IMG/VR virus record: IMGVR_UViG_3300049489_000417
Span: 1-59,183 of that record
Source of the DNA: a virus
Taxonomy: Duplodnaviria > Caudoviricetes
Reading direction: 5' to 3' (one strand)
Length of the DNA: 59,183 bases
Below, piece by piece: positions 1 through 59,183 of the stretch. Under the pieces are notes generated by a model. It was not told the DNA's origin and made no database searches. It saw only the letters and a program-made list of their open reading frames with translations. The position numbers and the translations under genes were made by a program. The stretch's first letter is position 1; each line of letters starts with the position of its first letter.

Positions 1-372
1 TCCGAGGCCTGTACGGTCTGCCCGAACAACCAGTTCGGATCCAAAGGAAATGGAAAAGCGTGCGCTAATAAGCGAGTACTGGCTGCGATCATCGTTAATG
101 CACCGGGCGGTTTCGACCCTGCTACTGCTCCAATCGTACGTATTGATGTCTCCTCGACCGCCATCAAGCACTGGGACAAGTATGTCAAAGACGTGGCTAA
201 TATGTACGGAGTACCGCCCCTGGGGGTCGTCACCGACGTCTTCCCTGACGACGGTGAGACGTACATGACCCTCCGCTTCGGCAACGCTACACCGAACCCG
301 CACATCGAGGCTTGCATGGCCCGCAAGGCTGAAGCTTCCTCGATGCTCGAAAACGATCCGCACGCCGCGTAA
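1..372 (+). CDS. partial phage replication-module protein (Cys-motif, possibly ssDNA-binding)
   Basis: Frame 1 open from window start to TAA at 370-372; CTVCPNNQFGSKGNGKAC motif typical of a conserved phage replication-region protein; not in ORF track because the start lies outside the window. Confidence 0.7.
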   Translation, partial: SEACTVCPNNQFGSKGNGKACANKRVLAAIIVNAPGGFDPATAPIVRIDVSSTAIKHWDKYVKDVANMYGVPPLGVVTDVFPDDGETYMTLRFGNATPNPHIEACMARKAEASSMLENDPHAA

Positions 373-375
373 AGT

Positions 376-585
376 ATGGATCGTGTCCGCCGTGCGTTAG
401 GCACGTACGTGACGTTGAATGAGATTATCAACGACATGTCTGCCAAAGAAGTGATGACCGCTCTCGATATGGAGGCGGCGTCGCTTCGCCGCACCGCGGT
501 CATCGACCGACTAATCAGCCGTGCAGTTCGACTCAACGAAATCGAGTACGCGCAAAAGCTCAAGGCTAAATACTATGGCGCGTAG
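376..585 (+). CDS. hypothetical phage protein
   Basis: 69-aa ORF tightly packed in + operon. Confidence 0.7.
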   Translation: MDRVRRALGTYVTLNEIINDMSAKEVMTALDMEAASLRRTAVIDRLISRAVRLNEIEYAQKLKAKYYGA

Positions 586-778
586 GCAGAGCGTGATAAT
601 GACGACGAACGAGCGCGAAGCACTACTTGACTCGCTAGACAAGCAGATCAAGGAGTACGAAAAAGCCATCGTCGCTGCAGAGGCTGCTCTGGCTATGAAG
701 CAACGTGTACTTGAGCGTTTAATTCATGACAGGAGACAGCTAGATGCTGAGACAAATGATCCGAAGGTGGCTAACTGA
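575..778 (+). CDS. small coiled-coil protein
   Basis: ATG 575 (MARRQS...) overlapping previous stop; heptad-like helix. Confidence 0.65.
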   Translation: MARRQSVIMTTNEREALLDSLDKQIKEYEKAIVAAEAALAMKQRVLERLIHDRRQLDAETNDPKVAN

Positions 779-989
779 AGACGATAACCGCCCGCAGATA
801 CAGGTAGCGGAGCAACCCTACTCTACGTATGGTGCGCGAGCGGCAATCACTGGAATCACCAACGGATACTTAGTATCCGTTGGTGATTCCACTACATATA
901 TCGCCACGCTAGACGATATAAACGAGGTTCTCCCAGGTTTGATCGCCAGAGAAAGGATGCAGCGCAATGGCAAAACAGAACGGTATTGA
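744..989 (+). CDS. hypothetical phage protein
   Basis: 81-aa ORF, AGGAG upstream. Confidence 0.6.
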   Translation: MLRQMIRRWLTEDDNRPQIQVAEQPYSTYGARAAITGITNGYLVSVGDSTTYIATLDDINEVLPGLIARERMQRNGKTERY

Positions 990-1245
990 CGTAACACTTG
1001 ACGAGCGGGGATCACGTTATGGCGCTTTTACGAATCATGCTGCTATCACTCAGAATATCAAACGCGCCATGGCACACTCCGCTAACTGGGCTACGCTCGC
1101 CGACGATCAACGCGAAGCTTTGGAAATGGTTGCCCACAAGATCGGGCGCATTCTCAATGGTGATCCTGACTACGTCGACAGCTGGACGGACATCTGTGGT
1201 TACACAAGGCTTGTCGAACTCCGTCTTTTGGGGGAAGAAAAGTGA
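967..1245 (+). CDS. DUF6378-like phage protein
   Basis: TLDERGSRYG ... KIGRI ... DSWTDICGY motifs. Confidence 0.8.
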   Translation: MAKQNGIDVTLDERGSRYGAFTNHAAITQNIKRAMAHSANWATLADDQREALEMVAHKIGRILNGDPDYVDSWTDICGYTRLVELRLLGEEK

Positions 1246-1778
1246 CGCCACGTGAATTTAGTGTACTCCACCACTACATAGCTGACGGCCAAAAAGTAAA
1301 GATAGACACAACTAACTTCACCGGTCGCCAGCAATCAGGTATTCGTAACGGTTTAACACAAGGCTACTGGCTTTCTGCCGGCAAGATCGCATGGCTTACA
1401 GACGCTATAGCTTCGGAATACAGCGTACCGTTCGTGTACTACCGTAAAGGCCATTACTGGTCTGGCATGTACTACAACGGAGAGTTCGCCGAGCTTCCCG
1501 GGGCCACAGACGCGCTTCACGCGCTGCACATGTTCGACAGAATGGCTAATCCTGGATACTACGACCTCAACAACAGAAACAATACATACCACACCAACCG
1601 GATAGCCGAGGTACTTGAGCATCCGAAAGACTACAACCACATCCCATTTAGTCCGTATATAAGCAAGCAGCTCGGCGCGCAAATCGGTCGTGTAGTCAAA
1701 GAAGCTAAGCCTGAAAACACGCTTCAATTCCGGGACGCTTGGGATAACAACAACATCTGGATCTCGGTGACCAAATGA
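1242..1778 (+). CDS. hypothetical phage protein
   Basis: 178-aa ORF with GTGA/ATGA coupling on both sides. Confidence 0.7.
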   Translation: MTPREFSVLHHYIADGQKVKIDTTNFTGRQQSGIRNGLTQGYWLSAGKIAWLTDAIASEYSVPFVYYRKGHYWSGMYYNGEFAELPGATDALHALHMFDRMANPGYYDLNNRNNTYHTNRIAEVLEHPKDYNHIPFSPYISKQLGAQIGRVVKEAKPENTLQFRDAWDNNNIWISVTK

Positions 1779-2305
1779 TAATGATCGACATAGAAACGCT
1801 AGGTACGCGCCCTGGCTGTGTAATCCTTAGCATAGGAGCGACAGATGGCAATACGGAGTTTTACGTCGATGTTAACCCGCAATCTTGCCTGGAATCTGGC
1901 TTATCGGTTTCCTGGTCGACTATTAGTTGGTGGCTACAGCAGTCCGCCGAGGCCAGGGAAGCCATCACCAACAAGAGTGATCGCGTGGAACTGCGGAACG
2001 CACTACAGGCGCTGAGCGGGGCATTCAGCTGGGAAGGGCAGGAGGTCTGGTGCAATGGTCTTAATTTCGACATTCCCATACTCGAACATGCGTATGCAGT
2101 CGTCGGTATGGCCCCCCCATGGGCGTATAACAAGTGCCGGGATTACAGAACAGTCATTAAGCAGCTCCCGCATGCGGTTCAGGAAAAGCTACGGGTGGAA
2201 CCCAGGTTGGCGCACCATGCTCTGGAAGACGCTAAAGCTCAATTCCTATCGCTAAAGGGGGTGCTCGATGAGTACGCGCAAGCCAGAAACCACATACAGG
2301 ACTAG
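1775..2305 (+). CDS. DEDDh 3'-5' exo(ribo)nuclease (RNase AS/exonuclease VIII-like)
   Basis: MIDIETLG, WCNGLNFD, RDYRT, HHALEDA motifs. Confidence 0.9.
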   Translation: MIMIDIETLGTRPGCVILSIGATDGNTEFYVDVNPQSCLESGLSVSWSTISWWLQQSAEAREAITNKSDRVELRNALQALSGAFSWEGQEVWCNGLNFDIPILEHAYAVVGMAPPWAYNKCRDYRTVIKQLPHAVQEKLRVEPRLAHHALEDAKAQFLSLKGVLDEYAQARNHIQD

Positions 2306-2678
2306 CATCGAAAAGAAGCTGCCTAAGTCCATCCACCACGAGAAGATGTGCAACCCGTTTAGCTCGGGCACTGCCGATTCTTGGTATTCTGCGAACCCCC
2401 GCGATCTGTGGGTGGAATACAAGTACGTAAAGAAATTGCCCGTAAGGGCGAACGTAAAGATCGATCTTTCTGCGCAGCAGCAGGATTGGTTGAAGGGCCG
2501 TCATGCGGAAGGTAGGGCCGTCGCAGTAATCGTCGGCTCACCCGAGGGCGGATTTGTGCTCGAAGGTGCTGAGTGGGAGCGGTACATAAACACCGGCATC
2601 CCAGTCAGTCTATTCCGACTGTCAGCTAGAGACAAAGCTGGTATAGCGGAGTGGATCTGTGCTCAGGTTCTTGTTTAG
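2268..2678 (+). CDS. PD-(D/E)xK nuclease, VRR-NUC/Holliday junction resolvase-like
   Basis: E...GTADSW...WVEYK...LSAQQQDWL pattern. Confidence 0.75.
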   Translation: MSTRKPETTYRTSIEKKLPKSIHHEKMCNPFSSGTADSWYSANPRDLWVEYKYVKKLPVRANVKIDLSAQQQDWLKGRHAEGRAVAVIVGSPEGGFVLEGAEWERYINTGIPVSLFRLSARDKAGIAEWICAQVLV

Positions 2679-2758
2679 TGCAGTAAAAACAAGCAACGCT
2701 CTAGTAGCGTTAGCATTCTCAGCAGTGACGTTGTATTCAATTTACCGAGGAGTAAAAG

Positions 2759-2992
2759 ATGTTCAAGATCGAAAAGGGAGTAGCGATTCCTGAAAACCTT
2801 CCGGAGACAAAGGCTCGTACTCCGTACCCGTTCGCCATGATGGAAGTCGGGGACAGCATCTCCGTTTCTGGTGACGCGAAGGCCCAGGATAAGGCCATCT
2901 CTGCCTGTCGCCGCTACATGAAGGCGCACGAAGGTACGAAGTTCGTCTTCGGTTCTACCGGCGACTCCGTGCGCATCTGGCGAAAGGCCTAA
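2759..2992 (+). CDS. small conserved phage protein, probably DNA-binding
   Basis: FKIEKGVAIP...YPFAMMEVGDS...VRIWR family motif; GAGGAG RBS. Confidence 0.8.
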   Translation: MFKIEKGVAIPENLPETKARTPYPFAMMEVGDSISVSGDAKAQDKAISACRRYMKAHEGTKFVFGSTGDSVRIWRKA

Positions 2993-3001
2993 TTTGCTCG
3001 T

Positions 3002-3166
3002 GAGCCTCTCGGACATAATGCGTAACCTGTCGACCGGAGGGCGCTACGTCAGAATCTGGAAGGCATGTCGGTGAGGGCCGAGAGGGCTCCCTAGGGAGTA
3101 GACTTTCCCAAGCCGCGTCCAACATACCTAGCGCCGGGCTAGGAACGTAGCAACCCGGCACCCTCA
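3002..3166 (+). ncRNA. candidate pseudoknotted structured RNA at the convergence of the two operons (strand assumed)
   Basis: Pairings 3002-3012/3078-3089, 3043-3049/3145-3151, 3127-3132/3138-3143, loop 3133-3137 with 3155-3159. Confidence 0.45.
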
Positions 3167-3204
3167 ACTCTTCTCTCTAGAAGTTTTACGGCACGGATAG
3201 CTGA

Positions 3205-6200
3205 TTACGCAGCTTTCAACTTAGCGATGCTGTCTGTGGCCAAGTTCAAAGCCGGGCTGAGAGCGAATGCCGGATCGTTAACCGCGCCGAGGCCCCACTC
3301 AGACGTACCGAGCAAACTAGCCTTTTTGATGGAGTACACCATCGCTTCGCCGGTAGTCATCTTGTCGATGTAGTCAGACCCAGTCAGCGTGTGCTTGAGC
3401 ACACCAGAGCCGTAGGCGAACGGTGTAGATGCAAGCAAGATCATCAATGGCGTAGCGTTGCTGTGCTCCATGTACTCGGTAAACGCGCGGCTGAGGATGA
3501 CGTCTTGGAACGCCATAGTGAACCGCTTCATATGGGCGAACAACATCCAGTGCGGGTCGTGCATCCACGGCGCGGTGTTCACTTCGTTGGGTCGTACAGC
3601 AGCGGAGTCCGCAAACGCAGCGACCGCGTTCATTATCTTCTTGCTGCCCCAGTCAATCTTGCCATCGACATCATCCTTGGTTAGCCCTAGTTCCTCGAGA
3701 TAGCGGGTGGATTCGTCTCCAGTTTTCCATGTGGCGTCTTTTGCATGACGCTCAACGAAGCCGCGCCCGGCTACAGAAGCGGCCACACGCATTTGGCGAG
3801 ACCAGCCGTCTAGCATGTTCCACTTGAAGAATACTTTCGAAGCTTTGCGCGCAAGGCCGGATGCGTTCTCACCGATGAACAGGTCGCCCATCGATTCCAT
3901 GTTGACCGTATGCTCGAGAATACCAGCATGTACGGCGTACAGCTCGTCTTCACTCAGCTGAACCGGCCCGCCGAGGCTACCTATAGTCTTTGGGAATGCG
4001 CTCATACCGGCGATGTACGCAGGGATGATGTCACCGAAGTTACCAGAGCGGGCAGCGATAGCGAACGGCTCAACCAGCGACGCGAACAGAGCAAGCGGCA
4101 GAGTCGCGAGGTTGGTAGCAACGGAGATGTTAGCCATCAGCTTGCGGACCTTCGGATCCATGTCACTACCAATACGCCCGTGCTGAGCGTCGAAGAATGT
4201 CTTAGCTGCGGCACCGACACGCGCGTTACCCTGCTTCTTAATTGCGGCGACCAAAGCTTCGGCCTTCTCAACCACCTCTTTCGGCATAACACGATGCTGA
4301 ACGGCGCGGTCTATGAGCGCGCCGAAATACAGGTCAGGATCGTACTGACGCCACTTCTGCTCCAAAGCTGGCTTTGTGAACATCTTGCTGGACTTCAAAC
4401 CAGGCATAACCGCCTTGTTGTCGACGATCTGATCCAGCGTGAGGTTCGCGTCCCGTCTACCGAACTCTAGGACGTCCGCGTTCCACGCAGCCGAATCCTT
4501 GTTGATAGCGGCGTAGTCGTACACAGGTGGGAGATCGTCCCAATCGCCGTGAAAATCCTTGATAGTGGTCATGACTTTACGCAGCTCTTTAGTTGCGTCG
4601 TCGTTGGCGGGCTGCCCGTCAAGGAGTCCTTTTAGCGCCGCGGTAACCGCATCGGTGCCGAACTTCTCTTTGTACAGGTCGTAGTCCGCACGCAAGCGGC
4701 GGTTCTCACGGATGCGCACATACGTAAGGCCGGTTGTCTTGTCCGCGTACATCTTAACGAGCTGGCGCAGCTCGGGGACGTTGTACTTGTCCGCTAGCGC
4801 AAGCGCGCTGACTTCGGCGCTTCGGAACACCTGACGAAGAGCTTCCGCAACTGGGGCCAAAGCTTTGGTGGCTCGCTCCACGATGCTGTCGAGCTGGCGA
4901 TAACCGAACTGCTTATCGACGGAGTCCATAGACCAGCCGGTCTTAGCCATGTCGCCTGAGATAAACGACTTGGCAAAGTTCTCAAACCGCATGTTCTCGG
5001 AAGTAAGTCGAAACGCCCACCGCAGGAACTTAAGCACCTTGTTCACAACGCCAGCGCTGTTATCACCGAGTGTAATCTTGCCTTGCGCAGCCAGTTCAAT
5101 AGCGTAAGCGATGCGCTCATCTACGTCGCGGCGCATAGCCGCGGATATCTTCTCGGCGTTGGGATGCCCCTCGAAGTGCTTGGCGATTTGCGACTGCAGC
5201 CAGACAGTAGACGACGCGCGGTCAAGTGTGCCGATAATGCGTTTGGCAGTGGCGTTGCCTGCGTCAGCGCGGTTACGGATCCCCGTGACCATGCGGTGCG
5301 CGGCCTCGTGCGTGAGCACGCCGTCGAGCGACGCAGCAGCGGTGGAGAACTGGATCACCTGGGTGTCTGTAACGATTTCGCCAGCTTTAGTAGGGTCACT
5401 GGTTATCTCAACACCGCGGTTCCACTCACCAAGCAGCTTATCAACGAAGGTGCTAGCGTACTTCAGCGCGTCGTCGGTAGTCTTGATCTCGTTCACCTCG
5501 GCTTCAGTGGCCTCACCGGTGTTCAGGCTCTGTTTACGCTTAGCGGTAACTACGCTTCGATTTTTCTGGGCCAGCTGAGCTAGCGACGGCTTACCTTCGC
5601 CGATCTGACCAGCTCGGTGCACGCCAACACGCGGGTTGTGCTGCTCGGGGTCGCCGACAATGCGTTTTAGCTCAGCCTTGAGCGCCGCTGCTACGGTAGT
5701 CTTGTCCGACCCCGCCTTGATCTTTTCCGCAGCGCGCAACCTTGCCGCTGTAACTTCAGCGTGTACGGGGGTAGCCTGGAGGGCGTCTATTTGTGCCTCT
5801 ATCTCCCTGACTCGTTCGCCGTTAGCGTTAACCAACCGCTTCTTGAGTCCGGCTATAGCTGACTCACGCAGCTCCGGTGTCATAAGCATCGCGTCGCTCT
5901 GCTTAACTTCCGAAGTACCAATAGGCGCTGCCGGGGCCTTCTTAGGGTCGTGCGTAATGCCCTGATTCTGTCGGATAGCAGCCTGGCGTTTAGCGTCAGC
6001 AACTTCGGAGTCGAGAAGCTTCTGAACACCAGAGTCCTTAGGAGTCGGTGCAACTTCAGCTTTCGCCATCGCAGACAGAGCAGCGTACGCATCACGTTGT
6101 GCCTGTTCGTACAACTCAGAAGTACCCGTCTCGCGCGTGAGTGGCGCTACGTCCTTGAGGGGGACCGGCTTGGTTTCTAGGGCCCCCGGCGACCGATCTC

Positions 6201-9200
6201 TAGCATACGTCTTTTTGCCAACCAGCTTGGCCATCATCTCTGCAGACTTCTCAGCCGCGTACGCGTCGCGCACGGCCAGGAGCTGCTGCCCGTACGGTAG
6301 CATAAGGATGGAGCCGTGCAGGAACGATACATCGTTAGCCAGGTCATGGATGATGCCGCGCATTTCCTGGTTAAGTTTCTCCGCCCCCAGCTGCACGAGC
6401 GCACGTACGGCTATACGCTGTTCAGGCTCAAGCTTGGCGATGTCCTGCATGACTTGAGGACGCTGGTCCTTGAACACAGTAACAAGCGACTTGGGTAAGG
6501 CAGCGCCAACTTTTTCAGCCTTGGCCACCATAGCCGCCATGGCCTGCCGCACGAGTTTGAGGTCACCGACTGTGTTACGTAGCGGATCCATGAGCATACG
6601 GCGCAGCTCAAACGGACGATCCGCCAGATCGTAAGCACCGTGGCTTATGTCTGTGGTGTCGGGGTCACCGAACGCGCTCAAGAACTCAAGCCCATCCGCA
6701 GACACCTTAGCGTTACGCGGGCGAGACCCCGTGCGGGCGACTGTCTTGGGTCTACTGTTGCGAGCGGTCTCGTTCTCCTCGAACCATGCGGCCGTGTCAA
6801 AGATGTTGTTGACGTTGTAGCCGTATTCTTTGGCAGAGATGTCGCCTTCAGGCGTGGCGGGCTCACTGTCGAGCCCGCGGTAGTACTCTGCCATGTACTC
6901 ATACAGCATCGCGTGCGCCAACAAGTCGCTTTCTTCGAGGCCAGAAGGATCAGCAAGCATCTCAGCAGACAGCTCGTCGATTGCGTTCTTGGCGTCGTCG
7001 TCGAAATTACTAGTGCCGACAACGTACTTGTTCTTGAGCCCAGCGAGCTTCTTATCAGCCTCTTTCTCGGCGTCGACCCCGCGCTTGGCGATACGCGAGA
7101 ACTTATCCTCGGGATTCGCCGCAGCGGCAGCTGGATCAGCGAGAGTCTTGAGAGGTTTAATAACCTTGTCTAGAGCACGTATTTCTTCGCTGATGCGCTG
7201 CGAGCGCTCGTAGTCCGGCTTATCCCCAGCCTCAGCCGCATCCCTCTGCTTAACAAGCTCATCTCGTTTTGCCTGCGCTGCGTCGAGTTCCTTACGCGGG
7301 CTCTTCACTGGCTTGCGGCGCTCGAGCGCACGGCGGAACTGCGCGGCCATGCTAGAGGCGTACGCTTCCATACCAGTGTTGAAATCGCGGTTGAGTCGAT
7401 TGCCGGACTGGATCACCTTGGAAAGCTCAACGATGCTGTCTTCAACACCTTTGGCATCGCCGCCGAGAGCTATACGCAACGCGCGTGTGGTCCAGCCGTG
7501 CATGTCCCCCATCTCACCGACGTTTTCACGGTAGCCGCTGATAACCTCGTCAACCGGCGGGCGCTTATCCTTGGCGACCATCTGGTAACCGCGGTACACG
7601 GCTTGGGCAATCGTTACTTTGTTTGCGTTACCGCCAAAGACACCGCGTACGGCGTTAGATACCTGCTGCACAAAGTGCGCTGGGTTCTCCCACGTCAACT
7701 CGCTGATGATGTCGAGCGCCTCAGGCGTGCGCTTCACCTCGTCGACCAGGTCATTAAGACGATACCCGTTACTGTTAAGGAACAGGAACTTGGACGAAGC
7801 TCCGCTACCAGCTACGTCGAACAGGCTGCGAACAGTACCTAGTGCTCCGCCATTTATCTCGACAAGGTCGGCTACAGCGATGTTCCGATTGGTAAGGTCA
7901 TCGCCGTCTACTTCTGGAAGATGGTCTTTGCCAATACCAAGCAGCTCTGTGAGGATAGCCACCTTCTGCGAGTGCGAAGCGGTAGCTATATCCTTCCCGT
8001 GCATAAGGCGGCTTACTATCGCAGGTATGAATTGGCCGAGCGACGGGTAGCGCTCCTGCATAACGAGCAGATCTGCTTCGTTCATGCCGGTCACGACTTC
8101 GCCTTTAGCTCCTTGGTTGCCGTAGACGGGTACGCGGGTCCACTTGGCAGCTTCAGCAAGGTCACCAGAATCGTTGCCATTGAGTGCCTTCGTAATGACC
8201 GAATTAGCTACAACCACACGGACAAACGACGGGTGCTTGCGGAGGAACTTGATTACGTCCTTACCTTGGTCCCAGTCGGCGAACCCAGCGTCGTCTTCCA
8301 GCGCGGCCAGCAAGGACCAGTCACCTACGAACGAGCTGAACTTGGCCGCGTCGAACCGAGGGGTCTTCATGGCTTCGTTAATTGACCGTACGGCTTCCGC
8401 GGGCAAACCGCTAGTAGCTGCGCTGATAGCCTGCTCACCAGCTTTCTGCGCGATAGTAAGCAGCTTGGTGAACATGGACTTGCGGCGGTCGTACGCTTTG
8501 GTACTCGGCGGAATCACACGGTTCACGAGCTGGTATCCAGACACAGTAGCCAGCGAAGCAAGGTCGTTATATCGTGCCTGCGCGGCCTTACTACCGGCTT
8601 TGCCGACCGTAGCGGAAGTGGTAGTAACCGCGCGAGCGATCTGCGGCAGCTTAGCACCGATGAGCGCAGACGGCACGGTGTTACGCAGATCGAAGTCGAC
8701 GCCACCATCACTGACAATATCGGCAGCTTCTGAGGAAGTATTTCCAGCCTCGGTATCTACGCGCTCGTCGTCGTCCAGGTCGTAGCCAAGATGTTGCCCG
8801 GCGGCGTTCTCGCTGACCACCTCACCTAGCGGAGTACTCTTCTTGGAGCGGTCCTCTGTAGTGCGTTTGGCATGGTGGACGCGAAGCGCGTCCAGTACGC
8901 GGTTCTGGATCTCCGGATCGAGCTTGGAGATGAGCTGGCGAACACGAGCCTCGCTTTGAGGGTCGAGCACGCTGCGTTGATTTGGCATACGCACGTATGC
9001 CGATTCTTGGTCTGCGGCTGCGGCAGTAGCGGTTGGATCGGCGTATGTGTTATACAGATTGTCGACGTAGTCGTTAATTGCCATCTGCCGGGAATTAGCA
9101 GAGTTCTCTACCTGCGCAACAAGCGACGCGCTCATCCACTTGGGCATGGACTTGTTGAACGCTTGATGCGTGGCTACTTCGATAGCCGTCTGTAGTTGCT

Positions 9201-11397
9201 CGCGCTGTTTGTCATTAAACGCGTCGCCGTATGGTACGTAGTCGTCGTCCCCTTCGGTCCACGGGAACGAATCAACGGTATACGCTTGCGTATTCGGCGG
9301 TCGGTTCTTATTCGCCTTGCGAACGGCTTCCGCTCTGCGGATAGTTCCGTACTTAGCAGGCGTCTTGGCCGCGACACGGCGCAGCTGCTGCTCCAACTCA
9401 GGTAGCGACGACAGTGCGCTGGTCACGATACCAGTGAGTTGCGGCGCTGCCAACCCGAGGTCTGCAAGCTCGTTGCGCTTAGCGTCTCCCTCAGGTCCGC
9501 GGAACTCAAAGACCTGGTTGATACTGTTCGCGAGCTCTGTCTGGAAGTTTGGCAGCGACTCATGAAGGTCTGGATTACTCCAAGACTCTTCTTCGACCAG
9601 CCGCTGGGCCGTGACCGGAGCCTGGCCGTACTCAATATCGTCCCGCTCGCGCGGAACTAGCGGGAGAGTCTGACCAATAGCAGGGTCATTATCAACATCG
9701 TCTTTACCACCAGTTCGCAAATCGCGCCGTACAGCGAGGTCCGCGTCAATAGCCTCGCGGTCCGTCATACCCTCGTCTGTATACCGCGTAGTGGTCGGCA
9801 GCACAGTGGTGTTGAGAGACTGTTTCGGCGTGCTCTTAGCCTTCTCAGCCACCAGGATTTGAATAGCTTCGCGCAACTTACCGGCTGCGTCGCCTTTGAC
9901 GGAGCGAGTGAACACATCCATCTGCTTACCGGCGTGGGCAAGCATCTTGGTGAGATCGTCACCAGCTGCAAGCTTCTCCCGGAACGCCGCGAGCTCCCCC
10001 GCGTAGTGCGTGCGCAGCTTCTCGTCCTTGGCGTGTGTAGCCATAGTGTCGAGGATGAACTCGAGCCCAGCGAGGCGGACCTCAGGGTCGATCTGCTCGT
10101 CACCGATGAGTCCGATAACCTTCTTCGCACGTTTGCCGCTGGTATCGAGGATGTCGTACGCGAAGTTGGTCAGGAAAGGTTTGATGGCTTCCGTGTCGTA
10201 CTTAGCCGCGGCGCCAGCCGCCCTCGCAGTAGCGCCTGCACGTTCGGCGAAGTCAATAGCAGCAGCACTAGCTGCGTCCATCGATGGATCTTCTCTGAAC
10301 GCCGCAAACCGCTCCTTCATAGCCCCGAAGGTGTCAATAGCCGATGCCCGCAGAAGATCGTACGTAGTAGACGAGCGAAGCTTCTCGTCCAGAGTCTTGG
10401 CGCCCTGCTTGGCGAAGTCGAGCGTGCTATTCGACGCGTCAATTACGCTCTCGGCAGCACCGCGTGCAGCGCCGCCCGCACCGGCGATACCAACTCCACC
10501 TGCAGCCTCGGCAGCTGCGGAGTCAACGAGCTCTTTTACGTCGAACCGGCTGGGGTCGATTTCTCCCGTCTCGGCGTACTGAACGGCACCCTGCTCAAGA
10601 GCGTTCTGGGCACCGCCAGTGAGGCCTTCTACACCGATGGCTGCACCACCCGCTTGCGCACCACGCGCGACGACGTTCGTAACCGGATTTGCAGACACGC
10701 CGAGCGTGGTACGCCCAACCTGAGTGAATGGCTTAGCAAGCCACTTAGCGCCTGCGGCAAGCGGAACGTAGTCAAGAGCAGTCTGGGCCAGACCAGCCGC
10801 CGCCGCTGTGCCGAGGTTATCAGTAGCATCGACGCCTGCTTCGCGCATGGCGGCGAGGTTGCCACCAGTCTGCGGCAAGAACGACGCGGCTGCAGCCCCG
10901 GGCATGGCTCTACCAGCAAGAGCTTTGGTCGCGAGCCCGCCACCGGCCATCTGCGCAATCGACGCCGCGCCTGAACCAGAGTTGAACGCGAGCCAGTCAG
11001 TCAGCTTACCCTGCGCAGCAGCTTCCGTGAAGCTGGACACAGACGTATCTACGTTAAACAGTGAGGCTTTATGTGCCTGTTGCTTTTGGAACGTACGAAG
11101 CCCCTGCACGATGGGGTTTTCTTTGCTAGTCAGCCGCTCCGCGGTGGTAGCCAACACATCCGCACCAGCGCCAATAGCACCATAGTTAGCGCTCTCCCAC
11201 CCCTTACCAGGCAGTGTGCTGGCCGCTGCTTCCTGCTTGAGTACAGCGTCCTCGTCAATAAGTGACGGGTAAGCTACAGGCTCTTCTGCTGGAGCTATGT
11301 AAGGTGTGGCGGTGTCTGCTCTTTCCGCCCCCATCTGCTGGGTAAGAAGCTTGTTGTACTCGGCCCCGGCACTGAGGTAGTCGCGGAGAGAAGCCAT
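3205..11397 (-). CDS. giant internal virion/ejection (polyvalent) protein with zincin-like HExxH domain
   Basis: 2730 aa, Ala/Gly-rich N-terminus, mostly helical, HEAAH at 5296-5310, no Cys seen, last gene of virion operon. Confidence 0.8.
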   Translation of the reverse strand: MASLRDYLSAGAEYNKLLTQQMGAERADTATPYIAPAEEPVAYPSLIDEDAVLKQEAAASTLPGKGWESANYGAIGAGADVLATTAERLTSKENPIVQGLRTFQKQQAHKASLFNVDTSVSSFTEAAAQGKLTDWLAFNSGSGAASIAQMAGGGLATKALAGRAMPGAAAASFLPQTGGNLAAMREAGVDATDNLGTAAAAGLAQTALDYVPLAAGAKWLAKPFTQVGRTTLGVSANPVTNVVARGAQAGGAAIGVEGLTGGAQNALEQGAVQYAETGEIDPSRFDVKELVDSAAAEAAGGVGIAGAGGAARGAAESVIDASNSTLDFAKQGAKTLDEKLRSSTTYDLLRASAIDTFGAMKERFAAFREDPSMDAASAAAIDFAERAGATARAAGAAAKYDTEAIKPFLTNFAYDILDTSGKRAKKVIGLIGDEQIDPEVRLAGLEFILDTMATHAKDEKLRTHYAGELAAFREKLAAGDDLTKMLAHAGKQMDVFTRSVKGDAAGKLREAIQILVAEKAKSTPKQSLNTTVLPTTTRYTDEGMTDREAIDADLAVRRDLRTGGKDDVDNDPAIGQTLPLVPRERDDIEYGQAPVTAQRLVEEESWSNPDLHESLPNFQTELANSINQVFEFRGPEGDAKRNELADLGLAAPQLTGIVTSALSSLPELEQQLRRVAAKTPAKYGTIRRAEAVRKANKNRPPNTQAYTVDSFPWTEGDDDYVPYGDAFNDKQREQLQTAIEVATHQAFNKSMPKWMSASLVAQVENSANSRQMAINDYVDNLYNTYADPTATAAAADQESAYVRMPNQRSVLDPQSEARVRQLISKLDPEIQNRVLDALRVHHAKRTTEDRSKKSTPLGEVVSENAAGQHLGYDLDDDERVDTEAGNTSSEAADIVSDGGVDFDLRNTVPSALIGAKLPQIARAVTTTSATVGKAGSKAAQARYNDLASLATVSGYQLVNRVIPPSTKAYDRRKSMFTKLLTIAQKAGEQAISAATSGLPAEAVRSINEAMKTPRFDAAKFSSFVGDWSLLAALEDDAGFADWDQGKDVIKFLRKHPSFVRVVVANSVITKALNGNDSGDLAEAAKWTRVPVYGNQGAKGEVVTGMNEADLLVMQERYPSLGQFIPAIVSRLMHGKDIATASHSQKVAILTELLGIGKDHLPEVDGDDLTNRNIAVADLVEINGGALGTVRSLFDVAGSGASSKFLFLNSNGYRLNDLVDEVKRTPEALDIISELTWENPAHFVQQVSNAVRGVFGGNANKVTIAQAVYRGYQMVAKDKRPPVDEVISGYRENVGEMGDMHGWTTRALRIALGGDAKGVEDSIVELSKVIQSGNRLNRDFNTGMEAYASSMAAQFRRALERRKPVKSPRKELDAAQAKRDELVKQRDAAEAGDKPDYERSQRISEEIRALDKVIKPLKTLADPAAAAANPEDKFSRIAKRGVDAEKEADKKLAGLKNKYVVGTSNFDDDAKNAIDELSAEMLADPSGLEESDLLAHAMLYEYMAEYYRGLDSEPATPEGDISAKEYGYNVNNIFDTAAWFEENETARNSRPKTVARTGSRPRNAKVSADGLEFLSAFGDPDTTDISHGAYDLADRPFELRRMLMDPLRNTVGDLKLVRQAMAAMVAKAEKVGAALPKSLVTVFKDQRPQVMQDIAKLEPEQRIAVRALVQLGAEKLNQEMRGIIHDLANDVSFLHGSILMLPYGQQLLAVRDAYAAEKSAEMMAKLVGKKTYARDRSPGALETKPVPLKDVAPLTRETGTSELYEQAQRDAYAALSAMAKAEVAPTPKDSGVQKLLDSEVADAKRQAAIRQNQGITHDPKKAPAAPIGTSEVKQSDAMLMTPELRESAIAGLKKRLVNANGERVREIEAQIDALQATPVHAEVTAARLRAAEKIKAGSDKTTVAAALKAELKRIVGDPEQHNPRVGVHRAGQIGEGKPSLAQLAQKNRSVVTAKRKQSLNTGEATEAEVNEIKTTDDALKYASTFVDKLLGEWNRGVEITSDPTKAGEIVTDTQVIQFSTAAASLDGVLTHEAAHRMVTGIRNRADAGNATAKRIIGTLDRASSTVWLQSQIAKHFEGHPNAEKISAAMRRDVDERIAYAIELAAQGKITLGDNSAGVVNKVLKFLRWAFRLTSENMRFENFAKSFISGDMAKTGWSMDSVDKQFGYRQLDSIVERATKALAPVAEALRQVFRSAEVSALALADKYNVPELRQLVKMYADKTTGLTYVRIRENRRLRADYDLYKEKFGTDAVTAALKGLLDGQPANDDATKELRKVMTTIKDFHGDWDDLPPVYDYAAINKDSAAWNADVLEFGRRDANLTLDQIVDNKAVMPGLKSSKMFTKPALEQKWRQYDPDLYFGALIDRAVQHRVMPKEVVEKAEALVAAIKKQGNARVGAAAKTFFDAQHGRIGSDMDPKVRKLMANISVATNLATLPLALFASLVEPFAIAARSGNFGDIIPAYIAGMSAFPKTIGSLGGPVQLSEDELYAVHAGILEHTVNMESMGDLFIGENASGLARKASKVFFKWNMLDGWSRQMRVAASVAGRGFVERHAKDATWKTGDESTRYLEELGLTKDDVDGKIDWGSKKIMNAVAAFADSAAVRPNEVNTAPWMHDPHWMLFAHMKRFTMAFQDVILSRAFTEYMEHSNATPLMILLASTPFAYGSGVLKHTLTGSDYIDKMTTGEAMVYSIKKASLLGTSEWGLGAVNDPAFALSPALNLATDSIAKLKAA

Positions 11398-11399
11398 AT

Positions 11400-13172
11400 T
11401 TACTCCCTTGGCAAGTCGGTGTTCATCTGCTTCTTCAGTATGTCCGGAAGCGATTTCGGAGCGACTATTGTATTACCGTTCGGCAACTGCACGACGAGCT
11501 TATCCTTATTGTTCGGATCAGGCATAACGACGTAGTTCTGCGAGTCGGGCAAGTGCACCGGCAGCGTGTCTCTGTAGCTACGAACTCCCTCATGCGCCGC
11601 GAGGCCCGCCACCGCGCCAGCAGCAACTGGGGCCGCAGTGGTGACAGCGGCTTTACCTCCTTGCCATGCCTTGGCAATACCTTTGGCGTTAGTAAACGCT
11701 TCTTTGGCCTGCTTGAACTTACCTCTCCGCAGCGCGACCGCGCCCGTAACACCGGCTGCACCCAAAGCGGCAGCACCGCCCCAGAACTTGGCCCAGTTAT
11801 CGTCGGGGTTAGCCATGAACTCGCGGACCGCGGCACTATTCCCCTGCTGCTGCGCTATACGCGCGAGGATATGCGGCTTGTCAGCGAAGTCGGCAAGATC
11901 TTTAGGAACAACCGTCCTGCCATCCGGAGCCACGTCGGCATACGTACCAATCTCTTTAGCAATCTGCGCCATCTGCGCTTGATTACCGGCAGCTTGAGCT
12001 TTGTTCCACTGCTCCTGAAGACCAGAAACGTGCGACGAAATGGTGTTGGCCGCAACTTCCGGCGCTACTTTCATGCGCTCCAACACCGAAAGTACATGGG
12101 TCCTGTTACCCTGCTTGAGCGCGCGCGCGTCGTCAGCCGCTTTTGAGAGCGCGTCACTAGAGCCCTTAGCCGAAGCGACGCGCATGGCATACTGCTCTGC
12201 AGCGAGCTCTCTGGCAATCTGCGGGTCCCACTTGGCCATACCAAGCCGACGAACCTTGTTCTCGTCCTCAAGGTCACTGATTCGCCGCGCCTCCTCTGCT
12301 TTGTACCTCGCCCGCAACTCTGGATCCGTACCATCGCCATGCAGCGAGTTACCGACGCGGATCATCCCTGACGTCTTGTTAGGATCACCATGCCCGGTGT
12401 TGACGTACCGCTTTATGGCGTCACTAGGTACGCCTGCGCCTTCCATCAAGCGGAGTGTAGCGTCGTCGTACGGGTTCTCATCGGCAGCGGGCTTGGCAGC
12501 TTGGGTAGCTTGGGCAGCTTGGGTAGCTTGGGTAGCTTGGGTAGCTTGGGTAGCAGGAGGGGCGGGCTTAACAAATGCCCCTTCGCCGTGGATATCCTTA
12601 ATGCGTTTGTCTAGCTGCCTGCGGAGTCCAGCGTCGAAATTACCAAAACTACCCACCCTAACAATATCGTCAAAGACGCCTGCGCCTGCAGAACCTATGT
12701 CGTACACCGCCTCCATGAAACCAGGCGGGGCGAACGTCTGCTTAGCAGCCTCCGGAGTGAACTTGTACTTACCAGCGTCCTCGGCAATTTTAGCACCGAG
12801 GTCCAGCGCTATCATCGGTCCGACTGCACCTCTAGCCAATTCTCTAGCTCTGACTGCGGAAGGCCTACCTTCGAGTCCACCAGACATTGTGCCGCCCGCC
12901 ATCGGCGAGCCGGTCGGATTTGGGGAGTTGTGCTTGAGAAACTCTTCAGGGTCGAGAAACACACCCTCATTTGCGTGAAGACGCTTTTCGCCGCCGAGCT
13001 TTACTTCCTTCCACACACCGCCCGGCTTCTTGCCGTTGGTCTCAGCGATTAGCCGCTCGACTGCCTTGGCACCGCCCATCGCTTCGACTGTCTTGACAGG
13101 CAGCACAGCCTCGCCTGCTGTAAGCATCGCGGGGACTTTATCTACGCCCTTTGGGCCTTTGACGAGCGACAT
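11400..13172 (-). CDS. internal virion/ejection protein
   Basis: 590 aa; N-terminal GPKGVDKVPAMLTAGEAVLP motif seen in injected/tape-measure-type proteins; Gly/Ala hydrophobic C-terminal segments. Confidence 0.7.
   Translation of the reverse strand: MSLVKGPKGVDKVPAMLTAGEAVLPVKTVEAMGGAKAVERLIAETNGKKPGGVWKEVKLGGEKRLHANEGVFLDPEEFLKHNSPNPTGSPMAGGTMSGGLEGRPSAVRARELARGAVGPMIALDLGAKIAEDAGKYKFTPEAAKQTFAPPGFMEAVYDIGSAGAGVFDDIVRVGSFGNFDAGLRRQLDKRIKDIHGEGAFVKPAPPATQATQATQATQAAQATQAAKPAADENPYDDATLRLMEGAGVPSDAIKRYVNTGHGDPNKTSGMIRVGNSLHGDGTDPELRARYKAEEARRISDLEDENKVRRLGMAKWDPQIARELAAEQYAMRVASAKGSSDALSKAADDARALKQGNRTHVLSVLERMKVAPEVAANTISSHVSGLQEQWNKAQAAGNQAQMAQIAKEIGTYADVAPDGRTVVPKDLADFADKPHILARIAQQQGNSAAVREFMANPDDNWAKFWGGAAALGAAGVTGAVALRRGKFKQAKEAFTNAKGIAKAWQGGKAAVTTAAPVAAGAVAGLAAHEGVRSYRDTLPVHLPDSQNYVVMPDPNNKDKLVVQLPNGNTIVAPKSLPDILKKQMNTDLPRE
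12498..12554. repeat. 9-bp in-frame tandem repeat (AGCTTGGGY x6) encoding (QAT)n linker
   Basis: Directly visible. Confidence 0.95.
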
Positions 13173-13205
13173 GGCGTTATCTCCTGGTTACTGAGGCATT
13201 ATATA

Positions 13206-15170
13206 TCACGGGACGTAGATACAAGCCATCTCTTCGAATACGAACGATCCATCGTCGGGGCCACCTTGGGCATAGTACCCAGGACTACCTTTCGGTTTCG
13301 AGGGGTCGACTACGCCGAACAACTGCGTCCTGTCGTCCTTAATGTCATACCGCGTCCACCCACTACCGGATAGCTGAAAGAACGCTTTGACCGGTGTAGA
13401 TCCAGCACCAGATAACGTAGTACCCCCGGAAAATACGGATCCTTGATTAGACGCCGGTATAAACTCTTTAGCAACCCAACTATGGGCCAAGTTAGCCACA
13501 CACACCAACATACGTTCGCCATCTGCGGATACACCGATACTCGCGCAACCCCCGGATGGTTTGTCCCAGCCGAGTGGGCGGTCCACCTCGGCGACAGACG
13601 TGTAAAACCTGGCGTTAGTGGTTATGCTCCCGGCACGGTTAGCTGCAAAATCTCTCAGCGTGCTGTAGTTTCCGATGTACACGCCGAAATCATTGGTCGC
13701 CACTGTAGGCAACTGACCGAAGTTCGCCCCCGGCCCCGTGTAAGGGGTAGTCGATACATCCGGCGGTGCATTTGGATTCCCGTGACCCACCGTTGACGTA
13801 ATGTTTACGTTGCCGCTGAGCGTCCCAAGGCTGGCCGTTATTAGCTGACTAGGGGTGCTTATGTATAGCGTGGTAGTCGTTGTGCCGGAGCCTACGTACG
13901 TAGTAGACGACTCCAACATAGTCGTAGTCACCGTGCCTGTATTTACAGTCGCTATAAATCCGTATATCTCCGCGTCTACATTGCCGTAAAATAGCGAAGC
14001 ATTAGACGGTACAACTATCTTCCGCCCTGACTGGGTAGTGATCACCCCACCTACATTCTTTATGTACCGCAGCTCCCCCCTGGAGTATCCATGGTATGTA
14101 ACACCTGTGGGGAGCGGCGGCGATTCTGGACTGGTTAGCGGGTCGTTATTCTTGAACACAACGTCCCGCTCTGTGACTGGGTTAGGGAACACAGAGTTAG
14201 GCGGGGATACCGCTAGCTCAGATGTGGCGTCAGATGCGATAAGTCGCTTTATTGTAAACGACCCATCAGGCGCGCCGACAGGGCCTGCGGCAAAGAACCC
14301 CGCGTAGTGGTTCCTAGCTATAGACTGCCCTAACCTATCCTCACCAGGGTTGTATTCGAAGTAGCGACTGGACGCGTATACCGTACTAACGTTCGGGGCA
14401 CTTATTGTGTATTGATCGTAGAACGCCCGCACTACCTTTGTATCTTCGATCCGCAGAACAGCCTGGACGAACGTAGTGCCGGAGAAATTATGGAATACGT
14501 GCAAAACCCGCTGCATTCCGCTAGGAATCTCGTCAGCCCCGCCTGGTTGCGGCTTATTGTCTACGTACCCAACAACAGCTGTCATGGGCTGCACAGTAAG
14601 CGCAGGATTTACGTACAAAGTAAGTGGCTCCTGCCCATTAACTAAAATCTTCGGTGCGCCGTAATATGTAATAGTGCCAGCCGCGTCTTTTCCTAAGTTG
14701 TACTCACCGACGGTGTTCCTAGAGCCATCCCGAATACCGAAGTGTGACGACACATATATGTCTTTACTAACCCAATGATGACTGAAATACCCTATGCGGT
14801 CGGTGTCTGTGAATGAGTACTTAGTTACGCCGCCGCCCGAGGCGCTGATCGCCAAAGAACGTCTGCGAAACGCCCCCGGCGAATACTCATGGTGCGTCGC
14901 TGTAAACTTATTAGCGTCGCCATACCATGACCCAGTCTTCGGTACAACGTGAGTTCTGCCTACGTACAGAATAGTCAGGTCACTTATAACTTGGACAGTC
15001 TTTGTATCGTCCTCCATAGACACAACCACGTTCCTGGTATGGTCGGGCCCTTTTATGCTCAGCAGCCGGCGGTAATCGCCGTCGTCATCCGCGTTTAGCG
15101 TCATTCCGTCGGCCAAAACGCACGCCTCCATGTCCCCCCGACCGGCGGCGATATATCTGCGTTCCGGCAT
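13206..15170 (-). CDS. virion structural protein (beta-rich, tail-associated)
   Basis: Likely start MPERRY at 15170 just after upstream stop; Ser/Thr/Gly-rich. Confidence 0.7.
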   Translation of the reverse strand: MPERRYIAAGRGDMEACVLADGMTLNADDDGDYRRLLSIKGPDHTRNVVVSMEDDTKTVQVISDLTILYVGRTHVVPKTGSWYGDANKFTATHHEYSPGAFRRRSLAISASGGGVTKYSFTDTDRIGYFSHHWVSKDIYVSSHFGIRDGSRNTVGEYNLGKDAAGTITYYGAPKILVNGQEPLTLYVNPALTVQPMTAVVGYVDNKPQPGGADEIPSGMQRVLHVFHNFSGTTFVQAVLRIEDTKVVRAFYDQYTISAPNVSTVYASSRYFEYNPGEDRLGQSIARNHYAGFFAAGPVGAPDGSFTIKRLIASDATSELAVSPPNSVFPNPVTERDVVFKNNDPLTSPESPPLPTGVTYHGYSRGELRYIKNVGGVITTQSGRKIVVPSNASLFYGNVDAEIYGFIATVNTGTVTTTMLESSTTYVGSGTTTTTLYISTPSQLITASLGTLSGNVNITSTVGHGNPNAPPDVSTTPYTGPGANFGQLPTVATNDFGVYIGNYSTLRDFAANRAGSITTNARFYTSVAEVDRPLGWDKPSGGCASIGVSADGERMLVCVANLAHSWVAKEFIPASNQGSVFSGGTTLSGAGSTPVKAFFQLSGSGWTRYDIKDDRTQLFGVVDPSKPKGSPGYYAQGGPDDGSFVFEEMACIYVP

Positions 15171-15171
15171 A

Positions 15172-17034
15172 TTACGGGTTAGTCTGCGCAGAGCTGGTGC
15201 CAGACAGCGACTTGATCTCTGCCGAGATACCCACAGCCTGCTTGAACAACCCACTCATGTACTGGAGCATGGACGAAGCGATCTTGTCGTTGTACTGCAT
15301 CAACACGGTGTTCGACTCGCGAATCTCGCGGTACTTCTCGATAGCTGTCTTCATACGGGCATCAGCCTTACGGATAGCGACCTCACGCTCGTGCTTGCTG
15401 TAGTCATACTCCTGACCACGACGCTGCAGCTCGATCTCGGCGTTCTTCGCCCACGCATCTACGCGACCGCGGTAGACGTCAATCTGCGCCTTGGCAGACA
15501 AGGACTGCGCTTCAATACCGGCCTTGTACGCGCTGATGCGCCCCTCAAGTGCTTGGACCTTGCCGGCGTTCGACTTGACCACTGAGTCGACCTCAGCAAC
15601 CTTCGCCTGCACCCGCGTCTTGTACACGTCTACAAGCGCGCCGTATGCCTTCACTTCCGATTCATAGCCGTTGATGCGAGCGACGTCGCCTTCGATCCTT
15701 GCCTTATACGCCTGAAGCTCTGTGCTCTTGGCCTGGGCCCTCGCGGAGTACGCCTCGACTTGCAGCTTGTACATCTCGAGCTTGGACTTCTCAGTCTGCA
15801 GTTTGGCGACGTATGCGTCGAGCCGCAGTCGCTGCATGTTGACGAACTGCGCAGCCGCATTGACACGCGCTGTGTAGATCTCTATCTGGTCCTTCTTGAT
15901 GCCGGACTCGAGCTTAGCCGCCTCAAGGCGCACTTTCGCAGCCTCGATGGGGGCGAGAGCTGCCTTGAGCCGCGTATCGTACGCATCTGCTTGGACCTTC
16001 AGTCTGGCGACCTTCGAATTGAACTCAGCGCTCTTGATGCTGTAGACCGCTGCGGCCATCTCAATGGTGGCGGTCTTTGCCTTGAGCATGCGCTCCATGT
16101 ACGAGCCATAGATATTAGACAGCAGCCCCTCCAGCTTCTGCGACTCCTGGATGGTGAACTTGCGGTTCTCCACGTACATATCCGCGCGCTTGGTGGCGAT
16201 ATCGCGGGACAAGTCGCTCATCCTCTCCGTAGCTACACGGCGTGCCTCGGCGATGCGGGCGGAGTGAGCACCAGTAGGGGCTACGAAGCCCTTGGCTGCG
16301 CTCTCACGGATGATTTCCTGCACGTTGGCGTCGAGGTTGCGGAACTCGCGCTCTCGCGCACGCGCCCACAGGGCCTGCTCATCCGCGGGTTCGATACCGT
16401 AGCCGCCGTTAAGCATGTCGTACATCAGCTTCGTGCTTGTGTTCTGCAGCAGCTCAGACGTGTACATCTGCTCACTGTATGAGAAGTCGGGAATGACCGG
16501 GATAGCCACGTCCAGCTCGGTATCGAGTTCAAGCGTAGGGATCTCCGGTATCGGCATAACCGGGATGTATGTCTCTGAAATGACTGGAACGGGGATGCTC
16601 TCGGGGTCGTAGAGCGTAGGCGCGTTCTCGAAGTTCAGCGTCGGCTCAACCGCCGTGAGCGCCGCAAGCGGGTCTGGGAAGTCGTACGTGCCGATACTGG
16701 GGGCATCTTTTGTAAACGGCCCGGGCTCTGCGCCGGTAACAAGCGCCGGTACAGCGTCTTGCTGGAGCGTAGAATCGAACCCACCGGCACTGATGGTGAC
16801 GTTCGTGGGGGCCGGCGGCGCAGAAGTAATTTCGTTAGCGCGGAACGTCGGAAGGGCCGGTGACGCGTAGTCAAACAGGTAGCTGAATTGCTCGACGTCT
16901 TCGCGCATATCGAGCGCGGCTTGACTGACATTGCCGAGAAACTCGTTAAGTTGGTCTTGCGCCTGCAGGATGTACTCGAGGGCGGTTGTCTGGATCTTCT
17001 CCGCGCCAGTAAGGGACGGTGTTGTATTCGCCAT
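15172..17034 (-). CDS. virion protein with long coiled-coil (tail/ejection apparatus)
   Basis: 620 aa; Pro-rich segment then long Y/K/A helical repeats. Confidence 0.75.
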   Translation of the reverse strand: MANTTPSLTGAEKIQTTALEYILQAQDQLNEFLGNVSQAALDMREDVEQFSYLFDYASPALPTFRANEITSAPPAPTNVTISAGGFDSTLQQDAVPALVTGAEPGPFTKDAPSIGTYDFPDPLAALTAVEPTLNFENAPTLYDPESIPVPVISETYIPVMPIPEIPTLELDTELDVAIPVIPDFSYSEQMYTSELLQNTSTKLMYDMLNGGYGIEPADEQALWARAREREFRNLDANVQEIIRESAAKGFVAPTGAHSARIAEARRVATERMSDLSRDIATKRADMYVENRKFTIQESQKLEGLLSNIYGSYMERMLKAKTATIEMAAAVYSIKSAEFNSKVARLKVQADAYDTRLKAALAPIEAAKVRLEAAKLESGIKKDQIEIYTARVNAAAQFVNMQRLRLDAYVAKLQTEKSKLEMYKLQVEAYSARAQAKSTELQAYKARIEGDVARINGYESEVKAYGALVDVYKTRVQAKVAEVDSVVKSNAGKVQALEGRISAYKAGIEAQSLSAKAQIDVYRGRVDAWAKNAEIELQRRGQEYDYSKHEREVAIRKADARMKTAIEKYREIRESNTVLMQYNDKIASSMLQYMSGLFKQAVGISAEIKSLSGTSSAQTNP

Positions 17035-19220
17035 TACACTCTCCTGCTCAGGTCTACCACGGCTACGTGGCTATCATTATGCACGAACGGAGCGTCCTTG
17101 GCGAACGTGAATGTCCAGAACCTACCCTTTAGCCCCTTACCAACCTGAATCTGCCGTTCCTTGTTACTGGCGGCGTCGAAGTCTGCAGATCTGTACTCAT
17201 ACGGGTCGCCCTTGTCAGCGGACACCGTCACGGCAATGTCTCCATCGCCGGTAACAGACGAGTAGATATCCGTCACACGCTTCTGCTGCACGCTGCCGAA
17301 ATCGACGTTACCCGTCGTCCATGAGCATGGGATGGGGGCCGTAGTTGTGTCTATCTGATCACCAGTGTCGATGAGTAGCACGTCTTGCGTGCCGTCGATC
17401 TTACTGACTCCGTCAGGACCGCTCATATACACGCCGTCTGTAAGCCTGGTGTAAGACGTAAAGTCGTAGTTACCGTACTCAGTAACCGCGAACGAGCGAG
17501 TGTTAACTACGTACGTAGCTACGAACGTAGTGCCACTTATCGGCGCGTCCTCGAGCGATGCCTCCAGGCGAGTAAGAGCGGGGGTGATTACGGCATTGAC
17601 ACCACTGACTCCCGCAAGTACGGCCCGGTAGCTGGGCAGCTCCGAGGCGATGCTAGCTTGGTTCACCACCCAGCCGGTAAGGCTAGAGCGCACGCGAGTG
17701 ATGCGCCCAGCTATCGTCGCGCCCACACCGGTAACGGTTCGAATATCGGCGGTCGGTCGCGGGATAGACGCAGAGATACTGACTAACCCGCCAGCCTGGG
17801 ACGTCAACGACGCTGACGTCGTAGTAAGCCTCGCAGAGACAACCGCTGCAGTACCCGACGCGGCAGTTAGTGCACTGCGCAGCACAGGCAGATTAGCCCC
17901 TATTGCATTCGTCGTCGCCGCCAACGCGGCACTAGCTAGCGGTAGCTTGGCCTCGACTTCAGCAGAGAATATGGGCAACATCTCTGCCCGCATATCTGCT
18001 CGTAGTTTATTCAGCTCAGCTACAACGTACGGCGACGGCCCGCCGACGAGGGCGGCTTCGACAGCGGGGATCTCTGCTACGATTTCACCGGTGTTATGCA
18101 GAAGCTCTGCGGGAGCACCTGTGTATGTGTACGGAGTCCATAGCGCGACCAGGCCCAAGACTCTGAACGACGGCTCGGGCTGAAGGAGGCCTGTGATCGC
18201 GTCCCTAAGCTGAAGGTAATCCGGCTCAACAGTACTCGGCCCACCCTGAGCTGGCGCAGGGGCAAACGCTGCGGCGTCCGAGTAATTGGTGAACGACAAA
18301 ACCTTCGTACCCGCGTATTCCAGCCGCGCGTCGGAACCGGTCGCTATAGCGGTATCTGGAACGTCTATAGCAGCCACTAGTTGTGTGGCGAAGTACGAAT
18401 ACACGAGGACTTTTGCGCACGTAAACGCCGACGCTATATTCGCAGACGGTATTGTTATGGTGGTAGTTCGGTACTCTGCTGGGTTACTCCCGACTGTTGT
18501 ACGCGTGCCGGTGCCGTCAGAGATAGCGGTAGTGCCGCTAAAGGCATAGTTAAGCGCGTCTATGTAGGTACTAGAAGAGCTTAAGGCAAACCGATTAGGT
18601 AATCTATAGTCGGCCGGGACCAGTCTGTACAGAACGCTACCGTCTGTGCCGTCCCACAATACCGAAACGTTGTAACTCGCTTCATATACACTCGTCCCGC
18701 CGCTTGGAGCTGTATTAGCTGGGTAAGCACCGCTTGTATACAAGAAAGTACTGAACGGAGTAGCCGTGTAATAACTCGCGTGCCACGCGAGCCCGTCCGG
18801 CCAGCACACGCCGAAATCCTCCGAGCCGGAGTATGTAGAGAGTTGCGAGACACCCTCAAGAAGATCGAAACACGCAAAAAGGTTACCAGTTACGTCGGCG
18901 ACTATGAGGTATGCCGGAACGAAGGACGCACTCGCTGCGCCGACACCCAGCCCGGACACCTTGAACGTCGACCTAGTGTAGTCGGCGTCTAGCGGGTCCA
19001 CCGCCTGGGAATAACTACGCCCAGTAATGGTCGCGCTTACTGTCTCCCCGGTGTACCCAGAGTTAAGCGCCTGGAGTCCTGCCCAGTCTATGGTAGTGGC
19101 GCCATCACTTACATTGTACGACGCGTCCACAAACCAGCCGAATACAGTCGCCGGATTAGTCCAGTACGTGGGGTAGTACGCGCAGTTGTTGCGGCCGTAC
19201 TGATAGACAAAACTGGCCAT
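17034..19220 (-). CDS. virion structural/tail protein
   Basis: 728 aa; C-terminal TEYGNYDF...GKGLKGRFWTF domain typical of podophage tail proteins. Confidence 0.7.
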   Translation of the reverse strand: MASFVYQYGRNNCAYYPTYWTNPATVFGWFVDASYNVSDGATTIDWAGLQALNSGYTGETVSATITGRSYSQAVDPLDADYTRSTFKVSGLGVGAASASFVPAYLIVADVTGNLFACFDLLEGVSQLSTYSGSEDFGVCWPDGLAWHASYYTATPFSTFLYTSGAYPANTAPSGGTSVYEASYNVSVLWDGTDGSVLYRLVPADYRLPNRFALSSSSTYIDALNYAFSGTTAISDGTGTRTTVGSNPAEYRTTTITIPSANIASAFTCAKVLVYSYFATQLVAAIDVPDTAIATGSDARLEYAGTKVLSFTNYSDAAAFAPAPAQGGPSTVEPDYLQLRDAITGLLQPEPSFRVLGLVALWTPYTYTGAPAELLHNTGEIVAEIPAVEAALVGGPSPYVVAELNKLRADMRAEMLPIFSAEVEAKLPLASAALAATTNAIGANLPVLRSALTAASGTAAVVSARLTTTSASLTSQAGGLVSISASIPRPTADIRTVTGVGATIAGRITRVRSSLTGWVVNQASIASELPSYRAVLAGVSGVNAVITPALTRLEASLEDAPISGTTFVATYVVNTRSFAVTEYGNYDFTSYTRLTDGVYMSGPDGVSKIDGTQDVLLIDTGDQIDTTTAPIPCSWTTGNVDFGSVQQKRVTDIYSSVTGDGDIAVTVSADKGDPYEYRSADFDAASNKERQIQVGKGLKGRFWTFTFAKDAPFVHNDSHVAVVDLSRRV

Positions 19221-19222
19221 GG

Positions 19223-19651
19223 TTACAGGTAAAACACGTCGCCGTTAATCCACTGCGTAACCAAATCGAACCCGTTGAGTTCGTGTGGTAGCGGCGAGGG
19301 GCTCGTAATTAGCTCTGAATCAATGCGAACTATAAGCCGCGATGTGCTGGCTACGCCCGTATCTTTGTACACAATAAGGTAGTACGCAAACCCCGAACTA
19401 GGTAAGCCGGTAAACGTGACATTGGAAGCGCGCGCTATTGCATACGAGCTGCTTACTACTGATTTATTCGCCAGCGCAACAGGCGTACCCACGACGCCTG
19501 CTGATATATCAGCGTACGTAGGATCCTGCACGCCTTCACTGGGTGGGGTGGTTGTCCCCAATACAAGGCACACCTTTATAGTGTCCGCGAGGTAGTCTAT
19601 GTCACCAGTAAGGAACTCCGCGCGCGCTTTACCGTACGTGAAGTTAGCCAT
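19223..19651 (-). CDS. small virion structural protein (fibre/collar-type)
   Basis: MANFTY...IDYLADTIKVCLV...LIVYKDTG motif; related to 27351-27773. Confidence 0.75.
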   Translation of the reverse strand: MANFTYGKARAEFLTGDIDYLADTIKVCLVLGTTTPPSEGVQDPTYADISAGVVGTPVALANKSVVSSSYAIARASNVTFTGLPSSGFAYYLIVYKDTGVASTSRLIVRIDSELITSPSPLPHELNGFDLVTQWINGDVFYL

Positions 19652-19655
19652 TTAC

Positions 19656-20120
19656 TTACACCGAACCCTGCGGCAGCGTGAACGAGCCGGCCGTGACGAG
19701 GAACGGAGCGCCGCTGACGATGGAGGTAGAGCCGACGTTCATATCACCACCGCTGGTAGCAATCGAACCGTCGAACCGATGCAGCGTAGTGCTGGTGATC
19801 GTGGCGTCTTCACTGAAGCGTGAGACACGGAACCACACAGCAGTGCCGGTAGCTGCGGCAGTACCCGACCAGGTCTCAGCTGGATCTTTGAGGAGCACAC
19901 CTGCTGTCGCCGTAGCGTCGAACGTGAGCGGGAGACCGCCAGCCGCGGTGATCGTAACCAGCGGAGTTCCACCCGGGGCGGTGTCTGCAGACGCGGGGCG
20001 AGTTGTTGAGTAGACAGTGATCTTGAACCCGCTACCACCGGAAACGTCTTCAAGCAGCGTCTTGAACGACCCAGCAGTCATGAGGTCGTTGACCAGCTTA
20101 GTTGAGAGAGTCAGCGCCAT
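19656..20120 (-). CDS. virion structural protein
   Basis: RPASAD...ATGTAVWFR...DGSIATSGGDM conserved phage structural motif; GGAG RBS. Confidence 0.8.
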   Translation of the reverse strand: MALTLSTKLVNDLMTAGSFKTLLEDVSGGSGFKITVYSTTRPASADTAPGGTPLVTITAAGGLPLTFDATATAGVLLKDPAETWSGTAAATGTAVWFRVSRFSEDATITSTTLHRFDGSIATSGGDMNVGSTSIVSGAPFLVTAGSFTLPQGSV

Positions 20121-20129
20121 GATTACTCC

Positions 20130-21293
20130 TTACGTGAATATGGATACCGCAAATTGTGACGCAGTCTGCGTCTTTTTGAACACCGCTGCTCCGATTCTAC
20201 CTTGTTTAGGTACGTAGCGCGACCCTGTAACATTCTTGAGATTACCACCATTAGTACCTAAACACACCCCGTTGTTGGTTGCCCACATAACGGCGGTGCC
20301 GGACACCCCTTCCTTACCTACCATGCTACTGTCCACAACTGAGTCTGACCAGGCTACGGCGCCGTAATTAGCCACCTCGTTGAAGCTAGCCGTAGCTGGG
20401 TCCCGCCCAGCGAGGAAGTACGTACGTGAGTCCGTGGCTATGAAGATCCCGTCATCTACCGGGACCGCCATGCGGACTCTCGCTGGCATCGTAGCGTAGC
20501 CGTTGGCCTTGTCAAACAAGCCATATTGGTACGGCTGCGAGAACAGCAGAAATCGGTCGCGAACGACCCAAATCCGGCCGGCGAAGTAAAACACCTTGCT
20601 GCCGTAGGGGGCTGGGCCCATTCGTAGATTAGGCACCGCCCTGGAAGTAACCACAGGCTCAGTTATGATCTCAGTGCCACCAGACGGCGAGTAGCGCCCG
20701 TAAAAGTAAGGGACAGCGCCGCTAGTGTCAGAGATGTACAGATCGAGGTAATCCGCGGCAACGACTGGAAGTTCTACCTGGATACCGGCGTTAGCCGCTA
20801 CAGTGATGGCGGCGTAGGGTGCAGCCCCGGACTCCTCTACCCCGCGAACGGCGACGGATGAGACAAGATAGGTGCCTTCGCGCAAAGAGCCACTGACTTC
20901 TGACAGTACCGCCTGCTTAGGTGTATCCAAGCCCCACGTTTCCACGGTCATGCCGCGGAGGACCCCCGTGATGACGCCGTCAGTCCAGTACAGCGCGCCC
21001 TCTACCTCTACGGCACTGAGCTTCGAGCCGACGATGGCCCCTGGGGCCAGGACAACGGACGAACCGTCGTCGAAGACTTCGCAGAGGTCCTGATCGACGA
21101 CGCCGATCAAGCGATCTCCATACGAGGTGACGCTGTGCGCCTGCCCAGGCAGGATCGTGCGAGTGCCGTCTCTGCTGGACAGCGTGCCTTCGTCGTCCAG
21201 ATCCACGTTAAGTGTAGCGGCGAGGTCCTTCTCCGTGAACTTCTCGGCTGGTACGTCGTTGCGCATACCCAGGAACTTACCGAACTTCTTCAT
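20130..21293 (-). CDS. tail tube/nozzle-like structural protein
   Basis: Likely start MKKFGKFLGMRND at 21293 coupled to endolysin stop; beta-propeller-like pattern (NVDLDDEG.LSSRDG). Confidence 0.7.
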   Translation of the reverse strand: MKKFGKFLGMRNDVPAEKFTEKDLAATLNVDLDDEGTLSSRDGTRTILPGQAHSVTSYGDRLIGVVDQDLCEVFDDGSSVVLAPGAIVGSKLSAVEVEGALYWTDGVITGVLRGMTVETWGLDTPKQAVLSEVSGSLREGTYLVSSVAVRGVEESGAAPYAAITVAANAGIQVELPVVAADYLDLYISDTSGAVPYFYGRYSPSGGTEIITEPVVTSRAVPNLRMGPAPYGSKVFYFAGRIWVVRDRFLLFSQPYQYGLFDKANGYATMPARVRMAVPVDDGIFIATDSRTYFLAGRDPATASFNEVANYGAVAWSDSVVDSSMVGKEGVSGTAVMWATNNGVCLGTNGGNLKNVTGSRYVPKQGRIGAAVFKKTQTASQFAVSIFT

Positions 21294-21619
21294 TACGCTC
21301 TCCGTTCGAAGTGAGGGCCATCCTTGAAGCTGGTCCAGTTGCCTCCCCACGAGTTCTTCGGATCCAGAGATTCCCAGAAGTCGCCGAGCTCCTGCGGGTA
21401 GCAGATCTGCCCATCCTTGAAGAAGTGAACGTCCGCGGCGCACTTCTTCAAGTGCCGGCTGTCCATCGTCTTGCTGCGTCCAGTATCGAAATAAATCTTC
21501 TGCATCGCCAGCGGGCGCTCGACCTCACCGATCCGACATTTGTACCCCTGCGCCATCGCAAAGGACAGCAGTTGAACGAAGTCCTCCGCAAAGCGTTCCT
21601 GATGCTCTCCGAGCGTCAT
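21293..21619 (-). CDS. endolysin, M15-family (L-Ala-D-Glu-type) peptidase
   Basis: SRHLKKCAAD, WGGNW, DGPHFE Zn-peptidase motifs. Confidence 0.9.
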   Translation of the reverse strand: MTLGEHQERFAEDFVQLLSFAMAQGYKCRIGEVERPLAMQKIYFDTGRSKTMDSRHLKKCAADVHFFKDGQICYPQELGDFWESLDPKNSWGGNWTSFKDGPHFERRA

Positions 21620-22146
21620 TTGCCCAGCTCCTTCACCATCGCGGCAATCGAGTCATCTTTCGCCTTGTTTTGGCGGCTAGAACCGAAGAAGAAGTAGACA
21701 ACAGTAGACACGAGCGTACCGAGGACGAAACCTAGCACCGTGTCCACGAAGCGCAGATTCGACTCTGGGATCGGCATGAAAGTAACTGCGGTGATGTAGA
21801 CGCCGGAGAACAGCAGAATACCGATGGCTGCGTAGTAGATAAACCGCTTGGCGAAGACGTCAGCCTGACCGAGAGCGACCTCCTGCATGTGTCGCGCCTT
21901 AGCCACGTCGTCAAGGTAGATGCGGGTTTCTTCAATGTCCAACTTGCGGTTCTCCAGGGCCCACTTACGGAGGCTCTCCTCGTTGTCAAACTCGATCTGC
22001 TTCAACTTCAGCGCGTCTTCATCGCTCATGTCGGGCTTGAGCTTCACGCCGAGTTTTTCCTCGACAAACTCCTGCCCCTTCTTAGAAACGGCGTCGTAAA
22101 TGAGATTGAGGCCTTTCGAGGCCAGGGCTGCGAGAATCGGTGCCAT
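21616..22146 (-). CDS. holin-like membrane protein
   Basis: Two C-terminal TM helices, YFFFGSS motif, directly upstream of endolysin. Confidence 0.75.
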   Translation of the reverse strand: MAPILAALASKGLNLIYDAVSKKGQEFVEEKLGVKLKPDMSDEDALKLKQIEFDNEESLRKWALENRKLDIEETRIYLDDVAKARHMQEVALGQADVFAKRFIYYAAIGILLFSGVYITAVTFMPIPESNLRFVDTVLGFVLGTLVSTVVYFFFGSSRQNKAKDDSIAAMVKELGK

Positions 22147-22346
22147 TATTGATACTCCGAATACAATTTGTCTTTGGGGTCAAACATCTTCATCGTCGGG
22201 CCGCAGTCTGACAGCTCGTGCCGCATGTACTTCGCAGGTTTTGGTAGTCGCATGGCCAAGCACTGAATCTCTCCATACGCCTTCACGTGGTGGAAACACT
22301 CCGTACAGCCCTCAATGCTTACTACGTTCGATTCGTTCGATGTCAC
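22146..22346 (-). CDS. small Cys-rich hypothetical protein
   Basis: CTECFH...C...CGP; fills the gap and its stop is coupled to the holin start. Confidence 0.5.
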   Translation of the reverse strand: MTSNESNVVSIEGCTECFHHVKAYGEIQCLAMRLPKPAKYMRHELSDCGPTMKMFDPKDKLYSEYQ

Positions 22347-22683
22347 GCCTGTAATCCTTTTCCAGCTCCCCGTGGGACTGAATCAATTTCTCGATAGCCG
22401 TACCTTGTTTGTACAGGATTTCTTGCATACCTTTGATAGTTTCCCTGTCCGCGTTGTAGATGAACAGGAGAGTCATCAAGAGAAACCCTAGTACACCGCC
22501 GGACCCTATAACCGCCCAGTACATCTTCTTTAGCGGCTGAAGATCGCTTTCAATGGCGTCTAATCGATTAGCGTCCATTTTTTCTCGGAGCTCCTCTTTC
22601 AGCATATGGTTGTTAAGCCGCTGCCAAAACTCTGTATCTACACTGGTAGGCCAGTTTTGTCGACGCTCTTCACTCATCAGCAT
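22312..22683 (-). CDS. single-pass membrane protein (lysis region)
   Basis: One TM segment flanked by coiled coils. Confidence 0.7.
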   Translation of the reverse strand: MLMSEERRQNWPTSVDTEFWQRLNNHMLKEELREKMDANRLDAIESDLQPLKKMYWAVIGSGGVLGFLLMTLLFIYNADRETIKGMQEILYKQGTAIEKLIQSHGELEKDYRRDIERIERSKH

Positions 22684-22891
22684 AGTCCTTAGGTAGGTGG
22701 CGGCGCAAGCGCTCGGACATATACGCCATTTTACAATGGTCGTCTTGCCAGAAGAAGAGGAAATTAATGACTTTTCGCCGCCAATCTTGCTTTCTGTGTG
22801 AATAAGCGCTCAGCGTCTCGTCAGGCTTGCCACCTAGGAGAGCGTTGGCGAGCTGATCGACCGCTATCAGGACGTTGGTTATATAGCCCAT
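22670..22891 (-). CDS. conserved small phage protein
   Basis: IAVDQLANALLGG.PDETLSA...FFWQDDHC motif. Confidence 0.85.
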   Translation of the reverse strand: MGYITNVLIAVDQLANALLGGKPDETLSAYSHRKQDWRRKVINFLFFWQDDHCKMAYMSERLRRHLPKDYADE

Positions 22892-23247
22892 AGCTCAGTC
22901 TGCCTGCGCCCAGCCATCAACAGGGCTGTAGTGAGCTCGAGCGTACTAACCAAGGCTGTCTCGTTAGTCGCTAAAGTCCAAGGCACTTCGATGATGCCCG
23001 CGGCGTTCATAGCCACCAAGGCTCTTGCCATACGTGTTTGCGAGACTTCGTCGCCGTCGAACTGTTTGCCGTTTACCTCGACGACGATAGCCTCGACGGC
23101 AGTCTCACGCGCGGCTTTTTTCTCCTCGCGTGTGGTGGGTACCGGCGTGCCTCCGATCTCGTACCAACCTTCGCCTGGGGGATTCGTAAAATACTGTTGC
23201 CGGAGAATCGTATCTCCGTCGCGCAACTCGTAGAGCTTAGTCGTCAT
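22879..23247 (-). CDS. DUF4376-like tail fibre assembly protein
   Basis: FDGDEVSQTRMARA...WTLATN motif. Confidence 0.85.
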   Translation of the reverse strand: MTTKLYELRDGDTILRQQYFTNPPGEGWYEIGGTPVPTTREEKKAARETAVEAIVVEVNGKQFDGDEVSQTRMARALVAMNAAGIIEVPWTLATNETALVSTLELTTALLMAGRRQTELWAI

Positions 23248-25697
23248 AGCGTGTTCACCTGTCTAAAGTCAGTGCCATCCCAGTACTTGACGAGCACCGG
23301 CTGGTCAGTACTGGCCAGCTTCGGCGCTGCCATGGCCCAGCCAGAGCCTGTCCAAACCCACATGGTGCCGAAGGCACCAACGTTCATTGTAGTCTCGTAG
23401 CCTGTAAGAGTCAGCCCCCCAGACTGGCCGTCCACATGCAGGGCGCGGTACATACTGACCGGCGCACCGATAACCGCACCTGTGTACGGATCTGCCGGCA
23501 CTACCCGGGAACGACCAGACTGGGCATCGACGCCCGTCGTAGCATAACCATCCGGCCCCGCAACCATAGACACACCACGCTGCATGGTGCCTGCCACACC
23601 CGAGAAATTGAGCGTGCCTGGAGAAGCGATAACGAGGCGCTGCGAAGTCGTTGTAGCCGAGAACCCAGAGACCGTAACTGTAGTGGGCGCTGCAACAACG
23701 GCCTTTGTACTCGTAGCAAACGAAGCCACCCCGAACTTGTTATACGCGCCAAGGGCGGCGTTCATCACTACGCCTTTGTCGAAAGTTACGTCGGTTCCCG
23801 TAAACGCTACTGCGGAGGGAGCTGCATTGACGTACGTAGCACGGACCGTAGTAGCGGGGGCACCCGCTACCACGAAGCTGCCGCCCGAGGCTATGACCGA
23901 AACACCGCGCAGGAAGTTGTTCGCTACGCCGGTAGCTGCGTACGTAGTCGGCGCGGCGTTGACCGCGCGACCTGTGAGCGTCTGAGCCGCTGCGCCGGTA
24001 ACTGAGAGCGCCGTCGGATCCGCGAGCGTAGCCCTGCCAAGTAGCGCGGTACTTAGTACGCCGGTTATGGCATACGCGTCTGAGTCGGCTGTGAAGTTGC
24101 TAGCCCTAGCCACAATCGCCGGTGATCCGGAGACAGCGAGCACACCGGAGTCAGCCACGAGCACTGGGTTGGGTTGGTCGGGTACAAGCTCGGCGTTGTT
24201 ACCAGTCGCGTCGTAGGTAGTCGGAGCCAATACTAGTACCCGCTCGTTGGTCGTAGTCGCCGCGGCGCCTGTAAGAGCGTAGGCATCCGGAGCTGCGTTA
24301 ACCTCAAACGTAGCCTGCGTAGTCGCTGCAGCTCCAGTAAGCACGTACACATCTGGCGCAGCTACCAAGGACTTGGAGAGCTGGTACTCGCTAGCCGCGC
24401 CGGTGAGTGCGTACGAGCTGGGGGCCGCGTCTACGGACTTCCCGCGTACGGTCGTAGCGGCCACGCCGCCTACTGAGTAGGAGCTGGCTACGGCATTGAC
24501 GTAATAGCCTTTGAGAGTCTGAGCTGCGGCGCCGGTAGCCGCCAGGGCAGTTGGGTCGGCCTTTACAAGATAGTTCAGATCCAGCTCTGCGCCACCGAAA
24601 CCTGGCTCATACCAACCGGCGTTGAACCCCGACGGAACAGTATAGGTGAACGCTTCCTGGCCCGTATTGAGCGTGACGTTAGTATTCCCATAATACTGCC
24701 GCCCGGCAATACACATGTCTGTGATAGCCGTGGTCCACAGAATAGTGTTATTCGTGCCTGCTGCAGGGTCGCCGATCCACCCTACGTTGTCACCGATCCA
24801 CGCCTTCTTCGCGTCCATGTCAATGGCTACTCGGAACACTGTACCGACGGAACTAGTAAACGGCCGCAAGAGAAACGCAGGATCCTGCGTTGTCAGGTTA
24901 GAGCTAGCGTACCTAGTGGGGTTGTTGGTAACTAGTACTGTATTTGCCACCGAGCCTGGGTAGGTGTTCAGTACGTTCGCTGCCGCGCTAGCGAGTGCAA
25001 ACAAACCATCGTCGGAACCGATGTTATTAAGTCCCCAAGTAAACTCGTAGTACCACTTACCAGTGGATTTAGGTAGCGTCGCGCGTAAGGAGACGTTAGT
25101 GCCGCTGGCTGGCTTCGCCGCGGTGCGGTTACCGTTCGACAGCGTGTACGAAGCGTGCTTATCTAGCGGGTTCCACGTCGCGAACGTCGTAGTCGCCCCG
25201 CTACTGTACACATATGCACCTGGCTCGAAGTTAACGACGTATCCGCGCGCAGTTATCGCCGCCGCACCTGTGTAGGCGACGCTAGTGCTGGCGGCGTTTA
25301 CCTGCGCCTCGCGCTTGACGTCGACCGGCTGGGCTGTGATGTTATACGCCGCGGGAGAGGCGACGAGCGCTTTACCTAGCGCGTACTCGGATACCTCGCC
25401 AGTGAGCGTGAGGGCCCCAGATTCAGCTATGACAGTTCGCCCATAAAGCGTCTGCGCGCCCGCGCCAGTGGTGGCGTAGCTGGTGGGGGCGTTGTTACGT
25501 TCGAGAGTTAGCCCAGTAAGAACGCCTGTCGTTACGTACGTAGCCGGCTCGGCGTTAAATGAATACGCCTGCGCTGTCGGGGGGAATAGCCACTTCTCCC
25601 AGACCGTCTTTTCAGTAGTGTCGGCGTCGGCACTACTAGCCGTGTTCGGCTGGTGGTACCCGAATGTCGTTAGCCACGCTCCTATTACTTTCGCCAC
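23244..25697 (-). CDS. tail fibre protein with SPRY/B30.2-like domain and ~30-aa repeats
   Basis: TWNPLDK...LSNGN...GKWYYEF...AIDMDAKKAW...NTGQEAFTYTVPSGF inserted among A.P..YA.TG.A repeats. Confidence 0.8.
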   Translation of the reverse strand: MAKVIGAWLTTFGYHQPNTASSADADTTEKTVWEKWLFPPTAQAYSFNAEPATYVTTGVLTGLTLERNNAPTSYATTGAGAQTLYGRTVIAESGALTLTGEVSEYALGKALVASPAAYNITAQPVDVKREAQVNAASTSVAYTGAAAITARGYVVNFEPGAYVYSSGATTTFATWNPLDKHASYTLSNGNRTAAKPASGTNVSLRATLPKSTGKWYYEFTWGLNNIGSDDGLFALASAAANVLNTYPGSVANTVLVTNNPTRYASSNLTTQDPAFLLRPFTSSVGTVFRVAIDMDAKKAWIGDNVGWIGDPAAGTNNTILWTTAITDMCIAGRQYYGNTNVTLNTGQEAFTYTVPSGFNAGWYEPGFGGAELDLNYLVKADPTALAATGAAAQTLKGYYVNAVASSYSVGGVAATTVRGKSVDAAPSSYALTGAASEYQLSKSLVAAPDVYVLTGAAATTQATFEVNAAPDAYALTGAAATTTNERVLVLAPTTYDATGNNAELVPDQPNPVLVADSGVLAVSGSPAIVARASNFTADSDAYAITGVLSTALLGRATLADPTALSVTGAAAQTLTGRAVNAAPTTYAATGVANNFLRGVSVIASGGSFVVAGAPATTVRATYVNAAPSAVAFTGTDVTFDKGVVMNAALGAYNKFGVASFATSTKAVVAAPTTVTVSGFSATTTSQRLVIASPGTLNFSGVAGTMQRGVSMVAGPDGYATTGVDAQSGRSRVVPADPYTGAVIGAPVSMYRALHVDGQSGGLTLTGYETTMNVGAFGTMWVWTGSGWAMAAPKLASTDQPVLVKYWDGTDFRQVNTL

Positions 25698-25700
25698 GAC

Positions 25701-26504
25701 TTACCCCTGAGTGTACGAAACTCCGCCGGTTATGTTACTCGTTGTACTAGTACCGGGGATGAAGAAGACGAACGGCACGGAGTTGTCGTACATGCGCGGC
25801 AGACCACCAGTAATCGCGTCAATCGCTGCAGGGTAACCCGATGACCCCATAGCGATACGAGCAAGTTCGCGGTATGCCACGAGGTGCATGGTGCCAGAGG
25901 TCCACGTAGCAGAGAGCGTGAGGGTCTGCACAGACCTCACACCCACGTCGCCGGCTGCTAAACCGATTGGGTAGAACGTACCCGCGATAGACGATGCGAC
26001 GGTGGCGTTTATATTAGTGCCGCTCTTTCCTGCCGTCCCGGCGCTGTTCGTGTAAGACACGGTGATAGTGGGTGTGCCCGAACCAGTAGTGCTGCTGATC
26101 TCCACACCGAGGTACACGCCGGCTCCGTTAGTAGAACCGTCGCGGTCGCGCGCCGGCCAAGCAACAGAGTTGATCGTTTGCGCGCCGGTGGAGGTAATCG
26201 TGAAGCCCGAGTTGTGCCAGAGCCTGTCGGCTATTACGATCACACCCCCGACTGTTGCGGCGAACGTTGCGTTTGCGAGGTAAGTATTACCTGCCCCGGG
26301 ATTAGCGAAGGGAATCTGACCAGCGTACGTAGTCAGCGCCGCGCCTGCTAGGCCTGGCGTGGGGGCAACTGCCGCTCCGGGGATACCCGCTAGGTAGAAC
26401 GTGGAGTGCGGTCGACCGGTAACCATCGTACCCGTGAGTGCCTTTGCAAACGTATGCGGAGGGAGCATGCCCGCGAGGACACCGTCTAGTGTAGTAATTG
26501 CCAT
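25701..26504 (-). CDS. virion structural protein (paralog A)
   Basis: 267 aa; DRLWHN...TVSYTN..G...GLAAGDVGVRSVQ. Confidence 0.8.
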   Translation of the reverse strand: MAITTLDGVLAGMLPPHTFAKALTGTMVTGRPHSTFYLAGIPGAAVAPTPGLAGAALTTYAGQIPFANPGAGNTYLANATFAATVGGVIVIADRLWHNSGFTITSTGAQTINSVAWPARDRDGSTNGAGVYLGVEISSTTGSGTPTITVSYTNSAGTAGKSGTNINATVASSIAGTFYPIGLAAGDVGVRSVQTLTLSATWTSGTMHLVAYRELARIAMGSSGYPAAIDAITGGLPRMYDNSVPFVFFIPGTSTTSNITGGVSYTQG

Positions 26505-26508
26505 ATTG

Positions 26509-27345
26509 TCACCCTATAGCTGAATAGACCGACATGAAAGTCGCTGGATTGTTAACGCCAGACCCGAGGCATATAACTTCGACGCACGCGTTTGCGTCGA
26601 TAGCGTCCCTGCCAACGAGGTGCAGAGCCGAAGCCGTAAGGCGCGCACCGCCGTACCTACCTTCAGGTCGGCGAAACGGGATAATCGTAAGTGGCCTGTA
26701 CGCCATTAGCCCAAAAGAGTTGCTCGGTGTCGAGAGCACTGTACACGATTGGACTGAAGTCACCGCCGTGTCGGTACCCTGTAGCGCAATCGGAAAAAAC
26801 CTCCCGGTCGTCGCGGAGGTATATGGTTGATATGGGGTAGCAATGGTCGTTCTACCGGGGGTCCCAGCTTCGTTAGTGTACGAGACCGTAAGAGTGTAGG
26901 CTGTTGTCGCGTTGGACTGCATGTAAACACCAAGCTGACATTTCAGCGAGCTACGCCACGCCGTGTGGCTTATGACCTGGGGGGTGCCGACAGTGGAACC
27001 TAACGTGTTCCTCCACACGGTATCTATAACCATGTACGTCTTATACGCCGGAAGACTAGCGGAGTTGTCGTACGCGCATGTAGCGCCGACTATATACGCA
27101 CTCGACGCTCCAAAGGACCTCAGCGTGCGTAAGTCGCCCGCATGTGGCGTAGCAGAACCTAGCACCGCCCCATTCAGGGTGTCAGTACCTGGTTCCTGGG
27201 TAGTAGTTTTTGTTGGGGGGGCCGTAATGCCGCTATTCACGAACTGCATCAAGGTCATGGCGTGCCCGGGCTCGCCTCCACCTTTAACGCATATCGCTGG
27301 CGGGCCGAGGCCCGCCAGCACGCCGGCTACCGTAGTGATAGCCAC
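26509..27345 (-). CDS. virion structural protein (paralog B of 25701-26504)
   Basis: Probable GTG start at 27345 (VAITTVAGVLAG vs MAITTLDGVLAG); shares TVSYTN.AGT.G and SVQ motifs. Confidence 0.75.
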   Translation of the reverse strand: MAITTVAGVLAGLGPPAICVKGGGEPGHAMTLMQFVNSGITAPPTKTTTQEPGTDTLNGAVLGSATPHAGDLRTLRSFGASSAYIVGATCAYDNSASLPAYKTYMVIDTVWRNTLGSTVGTPQVISHTAWRSSLKCQLGVYMQSNATTAYTLTVSYTNEAGTPGRTTIATPYQPYTSATTGRFFPIALQGTDTAVTSVQSCTVLSTPSNSFGLMAYRPLTIIPFRRPEGRYGGARLTASALHLVGRDAIDANACVEVICLGSGVNNPATFMSVYSAIG

Positions 27346-27350
27346 AACAA

Positions 27351-27773
27351 TTACGCCAGAGTGAAGATGGTGCCAGGCGTGGTGTTGTTGAACTTGACGG
27401 TGAAGGTCTCGCCGTCGTTCAGCGTAACCGCCGAGCCATAGTCCCACCACGCGATGAGGTTGTCCGAAGCCGCGGTGTCGTTGTACAGCACGGCGTAGCG
27501 GAACGGGCCGATGGCGCCGCCTGAGGCGGTAAACACAACCTGAGTACCCTGGACAGTGGCGGTGCCGCCAGTCTCGGACAGCGTAACCGTAGTTGTGTTA
27601 CCACCGGTTGTGTAGCCGTTACCAGCCGAGATCTGGGTGATGTTCGCCAGAATCGTGTTGGTGTTCACCGGGAGGGTGTTCGTGAGCGCGACTTTGAACA
27701 CGTGGGTGTCGAAGTCGTGCGTACCGTTGACCATCTGTTCGACGGTGTCCTGGAACTTGTTATAAGCTGCCAT
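27351..27773 (-). CDS. small virion structural protein
   Basis: GNGYTTGG...GPFRYAVLYNDT...LIAWWDYG conserved motif; GGAG RBS. Confidence 0.85.
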   Translation of the reverse strand: MAAYNKFQDTVEQMVNGTHDFDTHVFKVALTNTLPVNTNTILANITQISAGNGYTTGGNTTTVTLSETGGTATVQGTQVVFTASGGAIGPFRYAVLYNDTAASDNLIAWWDYGSAVTLNDGETFTVKFNNTTPGTIFTLA

Positions 27774-27784
27774 GTGACTACTCC

Positions 27785-28834
27785 TTAGTTGGTGTCGACC
27801 CAGAGGTCGTTAAGTTGCGGGTTGCTCGGCTGGGTAGGCCCAACCGTAATCTTACTAAAGCCGTCTGCGAATGTCGAGGCAAGCTTTGTAGTGCCTAGCT
27901 CTGCTATGGCGTTTTGCGCCGTGTTCGAAGTGATTCCTGCGGTTGGTGAGAACGTAATAGCGGACGCCGGGTGGGCTTCCGCATCTAGCCGCCCAGACAG
28001 GGCTGAGTGCGTAGTGATGCCGCCACCACCAGTTGTACTATCAACCAGCGCTACGCTGTCGACGTGCAAGTAGTGTGTACCACCCGTATTACCGGTGATT
28101 GGGTGATAAAAGCGCACTGCCACTGAACCAGCGTTTATGTACTCCTGCGGGTTGTCGATAACCACGACAACGTCGGTCAGGCCGTTCTGGCTGTTGAACG
28201 TCGTCTTTGTATCCCACAACAACGTGTCTTTGTTCCAGAAGTCGATCTCGCACAGGTGCGATCCACCACCTTGATAGCGCATAAATGCCCGGAACGAGTT
28301 AAACGTCTGTACGCCGGTAAACGTTACCTGCACATCGTAGCCGGGGATGCCAGCAACCTCCTGTACCAGCAGCATGTCCGCATCGTCGCGAGTAAGCAGC
28401 GACGCCAAATTACCCGAGACCGTGTTACCTACGCCCACTGTAAGGGACTGCGGGGCATACTCAGTAGACGTGAGCCACTTGAACTTGCCCGTAGCCGCGT
28501 CGTAAGACAGCAAGTAGCGGTCCGACGGGGGGTTGGCGATGTCGATGCCGGCCTCAGGGATCAACCCGCCTTTGTCTGTGTGATTGTGCGTGGTAATGAA
28601 CGACAGCAGCTCCTCGATAGCCGCCTGGGCCTGAGCTGCGGTCATCCCAACCGGAGTCTGCACGGTAATGACGCTGGCGGGGTGGCCGTCCGACTCGCGC
28701 CCGGTGAGTAAAGAGTGGTCGGTAACGCCGTCTACCCCCGGAGCGCCTTGCGGCGCGCCGTCAACAACGACGTAGTCGGGGTTAACCGACAGCAGTACCT
28801 CGCTGTCGCCGATAATGATCAGCTCGGTACTCAC
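27785..28834 (-). CDS. tail fibre-related protein
   Basis: Repeated HS.L.GR...HPAS.I motif; C-terminal GPTQPSNPQLNDLWVD. Confidence 0.75.
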   Translation of the reverse strand: MSTELIIIGDSEVLLSVNPDYVVVDGAPQGAPGVDGVTDHSLLTGRESDGHPASVITVQTPVGMTAAQAQAAIEELLSFITTHNHTDKGGLIPEAGIDIANPPSDRYLLSYDAATGKFKWLTSTEYAPQSLTVGVGNTVSGNLASLLTRDDADMLLVQEVAGIPGYDVQVTFTGVQTFNSFRAFMRYQGGGSHLCEIDFWNKDTLLWDTKTTFNSQNGLTDVVVVIDNPQEYINAGSVAVRFYHPITGNTGGTHYLHVDSVALVDSTTGGGGITTHSALSGRLDAEAHPASAITFSPTAGITSNTAQNAIAELGTTKLASTFADGFSKITVGPTQPSNPQLNDLWVDTN

Positions 28835-29418
28835 GTAGTCACCTCTTTGGTCACTACGACCGACCCACTAAGCAACTCAGTCACGACACCCGCCGGGGAG
28901 GCCATCTCGAGGTCGTAAACACCCTTGGTGAACGTGATCGCCTCTGTAATAGCTGCCGGGATAGTGATAGTGATCTTCTTCTCGGAGTTATCTAGCGCGA
29001 TGTATGGTGACACGTCGAGAAGCACGGTGCCGCCGACACGGTCCTTGATCTGCATACGCGCCGTGAAGCCAGTCATGTCGACCGGTGTGTTGTACTGCAC
29101 GTAGCCACCGGTAGTGTAGGCCTTGTACCCAGACGAGTTAATGTCGTTGATAGTAAGCGTGTCGCCGTCCACCGCGCTCGCTTTGTGGTAGTCCTTAGCC
29201 TTAGGTGGAGTGTTCTCAGCATTGATGTCAGTCATGCCCTTCACGGAGACGACTGCTACGCGCCAGCCTGTCGGCACGCCGTGCGTGGGGCACGTGATAG
29301 TTACTGGAGCTGACTGCGTAATACCAGTGATCGGTCTGTAGATAATAGGCGGCGCTTCCCATCGGAGCGTCTTGACGAGGGTCTTACCCATCGCAATTGT
29401 TATGTCATGCTTGGCCAT
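28831..29418 (-). CDS. virion structural protein (Ig-like/adaptor with insertion)
   Basis: Start MAKHDIT at 29418; PVDMTGFTARMQIK...GVYDLEM motif. Confidence 0.8.
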   Translation of the reverse strand: MAKHDITIAMGKTLVKTLRWEAPPIIYRPITGITQSAPVTITCPTHGVPTGWRVAVVSVKGMTDINAENTPPKAKDYHKASAVDGDTLTINDINSSGYKAYTTGGYVQYNTPVDMTGFTARMQIKDRVGGTVLLDVSPYIALDNSEKKITITIPAAITEAITFTKGVYDLEMASPAGVVTELLSGSVVVTKEVTT

Positions 29419-29585
29419 ACATAGTCTCCGCAAACATGTACGCCGTCTATTTTATCGCGTACGTAGTAATCAATATCGTATGTTAGTACATAAATGACCG
29501 GCGAGGTACTCGCGTATGTGGCGATTAAGAGCCACGAAGTTACCGAGAAAGACTCAGTATCGAATGAGTCGTCGTCAAACGCCAC
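29400..29585 (-). CDS. small hypothetical virion-operon protein
   Basis: GTG start overlapping upstream stop; [15 protein letters not shown]. Confidence 0.5.
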
Positions 29586-31773
29586 GCCATTTATCCCCAG
29601 GTGTGCCGGCACCGGTCACACCTGCGCTGTTCATAGCCCTGACATTAGCGTCAACCTGCCCCGGCACTGTGAAAATTAACCCGTCTGTCTTCGCCTTGAC
29701 CGCCGCCACAGAAGCATTGTCAGGAGCGGTGTACCCTAGAGCAGCCAAACGGCTGGATACAGCGACGTCCAGGTAACCGGCGACTAGCTCACCTATAGAC
29801 CCAGCAAGCGTTAGGTCGCTGACCTGTGTATTCCAAACGTCAGTAGCGGCTACGTAGTTAGCGGAGATAATCCCTGCGGGTAGCCCGCGGTTCCAGTAGC
29901 CGAATTCCCCAGAATTCACAGCCACGGGGGTGGGTGCAGACACGCCATCTATCCATACACCTCCAGCCGCGCCTTGAACGGTGAACGTAAGCTTAAGCAT
30001 CCCATCCGCACCTGTCTGGTTTGTCCCGCCCACAATAAACTGCTGCCACGCATCGCGGACGCCTGTATTCTCAGTCCAGGTACTCGGTACGATACCGAGG
30101 CCGGACAAAGTGACTGTGACCGGATAAGAGGTCCCGTAGGCCGTGTTCGCGTAGACGTAACCAGACACCGTTACGGGCTTATTGTCAGGGGCGTATACCG
30201 CCAGCTCGAACGACGCGGGGGCCGATGCGTTATGCGGAGCGAACTTGAGCGATACACCAGACGGGTCTTTGGAGAACGCATCATCGCGCGTGATAACCGC
30301 TCCCGGAGTATAGATCTCCTGGTTAAGCGGGGATCCATTCTTGTCGGATATAGTTACCCGTGATGTCGTCGACGCATCTTGTATGCGCACCCCGCCCGTC
30401 GCCGTCGCAACTACTGGGGTAGCCTGAAACTCGCAGTTATCAAACAACACATCCAGGGCGGAACCGTAGCCAGACGCCCGCACCAGATACGAACTAGGCG
30501 CCGAGAATGGGAAGATGGAGCCTATGGTGCAGTTCACAAACTTGGCCCCATAGCAAGCGTCGAACGTAGCGAAGTCCACACTAGCTCCGAAATCGCAGTT
30601 GTGGAACTCGGGGCCAGTCGCGGCGGACATATTCAGCGACCTAAACGACGCGCCATAAAACTTGGAGTTATAGAACCGGCACGTAACACCACCTTGCGAA
30701 TACCCGCTGTCCACCGCGGTTCCTGACCTATAAACGACCACGCCACTAAAGTCGCAAACGCTCCCAGATCCGGTGTATATCGGCCCGCGCGTATTGTTGC
30801 TCGCAATAGCTATGTTTTCGATGGTCGGGCGGATTCGTATGGAGTGCATCGAGATCCCGACGCTCAACGTGTTCAAGGTAGTGTAGAACGAGCAGTCCCG
30901 TAGCGATACCGGGTTGATGGTTGGTAGCCCACTAATAGTTATGGCCCACCCCGACCACTTATATAGCGAAGCACTAGCCCCGTCCCCCAGATGGCTAAAT
31001 AGGCAGTAGCGAGCCACTCTTGTGTCAGCTGCCTGGGTAGTATTCCACTGTTGGGCCAGGTAACCAGGCGTCGCTGTCGCATGCGACTTGAGTACTACGT
31101 TGTGAGTAAAACAGCCGACCGCACCCCCAACGAGGTGCTGATTCACCAAGTTCCCCCCGGCCAAGGTCACAGAAGCCTCAGTACCTGCACCAGGCGTAAT
31201 AGACGCAACAGTACGCTCGTCATACTGCGTATACGTGCCGGTGGGGGCTAGGTAGAGGCTATCACCTACTACCCAACCAGTGGCATCAGCCACGTTTATA
31301 ACCGCCTGCCCTGCCGCAGCTGTCGACGTGAGCGTCGTGTTTACCCTACGCTCGGCTCCGTACGCATAAAACTGCGACCCGTTAATCGTTATAAAGCCGT
31401 ACTTCGCAGACGCCGGGACTGCAGATTTGTTAAGCAGCAATGTGGCTGTGTATTCTTTAGGAATCGGATCCGCAGCCGTACCGAAGTCGAAGACCCCCGT
31501 CGACTGAATGACGAAGTCACCAACCACGGTTAGTGAGGATGACACCGTACGGCTCGCCCTGATCGTGCCGTTTACAATGACCCCTCCGCCTGTTGCCGCG
31601 GTGGTAGATACCCCAGTAGCTGCGGTGTCGTCCCCCCACGTATAGGTACCGTCGATAGTAACGACGTGCCCTAGTGCGATAGTTACTTTATCGCCCTCTA
31701 TGGGCACCACACCGCCGACCCATGTAGTAGTCGATGATGCCGGACCAGTTTGCGCCGAAGTTATAGACGCCAT
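29575..31773 (-). CDS. tail spike/fibre with G8-like N-terminus and beta-helix
   Basis: [19 protein letters not shown]-terminus; repeated F.NC.F beta-helix pattern. Confidence 0.75.
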
Positions 31774-31786
31774 ACCCGGTCACCCA

Positions 31787-32425
31787 TCAAATGCCTCCGT
31801 ATGTAACAGTGCCGGCTTTGTGGTGGCGGCGGCGCGATTCTTCAGACGTCTTCATGCAGTACTTCACAAACGCGTCCATGAACTGCGAGGCCTTTGTCTC
31901 ATTCACCGTCTCCGCGTCCTGCTTGGAGAAGGCCAGATACTTCATCCAGTCGATCAGACACCGCTGGTGTTGAGCCGGGATCTCCGAGAGATCTAGTGCC
32001 AGCGGGAGTCGGAGCAGCACCAGACTGACTGTATCTGCACTAGCAGGGATAGGGCGCAGGCGGATGTTGTTATCGTCCACACCGAGCACAAGCCCCAGAA
32101 GTGCACCTGGGTTGTTATCAAGACGCGGTTGTGTTCCTGCATCCTGATGATCCTCCAGGTCTGTGATACTAAGTTCCTTGCCGTCGCTACGCTGAGCGTG
32201 CCTGATCTTCAAGATACGCGGATCGTAGGAGATAAAGACGTCCCCTGCGGAGACGGAGACCTCACACAGGGAGCTGGTTGCGTCTTTAATCCCGCCAGTG
32301 AGGCGCACAAACATGTTCTGCGCCTCGTCCATGTAGGAGTCGACCTCGTCATCCGACCACAAGTAGGGTCGAACTGTGTCGTCGATCTCTTTGCGGAACG
32401 CGGTTGCGAGGTCGTCTCGGGTCAT
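31787..32425 (-). CDS. head-tail adaptor protein
   Basis: FR.EIDD...PYLWSDDEV..Y.DEAQ; YLAFSKQDAET motif. Confidence 0.8.
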   Translation of the reverse strand: MTRDDLATAFRKEIDDTVRPYLWSDDEVDSYMDEAQNMFVRLTGGIKDATSSLCEVSVSAGDVFISYDPRILKIRHAQRSDGKELSITDLEDHQDAGTQPRLDNNPGALLGLVLGVDDNNIRLRPIPASADTVSLVLLRLPLALDLSEIPAQHQRCLIDWMKYLAFSKQDAETVNETKASQFMDAFVKYCMKTSEESRRRHHKAGTVTYGGI

Positions 32426-32805
32426 TACACGGTTTCCTTGCTAGCCAGGTACTCTTTCCAGCAGTCGTCGCGTTCTTCGCGCGTGATGTCGAATCCGAGC
32501 ATCGGGTTCAAACGACGGAGGTCGGGGACACCAGAGCCGTTGAAATCACCGCGCTGGTTGCGCAGAGCCAACTTCTCCAGATTAGCCATAATGGCCTTCT
32601 TGCGCTCCTCGCCTGCCGGAGTAGCAATGTCGGCGCGCTCTGCCGGAAGGACGTCCGGCTTGCTACCATCAACCATCTCAGCACCCGCAGCAACCGCGTG
32701 CTTTACCAAAGACGGATGTACTTCTACCGGAATACCTTTCTCGAACTGCACATCCCGCCCTTCTGCGCGGATGATGTGGTTACGGTTAAGGATCATCTTG
32801 GGCAT
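32425..32805 (-). CDS. conserved head-region protein
   Basis: RNQRGDFNGSGVP...ITREERD motif; GGAG RBS. Confidence 0.75.
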   Translation of the reverse strand: MPKMILNRNHIIRAEGRDVQFEKGIPVEVHPSLVKHAVAAGAEMVDGSKPDVLPAERADIATPAGEERKKAIMANLEKLALRNQRGDFNGSGVPDLRRLNPMLGFDITREERDDCWKEYLASKETV

Positions 32806-32820
32806 TTCTAGCTCCTAAAG

Positions 32821-32856
32821 AAAAAGGGGGTAAGGGCTTATGGCCCTTACCCCCTA
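32821..32856 (-). terminator. rho-independent terminator after capsid genes
   Basis: GC stem-loop followed by T-run on - strand. Confidence 0.85.
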
Positions 32857-32874
32857 TCTTACAACATTACCCCA

Positions 32875-33266
32875 TTAGTTGGGGTAGGTTTCATTGGCGC
32901 GACCCGGGATCGTGAAGGTGACACGGACCAGAGCCTTGCCGACTGTGCTACCGGAGGTGCCGGTAGCCAAGGTCAGCTGAACATCAGAGCCGTCGGAGAC
33001 GATGTGACGTACTTGGTAGCCGACGCAGCGGTGCCGAGCGAAGCGGCAACGGTGCCGCCGTCGAAGGCAGTGATGGTGAAGAACTCAACAGCCGAGACGC
33101 GAGCGCCGGCCGGGAGTTTGCACACGTTGAAGACCTGCGACGCGACCGTAGTGCCGATTGTGATATCCGAGCCACTGGTGTTGGCGATGGTGTCGCCAAC
33201 GTTGAACTCGAACTCAGCAACCAGCGGCCACTGTGCAGTACGGGTTGTTTGCAGTTTGTAAGCCAT
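32875..33266 (-). CDS. capsid decoration/minor head protein, frameshifted in this sequence
   Basis: Frame ends at 32973 but a -1 frame from ~33005 continues HIVSDGSDVQLTL...GRANETYPN* to 32875, just before the terminator. Confidence 0.7.
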
Positions 33267-33281
33267 GTTGATTGCTCCTTA

Positions 33282-34364
33282 TTACTGGGCCACGTAGACA
33301 GAGACGACGCCGAAGTCTTCGGTAGTGCCCTGCGCTTGGGAGTAGAACTTCGGCTTCAGGAACCCGAGCATCTTCTGCACGGAGATACCTTGTTGGTTGC
33401 CGTAGTCGAACTCTTCTTCAACCCAAGTCGGGTTACCGAGGTCAGCCATACCGAGGGCTTGCGCGCCGCAGAACAGCATCTGGCAGGCCTGGGCGTTGGC
33501 GGCACCAAGAGCGCCGTGATACACGTTACGGTACTCGTGGATGTACAGGCCGTCGATCTTGACGGTCGCGCCGGTGAAGAGCGGGTTGCCGTCAGCACGG
33601 ACTTGCGCGTTGCGCAGGTTCGCGACGTAGTCGGCGTCCTTCTTCAGCTTAGCCATGGCTTGCGGGGTCAGGAACACGTGGTAAGTCTCCTCGCCGCCGT
33701 TCTCCTTGATGCCGCGGATGTAGTTCGTCTTCGCGTAGGCCTTCAGCTCGATGAACATGTTCCAGGTCGGGGTGTCAGCAGCGATGATGTTGGACATCGC
33801 GCCGTTGGCAACCAGGCCGTTGGTAGCATCCCACTGGAAGACGCGCTTCGAAGTGGGGGCGGTGACGTCAGAGGCGAACTCGAGGTACGGAAGATCCGAA
33901 CCAACGCGGTCAGTACCGTCGTTCTTCTTGGTGAACGGGACGCCGGACAGAGCCAGGAAGGCCATTTGGTCGACGCGCTCCGCAAGCCAGTACGCGAGAG
34001 CGTCTTTGGCGTTGTTACGGAATTCGACGATGGACTTCTGGTCAGCCATGCGACCTTCGTGCCGCGAAGCGTGACGGAGCTGGTCGATACGGATGACTTG
34101 TTCACCAGTCCGCATCGCCTCTTCGTTGCCTTCCAGCGTGCGGTCTCCAGCGATACCGTCACCTTCCAGATCATGCAACAGAGTGATAACGGCGCGGGCG
34201 CCCTTTTCAGTCTTCTTGAGCTCGTCAACCTTCTGAATCATCGAGTTCGCGCCGTTGCCGGTGAACTTGTTGACGAACGAGTAGTTACGCGCGGCTTTCC
34301 ACAGATCCATCGACCAAATGGTCTTTTGTTCATCTGTGAGCAAGCCAAAATTGGTCATTGCCAT
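33282..34364 (-). CDS. major capsid protein, N4-gp56/DUF4043 family
   Basis: MAMTNFGLLT, ELKKTEKGARAVITL, GDRTLEGNEE, LFCGAQAL, FDYGNQ.GIS, EDFGV motifs. Confidence 0.95.
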   Translation of the reverse strand: MAMTNFGLLTDEQKTIWSMDLWKAARNYSFVNKFTGNGANSMIQKVDELKKTEKGARAVITLLHDLEGDGIAGDRTLEGNEEAMRTGEQVIRIDQLRHASRHEGRMADQKSIVEFRNNAKDALAYWLAERVDQMAFLALSGVPFTKKNDGTDRVGSDLPYLEFASDVTAPTSKRVFQWDATNGLVANGAMSNIIAADTPTWNMFIELKAYAKTNYIRGIKENGGEETYHVFLTPQAMAKLKKDADYVANLRNAQVRADGNPLFTGATVKIDGLYIHEYRNVYHGALGAANAQACQMLFCGAQALGMADLGNPTWVEEEFDYGNQQGISVQKMLGFLKPKFYSQAQGTTEDFGVVSVYVAQ

Positions 34365-34495
34365 GGTGATACTCCTTGAGTAAAGAAAAAGTGTACTTGT
34401 GCTAAATACGCTCTCTCACGGAGCGACCGGGCTTGTCTTTTCCATCCCAAGCTAGATGTGATTACGCCAAGCATAGCTTGGCGTAGTTAAGTGTG

Positions 34496-35263
34496 TCAAG
34501 TAATGATGTCGCGTCGCGCAGATAGCCTCGGATCAGCCGGATATGGATTCTTATCCGCATACGGTCGGTCATTCTGTGCAGCTGCTACGTTCATTCTGTC
34601 GTTGTACGCCTGAGCTGCTTGTTTAGCTTTAAGTGCCTCTGCGTCTCTAGCCGCGATTTGCTCATTAGTTAAACTAAGTGCGCTCGAATCTGAAGCTCTG
34701 AACGGCGACGTCTTGTAGAGTGCTGAGCTGTCGGTAACCGGGCTGGATGGACCTCGCACGCCGTAGTTGCTCGAGCCCTGCCCGATTGGGGCGTACGTGC
34801 CACTAGCAAACGAGCCCTGAGTAAACAACCCCTGACTTACAGGAGCGCTACGAAAACCACCTGAACCCACAGTATAGTTGTCCATCCCGCTGAGGCCGAA
34901 GCCGGCGTTGGGGGTGCGTAGGCCAGCGCTCGGAGTGATAGTGTTCTCGCCTGGTACAGGCTGTGTTGCTGTGGCGGGCGCTGGGTACTGACTAAGCCGT
35001 TTCGCCTCCCGCACGTCTGAAGTATTGTTGAACCCTGGGCGCGTGTCGAGCCCGACACGGCGGATCCCTTGACTCATCGGTAACTGCCGCGTAATTGACC
35101 CACCTAGTGAGTCAAGGTACGAATCCTGCTGCGCAAGCATCTCGTCAGTCATGTCCGGACCATACAAAGACGCGCGCAAGCTCTGCTTAGGTTTAGCCGG
35201 GGGTGGGGTATCTTCGCCTGTGTAGTACCGAGGACGGCCTACACCCATCTCTTCTTCGAACAT
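34496..35263 (-). CDS. low-complexity hypothetical protein (possible internal head protein)
   Basis: 255 aa, S/P/G-rich, between scaffold and MCP. Confidence 0.6.
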   Translation of the reverse strand: MFEEEMGVGRPRYYTGEDTPPPAKPKQSLRASLYGPDMTDEMLAQQDSYLDSLGGSITRQLPMSQGIRRVGLDTRPGFNNTSDVREAKRLSQYPAPATATQPVPGENTITPSAGLRTPNAGFGLSGMDNYTVGSGGFRSAPVSQGLFTQGSFASGTYAPIGQGSSNYGVRGPSSPVTDSSALYKTSPFRASDSSALSLTNEQIAARDAEALKAKQAAQAYNDRMNVAAAQNDRPYADKNPYPADPRLSARRDIIT

Positions 35264-35278
35264 ACCCCACCCCCTCTC

Positions 35279-36160
35279 TTACAACTCGTCGCCGCGCAGG
35301 CGAGCGAGTACGTCGTCACTCAGCTTGTCAAACTCCGTACGGTTCATGCGCAAAACAGTCTTGGCGTCGAGACCGCCGCCTTTCTTGTCGTGATCAAGAC
35401 CGACGTCCTTGGTGCTAGGCGGCTGCTTCTTGGCGGCGTCGAGGTTACGAGCAACCGCCTCCTGCTTCCGGCGAAGCCCCTGGTCAACCTGCGACTCCTG
35501 GGACTTCTTGTCCACCTCACCAAAAACCCGCTTGGTAGCGCGCTCGAGTGCCTTGGCCGCGGACAGCTTCAGCTCCTGCTGATACCCACGCATAAGCGCG
35601 CGAACCTCAGCAACCGCCTCTTCGTCGTAGTCTTCCGACTCCGGGTCGATCTGCGGGTACATGGCCTCGACCTTGGCAACCACTGCGTCGTACTGAACCT
35701 CAGCGCGTGTAGCTTCCTTGGCCTTCTCGGTACGCATCTCGGCGCGTCGGTCGGCGATGGCATCCTGAACCTCCAGGATCTTGTCGTCGATCTCAGCTGC
35801 CTTCTCCAGCTCGCCGTCTGCAAGCAGGTTGTTCCGCTTGCGGACCATCTCCTTCATCCACTTCTGCGCCTCGGCGATGTCGTCCGCCTTCGACTGCAGC
35901 TGCTCTTTCTCGCGGAGCTCCGCAAGCTGCTTGTTAGCAAGCTCGAGCTTCTCGCGCTCCTTGCGCACGGCCTGGTCGAAGCGATCCTTGGGGATCCACC
36001 TACCGTCGCGCTTCGCGCCTTTGTCCTCACCATCATCCTCACCGGCAGCGCCTTTACCTTCCGCGTTGTCCACGGGGGTGTCGTCTACCTGGGTCTTGGG
36101 GGTGTCGAGAGTCGGGTCTACAACCTCGTCACCACGATCTACAACTTCTGCTTCACTCAC
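35279..36160 (-). CDS. capsid scaffolding protein
   Basis: Acidic N-terminus, IPKDRFD, coiled coil, C-terminal RLRGDEL; position between portal and MCP. Confidence 0.85.
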   Translation of the reverse strand: MSEAEVVDRGDEVVDPTLDTPKTQVDDTPVDNAEGKGAAGEDDGEDKGAKRDGRWIPKDRFDQAVRKEREKLELANKQLAELREKEQLQSKADDIAEAQKWMKEMVRKRNNLLADGELEKAAEIDDKILEVQDAIADRRAEMRTEKAKEATRAEVQYDAVVAKVEAMYPQIDPESEDYDEEAVAEVRALMRGYQQELKLSAAKALERATKRVFGEVDKKSQESQVDQGLRRKQEAVARNLDAAKKQPPSTKDVGLDHDKKGGGLDAKTVLRMNRTEFDKLSDDVLARLRGDEL

Positions 36161-38442
36161 TTTTTTGCTCCTTTATCGGCGGAAGCCGGTTTCGCCTTGG
36201 CCATGGCGCGGGTTTGCTGAATCTTGGCTTTGGTCATCTCATCGCCTTGCTTCAGGGCCTGTTGATGCTGGGATTGGCCCAGCTCCAAACTCTGCTGGTG
36301 CTGCTGTTCACTCTGCTCCATCTGCTGCGCAGCCTGCACCTGCTTGACCTCGCCCATCATCTGGGTCTGCTCGAGCTTCGATTCAGTTGTCGCGCGCGTT
36401 GCTTCCAGCTTCAGCTCGAGCTCCTGGCGCTTGAACTCAAGCTCCTGGCGCTTGAACTCAAGCTCCATCTCCATGCGCTCGCGCTCGATCTTGAGCTCCT
36501 CGCGCATCTTTTCCATCTCCATCTCGAGCTTGGCCATCTCAGCCTGGCCGTCGTCGCCCTCAAGCTCCTTAGAAGCCTTGACTGACTCGTGCTGGGTCTT
36601 GGCCTTCTTGAGCGCGGCATCAGCTTCCATGCGTTCGGCCTCAGCTCTGAGATTAGCCAACTCAAGCTCTGCCTGCATCTTCTGAATCTGCAGCTTGTAC
36701 TGCTCTTCCTCGCTGTTCTTCTGCTCCTGCATGGCGCGGATGATCTCGCCCTTGCGGTGCAGCTGGCTGTGTTCGATGAGGATGTCGTCGGGGATGGGCA
36801 GACCAAGCTCTTTGAGAGCCTGAGCCTGCTCGAACTGACCTTGCTCGAACGTGGCCTTGTGCGGCGTACTAAGGACGACGATGTCGTATTCACCAAGCGT
36901 GAGGTCGTTGGCGATCTCACCCTCAGGTGTAGGCTGGTTCACGCCCATCGTCTGCTGCTCGCCAGTCAGCTTGTTCTTGGTGATGCTGATAAGCCGCGGC
37001 TCTGTATAGAACCGCTGCACAAGGCTAAGCACGTTACGCGCAAGGATGTAGTCAGTGCGATTAAGCGAATCCGTAGACTTCGCGTTGTTCATCGCACCGC
37101 GCTGCTGATTCAGCGCTACTGCTTTGGCTGATACATCCTCACGAGCTTGCCCAGTCTGGTAGTCTGAAACCCCAGAGATGGTCTTGATGTGTTCTTCCGC
37201 CTTGTACGTAATGCGATCCAGTCCAGAAGGGACTTGGTTTGGCTGGATCTTTTCAGCGCTGGCCACGTCGTCCAGCTCCATGACAAGCCCGGTCTCTGCT
37301 CCACGCTGCTCTAGCTCCTCGATAGACAAGTTACGCAGTGAACCTGTCTTGATCTTCCAACCCGAATTAGCCGTAGTGTTAACAACGTGCAGTTCCTGGG
37401 ACGCAACTTTGTTAAGAAGCTCCTGAGGGCCGAGGAGGTTCTCCACGAGTCCAAGCGTCTTCCCACGACGGAAGTACGGGAAATAAGGCACGACGGTAAA
37501 ATGCTCGTACGGAGACCACTCATTGTGCAGCTCCACGTTGTCGGCGATAGTCGTCCACTTGATGCGCTTTGCCAGCTTCTCAATGACTGAAAAGCCGAAC
37601 TGCTCCGCTACCGCGGCGATCTTATTACGATCCCAGGCCTCAGGTACTTCCCGCATGTCGCCCGTATCAGGCGCGACAAAATACCGGACCTTCGCAATTT
37701 TGCGGTGCTGCCGCTCGATAACACGAATGTTCCGAAGCATGTTGCTCTGCGTAAGGTCGGCACCATAAGGGACGACTGGGTTCTGTGTTTCAGTTCCGAA
37801 TCGGTCACGGAAGCGCTCGATGCTATCGAAACCGTACTGGAACCATGACTCCGAGCGGTTTTCGAGGAGTTTCGCGTCCGCTTTAGAGTACAAGACCGCA
37901 ATATCCTCATGCGTCATCCACTTGGTGATGATTACGTCGTTCCAATGCTCCGGATCGTAGTCTTCCGCATCCGAATCAATCAAAACGTTCTTCGGATTAA
38001 TCAAGCTTATGCGTATCTCGCCCATCATGCTGTCGTCGAAGTCCAAACGAACGTCGAGGAAGCCTCTGGAAGTGATAACGCCATCCGTGAACATGTCCGA
38101 ACGCAGCCAATCGAGCTGGTTGTTGTCCGCAATTTGCCTGAAGACGAGCGAAAGCGCCTCGGCCACTTCTGAAGGAGAGCCAGTACGCGGCTGGAAGCTG
38201 ATATCCGTCCTGTTGTTGATCTGCTCGCCCAAGACGTTGCTGATCGTACTCAAAATCTTGTTGATGGTGAGCGCAGGACGTCGCTGTGACTTCAGCTTCG
38301 CCAGGTCAATCGGACTCCACTGCTGACCTTGGAAGAACTTGTCACACTGATCCGCCTTTTCCACAAACAAGTTGTGGCCGTTATCACGGAGGTACTGGTA
38401 GCGGTTCCAGACCTCCGTCGACAGATCAATATTGACCGGCAT
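36157..38442 (-). CDS. portal protein (N4/P22-like) with long C-terminal coiled-coil barrel
   Basis: FFQGQQW...RRPALTINKI, VPYFPYFRRG, NDLTLGEYDIV motifs. Confidence 0.93.
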   Translation of the reverse strand: MPVNIDLSTEVWNRYQYLRDNGHNLFVEKADQCDKFFQGQQWSPIDLAKLKSQRRPALTINKILSTISNVLGEQINNRTDISFQPRTGSPSEVAEALSLVFRQIADNNQLDWLRSDMFTDGVITSRGFLDVRLDFDDSMMGEIRISLINPKNVLIDSDAEDYDPEHWNDVIITKWMTHEDIAVLYSKADAKLLENRSESWFQYGFDSIERFRDRFGTETQNPVVPYGADLTQSNMLRNIRVIERQHRKIAKVRYFVAPDTGDMREVPEAWDRNKIAAVAEQFGFSVIEKLAKRIKWTTIADNVELHNEWSPYEHFTVVPYFPYFRRGKTLGLVENLLGPQELLNKVASQELHVVNTTANSGWKIKTGSLRNLSIEELEQRGAETGLVMELDDVASAEKIQPNQVPSGLDRITYKAEEHIKTISGVSDYQTGQAREDVSAKAVALNQQRGAMNNAKSTDSLNRTDYILARNVLSLVQRFYTEPRLISITKNKLTGEQQTMGVNQPTPEGEIANDLTLGEYDIVVLSTPHKATFEQGQFEQAQALKELGLPIPDDILIEHSQLHRKGEIIRAMQEQKNSEEEQYKLQIQKMQAELELANLRAEAERMEADAALKKAKTQHESVKASKELEGDDGQAEMAKLEMEMEKMREELKIERERMEMELEFKRQELEFKRQELELKLEATRATTESKLEQTQMMGEVKQVQAAQQMEQSEQQHQQSLELGQSQHQQALKQGDEMTKAKIQQTRAMAKAKPASADKGAKK

Positions 38443-38445
38443 GGC

Positions 38446-38805
38446 TTAGCACATCCCCCGCACGCCCTTGCCCTTCGGGGTCTTACCAACGATCCCGCCC
38501 TTGTTGTACAGCTGTACATAATTCGGGTCCCGCTTCTCTTTGCGGGCGGTAAGCGCCTCCTCCTCGTTGGCCCGACTGGCGGCGGCGTTACGCGCCGGGG
38601 CCAGCAACAGGTCACGTGCATCTGCGTTCGACGCGTCGAACGCGCCCTTCGACGGAGCGGCCACTGCCGCCGCTGGTGCGGCCGGCAGCGCATTGGGGGA
38701 GTTGTTGTACTTGTCCGGGTCTATGAAGCCGGGGCGCTTGGACGGGTCAAGCGGGAGAATCCCACCGTACTGCAGATGAAGGGCCTTCTTCTTGAGTGAC
38801 TTCAT
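38446..38805 (-). CDS. small basic hypothetical protein
   Basis: GGAG RBS; xxGGxV motifs; between terminase and portal. Confidence 0.65.
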   Translation of the reverse strand: MKSLKKKALHLQYGGILPLDPSKRPGFIDPDKYNNSPNALPAAPAAAVAAPSKGAFDASNADARDLLLAPARNAAASRANEEEALTARKEKRDPNYVQLYNKGGIVGKTPKGKGVRGMC

Positions 38806-38816
38806 GGTGTATCTCC

Positions 38817-40478
38817 TTATGCTGACATGTGTCCGCCGCCGCGGGTGTCGTTGCTTATGAACTTGCTCAGATTATCCTTCCAGGACTTAACCCCCGGCTG
38901 CTTAGGCTGTGGACGCGGCTTCTTGTCGACACACAGGTTCACTGCCCAGGCTAACGCATCAACTATATCATCATGTACCCCAGCGGGGAAGCGCAACATC
39001 TCGTTTACCGCCGTCTCGGCGAAGCTAGCCCCCTGAGGGAACCAAAACTTACCATGCTGCAACTTCCCTTGGAAGCTAGCAGCGCGCGCTAGCTTGTCAG
39101 TGAGGGGCCGAAGCTCTTCGTACGACGGATAAAAGTCCGCTTGCTGGAAGGCGTCGAGCACATAAGGACGTATCGCCTTCCATATGTGCGTATCTTCAAA
39201 ACCGACGAGCAGTGGGCAAGACTTTGTGGTACCCCACTTCTGTGCAAAGTCGATGATCGCCGACGTGATCGTATGCGAGTCTCCGCGGATCCGAACCATG
39301 TCCACGAAATGCAGATTATTCGCCGCATCCTGTACGAGGGTAACCCCGACTGTCCAGTCATTATGCGCTTTCTCCCCAATCGCAAAGTCCCACGCCTGAT
39401 ATACGTTGACGTTCTGCATCGCCGGTGGCTGCGGCTCCCACTTGATCCACTCCTTCTGAAAGAACATCCCCTCGTCAGGAACTGGGTTCTGCTGGTACAA
39501 GGCGCTCCACACACGTGGTGTCTGGTTCGCCTTGATAGACGTCATCATCTGCGCGTTGTAGCGCTCCGGATGGAGGGGGTCACCTGGAATCCGTACGAGG
39601 CGATGCTCTTCCGGCTTCTCCAGACAGTTGACGCCGGAAGACAGTAGTGTCTGACGAGGCCAGTAGTCAATACTACTTCTCTCTTCAGCGACTTCATCGC
39701 TGGTAAGGCGGACCAGACGATTCGTCGGCTCATGGATGAACTCGTACGTCTCTGCTATGGCTGGGTAAATAACAACTTCGAACTGATCGGCGGCTTCGTC
39801 CGAGTGCATCGCGGACAAAATCCTCCCACCCAGGTCGTCGTCGTGCCATCTTGTCTGTATCAAAAGTACCCCACCGCCTGGTGCCAGGCGCGTATATGCA
39901 GTTGACCAGTACCATTCCCACACCCCATCTCGTGTTATGGCGCTGTCAGCCTCTTCCTGGTTCTTGACGGGGTCGTCAATGATCAAGATGTGCGCGCCCT
40001 TGCCCGTAATACCACCCCCAACACCGGCGGCTGTGAAGCCGCCACCGTGCAAGGTGTTCCAAGCTTCTGCTGACTGACTGTCTGGATCCAGTTTCGTCTC
40101 TGGATAGAGCGGGCCATACCCCGGGTCTCGCACGATCTCGCGCACTTTGCGCGAAAACTTCATCGGGAGGTCGAGGTTGTATCCGCAATTGATGATTTCG
40201 TGATCAGGGTAATGACCGAGGTGCCACGCGGGGAACCGGATCGAGGCCAACTCACTCTTTCCGTGTCGGGGAGGCATGAAGATCGCAAGCCTGGGAGACT
40301 TCTTCGCAACCACGTCTCGAGAAAACTGCTCGAGTCGCTTGGCGATGTCGTTATGAATCCAACCGGCTTCATATTTTGGGTAAAAACGCTTCGTAAAGGC
40401 TATCAAAGACCGGCGAGCAAGGGCTCTTGCTGCAAATTCCGCCTTTACTGGCTGGGGAAGAGTGTTGAAATCGGTCAT
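38817..40478 (-). CDS. terL: terminase large subunit
   Basis: MPPRHGKS Walker A, ITGKGA, IIDDP Walker B, QTRWHDDD, LYQQNP, AWDFA, HDDIVDA nuclease motifs. Confidence 0.97.
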   Translation of the reverse strand: MTDFNTLPQPVKAEFAARALARRSLIAFTKRFYPKYEAGWIHNDIAKRLEQFSRDVVAKKSPRLAIFMPPRHGKSELASIRFPAWHLGHYPDHEIINCGYNLDLPMKFSRKVREIVRDPGYGPLYPETKLDPDSQSAEAWNTLHGGGFTAAGVGGGITGKGAHILIIDDPVKNQEEADSAITRDGVWEWYWSTAYTRLAPGGGVLLIQTRWHDDDLGGRILSAMHSDEAADQFEVVIYPAIAETYEFIHEPTNRLVRLTSDEVAEERSSIDYWPRQTLLSSGVNCLEKPEEHRLVRIPGDPLHPERYNAQMMTSIKANQTPRVWSALYQQNPVPDEGMFFQKEWIKWEPQPPAMQNVNVYQAWDFAIGEKAHNDWTVGVTLVQDAANNLHFVDMVRIRGDSHTITSAIIDFAQKWGTTKSCPLLVGFEDTHIWKAIRPYVLDAFQQADFYPSYEELRPLTDKLARAASFQGKLQHGKFWFPQGASFAETAVNEMLRFPAGVHDDIVDALAWAVNLCVDKKPRPQPKQPGVKSWKDNLSKFISNDTRGGGHMSA

Positions 40479-41065
40479 TTACCGAGGTCTTCAATCACAT
40501 GTGCACGAAGTTCGTCACTATTACTGTTGTTTTTCAGTGTTTCGCGTACTTCTAGCACCTCGCCTTCGATCTCTTTGGCGTTATCGGCGGCGATTTTCAG
40601 CAATTCTTCGTCACTTAGGGTCTCAAACTGGCTCATTAGCCGCTTGTGAGTGACGTCCATCTGGATTTTCTTCACTTCAGGCGCGTAATACCCACACATA
40701 CGCCCGACTTCGCGCCACCCTTGGATCATAACCTCTGGGTCTGCTTGTATTTTGGCCATCTCGATGGCTTCCATCATGCCGTCGAGGACGATTTCACGGT
40801 TCAGTTTCAAGTGTTTCTCCGCGTGAACGAAGCGTTCTGTAATTGCCTGCTTCACAACCGGCGCTGAAAACAGCCCCCTGGCTCCCGCCGGGCACTTATA
40901 CCCCGCGTACTCTAGCGCAGCGGTTTGCGTCATCCCCAAGTCTACAACGCCTTTGACCGCAAGCTTCTGCTTTTCGGTCAGCTGCGCTTCTGCCTGCATC
41001 AAGGCTGAGTGGGGGCGGATGTGTTTGCGTCCTTTTCCGGACGCGAATCTCTGTTTGGAAGCCAT
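40475..41065 (-). CDS. terS: terminase small subunit
   Basis: LTEKQ...QTAALEYAGY HTH, GRMCGYYAPE, LSDEEL; overlaps terL start. Confidence 0.85.
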   Translation of the reverse strand: MASKQRFASGKGRKHIRPHSALMQAEAQLTEKQKLAVKGVVDLGMTQTAALEYAGYKCPAGARGLFSAPVVKQAITERFVHAEKHLKLNREIVLDGMMEAIEMAKIQADPEVMIQGWREVGRMCGYYAPEVKKIQMDVTHKRLMSQFETLSDEELLKIAADNAKEIEGEVLEVRETLKNNSNSDELRAHVIEDLGK

Positions 41066-41090
41066 ATGAGCACTATACCAAAAAAATTCT

Positions 41091-41182
41091 AAAATTTTTA
41101 GAAAAGTTGGTGAATGAGGGTGTGAAGGCTACACCAAAAAATCCCGAAAATTTTTAGAAAAGTTGGTGAATGAGGGTGTGAA
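41091..41182. repeat. 36-bp direct repeat x2 (41091-41126, 41147-41182) at the late/early divergence
   Basis: AAAATTTTTAGAAAAGTTGGTGAATGAGGGTGTGAA twice, 56-bp period. Confidence 0.95.
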
Positions 41183-41274
41183 CTCCTCTATCCCCTTGTC
41201 TCTTTGACGAGGGGATACTTCGGATGCGACTTGGCATAGGGCCAAAAAGCATTCTTTTTTATTAGGAGAGCACC

Positions 41275-41502
41275 ATGACCACAGCAAGCAATATCCTCAA
41301 GCATCTCAACTCCAGCAACGCCGCACAGACCACCGAGCCCAAGGCTAGCTGGTCCATGAGGTTTCATGCCGCTTGTATCCAGAGCGCCAAGGACAGTGCC
41401 GCTTTTAAGCGTGCTGTTGTCGCCTCGGCGAAGTACGGTTCTAGCGATGAAGGCGTTGCAGACTACCTTAGCCGCCTTACGGCTGCTGGTCTTCTGAAGT
41501 AA
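41275..41502 (+). CDS. early hypothetical protein
   Basis: AGGAGA RBS, 75 aa. Confidence 0.75.
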   Translation: MTTASNILKHLNSSNAAQTTEPKASWSMRFHAACIQSAKDSAAFKRAVVASAKYGSSDEGVADYLSRLTAAGLLK

Positions 41503-41568
41503 CAATACTTATACGGGAGCTTAGGCTCCCGTATTCTCGTTGCACACTTCCGTGCTAAGGAGAGAATC

Positions 41569-41661
41569 ATGCAAGTAACTTACATAACGTTGGACGACGC
41601 TATTGCGTCGCTGAGCGTTAGCGAACTGGAAGCTGCTATAGCTGCGTGGTTGTGCAGCTAA
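41569..41661 (+). CDS. 30-aa early peptide
   Basis: TAAGGAGAG RBS; MQVTYITLDDAIASLSVSELEAAIAAWLCS. Confidence 0.55.
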   Translation: MQVTYITLDDAIASLSVSELEAAIAAWLCS

Positions 41662-41756
41662 GCTTCTAGCTGATCGCATACGTGAGCTTCGGCTCACATA
41701 TGCATATTGCACGCTTGGGTATCAGGCGCGTACCCATCATCTTTAAGGAGAGTAAC

Positions 41757-41951
41757 GTGAAACTCGTGTTGTTTATGACCGTTGTGTTGGTTGCGGTACT
41801 GTACACCGCGGCTCATGTTGGCGTCGCTATTTATGCTGGCGAGGCCGCAGGTTGGATTCCGCCATTTACATTGTTTGCAAGTGGCGGGATTGCTGCGTTT
41901 TTAATCTTAGCCATTATTGGCTGTATGGATGCGCTGGATAAACGTGGTTAA
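41757..41951 (+). CDS. early two-TM membrane protein
   Basis: TAAGGAGAG RBS before GTG; hydrophobic. Confidence 0.7.
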   Translation: MKLVLFMTVVLVAVLYTAAHVGVAIYAGEAAGWIPPFTLFASGGIAAFLILAIIGCMDALDKRG

Positions 41952-42045
41952 GTTCGGGGGCCTCGGCCCCCTTACTTATGTTGCACACTTAGTTCAGCAT
42001 GGAGCTGTTCTGAGGTTGTGTATCGCCATTTCCATGGAGGATATT

Positions 42046-42885
42046 ATGGCAAACAAGTCGTTTGAGCAGTACAAGGCAGAAGTTCAGGCTCAGCAAAGCA
42101 TGAGTCAGGCTACTCCTACGGAGTCCGACTACTTGGTCGGTCACATTTGTGGCACGAAGAACAATCGTTCGTTCTTTCGTATCGTGCCCGTGATCTCTTA
42201 CCATGCCGTGGCTTTGGCCGCAGCTGGTGACAAGGACGCTTCGGGTGGGCTCATTGAGTGGTTGTCGGCGTCGGCATCGCAGTTGCCGAATACTGACGGC
42301 CACACGAATGTGGGTCTTGAAACCCTTCTCGCACAGTATTTCGGTGCGCGTTCTGGTTTCAGCCGTAACATGGCTCAGCTGGCATTGCGGGCCAAGAGCG
42401 ATAAGGCCCCTGGGGCTTTGTTTGCGAACGGCCGTCCTGTGGCCATCGACCCGGAAAAGGTCGTGGGCTTCGCTGATGAAGTTGCTCGTCAGATTCTGAT
42501 GAAGGGTCAGAAAGAGCGGCGCGCTCCGTTGGATCTGCTTCCGTTGAATTTCGACGCGAAGCTGCTCAACAGCGCTCTTATTGGCCAAGTCAAGCGGACG
42601 ACGGACAATGCGTTTCGTTGTATGCCCATTCTGATGGAGACCGAGATTCCGGTTCTTCAGCGGATGGTTGCGACGTCTGCTGGTGCTGATATTTTCTCGC
42701 GGATGAAGGATTTCGCGAAGCGCCTGAACTTTGTCACTCCTGGTTCGTATAACCAGGCTGTCATTCTGGCTGCTGCATCTGCTGCCGGGTATGACAAGGA
42801 CGGTCTTCTTCTGATGGCCGCTGAGCAGCAGAAAGAGAGCGCTGTTCTTGGTACTGGCGAGCTTGCTGGTTCTGTCGTTCTGTAA
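42046..42885 (+). CDS. early hypothetical protein
   Basis: GGAGG RBS before MANKSFEQ; 279 aa. Confidence 0.85.
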   Translation: MANKSFEQYKAEVQAQQSMSQATPTESDYLVGHICGTKNNRSFFRIVPVISYHAVALAAAGDKDASGGLIEWLSASASQLPNTDGHTNVGLETLLAQYFGARSGFSRNMAQLALRAKSDKAPGALFANGRPVAIDPEKVVGFADEVARQILMKGQKERRAPLDLLPLNFDAKLLNSALIGQVKRTTDNAFRCMPILMETEIPVLQRMVATSAGADIFSRMKDFAKRLNFVTPGSYNQAVILAAASAAGYDKDGLLLMAAEQQKESAVLGTGELAGSVVL

Positions 42886-42954
42886 TACGTAGGTGGGTAA
42901 GGGAGCTTAGGCTCCCTTACTTGTATTGCCCATTTCGGGCATAAGGAGAGTGAA

Positions 42955-43341
42955 ATGAATATTGGATCGGCGCTGTTTCAACTCGCGGCTACTATTAGCA
43001 GCGAAACTGAGGATCATGAAGCTGCTGGTGATCTGTTTCGTCTTGCTGATAAGTACGCTAAATCAAATATTGATGCGTGGATGGTCCATCAAGGTACACA
43101 TAATCATCTTATGAGTGAGTACCAGTATGTTTCGGGTCAACTCGGCGTGTACCAAGCTGAATCGAGCCGTCGCGCGTTTGAGATGCGCAACATGAATGGG
43201 TGGATTCGTAAGCTTTCGTACGCTTATGTTGCCGCGCAAGAGCGTATTGAGCATCTCCTGGTTAGTTACGGCTACACGAATTACGAAGCTCCGAAATCGG
43301 AGACTTTGGAGTTCGCGCGGCAGATAAATACTCAGGTGTAA
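42955..43341 (+). CDS. early hypothetical protein
   Basis: TAAGGAGAG RBS; 128 aa. Confidence 0.8.
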   Translation: MNIGSALFQLAATISSETEDHEAAGDLFRLADKYAKSNIDAWMVHQGTHNHLMSEYQYVSGQLGVYQAESSRRAFEMRNMNGWIRKLSYAYVAAQERIEHLLVSYGYTNYEAPKSETLEFARQINTQV

Positions 43342-43517
43342 GGTTGCGGGGTTAGGGGGCTTTGGCCCCCTTTCCCGTGCTGCACAATTGGGTTAAACCA
43401 TTAGTGCTCCGCCATACCCTCACGCACCATTTCGCGGCTGCGCCGCGGAGTGGTGTGGGGGTTGGGTTTCCCCTACTTGCGCAATGTTGCGCACAACACC
43501 TGTAAAGGAGATACATC

Positions 43518-44225
43518 ATGAGCGAAGTTAGCAGTACTACCTTCGATACCAGCAATCGCATCAGCGTTTGCAACACGTTTGGTTTCATCCCTAAGGATGG
43601 CCCGGTCTTCAAGGTTAGCGATGGTCGTGATTATATCGCTACCAAGGAGTTCAAATTCCAGATCGCCAAGATGGCGGTGCGCAGCGCGGTTCGCCGTGCT
43701 CGGTACTTGTGCGAACAGCCGCTGGAAGCCGCCGATTTGGCACAGTGCTTCAGTGGTGCGGGCTCTACGGAGACCGGTATCGAGCTCGACTGGGGTTCCA
43801 TGAACTTCGACGAAGTCAAGCGCGCTGTGCAGGGTATCCCGCGCTCAGTCGCAGAAGCCCTGTGGAAGGCCCCGACCAAGGGCATCAAGCATGGAATCAA
43901 TCGCGCGCTGGAACGCGAAGCGAATGCAATGCTGCTCTCGGCTGAAGTCCCGAGCATCGATTGGGGTGCATTGGTCGAAGCTCGCCAGCAACAAGGCGAT
44001 GAAGACCTCCTCAAGGAAATCGAGGAAACCCCGGAATCGGTCTTCGAGATCTTCCCCGTTTCGGGTATCGAGGGATCTTGGGATTACATTCCCGGGCGTA
44101 CGAAGGCTGTGGCCTTTGAAGCGGTTGTTCGGTTCGAAACCAACGACCACCTGGCTCCCACGGAGCAAACCAACGCAATCTTGGAGAGGATCGCAAATGA
44201 AGAGAATTTCGGTACTGTCCTTTGA
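43518..44225 (+). CDS. early hypothetical protein
   Basis: AAGGAG RBS; 235 aa. Confidence 0.85.
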   Translation: MSEVSSTTFDTSNRISVCNTFGFIPKDGPVFKVSDGRDYIATKEFKFQIAKMAVRSAVRRARYLCEQPLEAADLAQCFSGAGSTETGIELDWGSMNFDEVKRAVQGIPRSVAEALWKAPTKGIKHGINRALEREANAMLLSAEVPSIDWGALVEARQQQGDEDLLKEIEETPESVFEIFPVSGIEGSWDYIPGRTKAVAFEAVVRFETNDHLAPTEQTNAILERIANEENFGTVL

Positions 44226-44466
44226 ATTGGACACCCGGATGGCATTCACGGCCCTGGAACAGCTGATTCCGGGGATCGAGGACGCCACATCCGATAACGA
44301 CCTGATCGTACTACTCGAAGGTCGTGGATTCACCGACTTCGACGCACTCCGCGCGTACATCTGCGGAGAAGTCGAGAAGAACGGTGGGGACCCGGAGTGC
44401 ATCTGCGCTCCGGATATCGAAGAAATCGTGGAGGAATACGACGATGACCTCAATTCAATTGGCTGA
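44197..44466 (+). CDS. acidic small protein
   Basis: GGAGAGG RBS before MKRISVL; very D/E-rich. Confidence 0.7.
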   Translation: MKRISVLSFELDTRMAFTALEQLIPGIEDATSDNDLIVLLEGRGFTDFDALRAYICGEVEKNGGDPECICAPDIEEIVEEYDDDLNSIG

Positions 44467-44620
44467 TCTGCCAAAGATCGACCGTCTGCGGTATCAACTC
44501 AACGATCTGACGTTGAGTTCGCATGTTACCAACAAGACCCTGGATGAAATTCGCCGTATCCAGGCCCAGATCAGCGAACTTGAAGACTTGGAAAGCGAAT
44601 CGGCCTCTCTCCCCGAGTAG
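44444..44620 (+). CDS. small helical protein
   Basis: GGAGG RBS before MTSIQLADL. Confidence 0.65.
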   Translation: MTSIQLADLPKIDRLRYQLNDLTLSSHVTNKTLDEIRRIQAQISELEDLESESASLPE

Positions 44621-44632
44621 CAATCCACGCTA

Positions 44633-44660
44633 GCATGCGGCGTCACGCATGCAGTTTTTT
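44633..44660 (+). terminator. rho-independent terminator
   Basis: GCATGCG/CGCATGC stem then T6. Confidence 0.75.
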
Positions 44661-44683
44661 ACAACTCATGAAGGAGAATCACC

Positions 44684-44902
44684 ATGAGCAACGCACAAAC
44701 TACCGGCATCAAAGTCGGTCTCGCAATCCGTGATGGCGCGGCCGGTGTCGGTAACGGTCTCAAATCCGCCAAGAACTTCGTGTGCGGTATCGCCGCGGGG
44801 ATCCGCGGACCGAACACGGCCGTGCAGAGCGCAGCCGATGGACACAAGACCGAGGCGGTTGACCCGCGTATCGCGGCGATCCTCAGTCGCCATGGTTCTT
44901 GA
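44684..44902 (+). CDS. hypothetical protein
   Basis: AAGGAG RBS; 72 aa. Confidence 0.7.
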   Translation: MSNAQTTGIKVGLAIRDGAAGVGNGLKSAKNFVCGIAAGIRGPNTAVQSAADGHKTEAVDPRIAAILSRHGS

Positions 44903-45152
44903 ACTGCTGGCACTAGGCGCGGTATCCGCACTTGGGTTGTTCATCCTATTCATGCGGCTACCCCGCTTTATCTCGGTGCCCCTGCTTCATATGCCGTTTG
45001 TACTCGATTTCGGGTTCACGGCACTCATGATGTGGATGCACTGGGGTACGTTCGGCGGGATCATGGTAGCCACGTTCGCCGGGCTCTGTGGGTCCGCCGG
45101 TATTTCGCTCGCAAGAGCTGTTGTCCTCAAACCATGGAGTAAAGCCTCATGA
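44892..45152 (+). CDS. three-TM membrane protein
   Basis: Start MVLELLALG; MHWGTFGGIMVATFAGL. Confidence 0.75.
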   Translation: MVLELLALGAVSALGLFILFMRLPRFISVPLLHMPFVLDFGFTALMMWMHWGTFGGIMVATFAGLCGSAGISLARAVVLKPWSKAS

Positions 45153-45445
45153 AACACATCGTTAACATCTTTTTCAACCACACCGGTGAAATCCAACTCA
45201 CCAAAAACGACAACCGAGTGTTCTACAAACTCGGTACCCGGGTCAAAATCGGCAACAACGTGGTCCAGATCACACTGGACGATCAAAGCAACCCGATTGC
45301 AACCGTGGACGGCAAGCCGGGAGTTCTTGAGCCGATCTCGGACAACGAACACGGGTTCGGTTTCCGTTTGGACATCCCCGTTGAACCGGTCATGTCCATG
45401 ACCGAATGGGCTGCGAAGTTTGCACCGGGCAAGAAAGCAGCATAA
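45149..45445 (+). CDS. hypothetical protein
   Basis: ATGA coupling; 98 aa. Confidence 0.75.
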   Translation: MKHIVNIFFNHTGEIQLTKNDNRVFYKLGTRVKIGNNVVQITLDDQSNPIATVDGKPGVLEPISDNEHGFGFRLDIPVEPVMSMTEWAAKFAPGKKAA

Positions 45446-45773
45446 GGGTGACTCCCTGAGCGTACGGCGAACAGTCAGGCATACCGGAAGCTGAGTAATT
45501 TACCGGTGTAGGTACGCGTAGTGGGACGCCGCTGGGGCACACGCGAACGCCGAAAATCACGCCAGCTCCGGACGCGGTAACCGGAACACCAACCTAACGC
45601 AGTTCTATACGCGCTACACCTGACAGGCGCACGTAACACAACAGGTAGAAAGAGAACGTATCGCCGATGTTTAGATTCGAGCTTATATGACAGATGCGCT
45701 CGCCAATAACTGTCCCTCGACACCAGCTCCTAGGTAAGCCGGCAGAGGATTAAGCGCTATACCGGAGGTCGGC

Positions 45774-45893
45774 ATGAGCAACTGCACATACGTAGCAACA
45801 GCGATGAACATTATCTTCTCCATGCATCTGGAGTTAATACTGTACTTCGCGTTCTCGGCTGCTGTCGTTAAGATAGTAAACCGCATTTTCTAA
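45774..45893 (+). CDS. 39-aa hydrophobic peptide
   Basis: GGAGG RBS; single TM-like stretch. Confidence 0.45.
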   Translation: MSNCTYVATAMNIIFSMHLELILYFAFSAAVVKIVNRIF

Positions 45894-45912
45894 GCCTGAA
45901 AAGGAGAGAAGC

Positions 45913-46167
45913 ATGTCTGAATCACGCAAAATCGGTCGAGGAAAACGTTCCCCGGCTCGTCAGAAGTACAAGAACACCATGCAGCGTGACCGCAACAAGC
46001 GGTTGAACGTCGAAGCCGAAGGCAAGCGTAAGGCGAAATACGCAGAACGCCGAAAGAACTTCCCCCGACTCCGTGGATCCTCCCGCCGAGCTCGGCGAGC
46101 GGGCATCCCGCGCCAAGGAACCGACGCACGAACGGCTTGGGACCTTGCCCACAAGGCTGGCGACTAA
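45913..46167 (+). CDS. very basic Arg/Lys-rich protein (nucleic-acid binding?)
   Basis: AAGGAGAG RBS; 84 aa. Confidence 0.75.
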   Translation: MSESRKIGRGKRSPARQKYKNTMQRDRNKRLNVEAEGKRKAKYAERRKNFPRLRGSSRRARRAGIPRQGTDARTAWDLAHKAGD

Positions 46168-46238
46168 GCCTATTCCTACTAATCTACATAGAGATTAGTA
46201 GGAATTAGTAGTCCAGGTAGTAACACACAGTAAGCCCA

Positions 46239-46840
46239 CCACCGAAAAATGCACTGGTAGTCAATATTACGGTTGAAATCCGTTGCCTATCTGGTAAGGC
46301 GTAACAGTGCAATCGAAAGACGGTAAACAACATTGGTAAAAGCAGCAACAAGTGCTACTCGAGAGAGTAAAAGCTAGACTACGATCTAGATACCAAAGGA
46401 TTAATGTTGGGTGAATCTCCTCAAAGTCGGCGAACGCTTCACATAGCATCAACGTATCCCCATAACTACAGGTCAAGGCTTGCAAGTGTGTGGGTAAGAG
46501 CGCAAGATAAAGTACCTTGCGGATGTATGCCAACGCCGAGCCAAGCCTGAAAACGCGAAAGCGGGTAACTGCGTAATTCACCTGAAATGGAAACTCAAAT
46601 CAGGACGTAAGTGCTTTCAGGAAGGTGTAGAGACTAGACGGGGAGTACCTAAAGCAGTACGAGGGATTAAGCAGAGGAATGAAACTTACGAAAGTATAGT
46701 GTCGGCTGCTAAACCAAAATAACTGGTTGCGTCGTTGAAAGCCAGAATACTGCAATGGTAAAGACATAGTCCAGACCACGAACACTGCATTTCCCATTCA
46801 CAAGGGTTTGGGTCAGTGGCAGCGAAAGCTGAAGTGGTAG
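46239..46840 (+). ncRNA. group I ribozyme (IC3-like core); 5' boundary uncertain
   Basis: P3 CTCCTC 46417-22/GGGGAG 46640-45; P4 GTCGGC 46426-31/GCCGAG 46535-40; GAAGGTGTAGAGACTAGACGG 46621-41; AAGACATAGTCC 46761-72 (P7 GACTA/TAGTC); P9 with GAAA loop; probable terminal G at 46840. Confidence 0.88.
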
Positions 46841-46863
46841 CTCTGGTTAGGGCAACGTACAAC

Positions 46864-46940
46864 GGGCTCGTAGCTCAGACGGTTAGAGCAAAGGACTCAT
46901 AATCCTTCGGTCCTTGGTTCGAATCCAAGCGGGCCCACCA
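46864..46940 (+). tRNA. tRNA-Ile2(CAT) (lysidine type; elongator Met not excluded)
   Basis: Full cloverleaf, GACT-CAT-AATC anticodon arm, TTCGAAT T-loop, ACCA end. Confidence 0.9.
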
Positions 46941-46964
46941 TCGATATTTACAAGGAGTAAACGC

Positions 46965-47345
46965 ATGAAACGACTCAACCAACGACAACAAGAACACCTC
47001 AACCGCAAGTTCTCAGAGCTGTGCGACCAATTCCTGGAACAGGAATACAAGAAACTGTCGACGTCCGGGGTGGTGGTGACCATGCCGATCGAAGTCCGAC
47101 TCTCAATCAGCCGCAATGGGTACACCTACGTTGATTACGACGCCAGCAAGGACAAGATCATCGCCAAAGCAGCCAAGACTACCCCGCAAGGCATGAAACT
47201 CGTGTCGACCGCAAAGAAACTCGCCGAACTTAGTGGCCGTATTAATGAACTCAAGGCCAAGTTCCGCGAGCGCATCCTGTTCTCTTCGAACGACTTCGAA
47301 GAGACCAACGCCTTGTTTGCCCAGTTCGTGGAGGCAATCAAATGA
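46965..47345 (+). CDS. hypothetical protein
   Basis: AAGGAG RBS before MKRLNQ. Confidence 0.8.
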   Translation: MKRLNQRQQEHLNRKFSELCDQFLEQEYKKLSTSGVVVTMPIEVRLSISRNGYTYVDYDASKDKIIAKAAKTTPQGMKLVSTAKKLAELSGRINELKAKFRERILFSSNDFEETNALFAQFVEAIK

Positions 47346-47648
47346 CAGCGCTCACCCTTGCCCTCCTCGAGCAAATCGCCTCGGGACCAACAAAGGGTGA
47401 AAAAAGCCAAACCCAAAGAACCCGAGCTGTGGAGTGTTCGCCAGGTCCTCATACACGCCGGCCTCAACCCGTGCATGTCCCAGGTCCGCAAGATGCAGAT
47501 CATCAAGGAGCTGGGGGTCACACCCAAGGTGACCACCGGCGTTCAACGGACGTGGATGCGCTTCGAGCCGAACCACGTAATCCCCAAGATCAAGCTCTGG
47601 CAAGCCTCGCAGAAGGAAAAGGCCGCGAAAGCCTTGCGTAGAGCCTGA
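47342..47648 (+). CDS. basic hypothetical protein with apparent +1 frameshift near 47396
   Basis: MTALTLALLEQIASGPTK joins VKKAKPKEPELW...; codon bias switches frame at AAGGGTG. Confidence 0.6.
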
Positions 47649-47788
47649 TTCCATCTGTCATACAAAGTGGTCACTGCCTAATTTTTAGTCAGTAAGCATT
47701 TGCTTATATTGCATGACATATAAGAATTCGTAGCTGCCTAAATTTTAGGCATGCTGCACCGCAATAAGTGTCGAAAATCCGGAAAAGC

Positions 47789-48209
47789 GGTCACCCTGGC
47801 AACATTTTAGTAGTCGTGTAACACTTTGAAGTGTAACAGCCTCAAAGCCAGTACTGGCAAGGGCGCCAGAGACGCTGACCCCCTAAAAAACAGGGTGTTA
47901 CACTTTTTTTTATTTTCAAACAAGAATATTGAATATCTAACTTTTTAGCGTGTTTTCTAACTTGTAAAAAACATGCTGAACTCGGTTTTCAAAGTGTAAC
48001 AAGTGTTACTAAATCGCTAAAACCCTTGCCACCACTGGGCCGGAGCCTGTTCCACTTCGAGGTGCTTTTGTAACCTTTTCTGTTGCCAGGGTGACCACCT
48101 TGCTTTCGAACCCCTTCGAAACCCTTGGCATTACAGCGTTTCACTGTTACACTTTGAAGTGGTCACCCTCTCATAAAACACTTACCACTCAGACCAAGTG
48201 GTCACCCAA
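47789..48209. other. probable replication origin: large imperfect inverted repeat, AT-rich core, iterated motifs
   Basis: Arms 47789-47863 and 48023-48096; repeated GTGTAACA/TGTTACAC and GTGGTCACCC; upstream of primase-helicase. Confidence 0.65.
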
Positions 48210-48225
48210 ACAGCGAGGTAGTAGC

Positions 48226-48474
48226 ATGCCGATCAAAGAAGGGAACCTTATACTGCGTTGCGTCATATCCAAAGAGGATATGGACCTGCTTCTAGGCCTT
48301 CACCCGTCGAGAAAACCGAGCCTGTGCCTCAAACAACTCTTGCGCACTGCTGCAGAGCACAATCAGTTTCTGGCTACCAAGGAAGTTGCCCGGAACAGGG
48401 CACTCAAGAAGCGCCTTCGCGAGCAAGTGCTCGCAATGGCCGACACATTAAACGAGCTGGGAGAGCGGGAATGA
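48226..48474 (+). CDS. small protein, possibly ribbon-helix-helix DNA binder
   Basis: GAGG RBS before MPIKEG; strand-helix-helix pattern. Confidence 0.6.
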   Translation: MPIKEGNLILRCVISKEDMDLLLGLHPSRKPSLCLKQLLRTAAEHNQFLATKEVARNRALKKRLREQVLAMADTLNELGERE

Positions 48475-48728
48475 ACGTCCTACACACTACCCTGCTCAGC
48501 GGCTTCCTGGCCGGCATGAACGCCTTCTTCGCTGTACAAGGCGGCGATTGGTGGTGGATGAACGCCATAGCAAGCGTAACCCTGCTCGTAGTCGGCTACC
48601 AAGGAGCCATGCTCAGAACCCAGAGCCTGTCTCAGGCTGTATCACTCTATATCACGGCGATTCTCGCCGCCCACGGGATAAAAAACACTGATCTCCCCCA
48701 CGAAAAAAAGGAGTTGCGGACCCCCTGA
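48471..48728 (+). CDS. two-TM membrane protein
   Basis: ATGA coupling; hydrophobic segments. Confidence 0.7.
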   Translation: MNVLHTTLLSGFLAGMNAFFAVQGGDWWWMNAIASVTLLVVGYQGAMLRTQSLSQAVSLYITAILAAHGIKNTDLPHEKKELRTP

Positions 48729-48742
48729 CAACGGCCTAGACT
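48714..48742 (+). promoter_or_regulatory. sigma70-like promoter for primase-helicase
   Basis: TTGCGG-17 bp-TAGACT with upstream A-tract. Confidence 0.55.
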
Positions 48743-48767
48743 TCACGCCTCAGACAAGGCCCAGACC

Positions 48768-51038
48768 ATGAACATCTACTTCCTGGAAGCAAAAGTACCC
48801 CTCACAAAGACTTTCAGACCAGATGGCACCTCAGACCAATACCCGCTTATCTCGAAGTTCACATCCTCGGAAGTCAGTGTCGCCTCTATCGAGGACCTCT
48901 ACGACGCCCTTGTAGCCCACAGCCAGAAGGGCCACTGTCTGCTCAAAGGCGCCCTCTCGCGCCCCCTTGTAAACGAGTCCCGCGCAGGGGCCACAGACCC
49001 TGACGCCCCCACGCAGTGGATCTGCATCGACATTGATGGCCTAACCGCCTACAAGGACCTGGACGCATGGATATCGACCACCCCGTTAGCAGACGTCTCT
49101 CATATAGTGAACTGGTCAGCGTCTTCTGGCCTGAAACCCGGCATTCGAGCCCACGTCCTCGTCTTGCTAGCTGCATTCGCCTCCCCAGCCACCATCAAGG
49201 CCTGGCTCAAATCTCTAAACCTTGGCGACGCCAATATCTCTGGGCAATTAGGCCTTACACGGGCCAAGGCCGTCATCAAGTGGGTCATAGACCCGACAGT
49301 GGCACAGAATGACAAGCTTATCTACACAACCGCTCCCGTTCTCATACCACCGCTGGCCGACCCTCACCCGGGGCTTTCCAGGTACGTACTCAATCTACGT
49401 ACCCAGCCATCGCTTACCCTGCCACCGATTGATGTTGAGAGCGTTCGCGCCGCAGAAACTAAGAAAACCAACGAACTGAGGGCCCTGGAAGGGCTCCCAG
49501 CCAAGAGGACTCACTCCTATGTACGTGCTGGCCAAGTTGAATACCTCTCAAAGCCTGGCGTCACGGCGGAAGTCACGGGCGTTAAAAAAGATAGGGGTTA
49601 CACCTATCTTAACCTTAACGGCGGTGATTCGTGGGGATACTATCATCCGGACAACGTCGTCGAGTTCCTTTATAACTTTAAGGGCGAACCGACCTATAAG
49701 CTTAAGGAAATTTGCCCCGACTACTACTCCACCGCGGTTAGTGAGCTTCAATCGACCCCGGACAAAACGGGCCGTGTCTTTTTGGCTTTTAGAGAGTTTC
49801 GAACCGGTCAATATTGGAATGGAGTCTTTGTCGCAGATAATAATTCGCTTAGTCTCGCGGCGGCCCGCAGTACTCAGCAGCTTGACCACTTCATGGCCCA
49901 GTATCAGGCCCCATGGGACGGCGTACCTAAAGACTGGTCTATCGAGTATGCCCCATCCAAGGCTAAGCGCGTGGACTTTGACCAACGAATAGTCAACACA
50001 TACGAAGCCCCTGGTCACGCCTACGATCCCAACACTCAATACACGCTTCCGCCCATAACCAAAAAGGTCATAGAACATGTTTGTGGCGACGTCCAGATTG
50101 CACAAATTTTCATTAATTGGCTCGCGTACATCGTCCAGACTAAACAGCGCCCTTCGACAGCATGGCTTTTCCACGGCACCCAAGGTACTGGTAAGGGTCT
50201 TCTTGCCAACTTCGTATTGCCTGCCCTCCTTGGCAGGGCAAATACGGCTCTACGACGCCAATCTGAACTGGAGGAGCGGTTCAACAGCTATCTCGAAGGA
50301 AAAATGGTCGTTGTGGTGGACGAAGTGCAGATGGGTGCACTATCCGGCGCTAAGCGAATCAACTCAGATATCAAAAATTACATCACAGAAGACACAATCA
50401 CCATTCGTCGTATGCGTGTGGACGGGTACTCGATTCCTAACACTTGTTCGCTAATCTTCTGTTCGAACATGCCAGATCCGGTCATCCTCGATGAGACTGA
50501 CCGGCGCATGCACATGGGCGCCTACCAGCCTAACAAGCTGCAGATCACACAAGCTGAAGTAGTCCAGCTCGAGAAAGAAGCTGAGCAACTTAACGGCTAT
50601 TTGCTGCAGTTCGCAGTAGATCCCGACAAAGCTCGATACCCACAATGGACTGAAGCCAAGAAAAATGTACTCGATCTGTCTCTATCCGGCCCTGAGGTTC
50701 TCGCTCGGGCCATTAAAGCAGGGGATTTCGCATACTTTGTTGATCAGCTACCCGATACAAGGCTTCAAACAACAATCAACCGCGAAGTCCAACTTAAAAA
50801 TTACGAGGCAACCCTGCGTGGCATTGCCAGGCGCGGAAATCATCTTACACGTGACGAGGCCCATACACTCTTCGTATGGACGCAGGGTACTGGCGAGGCC
50901 AGTACAACGAAGTTTGCAACATATCTTAAGCACCTTCGACTCGAGCTCAAGAAAATCCGTATTGACGGCCAGGTTGTTACGGCGATTCCAGTCAACTGGA
51001 ACGTTCTAGAAGCCGACAAAGCGAGGCTGGGCATATGA
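48768..51038 (+). CDS. primase-helicase (prim-pol N-terminus, SF3/DUF5906 helicase)
   Basis: CIDID and RAHV primase motifs; HGTQGTGKG Walker A, VVVDE Walker B, FCSN, DRR. Confidence 0.9.
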   Translation: MNIYFLEAKVPLTKTFRPDGTSDQYPLISKFTSSEVSVASIEDLYDALVAHSQKGHCLLKGALSRPLVNESRAGATDPDAPTQWICIDIDGLTAYKDLDAWISTTPLADVSHIVNWSASSGLKPGIRAHVLVLLAAFASPATIKAWLKSLNLGDANISGQLGLTRAKAVIKWVIDPTVAQNDKLIYTTAPVLIPPLADPHPGLSRYVLNLRTQPSLTLPPIDVESVRAAETKKTNELRALEGLPAKRTHSYVRAGQVEYLSKPGVTAEVTGVKKDRGYTYLNLNGGDSWGYYHPDNVVEFLYNFKGEPTYKLKEICPDYYSTAVSELQSTPDKTGRVFLAFREFRTGQYWNGVFVADNNSLSLAAARSTQQLDHFMAQYQAPWDGVPKDWSIEYAPSKAKRVDFDQRIVNTYEAPGHAYDPNTQYTLPPITKKVIEHVCGDVQIAQIFINWLAYIVQTKQRPSTAWLFHGTQGTGKGLLANFVLPALLGRANTALRRQSELEERFNSYLEGKMVVVVDEVQMGALSGAKRINSDIKNYITEDTITIRRMRVDGYSIPNTCSLIFCSNMPDPVILDETDRRMHMGAYQPNKLQITQAEVVQLEKEAEQLNGYLLQFAVDPDKARYPQWTEAKKNVLDLSLSGPEVLARAIKAGDFAYFVDQLPDTRLQTTINREVQLKNYEATLRGIARRGNHLTRDEAHTLFVWTQGTGEASTTKFATYLKHLRLELKKIRIDGQVVTAIPVNWNVLEADKARLGI

Positions 51039-51307
51039 CCAACCCGTTCGTAGCTGTTCAAGGCTTCTTCATGGACGATGTGTCTAATGGACTGCATATC
51101 GAAGAGCTCTACGAGTCGGAAGGTTTAAACGCAATCCCACGCGTCCCCGTACATAACTTCACATGGGCATCGGAGTTAACTATATGGCAGTCATCTTTAA
51201 CCCGAACCACAAGTTCAAGTGCACCATCTGTAAACAACGAAAGCCCCGAAAAGGGGGAACTCAACCCGGCAGACCCTTCATCTGCCTCCAATGTAAAGAG
51301 GAAATAG
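51035..51307 (+). CDS. hypothetical protein
   Basis: ATGA coupling; 3' part overlaps next ORF. Confidence 0.45.
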   Translation: MTNPFVAVQGFFMDDVSNGLHIEELYESEGLNAIPRVPVHNFTWASELTIWQSSLTRTTSSSAPSVNNESPEKGELNPADPSSASNVKRK

Positions 51308-51375
51308 CAAATGGCAAAGATCACTCTCACCCGCGCGCTGGTGGAACTCAAGACCCTGGACGCAAGAATCAGTAA
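51184..51375 (+). CDS. small zinc-ribbon protein
   Basis: GGAG RBS; CTIC...CLQC. Confidence 0.55.
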   Translation: MAVIFNPNHKFKCTICKQRKPRKGGTQPGRPFICLQCKEEIANGKDHSHPRAGGTQDPGRKNQ

Positions 51376-51949
51376 CACGATCAGCCTTACCTGCTTCGTC
51401 GGTATCGTTAAAGGTACCGGCGACAAACAGGTAGTGGTCGGCAGTGCAGAGACCCCCGCGGCCCTCGAACAACGCATCCGCTCTGGCTTTCAAAGCCTGG
51501 ACGACCTCATCATCCGTCGCAACAAGATCAAAGCCGAACTAGTCCAGGCCAACGCAACCACGCCCGTGACCATCGCCGGCTGCACGTACACCATCGCCGG
51601 CGCTATCGAATACAAGCGTGCCATGGAGGTCGAGCGACAGATCGTTATGCACATGCGGGCACAGCTGGCCAAAGCCGAGCAGATTGTCCAACAGGGCAAC
51701 ACCAAGATGGAGACCGACATCGAGACTGCAGCCGTCGCCGCAGCTGGCGGGGACAAGAAGGCCGTAAGCACCGAGGTCTTCGAGATGGTCGCCGCGCCGC
51801 GTCGCGCCATGCACAAGCATGCGCTGCTCGACCCGGCCAATCTTCGCGAGAGCATCGAGCAGCGCGTGAAGCTCATCGAGGCCTTCGCGGCTGAGTGCGA
51901 CGTCGCACTGTCGGAAGTCAATGCACGCACCGAGATCGAGGTGAACTAA
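51311..51949 (+). CDS. long helical-hairpin/coiled-coil protein (resembles DIP1984/DUF6847-type family)
   Basis: TLTRALVELKTLDARI...ANATT.VTIAG..YTIAGAIEYK...LLDP...DVALSEVNARTEI. Confidence 0.8.
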   Translation: MAKITLTRALVELKTLDARISNTISLTCFVGIVKGTGDKQVVVGSAETPAALEQRIRSGFQSLDDLIIRRNKIKAELVQANATTPVTIAGCTYTIAGAIEYKRAMEVERQIVMHMRAQLAKAEQIVQQGNTKMETDIETAAVAAAGGDKKAVSTEVFEMVAAPRRAMHKHALLDPANLRESIEQRVKLIEAFAAECDVALSEVNARTEIEVN

Positions 51950-51950
51950 T

Positions 51951-52268
51951 ATGGCCCAGGTCACTCGCTATATCCACCTCCGCTTCAAGGACAGCGACGG
52001 GCGCCCTACTTCCCGAGGTGGGCTAACAGTCGCCTATCTCATCGATACCGAACTGGACTCTGTGATCCGGTGGTCAGCTGCCCGCTGTTCTTCAAACGAC
52101 AACTTCTGCAAGAGTACCGGGCGGACGATCTCACAAGGCCGGTTGCACAGCCCACGACTTAGTCGTACGATCTCGCCTTTGGCTGAGAAACTGTTTGTGA
52201 AACTGATGCACGAGACTCCGGTCAATCAGCTCTTCATCAACAGTCGGCCGATAGTGTTTATTCGCTAA
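51951..52268 (+). CDS. conserved phage protein
   Basis: GGLTVAY...ARCSSNDNFCKSTGR.I..GR motif. Confidence 0.8.
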   Translation: MAQVTRYIHLRFKDSDGRPTSRGGLTVAYLIDTELDSVIRWSAARCSSNDNFCKSTGRTISQGRLHSPRLSRTISPLAEKLFVKLMHETPVNQLFINSRPIVFIR

Positions 52269-52339
52269 TGTAGCTCAGTTGGTAGAGCAACCGCCTTGTA
52301 AGCGGTAGGCCAGTGGTTCGACCCCACTCATTAGCACCA
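52264..52339 (+). tRNA. tRNA-Thr(TGT)
   Basis: Full cloverleaf, ACCGC-CTTGTAA-GCGGT, ACCA end. Confidence 0.95.
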
Positions 52340-52347
52340 GTTTCAGA

Positions 52348-52423
52348 CGCGGGGTAGCGCAGTTGGAAGCGCGCCTGGCTCATACCCAGGAGGCCGTAGG
52401 TTCGAGTCCTACCCCCGCATCCA
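52348..52423 (+). tRNA. initiator-type tRNA-fMet(CAT)
   Basis: CGCGGGG acceptor with C1xA72 mismatch, CAT anticodon, CCA end. Confidence 0.92.
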
Positions 52424-52430
52424 GTTTTAC

Positions 52431-52508
52431 GACCGCCAATGTTCCAAGGCTCGGCGAGTTGGACTCCAAATCCGACTGTGTGGGGTTCGATTCCCTGGGT
52501 GGTCGCCA
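52431..52508 (+). tRNA. tRNA-Trp(CCA), atypical D arm
   Basis: GACCGCC/GGTGGTC acceptor, TTGGA-CTCCAAA-TCCGA, GCCA end. Confidence 0.85.
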
Positions 52509-52515
52509 CGTTTTT

Positions 52516-52877
52516 GAGTCTCATCAGCAGCGAACAAGTGAGAACTCTCAGCCCGTTCCTGGCCCGGGTTAAGCCAGGAAATTTGACTAGCTCAATGGTA
52601 GAGCGACACCCTGCTAAGGTGTATGTATCAGGTTCAATTCCTGAGTCTATGACGATGACTGACAGTCCGCCCGGGAGAGGGGATAACCCGATGAACCCGG
52701 AGACTTAAAAGGTCAACAGTCAGCGCTCAACGGTCAACCATGAACAGTCAACTTGTAACGGTAACACACTGAGGTCTAAACACCCATCGCTCTTAAAATC
52801 CTGGGTTAACGTTTTTGTGGGTTAGCTCGACAAGACCCCCACTTGTACGCCAGGCTGCTGTTTGATGAGACTCACCA
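52516..52877 (+). ncRNA. candidate large structured RNA with tRNA-like domain and heptamer array
   Basis: Perfect terminal inverted repeat 52515-52526/52863-52874 ending ACCA; further end pairings; tRNA-like D/AC/T arms 52585-52647; 7-nt repeats 52711-52765. Confidence 0.75.
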
Positions 52878-52890
52878 CACACTACACCCT

Positions 52891-53091
52891 ATGCCAGATA
52901 CCCGATTCCATGCAGAGTTCTACATCGACAAACAAGGATACCTCACAGGTCGTGTCCGCTTTCCTAAAGACGACAGCGCAACACTGGAAGCTCTCAACGC
53001 CATCATCGATGAGTACGCCAAACGACTCGAAACAAGCCACCACGACGTGATGAACCTCATACGGAGGCAGCACAATGAGTCAGAAAGTTGA
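52891..53091 (+). CDS. hypothetical protein
   Basis: Start MPDTRF right after the RNA element. Confidence 0.6.
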   Translation: MPDTRFHAEFYIDKQGYLTGRVRFPKDDSATLEALNAIIDEYAKRLETSHHDVMNLIRRQHNESES

Positions 53092-53236
53092 AGACTTGCA
53101 GAAGCAGATCGACCTTCTACGTGGCGGTCTCGAATACCTCGCTACCGAAGGTAACAGAGAAGACGCGGATCCTATGTACCTGGTTGAGATGGCAGAACAT
53201 ATCCTTGAAGAGCATAACGAACTCAAAAGGAATTGA
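53075..53236 (+). CDS. 53-aa acidic helical protein
   Basis: GGAGG RBS; MSQKVEDLQKQIDLL... Confidence 0.6.
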   Translation: MSQKVEDLQKQIDLLRGGLEYLATEGNREDADPMYLVEMAEHILEEHNELKRN

Positions 53237-53311
53237 AATGAAAACATCCGAACCGCATGGCTTGATGCTTAACGCACGCGCCGCCATCGCAAAGGCACGG
53301 GGGGAATAACC

Positions 53312-53668
53312 ATGAAAACATCTGGCTTGATCGGCCCCGCCCTTGATTGGGCAGTGGCGAAGGCTTGCTATACGGACGGCAGAACAATTTACACAGATAC
53401 AGGCATCGTCCTTATACACACCGCACCGGATAGCGGCATTCATTTTCGCTTCTCCCCGTCAATCGACTGGTCCCAAGGTGGCCCGATCATTGAGCGGGAG
53501 AAGATCAACATCCGTGATGAAGTCACATGTTGGAGTAGTTGGATGTGGGACTCAAATCGATGTGGTGATGTTTCTTATTACGGCCCTACCCCACTCATTG
53601 CAGCCATGCGCTGTTACGTTGCGTCCAAGTTGGGCGACGAGGTTGATGTACCGGAGGAACTGACATGA
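53312..53668 (+). CDS. NinX/DUF2591-family phage protein
   Basis: LDWAVAKA, FSPSIDWSQGGPIIERE, GPTPLIAAMRCYVASKLG. Confidence 0.88.
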   Translation: MKTSGLIGPALDWAVAKACYTDGRTIYTDTGIVLIHTAPDSGIHFRFSPSIDWSQGGPIIEREKINIRDEVTCWSSWMWDSNRCGDVSYYGPTPLIAAMRCYVASKLGDEVDVPEELT

Positions 53669-54066
53669 CCCCCATCCAAGACCACGCCTACCACCTACGC
53701 CAGCGCCTCATACGCGGCGACGAATCCGCCAAGCGCATGCATTTCCAAGCACTGGTGAAGATGGGCGTTGATGAGGTCGAGGCCGCGAACAGGTCCGGGT
53801 ATCACCACATCGTCCCGATTGACAAGTTCCTTCAGCGCTTCGGATGGACGCTAGTGGTCGGCTGCACATTGATCCTGCTCGGTCTGTACGCCAGTACGAC
53901 CGCTGCCAACATGGAGAACAAGGACAAGGTGCAAGAACTGACCAACCTTGAGCAAGCCGTGTACCGCTGCATGAAAGGCCAACCCATGATGATCGGTCAA
54001 GAGTGGTTCAAGTGCACCTGCCTGTCGAGTGACGACCCGAAGGGCTGCCCGGAGGAAGCGAAATGA
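53665..54066 (+). CDS. single-TM hypothetical protein
   Basis: ATGA coupling; TM segment. Confidence 0.7.
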   Translation: MTPIQDHAYHLRQRLIRGDESAKRMHFQALVKMGVDEVEAANRSGYHHIVPIDKFLQRFGWTLVVGCTLILLGLYASTTAANMENKDKVQELTNLEQAVYRCMKGQPMMIGQEWFKCTCLSSDDPKGCPEEAK

Positions 54067-54245
54067 AAAAGACCGCATGGTTCCCGCCGCACATCAAGCC
54101 GGTGCACGAAGGATGGTACGAGTGCAAATGTTGTAACTCGTCGTTCTGGTGGAATGGTGAAGTTTGGCTCTACGATATGGATTCTCCATTTAAAGTGCTA
54201 TTCCAAGAAATATACTGGCGCGGACTGACGGAGGAAGCGAAATGA
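54063..54245 (+). CDS. small Trp-rich phage protein
   Basis: WFPPHIKPVHEGWYE...WRGL motif. Confidence 0.75.
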   Translation: MKKTAWFPPHIKPVHEGWYECKCCNSSFWWNGEVWLYDMDSPFKVLFQEIYWRGLTEEAK

Positions 54246-54718
54246 AAAGGGCGAAACTAACAAAAGCAAATTTGCAGAACAAAGTAAGTATCTCAGAGAA
54301 GGGATGTTGGCTATGGAGTGGAGCTAGAAAAACAGCAGGAACTAGAGGGTTTTCATACGGATGGGTGACACTCGACGGAAAGCAACAGAATGCTCACAGA
54401 GCAGTATGGGCTCTATTTTTTGGAGACATACCGAGAGGTTTTTATGTGTGCCATAAATGTGACGTTCCTTTGTGTGTAAATCCAGACCACTTATTTCTAG
54501 GAACACCATCTGACAACATGCAAGATATGTGGAATAAAAACCGCCATAAAAGACCAGATGAAAGCAACCTGCACCGCAAACTAAGTAATGAACAGGTATC
54601 ACAGATAGTTGATCTTCTTTCAACCGGAGAAACACAAAAGCTAATTGCTAATAAATACGGCGTGTCGCAAGCGTGTATATCAAATATCAACACAAAAAGG
54701 AGTTGGGGGCGTGCGTAA
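54242..54718 (+). CDS. HNH homing-type endonuclease with C-terminal HTH
   Basis: GCWLWSG, AHR, VCHKCD.PLCVNPDHLFLGT..DNMQD; AT-richer than flanks. Confidence 0.92.
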   Translation: MKRAKLTKANLQNKVSISEKGCWLWSGARKTAGTRGFSYGWVTLDGKQQNAHRAVWALFFGDIPRGFYVCHKCDVPLCVNPDHLFLGTPSDNMQDMWNKNRHKRPDESNLHRKLSNEQVSQIVDLLSTGETQKLIANKYGVSQACISNINTKRSWGRA

Positions 54719-54905
54719 AGAACAAGTAGCAGAGTGGGCCAACAAAGCCGGCGGGTTCCACCTCGAAACTTTTGAACAGTTCTTCTTTGAACTCTGCCGC
54801 CTCGCCCGTGAGGACATGCGTGAGCAGTGCGCGAAATTTGTTGAAACAAAAGCGTGGCCGAGCGGTGAATATCTTGCCAAGCAAGTCCGCAATCTGGAGG
54901 TGTGA
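54711..54905 (+). CDS. hypothetical protein
   Basis: AGGAG RBS before GTG; REQCAK. Confidence 0.6.
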   Translation: MRKEQVAEWANKAGGFHLETFEQFFFELCRLAREDMREQCAKFVETKAWPSGEYLAKQVRNLEV

Positions 54906-54908
54906 AAG

Positions 54909-55100
54909 GTGCCCTTCTTAGCATGTTTGAAGTACCGTCTTCGCCTGCATCTCGGCATCGGCGAGGAGCTGAATCGCCGCGTGAAAGTTGAGCAGTATCT
55001 CTTTGACTGCGCAGCGGGGAAGAAGCCGCTTCCAGATCAAGCAACCTGCCGAGAGCTTGCGCTGTATCTCGGAACTCCGAAGCGAAAACTGGAGGTGTGA
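54909..55100 (+). CDS. hypothetical protein
   Basis: 63-aa ORF; GKKPLPD..TCRELA..LG. Confidence 0.6.
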   Translation: MPFLACLKYRLRLHLGIGEELNRRVKVEQYLFDCAAGKKPLPDQATCRELALYLGTPKRKLEV

Positions 55101-55101
55101 G

Positions 55102-55338
55102 ATGAAAATAGGCTTCTTGGTTCTTTCTACCCTTCTACTTGTTGGCTGTGAAGAACCGGCTCGACCGGATCAGTGTATGCGCCGCGAGATTTTTCAGCAG
55201 TGCATGAAGGCGCTACCGGCAGGGCCGCAGGCAACGAAATACAACGACTGGGACGAGGTTGTTTCCCAGTGCGAAAGCGTCGCATATCACCAATCCCTGC
55301 GCAAGTCAGACAGTATTAAGCCGGAGTGCAAGCTATGA
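55102..55338 (+). CDS. small lipoprotein
   Basis: MKIGFLVLSTLLLVG-C lipobox; DQC.R..IF..C...NDWDEVV..C. Confidence 0.75.
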   Translation: MKIGFLVLSTLLLVGCEEPARPDQCMRREIFQQCMKALPAGPQATKYNDWDEVVSQCESVAYHQSLRKSDSIKPECKL

Positions 55339-55618
55339 AAACCGAAAACTGCTCGAAGCAGCACAAGCGTTGTTGGAAGGGAAGCGGGTGATGGCTGTCT
55401 ATTCCGGGCAAGCTCCGTTTGAATGGGACGGCAGAGGCTGGAATCGTAGTTGGAACGCTTTCATCGCCCCCGAGCCGAAGAAGATGCGGAAGGTGAAGAT
55501 GCTGGCGTGGTTCGACTCTTTCGATGAGCTGAGGTGGAAAAAAGGAGATGTGCAAGTGCCGCTTAATTGGGAGCGCGTCCCCGCCGAAGACAAAGAAATC
55601 GAAGTGGAGGATGTATGA
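55335..55618 (+). CDS. hypothetical protein with apparent 1-nt deletion in A-run at 55345-55348
   Basis: ATGA-coupled MKTE(K) joins LLEAAQALLEGK only if one A is added. Confidence 0.55.
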
Positions 55619-55935
55619 CCGACCGCGAACTGTTGGAACTGGCTGCGAAGGCAGCGGGAATTACTGGTGTTTGGGACAGCTACGCCAACGTATTCGTGCC
55701 AACACACGGGCGACTTACTTGGTCTCCCCTCACCGATGATGGCGATGCGCTGCGACTGGCGGTGAAGTTGCGATTCGATATTTGCACCGAGGACAACGAC
55801 GGTCCTACGCATATAAACGTATGGCCGTTTGGCGGTGGGTCAGGGTGTAGCGAGGCCGGAGACACTGACCCCTACGCCGCCACCCGCCGAGCCATCGTGC
55901 GAGCCGCTGCTGAAATCGGAAAGGAACTGAAATGA
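55615..55935 (+). CDS. conserved phage protein
   Basis: MTDRELLELAAKAAG, WSPLTDDGDALRLAVKL, ATRRAIVRAAAEIG. Confidence 0.85.
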   Translation: MTDRELLELAAKAAGITGVWDSYANVFVPTHGRLTWSPLTDDGDALRLAVKLRFDICTEDNDGPTHINVWPFGGGSGCSEAGDTDPYAATRRAIVRAAAEIGKELK

Positions 55936-56615
55936 GCAAAGACCTGATTGAATGGAACTTGTCTGCCATATTGCATATTATCCGCAACCCATATGGATTT
56001 ACGGAAGACCAGCAACGTGACGCCAGACTCGCAGCAGCCGACCGCATCGAGCAGTTGGAAGCGGAGCTAAAAGACACAATTCGATCACGTGACTGGTACA
56101 AGGGCCGTGTCGATTTGCTTCAAGCTAATCAATCAAGAATGCGCGATCCAGAGCGAACGATTGTTTGCGACATTCTCGCAAACGGGTTCTTACTAGAACC
56201 GAGTGGCGGTAGGTATGCACTCAAGGCGCAGAGCGAGCCGGTGGCGTGCGAATCTTGCAGCGGCGACAGAAGGGTGTATGTGGGCGAGCGTTTCATCGCT
56301 TGCCCTTCCTGCACCACCCCACAGCCAAGCGCGGCAGGCTGGCTCCGAGCAGTCGATGAAGCAATGGTCTGCTCTCACCTTGGAGTTGTCAACGCCTCTG
56401 ACGACTACGCCACTGCCAAGAAGAAACTCAATGTCCTGATCTGCTGGTCGGTGCAGATTGACCGTGATCTTGGGCAAGGCGCGGAAGATGCGAAGGATGC
56501 TGCGATTGTGGCGATGGTGGATGCTGCGATGGTTGAAATGAAAAACATATCCCCGCCGCTTCGACGTAGTGAATGTCAGAGGCTAATACTCGCAGCAATC
56601 GCCGCACGGGGATAG
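55932..56615 (+). CDS. mosaic phage accessory protein (Ead/Ea22-like modular type)
   Basis: AADRIEQLEAE, EPVA, CxxC..CxxC modules. Confidence 0.75.
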   Translation: MSKDLIEWNLSAILHIIRNPYGFTEDQQRDARLAAADRIEQLEAELKDTIRSRDWYKGRVDLLQANQSRMRDPERTIVCDILANGFLLEPSGGRYALKAQSEPVACESCSGDRRVYVGERFIACPSCTTPQPSAAGWLRAVDEAMVCSHLGVVNASDDYATAKKKLNVLICWSVQIDRDLGQGAEDAKDAAIVAMVDAAMVEMKNISPPLRRSECQRLILAAIAARG

Positions 56616-56651
56616 GGATTCTCTACTAATTCGCAAGGAGATTAGTACAAA

Positions 56652-56879
56652 ATGACACTAACCGAGCTGGATCAAATCGTCAGGCAGCAAGAAGAAATCG
56701 CCCGCCTCACCAAACAACTGACCTTCATCGAGTCGCTATTTGAGCGCAAGTGGAACGGAGTCGTTGGGTCAGGCAGTAAATCCACTTGGCACATCAAGGG
56801 CGACTACCGGCACAGAATCGCAAACATGCACGGCGAGACTTTCGGTGAAGCCATCGACGCCGCACGGGGAGAGGGATGA
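56652..56879 (+). CDS. hypothetical protein
   Basis: AAGGAG RBS; ends AIDAARGEG. Confidence 0.7.
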   Translation: MTLTELDQIVRQQEEIARLTKQLTFIESLFERKWNGVVGSGSKSTWHIKGDYRHRIANMHGETFGEAIDAARGEG

Positions 56880-57157
56880 TGAAACAGGCTTTAGAAGCAT
56901 TACGGCGAGTAGTTGACTCGTACTACGGAAGTCACCATCCTTTCCACAGCCCTATTTGGGATGACGCAGAGCTTGGCCTTCGAGAAATTAAATCCGAACT
57001 TTACAGCCTCACCAAGCAGCGGGAGGAGTTTGCGAGCGCGATTGTGGCGATGGTAGAAGACGGCTGGTTGGATTATGGTTATGAGGGTATGAGCGAAGCC
57101 CAAGAAAAGTGCTACGAAGCCTACATCAAGATCAAAGCAGCACAGGGAGAGGGGTGA
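56876..57157 (+). CDS. hypothetical protein
   Basis: ATGA coupling. Confidence 0.7.
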   Translation: MMKQALEALRRVVDSYYGSHHPFHSPIWDDAELGLREIKSELYSLTKQREEFASAIVAMVEDGWLDYGYEGMSEAQEKCYEAYIKIKAAQGEG

Positions 57158-57435
57158 TGAGTGATTTAATGCTCCACGGCGTACTCTGTATGCCGCCAGA
57201 ACTTTGGCAAGACTCGGAGATTGACAAACGACAAAGGTATGCGCGTTATCTGGCAGCATCCCGCAGGATCGAGGACGCCGATAAAGAAATCACCCGCCTC
57301 ACCAAGCAGCGGGATGAGTTGGTTGATCTAATGAACCAAATTGGAGAAATCAACAGAGTCAAGAAATACGATATTGAAATCACAAAACTTGTCAGAGCAG
57401 CACTCGCCAAGGTGAAACAAGATGAAGTGGCTTGA
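57157..57435 (+). CDS. hypothetical protein
   Basis: TGATG coupling; MSDLMLHG. Confidence 0.7.
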   Translation: MSDLMLHGVLCMPPELWQDSEIDKRQRYARYLAASRRIEDADKEITRLTKQRDELVDLMNQIGEINRVKKYDIEITKLVRAALAKVKQDEVA

Positions 57436-57808
57436 CCGAAGGATTGCAAGACCGGGGCCGTACCTTTGCCTGTGTCTGAGCGAAAAGGAATACAAGACCG
57501 CGATGAAGCACTGCGGGTTAGAGGTCGATCATGTCTGGCTGAACGACAACGCCAACGCCACGACGCACCTGCTGCGTAACCCGAAGCGCGAACTCTGCTG
57601 CATCGTTTGTCTTGGCGATGTGGAGGGTCGTTTGCCAGTTGAGACTGCCGGCATTCTGATCCATGAGGCCGTCCATGTCTGGCAAGAATACTGCGCTGAC
57701 ATTGGTGAGACGCACCCGGCGAGCGAGCAGGAAGCCTACGCGATTCAAGCGGTGTCCCAAGAATTACTAGCTGAGTTTGCAAGGAGGTTAGACAATGCCG
57801 GTACTTGA
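57422..57808 (+). CDS. HExxH zincin-like phage protein
   Basis: LIHEAVHVWQ...EQEAYAIQ. Confidence 0.8.
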   Translation: MKWLDRRIARPGPYLCLCLSEKEYKTAMKHCGLEVDHVWLNDNANATTHLLRNPKRELCCIVCLGDVEGRLPVETAGILIHEAVHVWQEYCADIGETHPASEQEAYAIQAVSQELLAEFARRLDNAGT

Positions 57809-58076
57809 CCACGCTACCCACGAAAGCACCGTCGCCAGCGCCCAAGGGTATGGGTGCAAGAACAAGGAAAGGGCGATTGTCTACTTCGCCCCCGGAGGGC
57901 TTGTTCCCGCTTACGCCGGTTCAATGCAGATGCACGTCCAGACAGTTCCAGTAGCCAACCGCATGTCCAAGGAATGCCGCTACGACATGAGCCTCATGGA
58001 TGGGCGGTGCGAAGGATGTACCAAGCGGGGGCAGGGCGAGGAATACGATCAACGAATCAGGAGTGATGGGAAATGA
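57795..58076 (+). CDS. Cys-containing hypothetical protein
   Basis: AAGGAGG RBS; YGCKN, CRYD, CEGC. Confidence 0.75.
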   Translation: MPVLDHATHESTVASAQGYGCKNKERAIVYFAPGGLVPAYAGSMQMHVQTVPVANRMSKECRYDMSLMDGRCEGCTKRGQGEEYDQRIRSDGK

Positions 58077-58342
58077 CTGAGTGGCAGATTCTTCTAAACA
58101 CCGTTCCAAAACCGCTTGAGCTTCCGAAGTCCAGACCGCGACATAAGGTGCAAGCCTATCGCCGGCTGTTGCAGACTCCGAAGACGGCAGATGAACTGTG
58201 TGCGGCCCTTGGGCTTACACTGAAAGGTTGCAGCGGCGTACTTAGTGGAATGGCAAAGCGCGGCCTGGTGCGTCGCTGTGGAAAAGTAGGTCGGGACGGT
58301 TGCGTTGGCCGCGAGAAGGTTCTTTGGGAGTGGGTGAAATGA
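58073..58342 (+). CDS. winged-helix DNA-binding protein
   Basis: TADELCAALGL...LSGMAKRGLVRR pattern. Confidence 0.7.
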   Translation: MTEWQILLNTVPKPLELPKSRPRHKVQAYRRLLQTPKTADELCAALGLTLKGCSGVLSGMAKRGLVRRCGKVGRDGCVGREKVLWEWVK

Positions 58343-58379
58343 AAACTAACGTGCGTGTTCATAGGATGAGGGGATAGAG

Positions 58380-58577
58380 ATGAAATACTCAATGAGCAAT
58401 GAAGAACTGGCTGCAGCGATTGAGTATGCGTTCCAATGTTGCGATCAGAAGTATGTTGGCGGTTACAACACCAGTACCACGGAGCCGGGAAAGGTCATGC
58501 TTGAGCACTTGAAGGAGCTTACCAAGATTCAGAGGATGAGAGCGGGTCTTGTTGATGTGGAGGTAGAGCTGAAATGA
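58380..58577 (+). CDS. hypothetical protein
   Basis: MSNEELAAAI...EHLKEL..IQR.RA. Confidence 0.7.
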   Translation: MKYSMSNEELAAAIEYAFQCCDQKYVGGYNTSTTEPGKVMLEHLKELTKIQRMRAGLVDVEVELK

Positions 58578-58756
58578 GCTACCTAACCGGACGCCAGTGG
58601 GACCACGCCCCACGCTACTGCGAACAGCACCAAGGCAAAGCGCCAGCAAAGGGTGGCGAGTACAGAACCAAAGACCGAATCCACCAAGTGTGGGTGTGTG
58701 CGAAGTGCATTGAGCGGGAGAAGGAACGTGACGGACAAAACTTGCGGAACCTGTAA
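58574..58756 (+). CDS. small zinc-binding protein
   Basis: CEQH...WVCAKC. Confidence 0.65.
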   Translation: MSYLTGRQWDHAPRYCEQHQGKAPAKGGEYRTKDRIHQVWVCAKCIEREKERDGQNLRNL

Positions 58757-58967
58757 GTACAGGGGGGAAGCGATTTTAGGAAAATGGGACAAAAATACCA
58801 GACAGAGGGAATTGAGCAGCTATTTCCTTTGCGAACGCATAAAACACGACTCAGAGAATCATTACACAAAGGGTCAAGTTGCAATAACCCGCGACGGAAG
58901 TGGATACTACGCTGCTCTTTGCGTGGAAACAGATTTCGGGTGTAACCTTTGGGAGTGTGGAACGTGA
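58728..58967 (+). CDS. small Cys-rich protein
   Basis: GTG start; TCGTCKY...C...DFGCNLWE. Confidence 0.7.
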   Translation: MTDKTCGTCKYRGEAILGKWDKNTRQRELSSYFLCERIKHDSENHYTKGQVAITRDGSGYYAALCVETDFGCNLWECGT

Positions 58968-59113
58968 ACGCAATCAAGATCGGTGAGTACATGATCTACA
59001 GAACGGAAATTGGAACTATCTGGATCGAGCACGAAAGCGGTGAAGGCGTGGAGGTATCCGAAAAAGCGTTCTCAGAAGTTATCAAAACCTTCTTCTACAA
59101 CGAGGTTTTCTAA
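58964..59113 (+). CDS. 49-aa hypothetical protein
   Basis: GTGA coupling; IWIEHESGEG. Confidence 0.6.
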   Translation: MNAIKIGEYMIYRTEIGTIWIEHESGEGVEVSEKAFSEVIKTFFYNEVF

Positions 59114-59183
59114 TGTCACCAAAACAAATCGCTGAACTCCGCGAAGAAGCGGATCGCCTTGGCCGGCAACTCAACATCATGTG

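Follow-up and report, generated by a model that had tools for sequence, protein, structure and literature searches.

A tRNA-derived element with an incomplete acceptor stem in the tRNA gene cluster of a tailed phage

The YrlA Y RNAs imitate the D arm and the T arm of tRNAs, their genes adjoin the gene for Ro60 (Rsr), and some of them are encoded by phages, as stated in the parts of the work of Chen et al. that concern these RNAs (Chen et al., 2014; PMC4201824). The layout given there is characterized by a closed acceptor-like stem-loop between the T arm and the D arm, and the body of the RNA is joined at the anticodon side. Phage tRNAs of another kind are treated in sections of two studies on antiviral defence, in which they replace host tRNAs that have been cut by defence nucleases (van den Berg et al., 2023, PMC10264068; Azam et al., 2024, PMC11555353).

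Here we report on a tRNA-like element with the anticodon GCT in the DNA of a tailed phage. The window, i.e., the whole stretch of DNA that was analyzed, comprises an entire IMG/VR record of 59,183 bases with an estimated completeness of about 77%. Terminase, portal, head-closure and large virion-protein genes occupy roughly the first 41 kb and are encoded on the minus strand, and a block of replication and early genes on the plus strand starts at about 42 kb. The latter includes the gene for a 756-aa primase-helicase-like protein (48768-51038), the best named relatives of which are found in the Pseudomonas phages KPP25 and phiR18 (37.6% identity). ARAGORN predicted five tRNA genes in the window, namely, a tRNA-Met(cat) located at 46864-46940 and four that form a head-to-tail cluster (Thr, Met, Trp and "Ser(gct)"). 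The fourth and final unit of this cluster is the element described here, and it lies in a stretch without a convincing gene (52509-52890) 1.5 kb downstream of the primase-helicase gene. The genes flanking the cluster encode a NinX-like protein of 118 aa (downstream), a protein of 212 aa (upstream) and an HNH endonuclease, and otherwise could be assigned to no family; among the proteins encoded near the cluster none with a tRNA-related function was seen. The HNH homing-type endonuclease gene (54242-54718; PHROG matches to E 4e-33) follows the tRNA cluster at a distance of 1.6 kb, and where phage tRNA regions have been rearranged, genes of this type are often involved.

The features of the element and of its surroundings are compiled in Table 1. 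The original prediction had described a D arm, an anticodon arm, a T arm, a 5-nt variable loop and the anticodon GCT, and all of these are accurate to the base. It was also right in stating that a CCA is lacking locally, the discriminator A being followed by CGA, and that the long variable arm of serine tRNAs is absent. The three pairs between GAC (52585-52587) and GTC (52645-52647), which mark the limits given in that prediction, are the only contiguous ones of the acceptor stem, and a T-A pair at 3-70 raises the total to four of seven. In the acceptor of seven positions assigned by ARAGORN and Rfam (52581-52587 / 52645-52651), 1-72 (A/G), 2-71 (T/T) and 4-69 (T/T) are unpaired, whereas in the D arm, the anticodon arm and the T arm 14 of 14 pairs are standard ones. 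No other partner for either acceptor strand was found within 52000-53400, i.e., about 700 nt on each side. The usual core letters of tRNAs, T8, A14, the GG of the D loop, T33 and the TTC..A of the T loop, are in place; positions 15 and 48 (in the usual tRNA numbering) are both A and form no purine-pyrimidine pair. The minimum free energy structure of the isolated stretch of 73 nt consists of the three arms and a short acceptor (-17.6 kcal/mol).

Table 1. Coordinates of the tRNA cluster, of the GCT element and its parts, of the bracketing repeat, and of short-armed GCT tRNAs in other contigs. Positions refer to the window unless a contig is named.
Feature	Position	Strand	Remarks
tRNA-Thr(tgt), first cluster unit, CCA encoded	52264-52339	+	ARAGORN, Rfam
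tRNA-Met(cat), 1-72 unpaired, CCA encoded	52348-52423	+	ARAGORN
tRNA-Trp(cca), weak D stem, CCA encoded	52431-52508	+	ARAGORN; homologue with re-paired acceptor in contig L212
Long-range inverted repeat, left arm	52515-52540	+	
Hairpin of 8 bp, TTCCTGGC / GCCAGGAA, 9-nt loop	52556-52580	+	abuts position 1 of the tRNA-like unit; read from sequence
tRNA-like unit	52581-52652	+	ARAGORN tRNA-Ser(gct) 52581-52653; Rfam RF00005 52581-52652
5' acceptor strand ATTTGAC	52581-52587	+	positions 3, 5, 6 and 7 alone pair with the 3' strand
D arm GCTC-AATGGTA-GAGC	52590-52604	+	4/4 pairs; 7-nt loop with GG
Anticodon arm ACACC-CTGCTAA-GGTGT	52606-52622	+	5/5 pairs; 7-nt loop; anticodon GCT 52613-52615
Variable loop ATGTA	52623-52627	+	5 nt, class-I shape, without long arm
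T arm TCAGG-TTCAATT-CCTGA	52628-52644	+	5/5 pairs; loop TTCAATT
3' acceptor strand GTCTATG, discriminator A (52652), then CGA (52653-52655)	52645-52655	+	
Long-range inverted repeat, right arm	52840-52874	+	
Short-armed GCT tRNA, contig L213	1-41		
Short-armed GCT tRNA, contig L214	2995-3068		
Short-armed GCT tRNA, contig L215	239-313		
Short-armed GCT tRNA, contig L216	3381-3456		
Short-armed GCT tRNA, contig L217	2152-2226		

The YrlA RNAs, to which the element had been compared in the original prediction, resemble it in that both copy the D and T arms of a tRNA without being tRNAs. However, as far as the structure is laid out in the relevant parts of that source (Chen et al., 2014; PMC4201824), the arrangement is the opposite one. 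The element has the order D, anticodon, T, its anticodon arm is complete, and the acceptor, which is open and has three pairs, is the part that is missing. In addition, a search for Ro60/TROVE (PF05731) gave no match in the contig, which is about 77% complete, with a control that was positive in 2 of 14 genomes. The analogy therefore fails, on account of both the missing Ro60 gene in the contig and the different topology.

A closer comparison is that with ordinary phage tRNA clusters (RF00005), with which the element shares the cloverleaf core, the head-to-tail place and the detection by the same models. It differs from their members by an acceptor with four of seven pairs, by the lack of an encoded CCA, by a GCT anticodon on a short-loop body, and by the 72-nt spacer with a hairpin that precedes it; the spacers between the first three units of the cluster comprise 7-8 nt. 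The remaining tRNA genes in the window, four in number and starting at 46864, 52264, 52348 and 52431, all encode CCA. The match of the element to RF00005 (50.4 bits, with a gathering score of 29; E 7e-8 over the whole window) excludes a chance look-alike. Of the four RF00005 matches in the window it has the lowest score, the others reaching 65.5, 71.6 and 74.6 bits, and with 43.8% its G+C content is lower than that of its three cluster neighbors (53.9-67.1%). Both ARAGORN and RF00005 match, and the element is clearly of tRNA ancestry. At the gathering score, nothing besides RF00005 was matched by Rfam in the whole window, and at E values up to 1 within 51800-53400 the Trp gene was weakly matched by the tRNA-Sec model and an lncRNA was matched by chance, with no further additions.

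The tRNA-Trp(cca) that precedes the element is unusual in another way. Its D stem consists of one G-C pair and three G-T pairs, its anticodon stem has 6 pairs, and its score is below the RF00005 threshold; it is matched by the tRNA-Sec model alone (27.5 bits). A near-identical tRNA-Trp core is present in an IMG/VR contig (L212, 8930-9006), in which four positions of each acceptor strand are changed compared to the window and all seven pairs are kept. Because the stem differs on both strands with pairing retained, this gene looks like a working, if unusual, type of phage tRNA. The GCT element is without compensatory-change support of this kind.

The original prediction had argued that perfect arms combined with a missing acceptor suggest selection rather than decay. 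Two null models were simulated on the GCT element with a re-paired acceptor, each with 20,000 trials. When 3 to 10 substitutions were scattered, at least three broken acceptor pairs and none elsewhere were obtained in 59-191 of the 20,000 trials, i.e., in at most about 1%. When the letters at the four outermost positions of the 5' strand were randomized, at least three pairs were broken in 41% of the trials. The argument thus holds against scattered decay and does not hold against a single terminal replacement. All three mismatches are confined to the outer four acceptor positions (1, 2 and 4), and one remaining pair among these four is about the chance expectation. Because the replacement of four letters yields the pattern so often, a rearrangement at the edge is sufficient and selection is not needed. 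The intact 14 pairs of the other arms together with the intact core letters indicate that the element is either very young or maintained.

The reading that we favor, and to which we would give about an even chance, is that the element is a recently disabled tRNA copy that has been truncated at its edge and does not decode. The lesions that would disable it are the three unpaired positions of the seven in the acceptor, CGA in place of CCA, A15/A48, the lowest RF00005 score, and the low G+C content. The outer four positions of one acceptor strand would have been lost, probably in a single rearrangement. The element would be transcribed together with the cluster, and its core of D, anticodon and T arms should still be foldable. 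With three contiguous pairs and no CCA, neither RNase P nor the 3' maturation machinery nor any aminoacyl-tRNA synthetase should accept it well. Remnants of tRNAs in phage tRNA clusters are a known kind of thing, and this one holds little that is new unless relatives display conservation.

The element is not a serine tRNA in shape. True serine tRNAs, such as those in two of the IMG/VR contigs listed in Table 1 (L214 and L216), have a length of 85 and 88 nt and a paired variable arm, and seryl-tRNA synthetase needs a long variable arm. Gene finders nevertheless label the element tRNA-Ser(GCU), although it has neither the long arm of serine tRNAs nor a usable acceptor, and for these two reasons it should be left out of the decoding repertoire of the phage. 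At present, the significance of the element is largely one of annotation.

The body that carries the GCT anticodon was compared with bacterial and phage tRNAs. The GTDB was scanned with the D arm and the anticodon-stem core of the element, and the anticodon was left free. The matches listed, at least 157 bacterial tRNAs, carried the anticodons GCC (106), TCC (21), TTT (14), CCC (9) and GTT (3) and four that occurred once each, and not one of the 157 had GCT. The anticodon GCU would accordingly seem to be ill-fitting on this body. A blastn search for the nearest tRNA in 50,697 phage records returned a tRNA-Asn as the closest sequence (80.4% over 56 nt, E 3e-5), followed by Arg, Thr and Ile. As far as the letters go, the body is therefore an ordinary class-I body nearest to Asn- and Arg-type phage tRNAs, and a single substitution would turn several ordinary anticodons into GCT. 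No ancestor can be singled out, because Lys, Gly, Asn, Cys and Thr bodies among the GTDB matches listed are equally close, with a core identity of 44-46 of 57 positions alike.

Is GCT on such a body found elsewhere? IMG/VR was scanned for class-I-shaped GCT tRNAs with the common GGTAGAGC D-arm half, and GCT tRNAs with a short variable loop were detected in five unrelated contigs (L213-L217; Table 1). Four of these tRNAs are complete. The acceptor is sound in L214, L216 and L217, and that in L215 has two unpaired positions. For the tRNA in L216, CCA is encoded and a tRNA-Asn is closest over the full length, and blastn placed the one in L217 closest to a tRNA-Arg; Asn and Arg tRNAs are also the nearest matches of the element in the window. 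In L214, the short-armed GCT tRNA adjoins a true long-armed tRNA-Ser(gct). The tRNAs of L214-L217 and the element in the window have in common the class-I shape, the GCT anticodon and the location in phage tRNA clusters, but an alignment (70% mean column identity) revealed no homology between them beyond generic tRNA letters. Short-armed phage tRNAs have thus acquired GCT more than once and from different ancestors. The combination may therefore sometimes be a trait that is kept rather than damage, and this counts against the reading as a disabled copy. The recurrence of class-I GCT tRNAs on Asn- and Arg-like bodies in unrelated phage contigs is a small lead.

These tRNAs bear on the view that the element is a working, unusual tRNA, which would tolerate the T/T oppositions and the open 1-72 position, receive its CCA later, and read AGC and AGT with an amino acid specified by its body. 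Class-I GCT tRNAs with a sound acceptor do exist, in L214, in L216 (Asn-like, with CCA) and in L217 (Arg-like). The original prediction had expected a call as a pseudogene, and ARAGORN with the option -rp gave no such flag. The fold of the isolated element described above, i.e., three arms plus a short acceptor, is in line with this view as well, and AGC and AGT make up 284 of the 834 serine codons in 24 large ORFs. However, the acceptor has only three contiguous pairs, and the CCA is missing in this one gene although the phage encodes it in its four others. The acceptor identity features for the Asn, Arg, Gly, Cys and Thr synthetases would be unreadable in an unpaired stem, and the decoding of serine codons as another amino acid would be expected to harm the phage proteins. 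We regard a function in translation as very improbable and continue to favor the disabled copy.

Relatives of the locus were sought by several routes. The only close relative in IMG/VR is one contig (L002) with a primase that is 87% identical, but this contig stops about 460 nt past the primase gene, inside the next gene and before the cluster. Seven metagenome loci with primase relatives had 32-38% identity; no tRNA cluster was found beside the primase in the KPP25 region or in six of these seven loci (L009 was left out), in all of which together ARAGORN found one tRNA-Glu. For the upstream 212-aa gene no further relatives were found. The NinX-like gene of 118 aa has relatives in 80 listed loci (44-54% identity), six of which hold tRNAs, none of them a GCT tRNA. 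The element itself was searched for in IMG/VR with an exact 33-mer and with a pattern of the D arm plus the anticodon, neither of which had any match, and the body pattern with a free anticodon had one, an unrelated tRNA-Cys(gca) in contig L091. Megablast of 51800-53400 against phages returned just a 50-nt piece of the tRNA-Thr in 7 records, and the left and right flanks of the element had no blastn match in the phage collection even at low stringency. Of three sequencing runs, one (X1) is probably the source sample. An RNA run (X2) contained a single identical contig of 175 nt (51464-51638, from a gene 1 kb upstream) and left the element uncovered except by tRNA-Thr of other organisms, which has no bearing on expression. 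In the third run (X3), a relative was represented by short contigs (52849-52933 and 52979-53069), none assignable to the element. The lack of homologues reflects a lack of sampled relatives and is not a proof of loss. Among the sequences found there seems to be no sign of conservation of the GCT element, with the one close relative ending before the cluster.

The surroundings of the element contain a long-range inverted repeat, and the original prediction had regarded the element as embedded in a large RNA. The repeat has a core of 12 perfectly matching nt (52515-52526 / 52863-52874) with a gapped extension (52515-52540 / 52840-52874), and it brackets about 300 nt including the tRNA-like unit. 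The duplex energy of -34.4 kcal/mol was matched by 5 of 1589 controls with the same geometry; when the offset was free, 11 of 278 control positions were as strong. The fold of the 352-nt region has a z-score of -1.69, with 5 of 100 shuffles as good, and forcing the three tRNA arms costs 7.4 kcal/mol compared to the free fold. A scan for promoters and terminators on the plus strand of 52100-53500 found nothing, and copies of the helix arm that could be traces of a mobile element are not present elsewhere in the window at 0-1 mismatch. An embedding in a large RNA is thus not established, what is left being one long-range helix of moderate significance. Bracketing stalks are processing sites in ribosomal RNA precursors, and the inverted repeat may likewise serve for processing, or it may act as DNA.

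The phage tRNAs that counteract defence systems are of interest for an alternative in which the element is a maintained, non-aminoacylated tRNA-like RNA that serves as a decoy or sponge for anticodon nucleases or modification enzymes, perhaps as a domain of an RNA of about 360 nt. They are alike in being members of phage tRNA clusters and in that host nucleases attacking tRNA anticodon loops offer an explanation, as set out in the corresponding parts of the two studies (PMC10264068; PMC11555353). The tRNAs treated there are complete and can be charged, whereas the GCT element is not plausibly chargeable and could act only as a competitor. The alternative profits from the precedent of phage tRNAs documented against tRNA-cleaving defences in these parts of the literature (van den Berg et al., 2023, PMC10264068; Azam et al., 2024, PMC11555353), from the rarity under scattered mutation (at most 191 of 20,000 trials) of a pattern in which only the acceptor is damaged and the 14 pairs of the other arms are all spared, from the bracketing helix, which so few controls of the same geometry match, and from the failure to find a convincing gene in 52509-52890. 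The cluster also contains tRNAs for Met and Trp. Isoacceptors of tRNA-Met and tRNA-Trp are targets of VapC-type nucleases.

On the other side of this alternative, no homologue was found that could display conservation or covariation, Rfam offers no family besides RF00005, and the 352-nt region barely beats its shuffles. The cost of imposing the three arms and the equal strength of 11 of 278 free-offset controls point in the same direction, and no known decoy of such a design, nor any acceptor-less tRNA competitor, was reported in the open-access literature searched. Altogether, a maintained decoy appears rather unlikely to us. The more specific version, in which the element is the tRNA-like domain of an RNA of about 360 nt that is freed at a stalk of about 25 pairs (52515-52540 / 52840-52874) and soaks up tRNA-directed nucleases or enzymes, has a low probability in our view. 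Such an RNA, lacking an acceptor end, would not be consumed by translation. If this were true, the element and the short-armed GCT tRNAs of the five contigs would hint at a class of phage tRNA derivatives that are kept for non-decoding reasons. Many tRNA-cutting defences are now known, and the acceptor-less form, if it were conserved in relatives, would be a first tRNA-shaped competitor RNA of a phage.

The stretch around the element is rich in short repeats. A run of 7-nt units resembling GGTCAAC with an iteron-like pattern extends over 52708-52767, and the tRNA-like unit is flanked on either side by a high density of TGAC/GTCA motifs. The cumulative G-C skew of the window, in the flat bottom of which the stretch lies, has its minimum at 53752. 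It could be argued that 52509-52890 is functional as DNA, i.e., as a replication origin or a protein-binding region, and that the tRNA remnant merely happens to lie inside. The proximity to the primase-helicase gene would fit this explanation, as would the 7-nt units at 52711-52738 (Tandem Repeats Finder: period 7, 4 copies), which lie within three copies spaced by 14 nt at 52715-52762, and an 11-nt palindrome, GACTGACAGTC, at 52657-52667. Also in line with it are the fall of the cumulative skew, which ends at about 51.6 kb, with a rise after 54.1 kb, and the uniform orientation of all genes from about 42 kb. However, the skew has a flat minimum that extends over 53.0-54.1 kb and gives no indication of the stretch, the window contains the 7-mer GGTCAAC at no more than about its expected frequency (10 matches versus 7.4 expected), and the contig is only about 77% complete. 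Moreover, a second repeat-rich intergenic region exists between the divergent gene blocks (41073-41182). We see only a slight chance that the stretch has its function at the DNA level, and a recently disabled tRNA copy is still the explanation that we prefer for the element.

Two further possibilities were considered and rejected. A context of RNA repair was dismissed, since no RtcB was found in the contig, and so was an attachment site containing part of a host tRNA, given that no PF00589 integrase was found and that GCT did not occur among the 157 GTDB matches listed.

Several observations on other parts of the window may be added. In the tRNA-Met(cat) of the cluster the ends of the acceptor, C and A, are unpaired, which we take to be the mark of a bacterial initiator tRNA, while the second tRNA-Met(cat) at 46864-46940 is fully paired. 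On the minus strand, an ORF of 2730 aa (3205-11397) has ends that match the virion structural families phrog_30152 and phrog_6958 and a middle part assigned to no family. In the repeat-rich region at 41073-41182, a 56-nt unit is present in two tandem copies (90% matches). This region is placed just past the minus-strand gene 40475-41065, and the first genes on the plus strand follow near 41.9 kb; it is a candidate for a regulatory or origin region.
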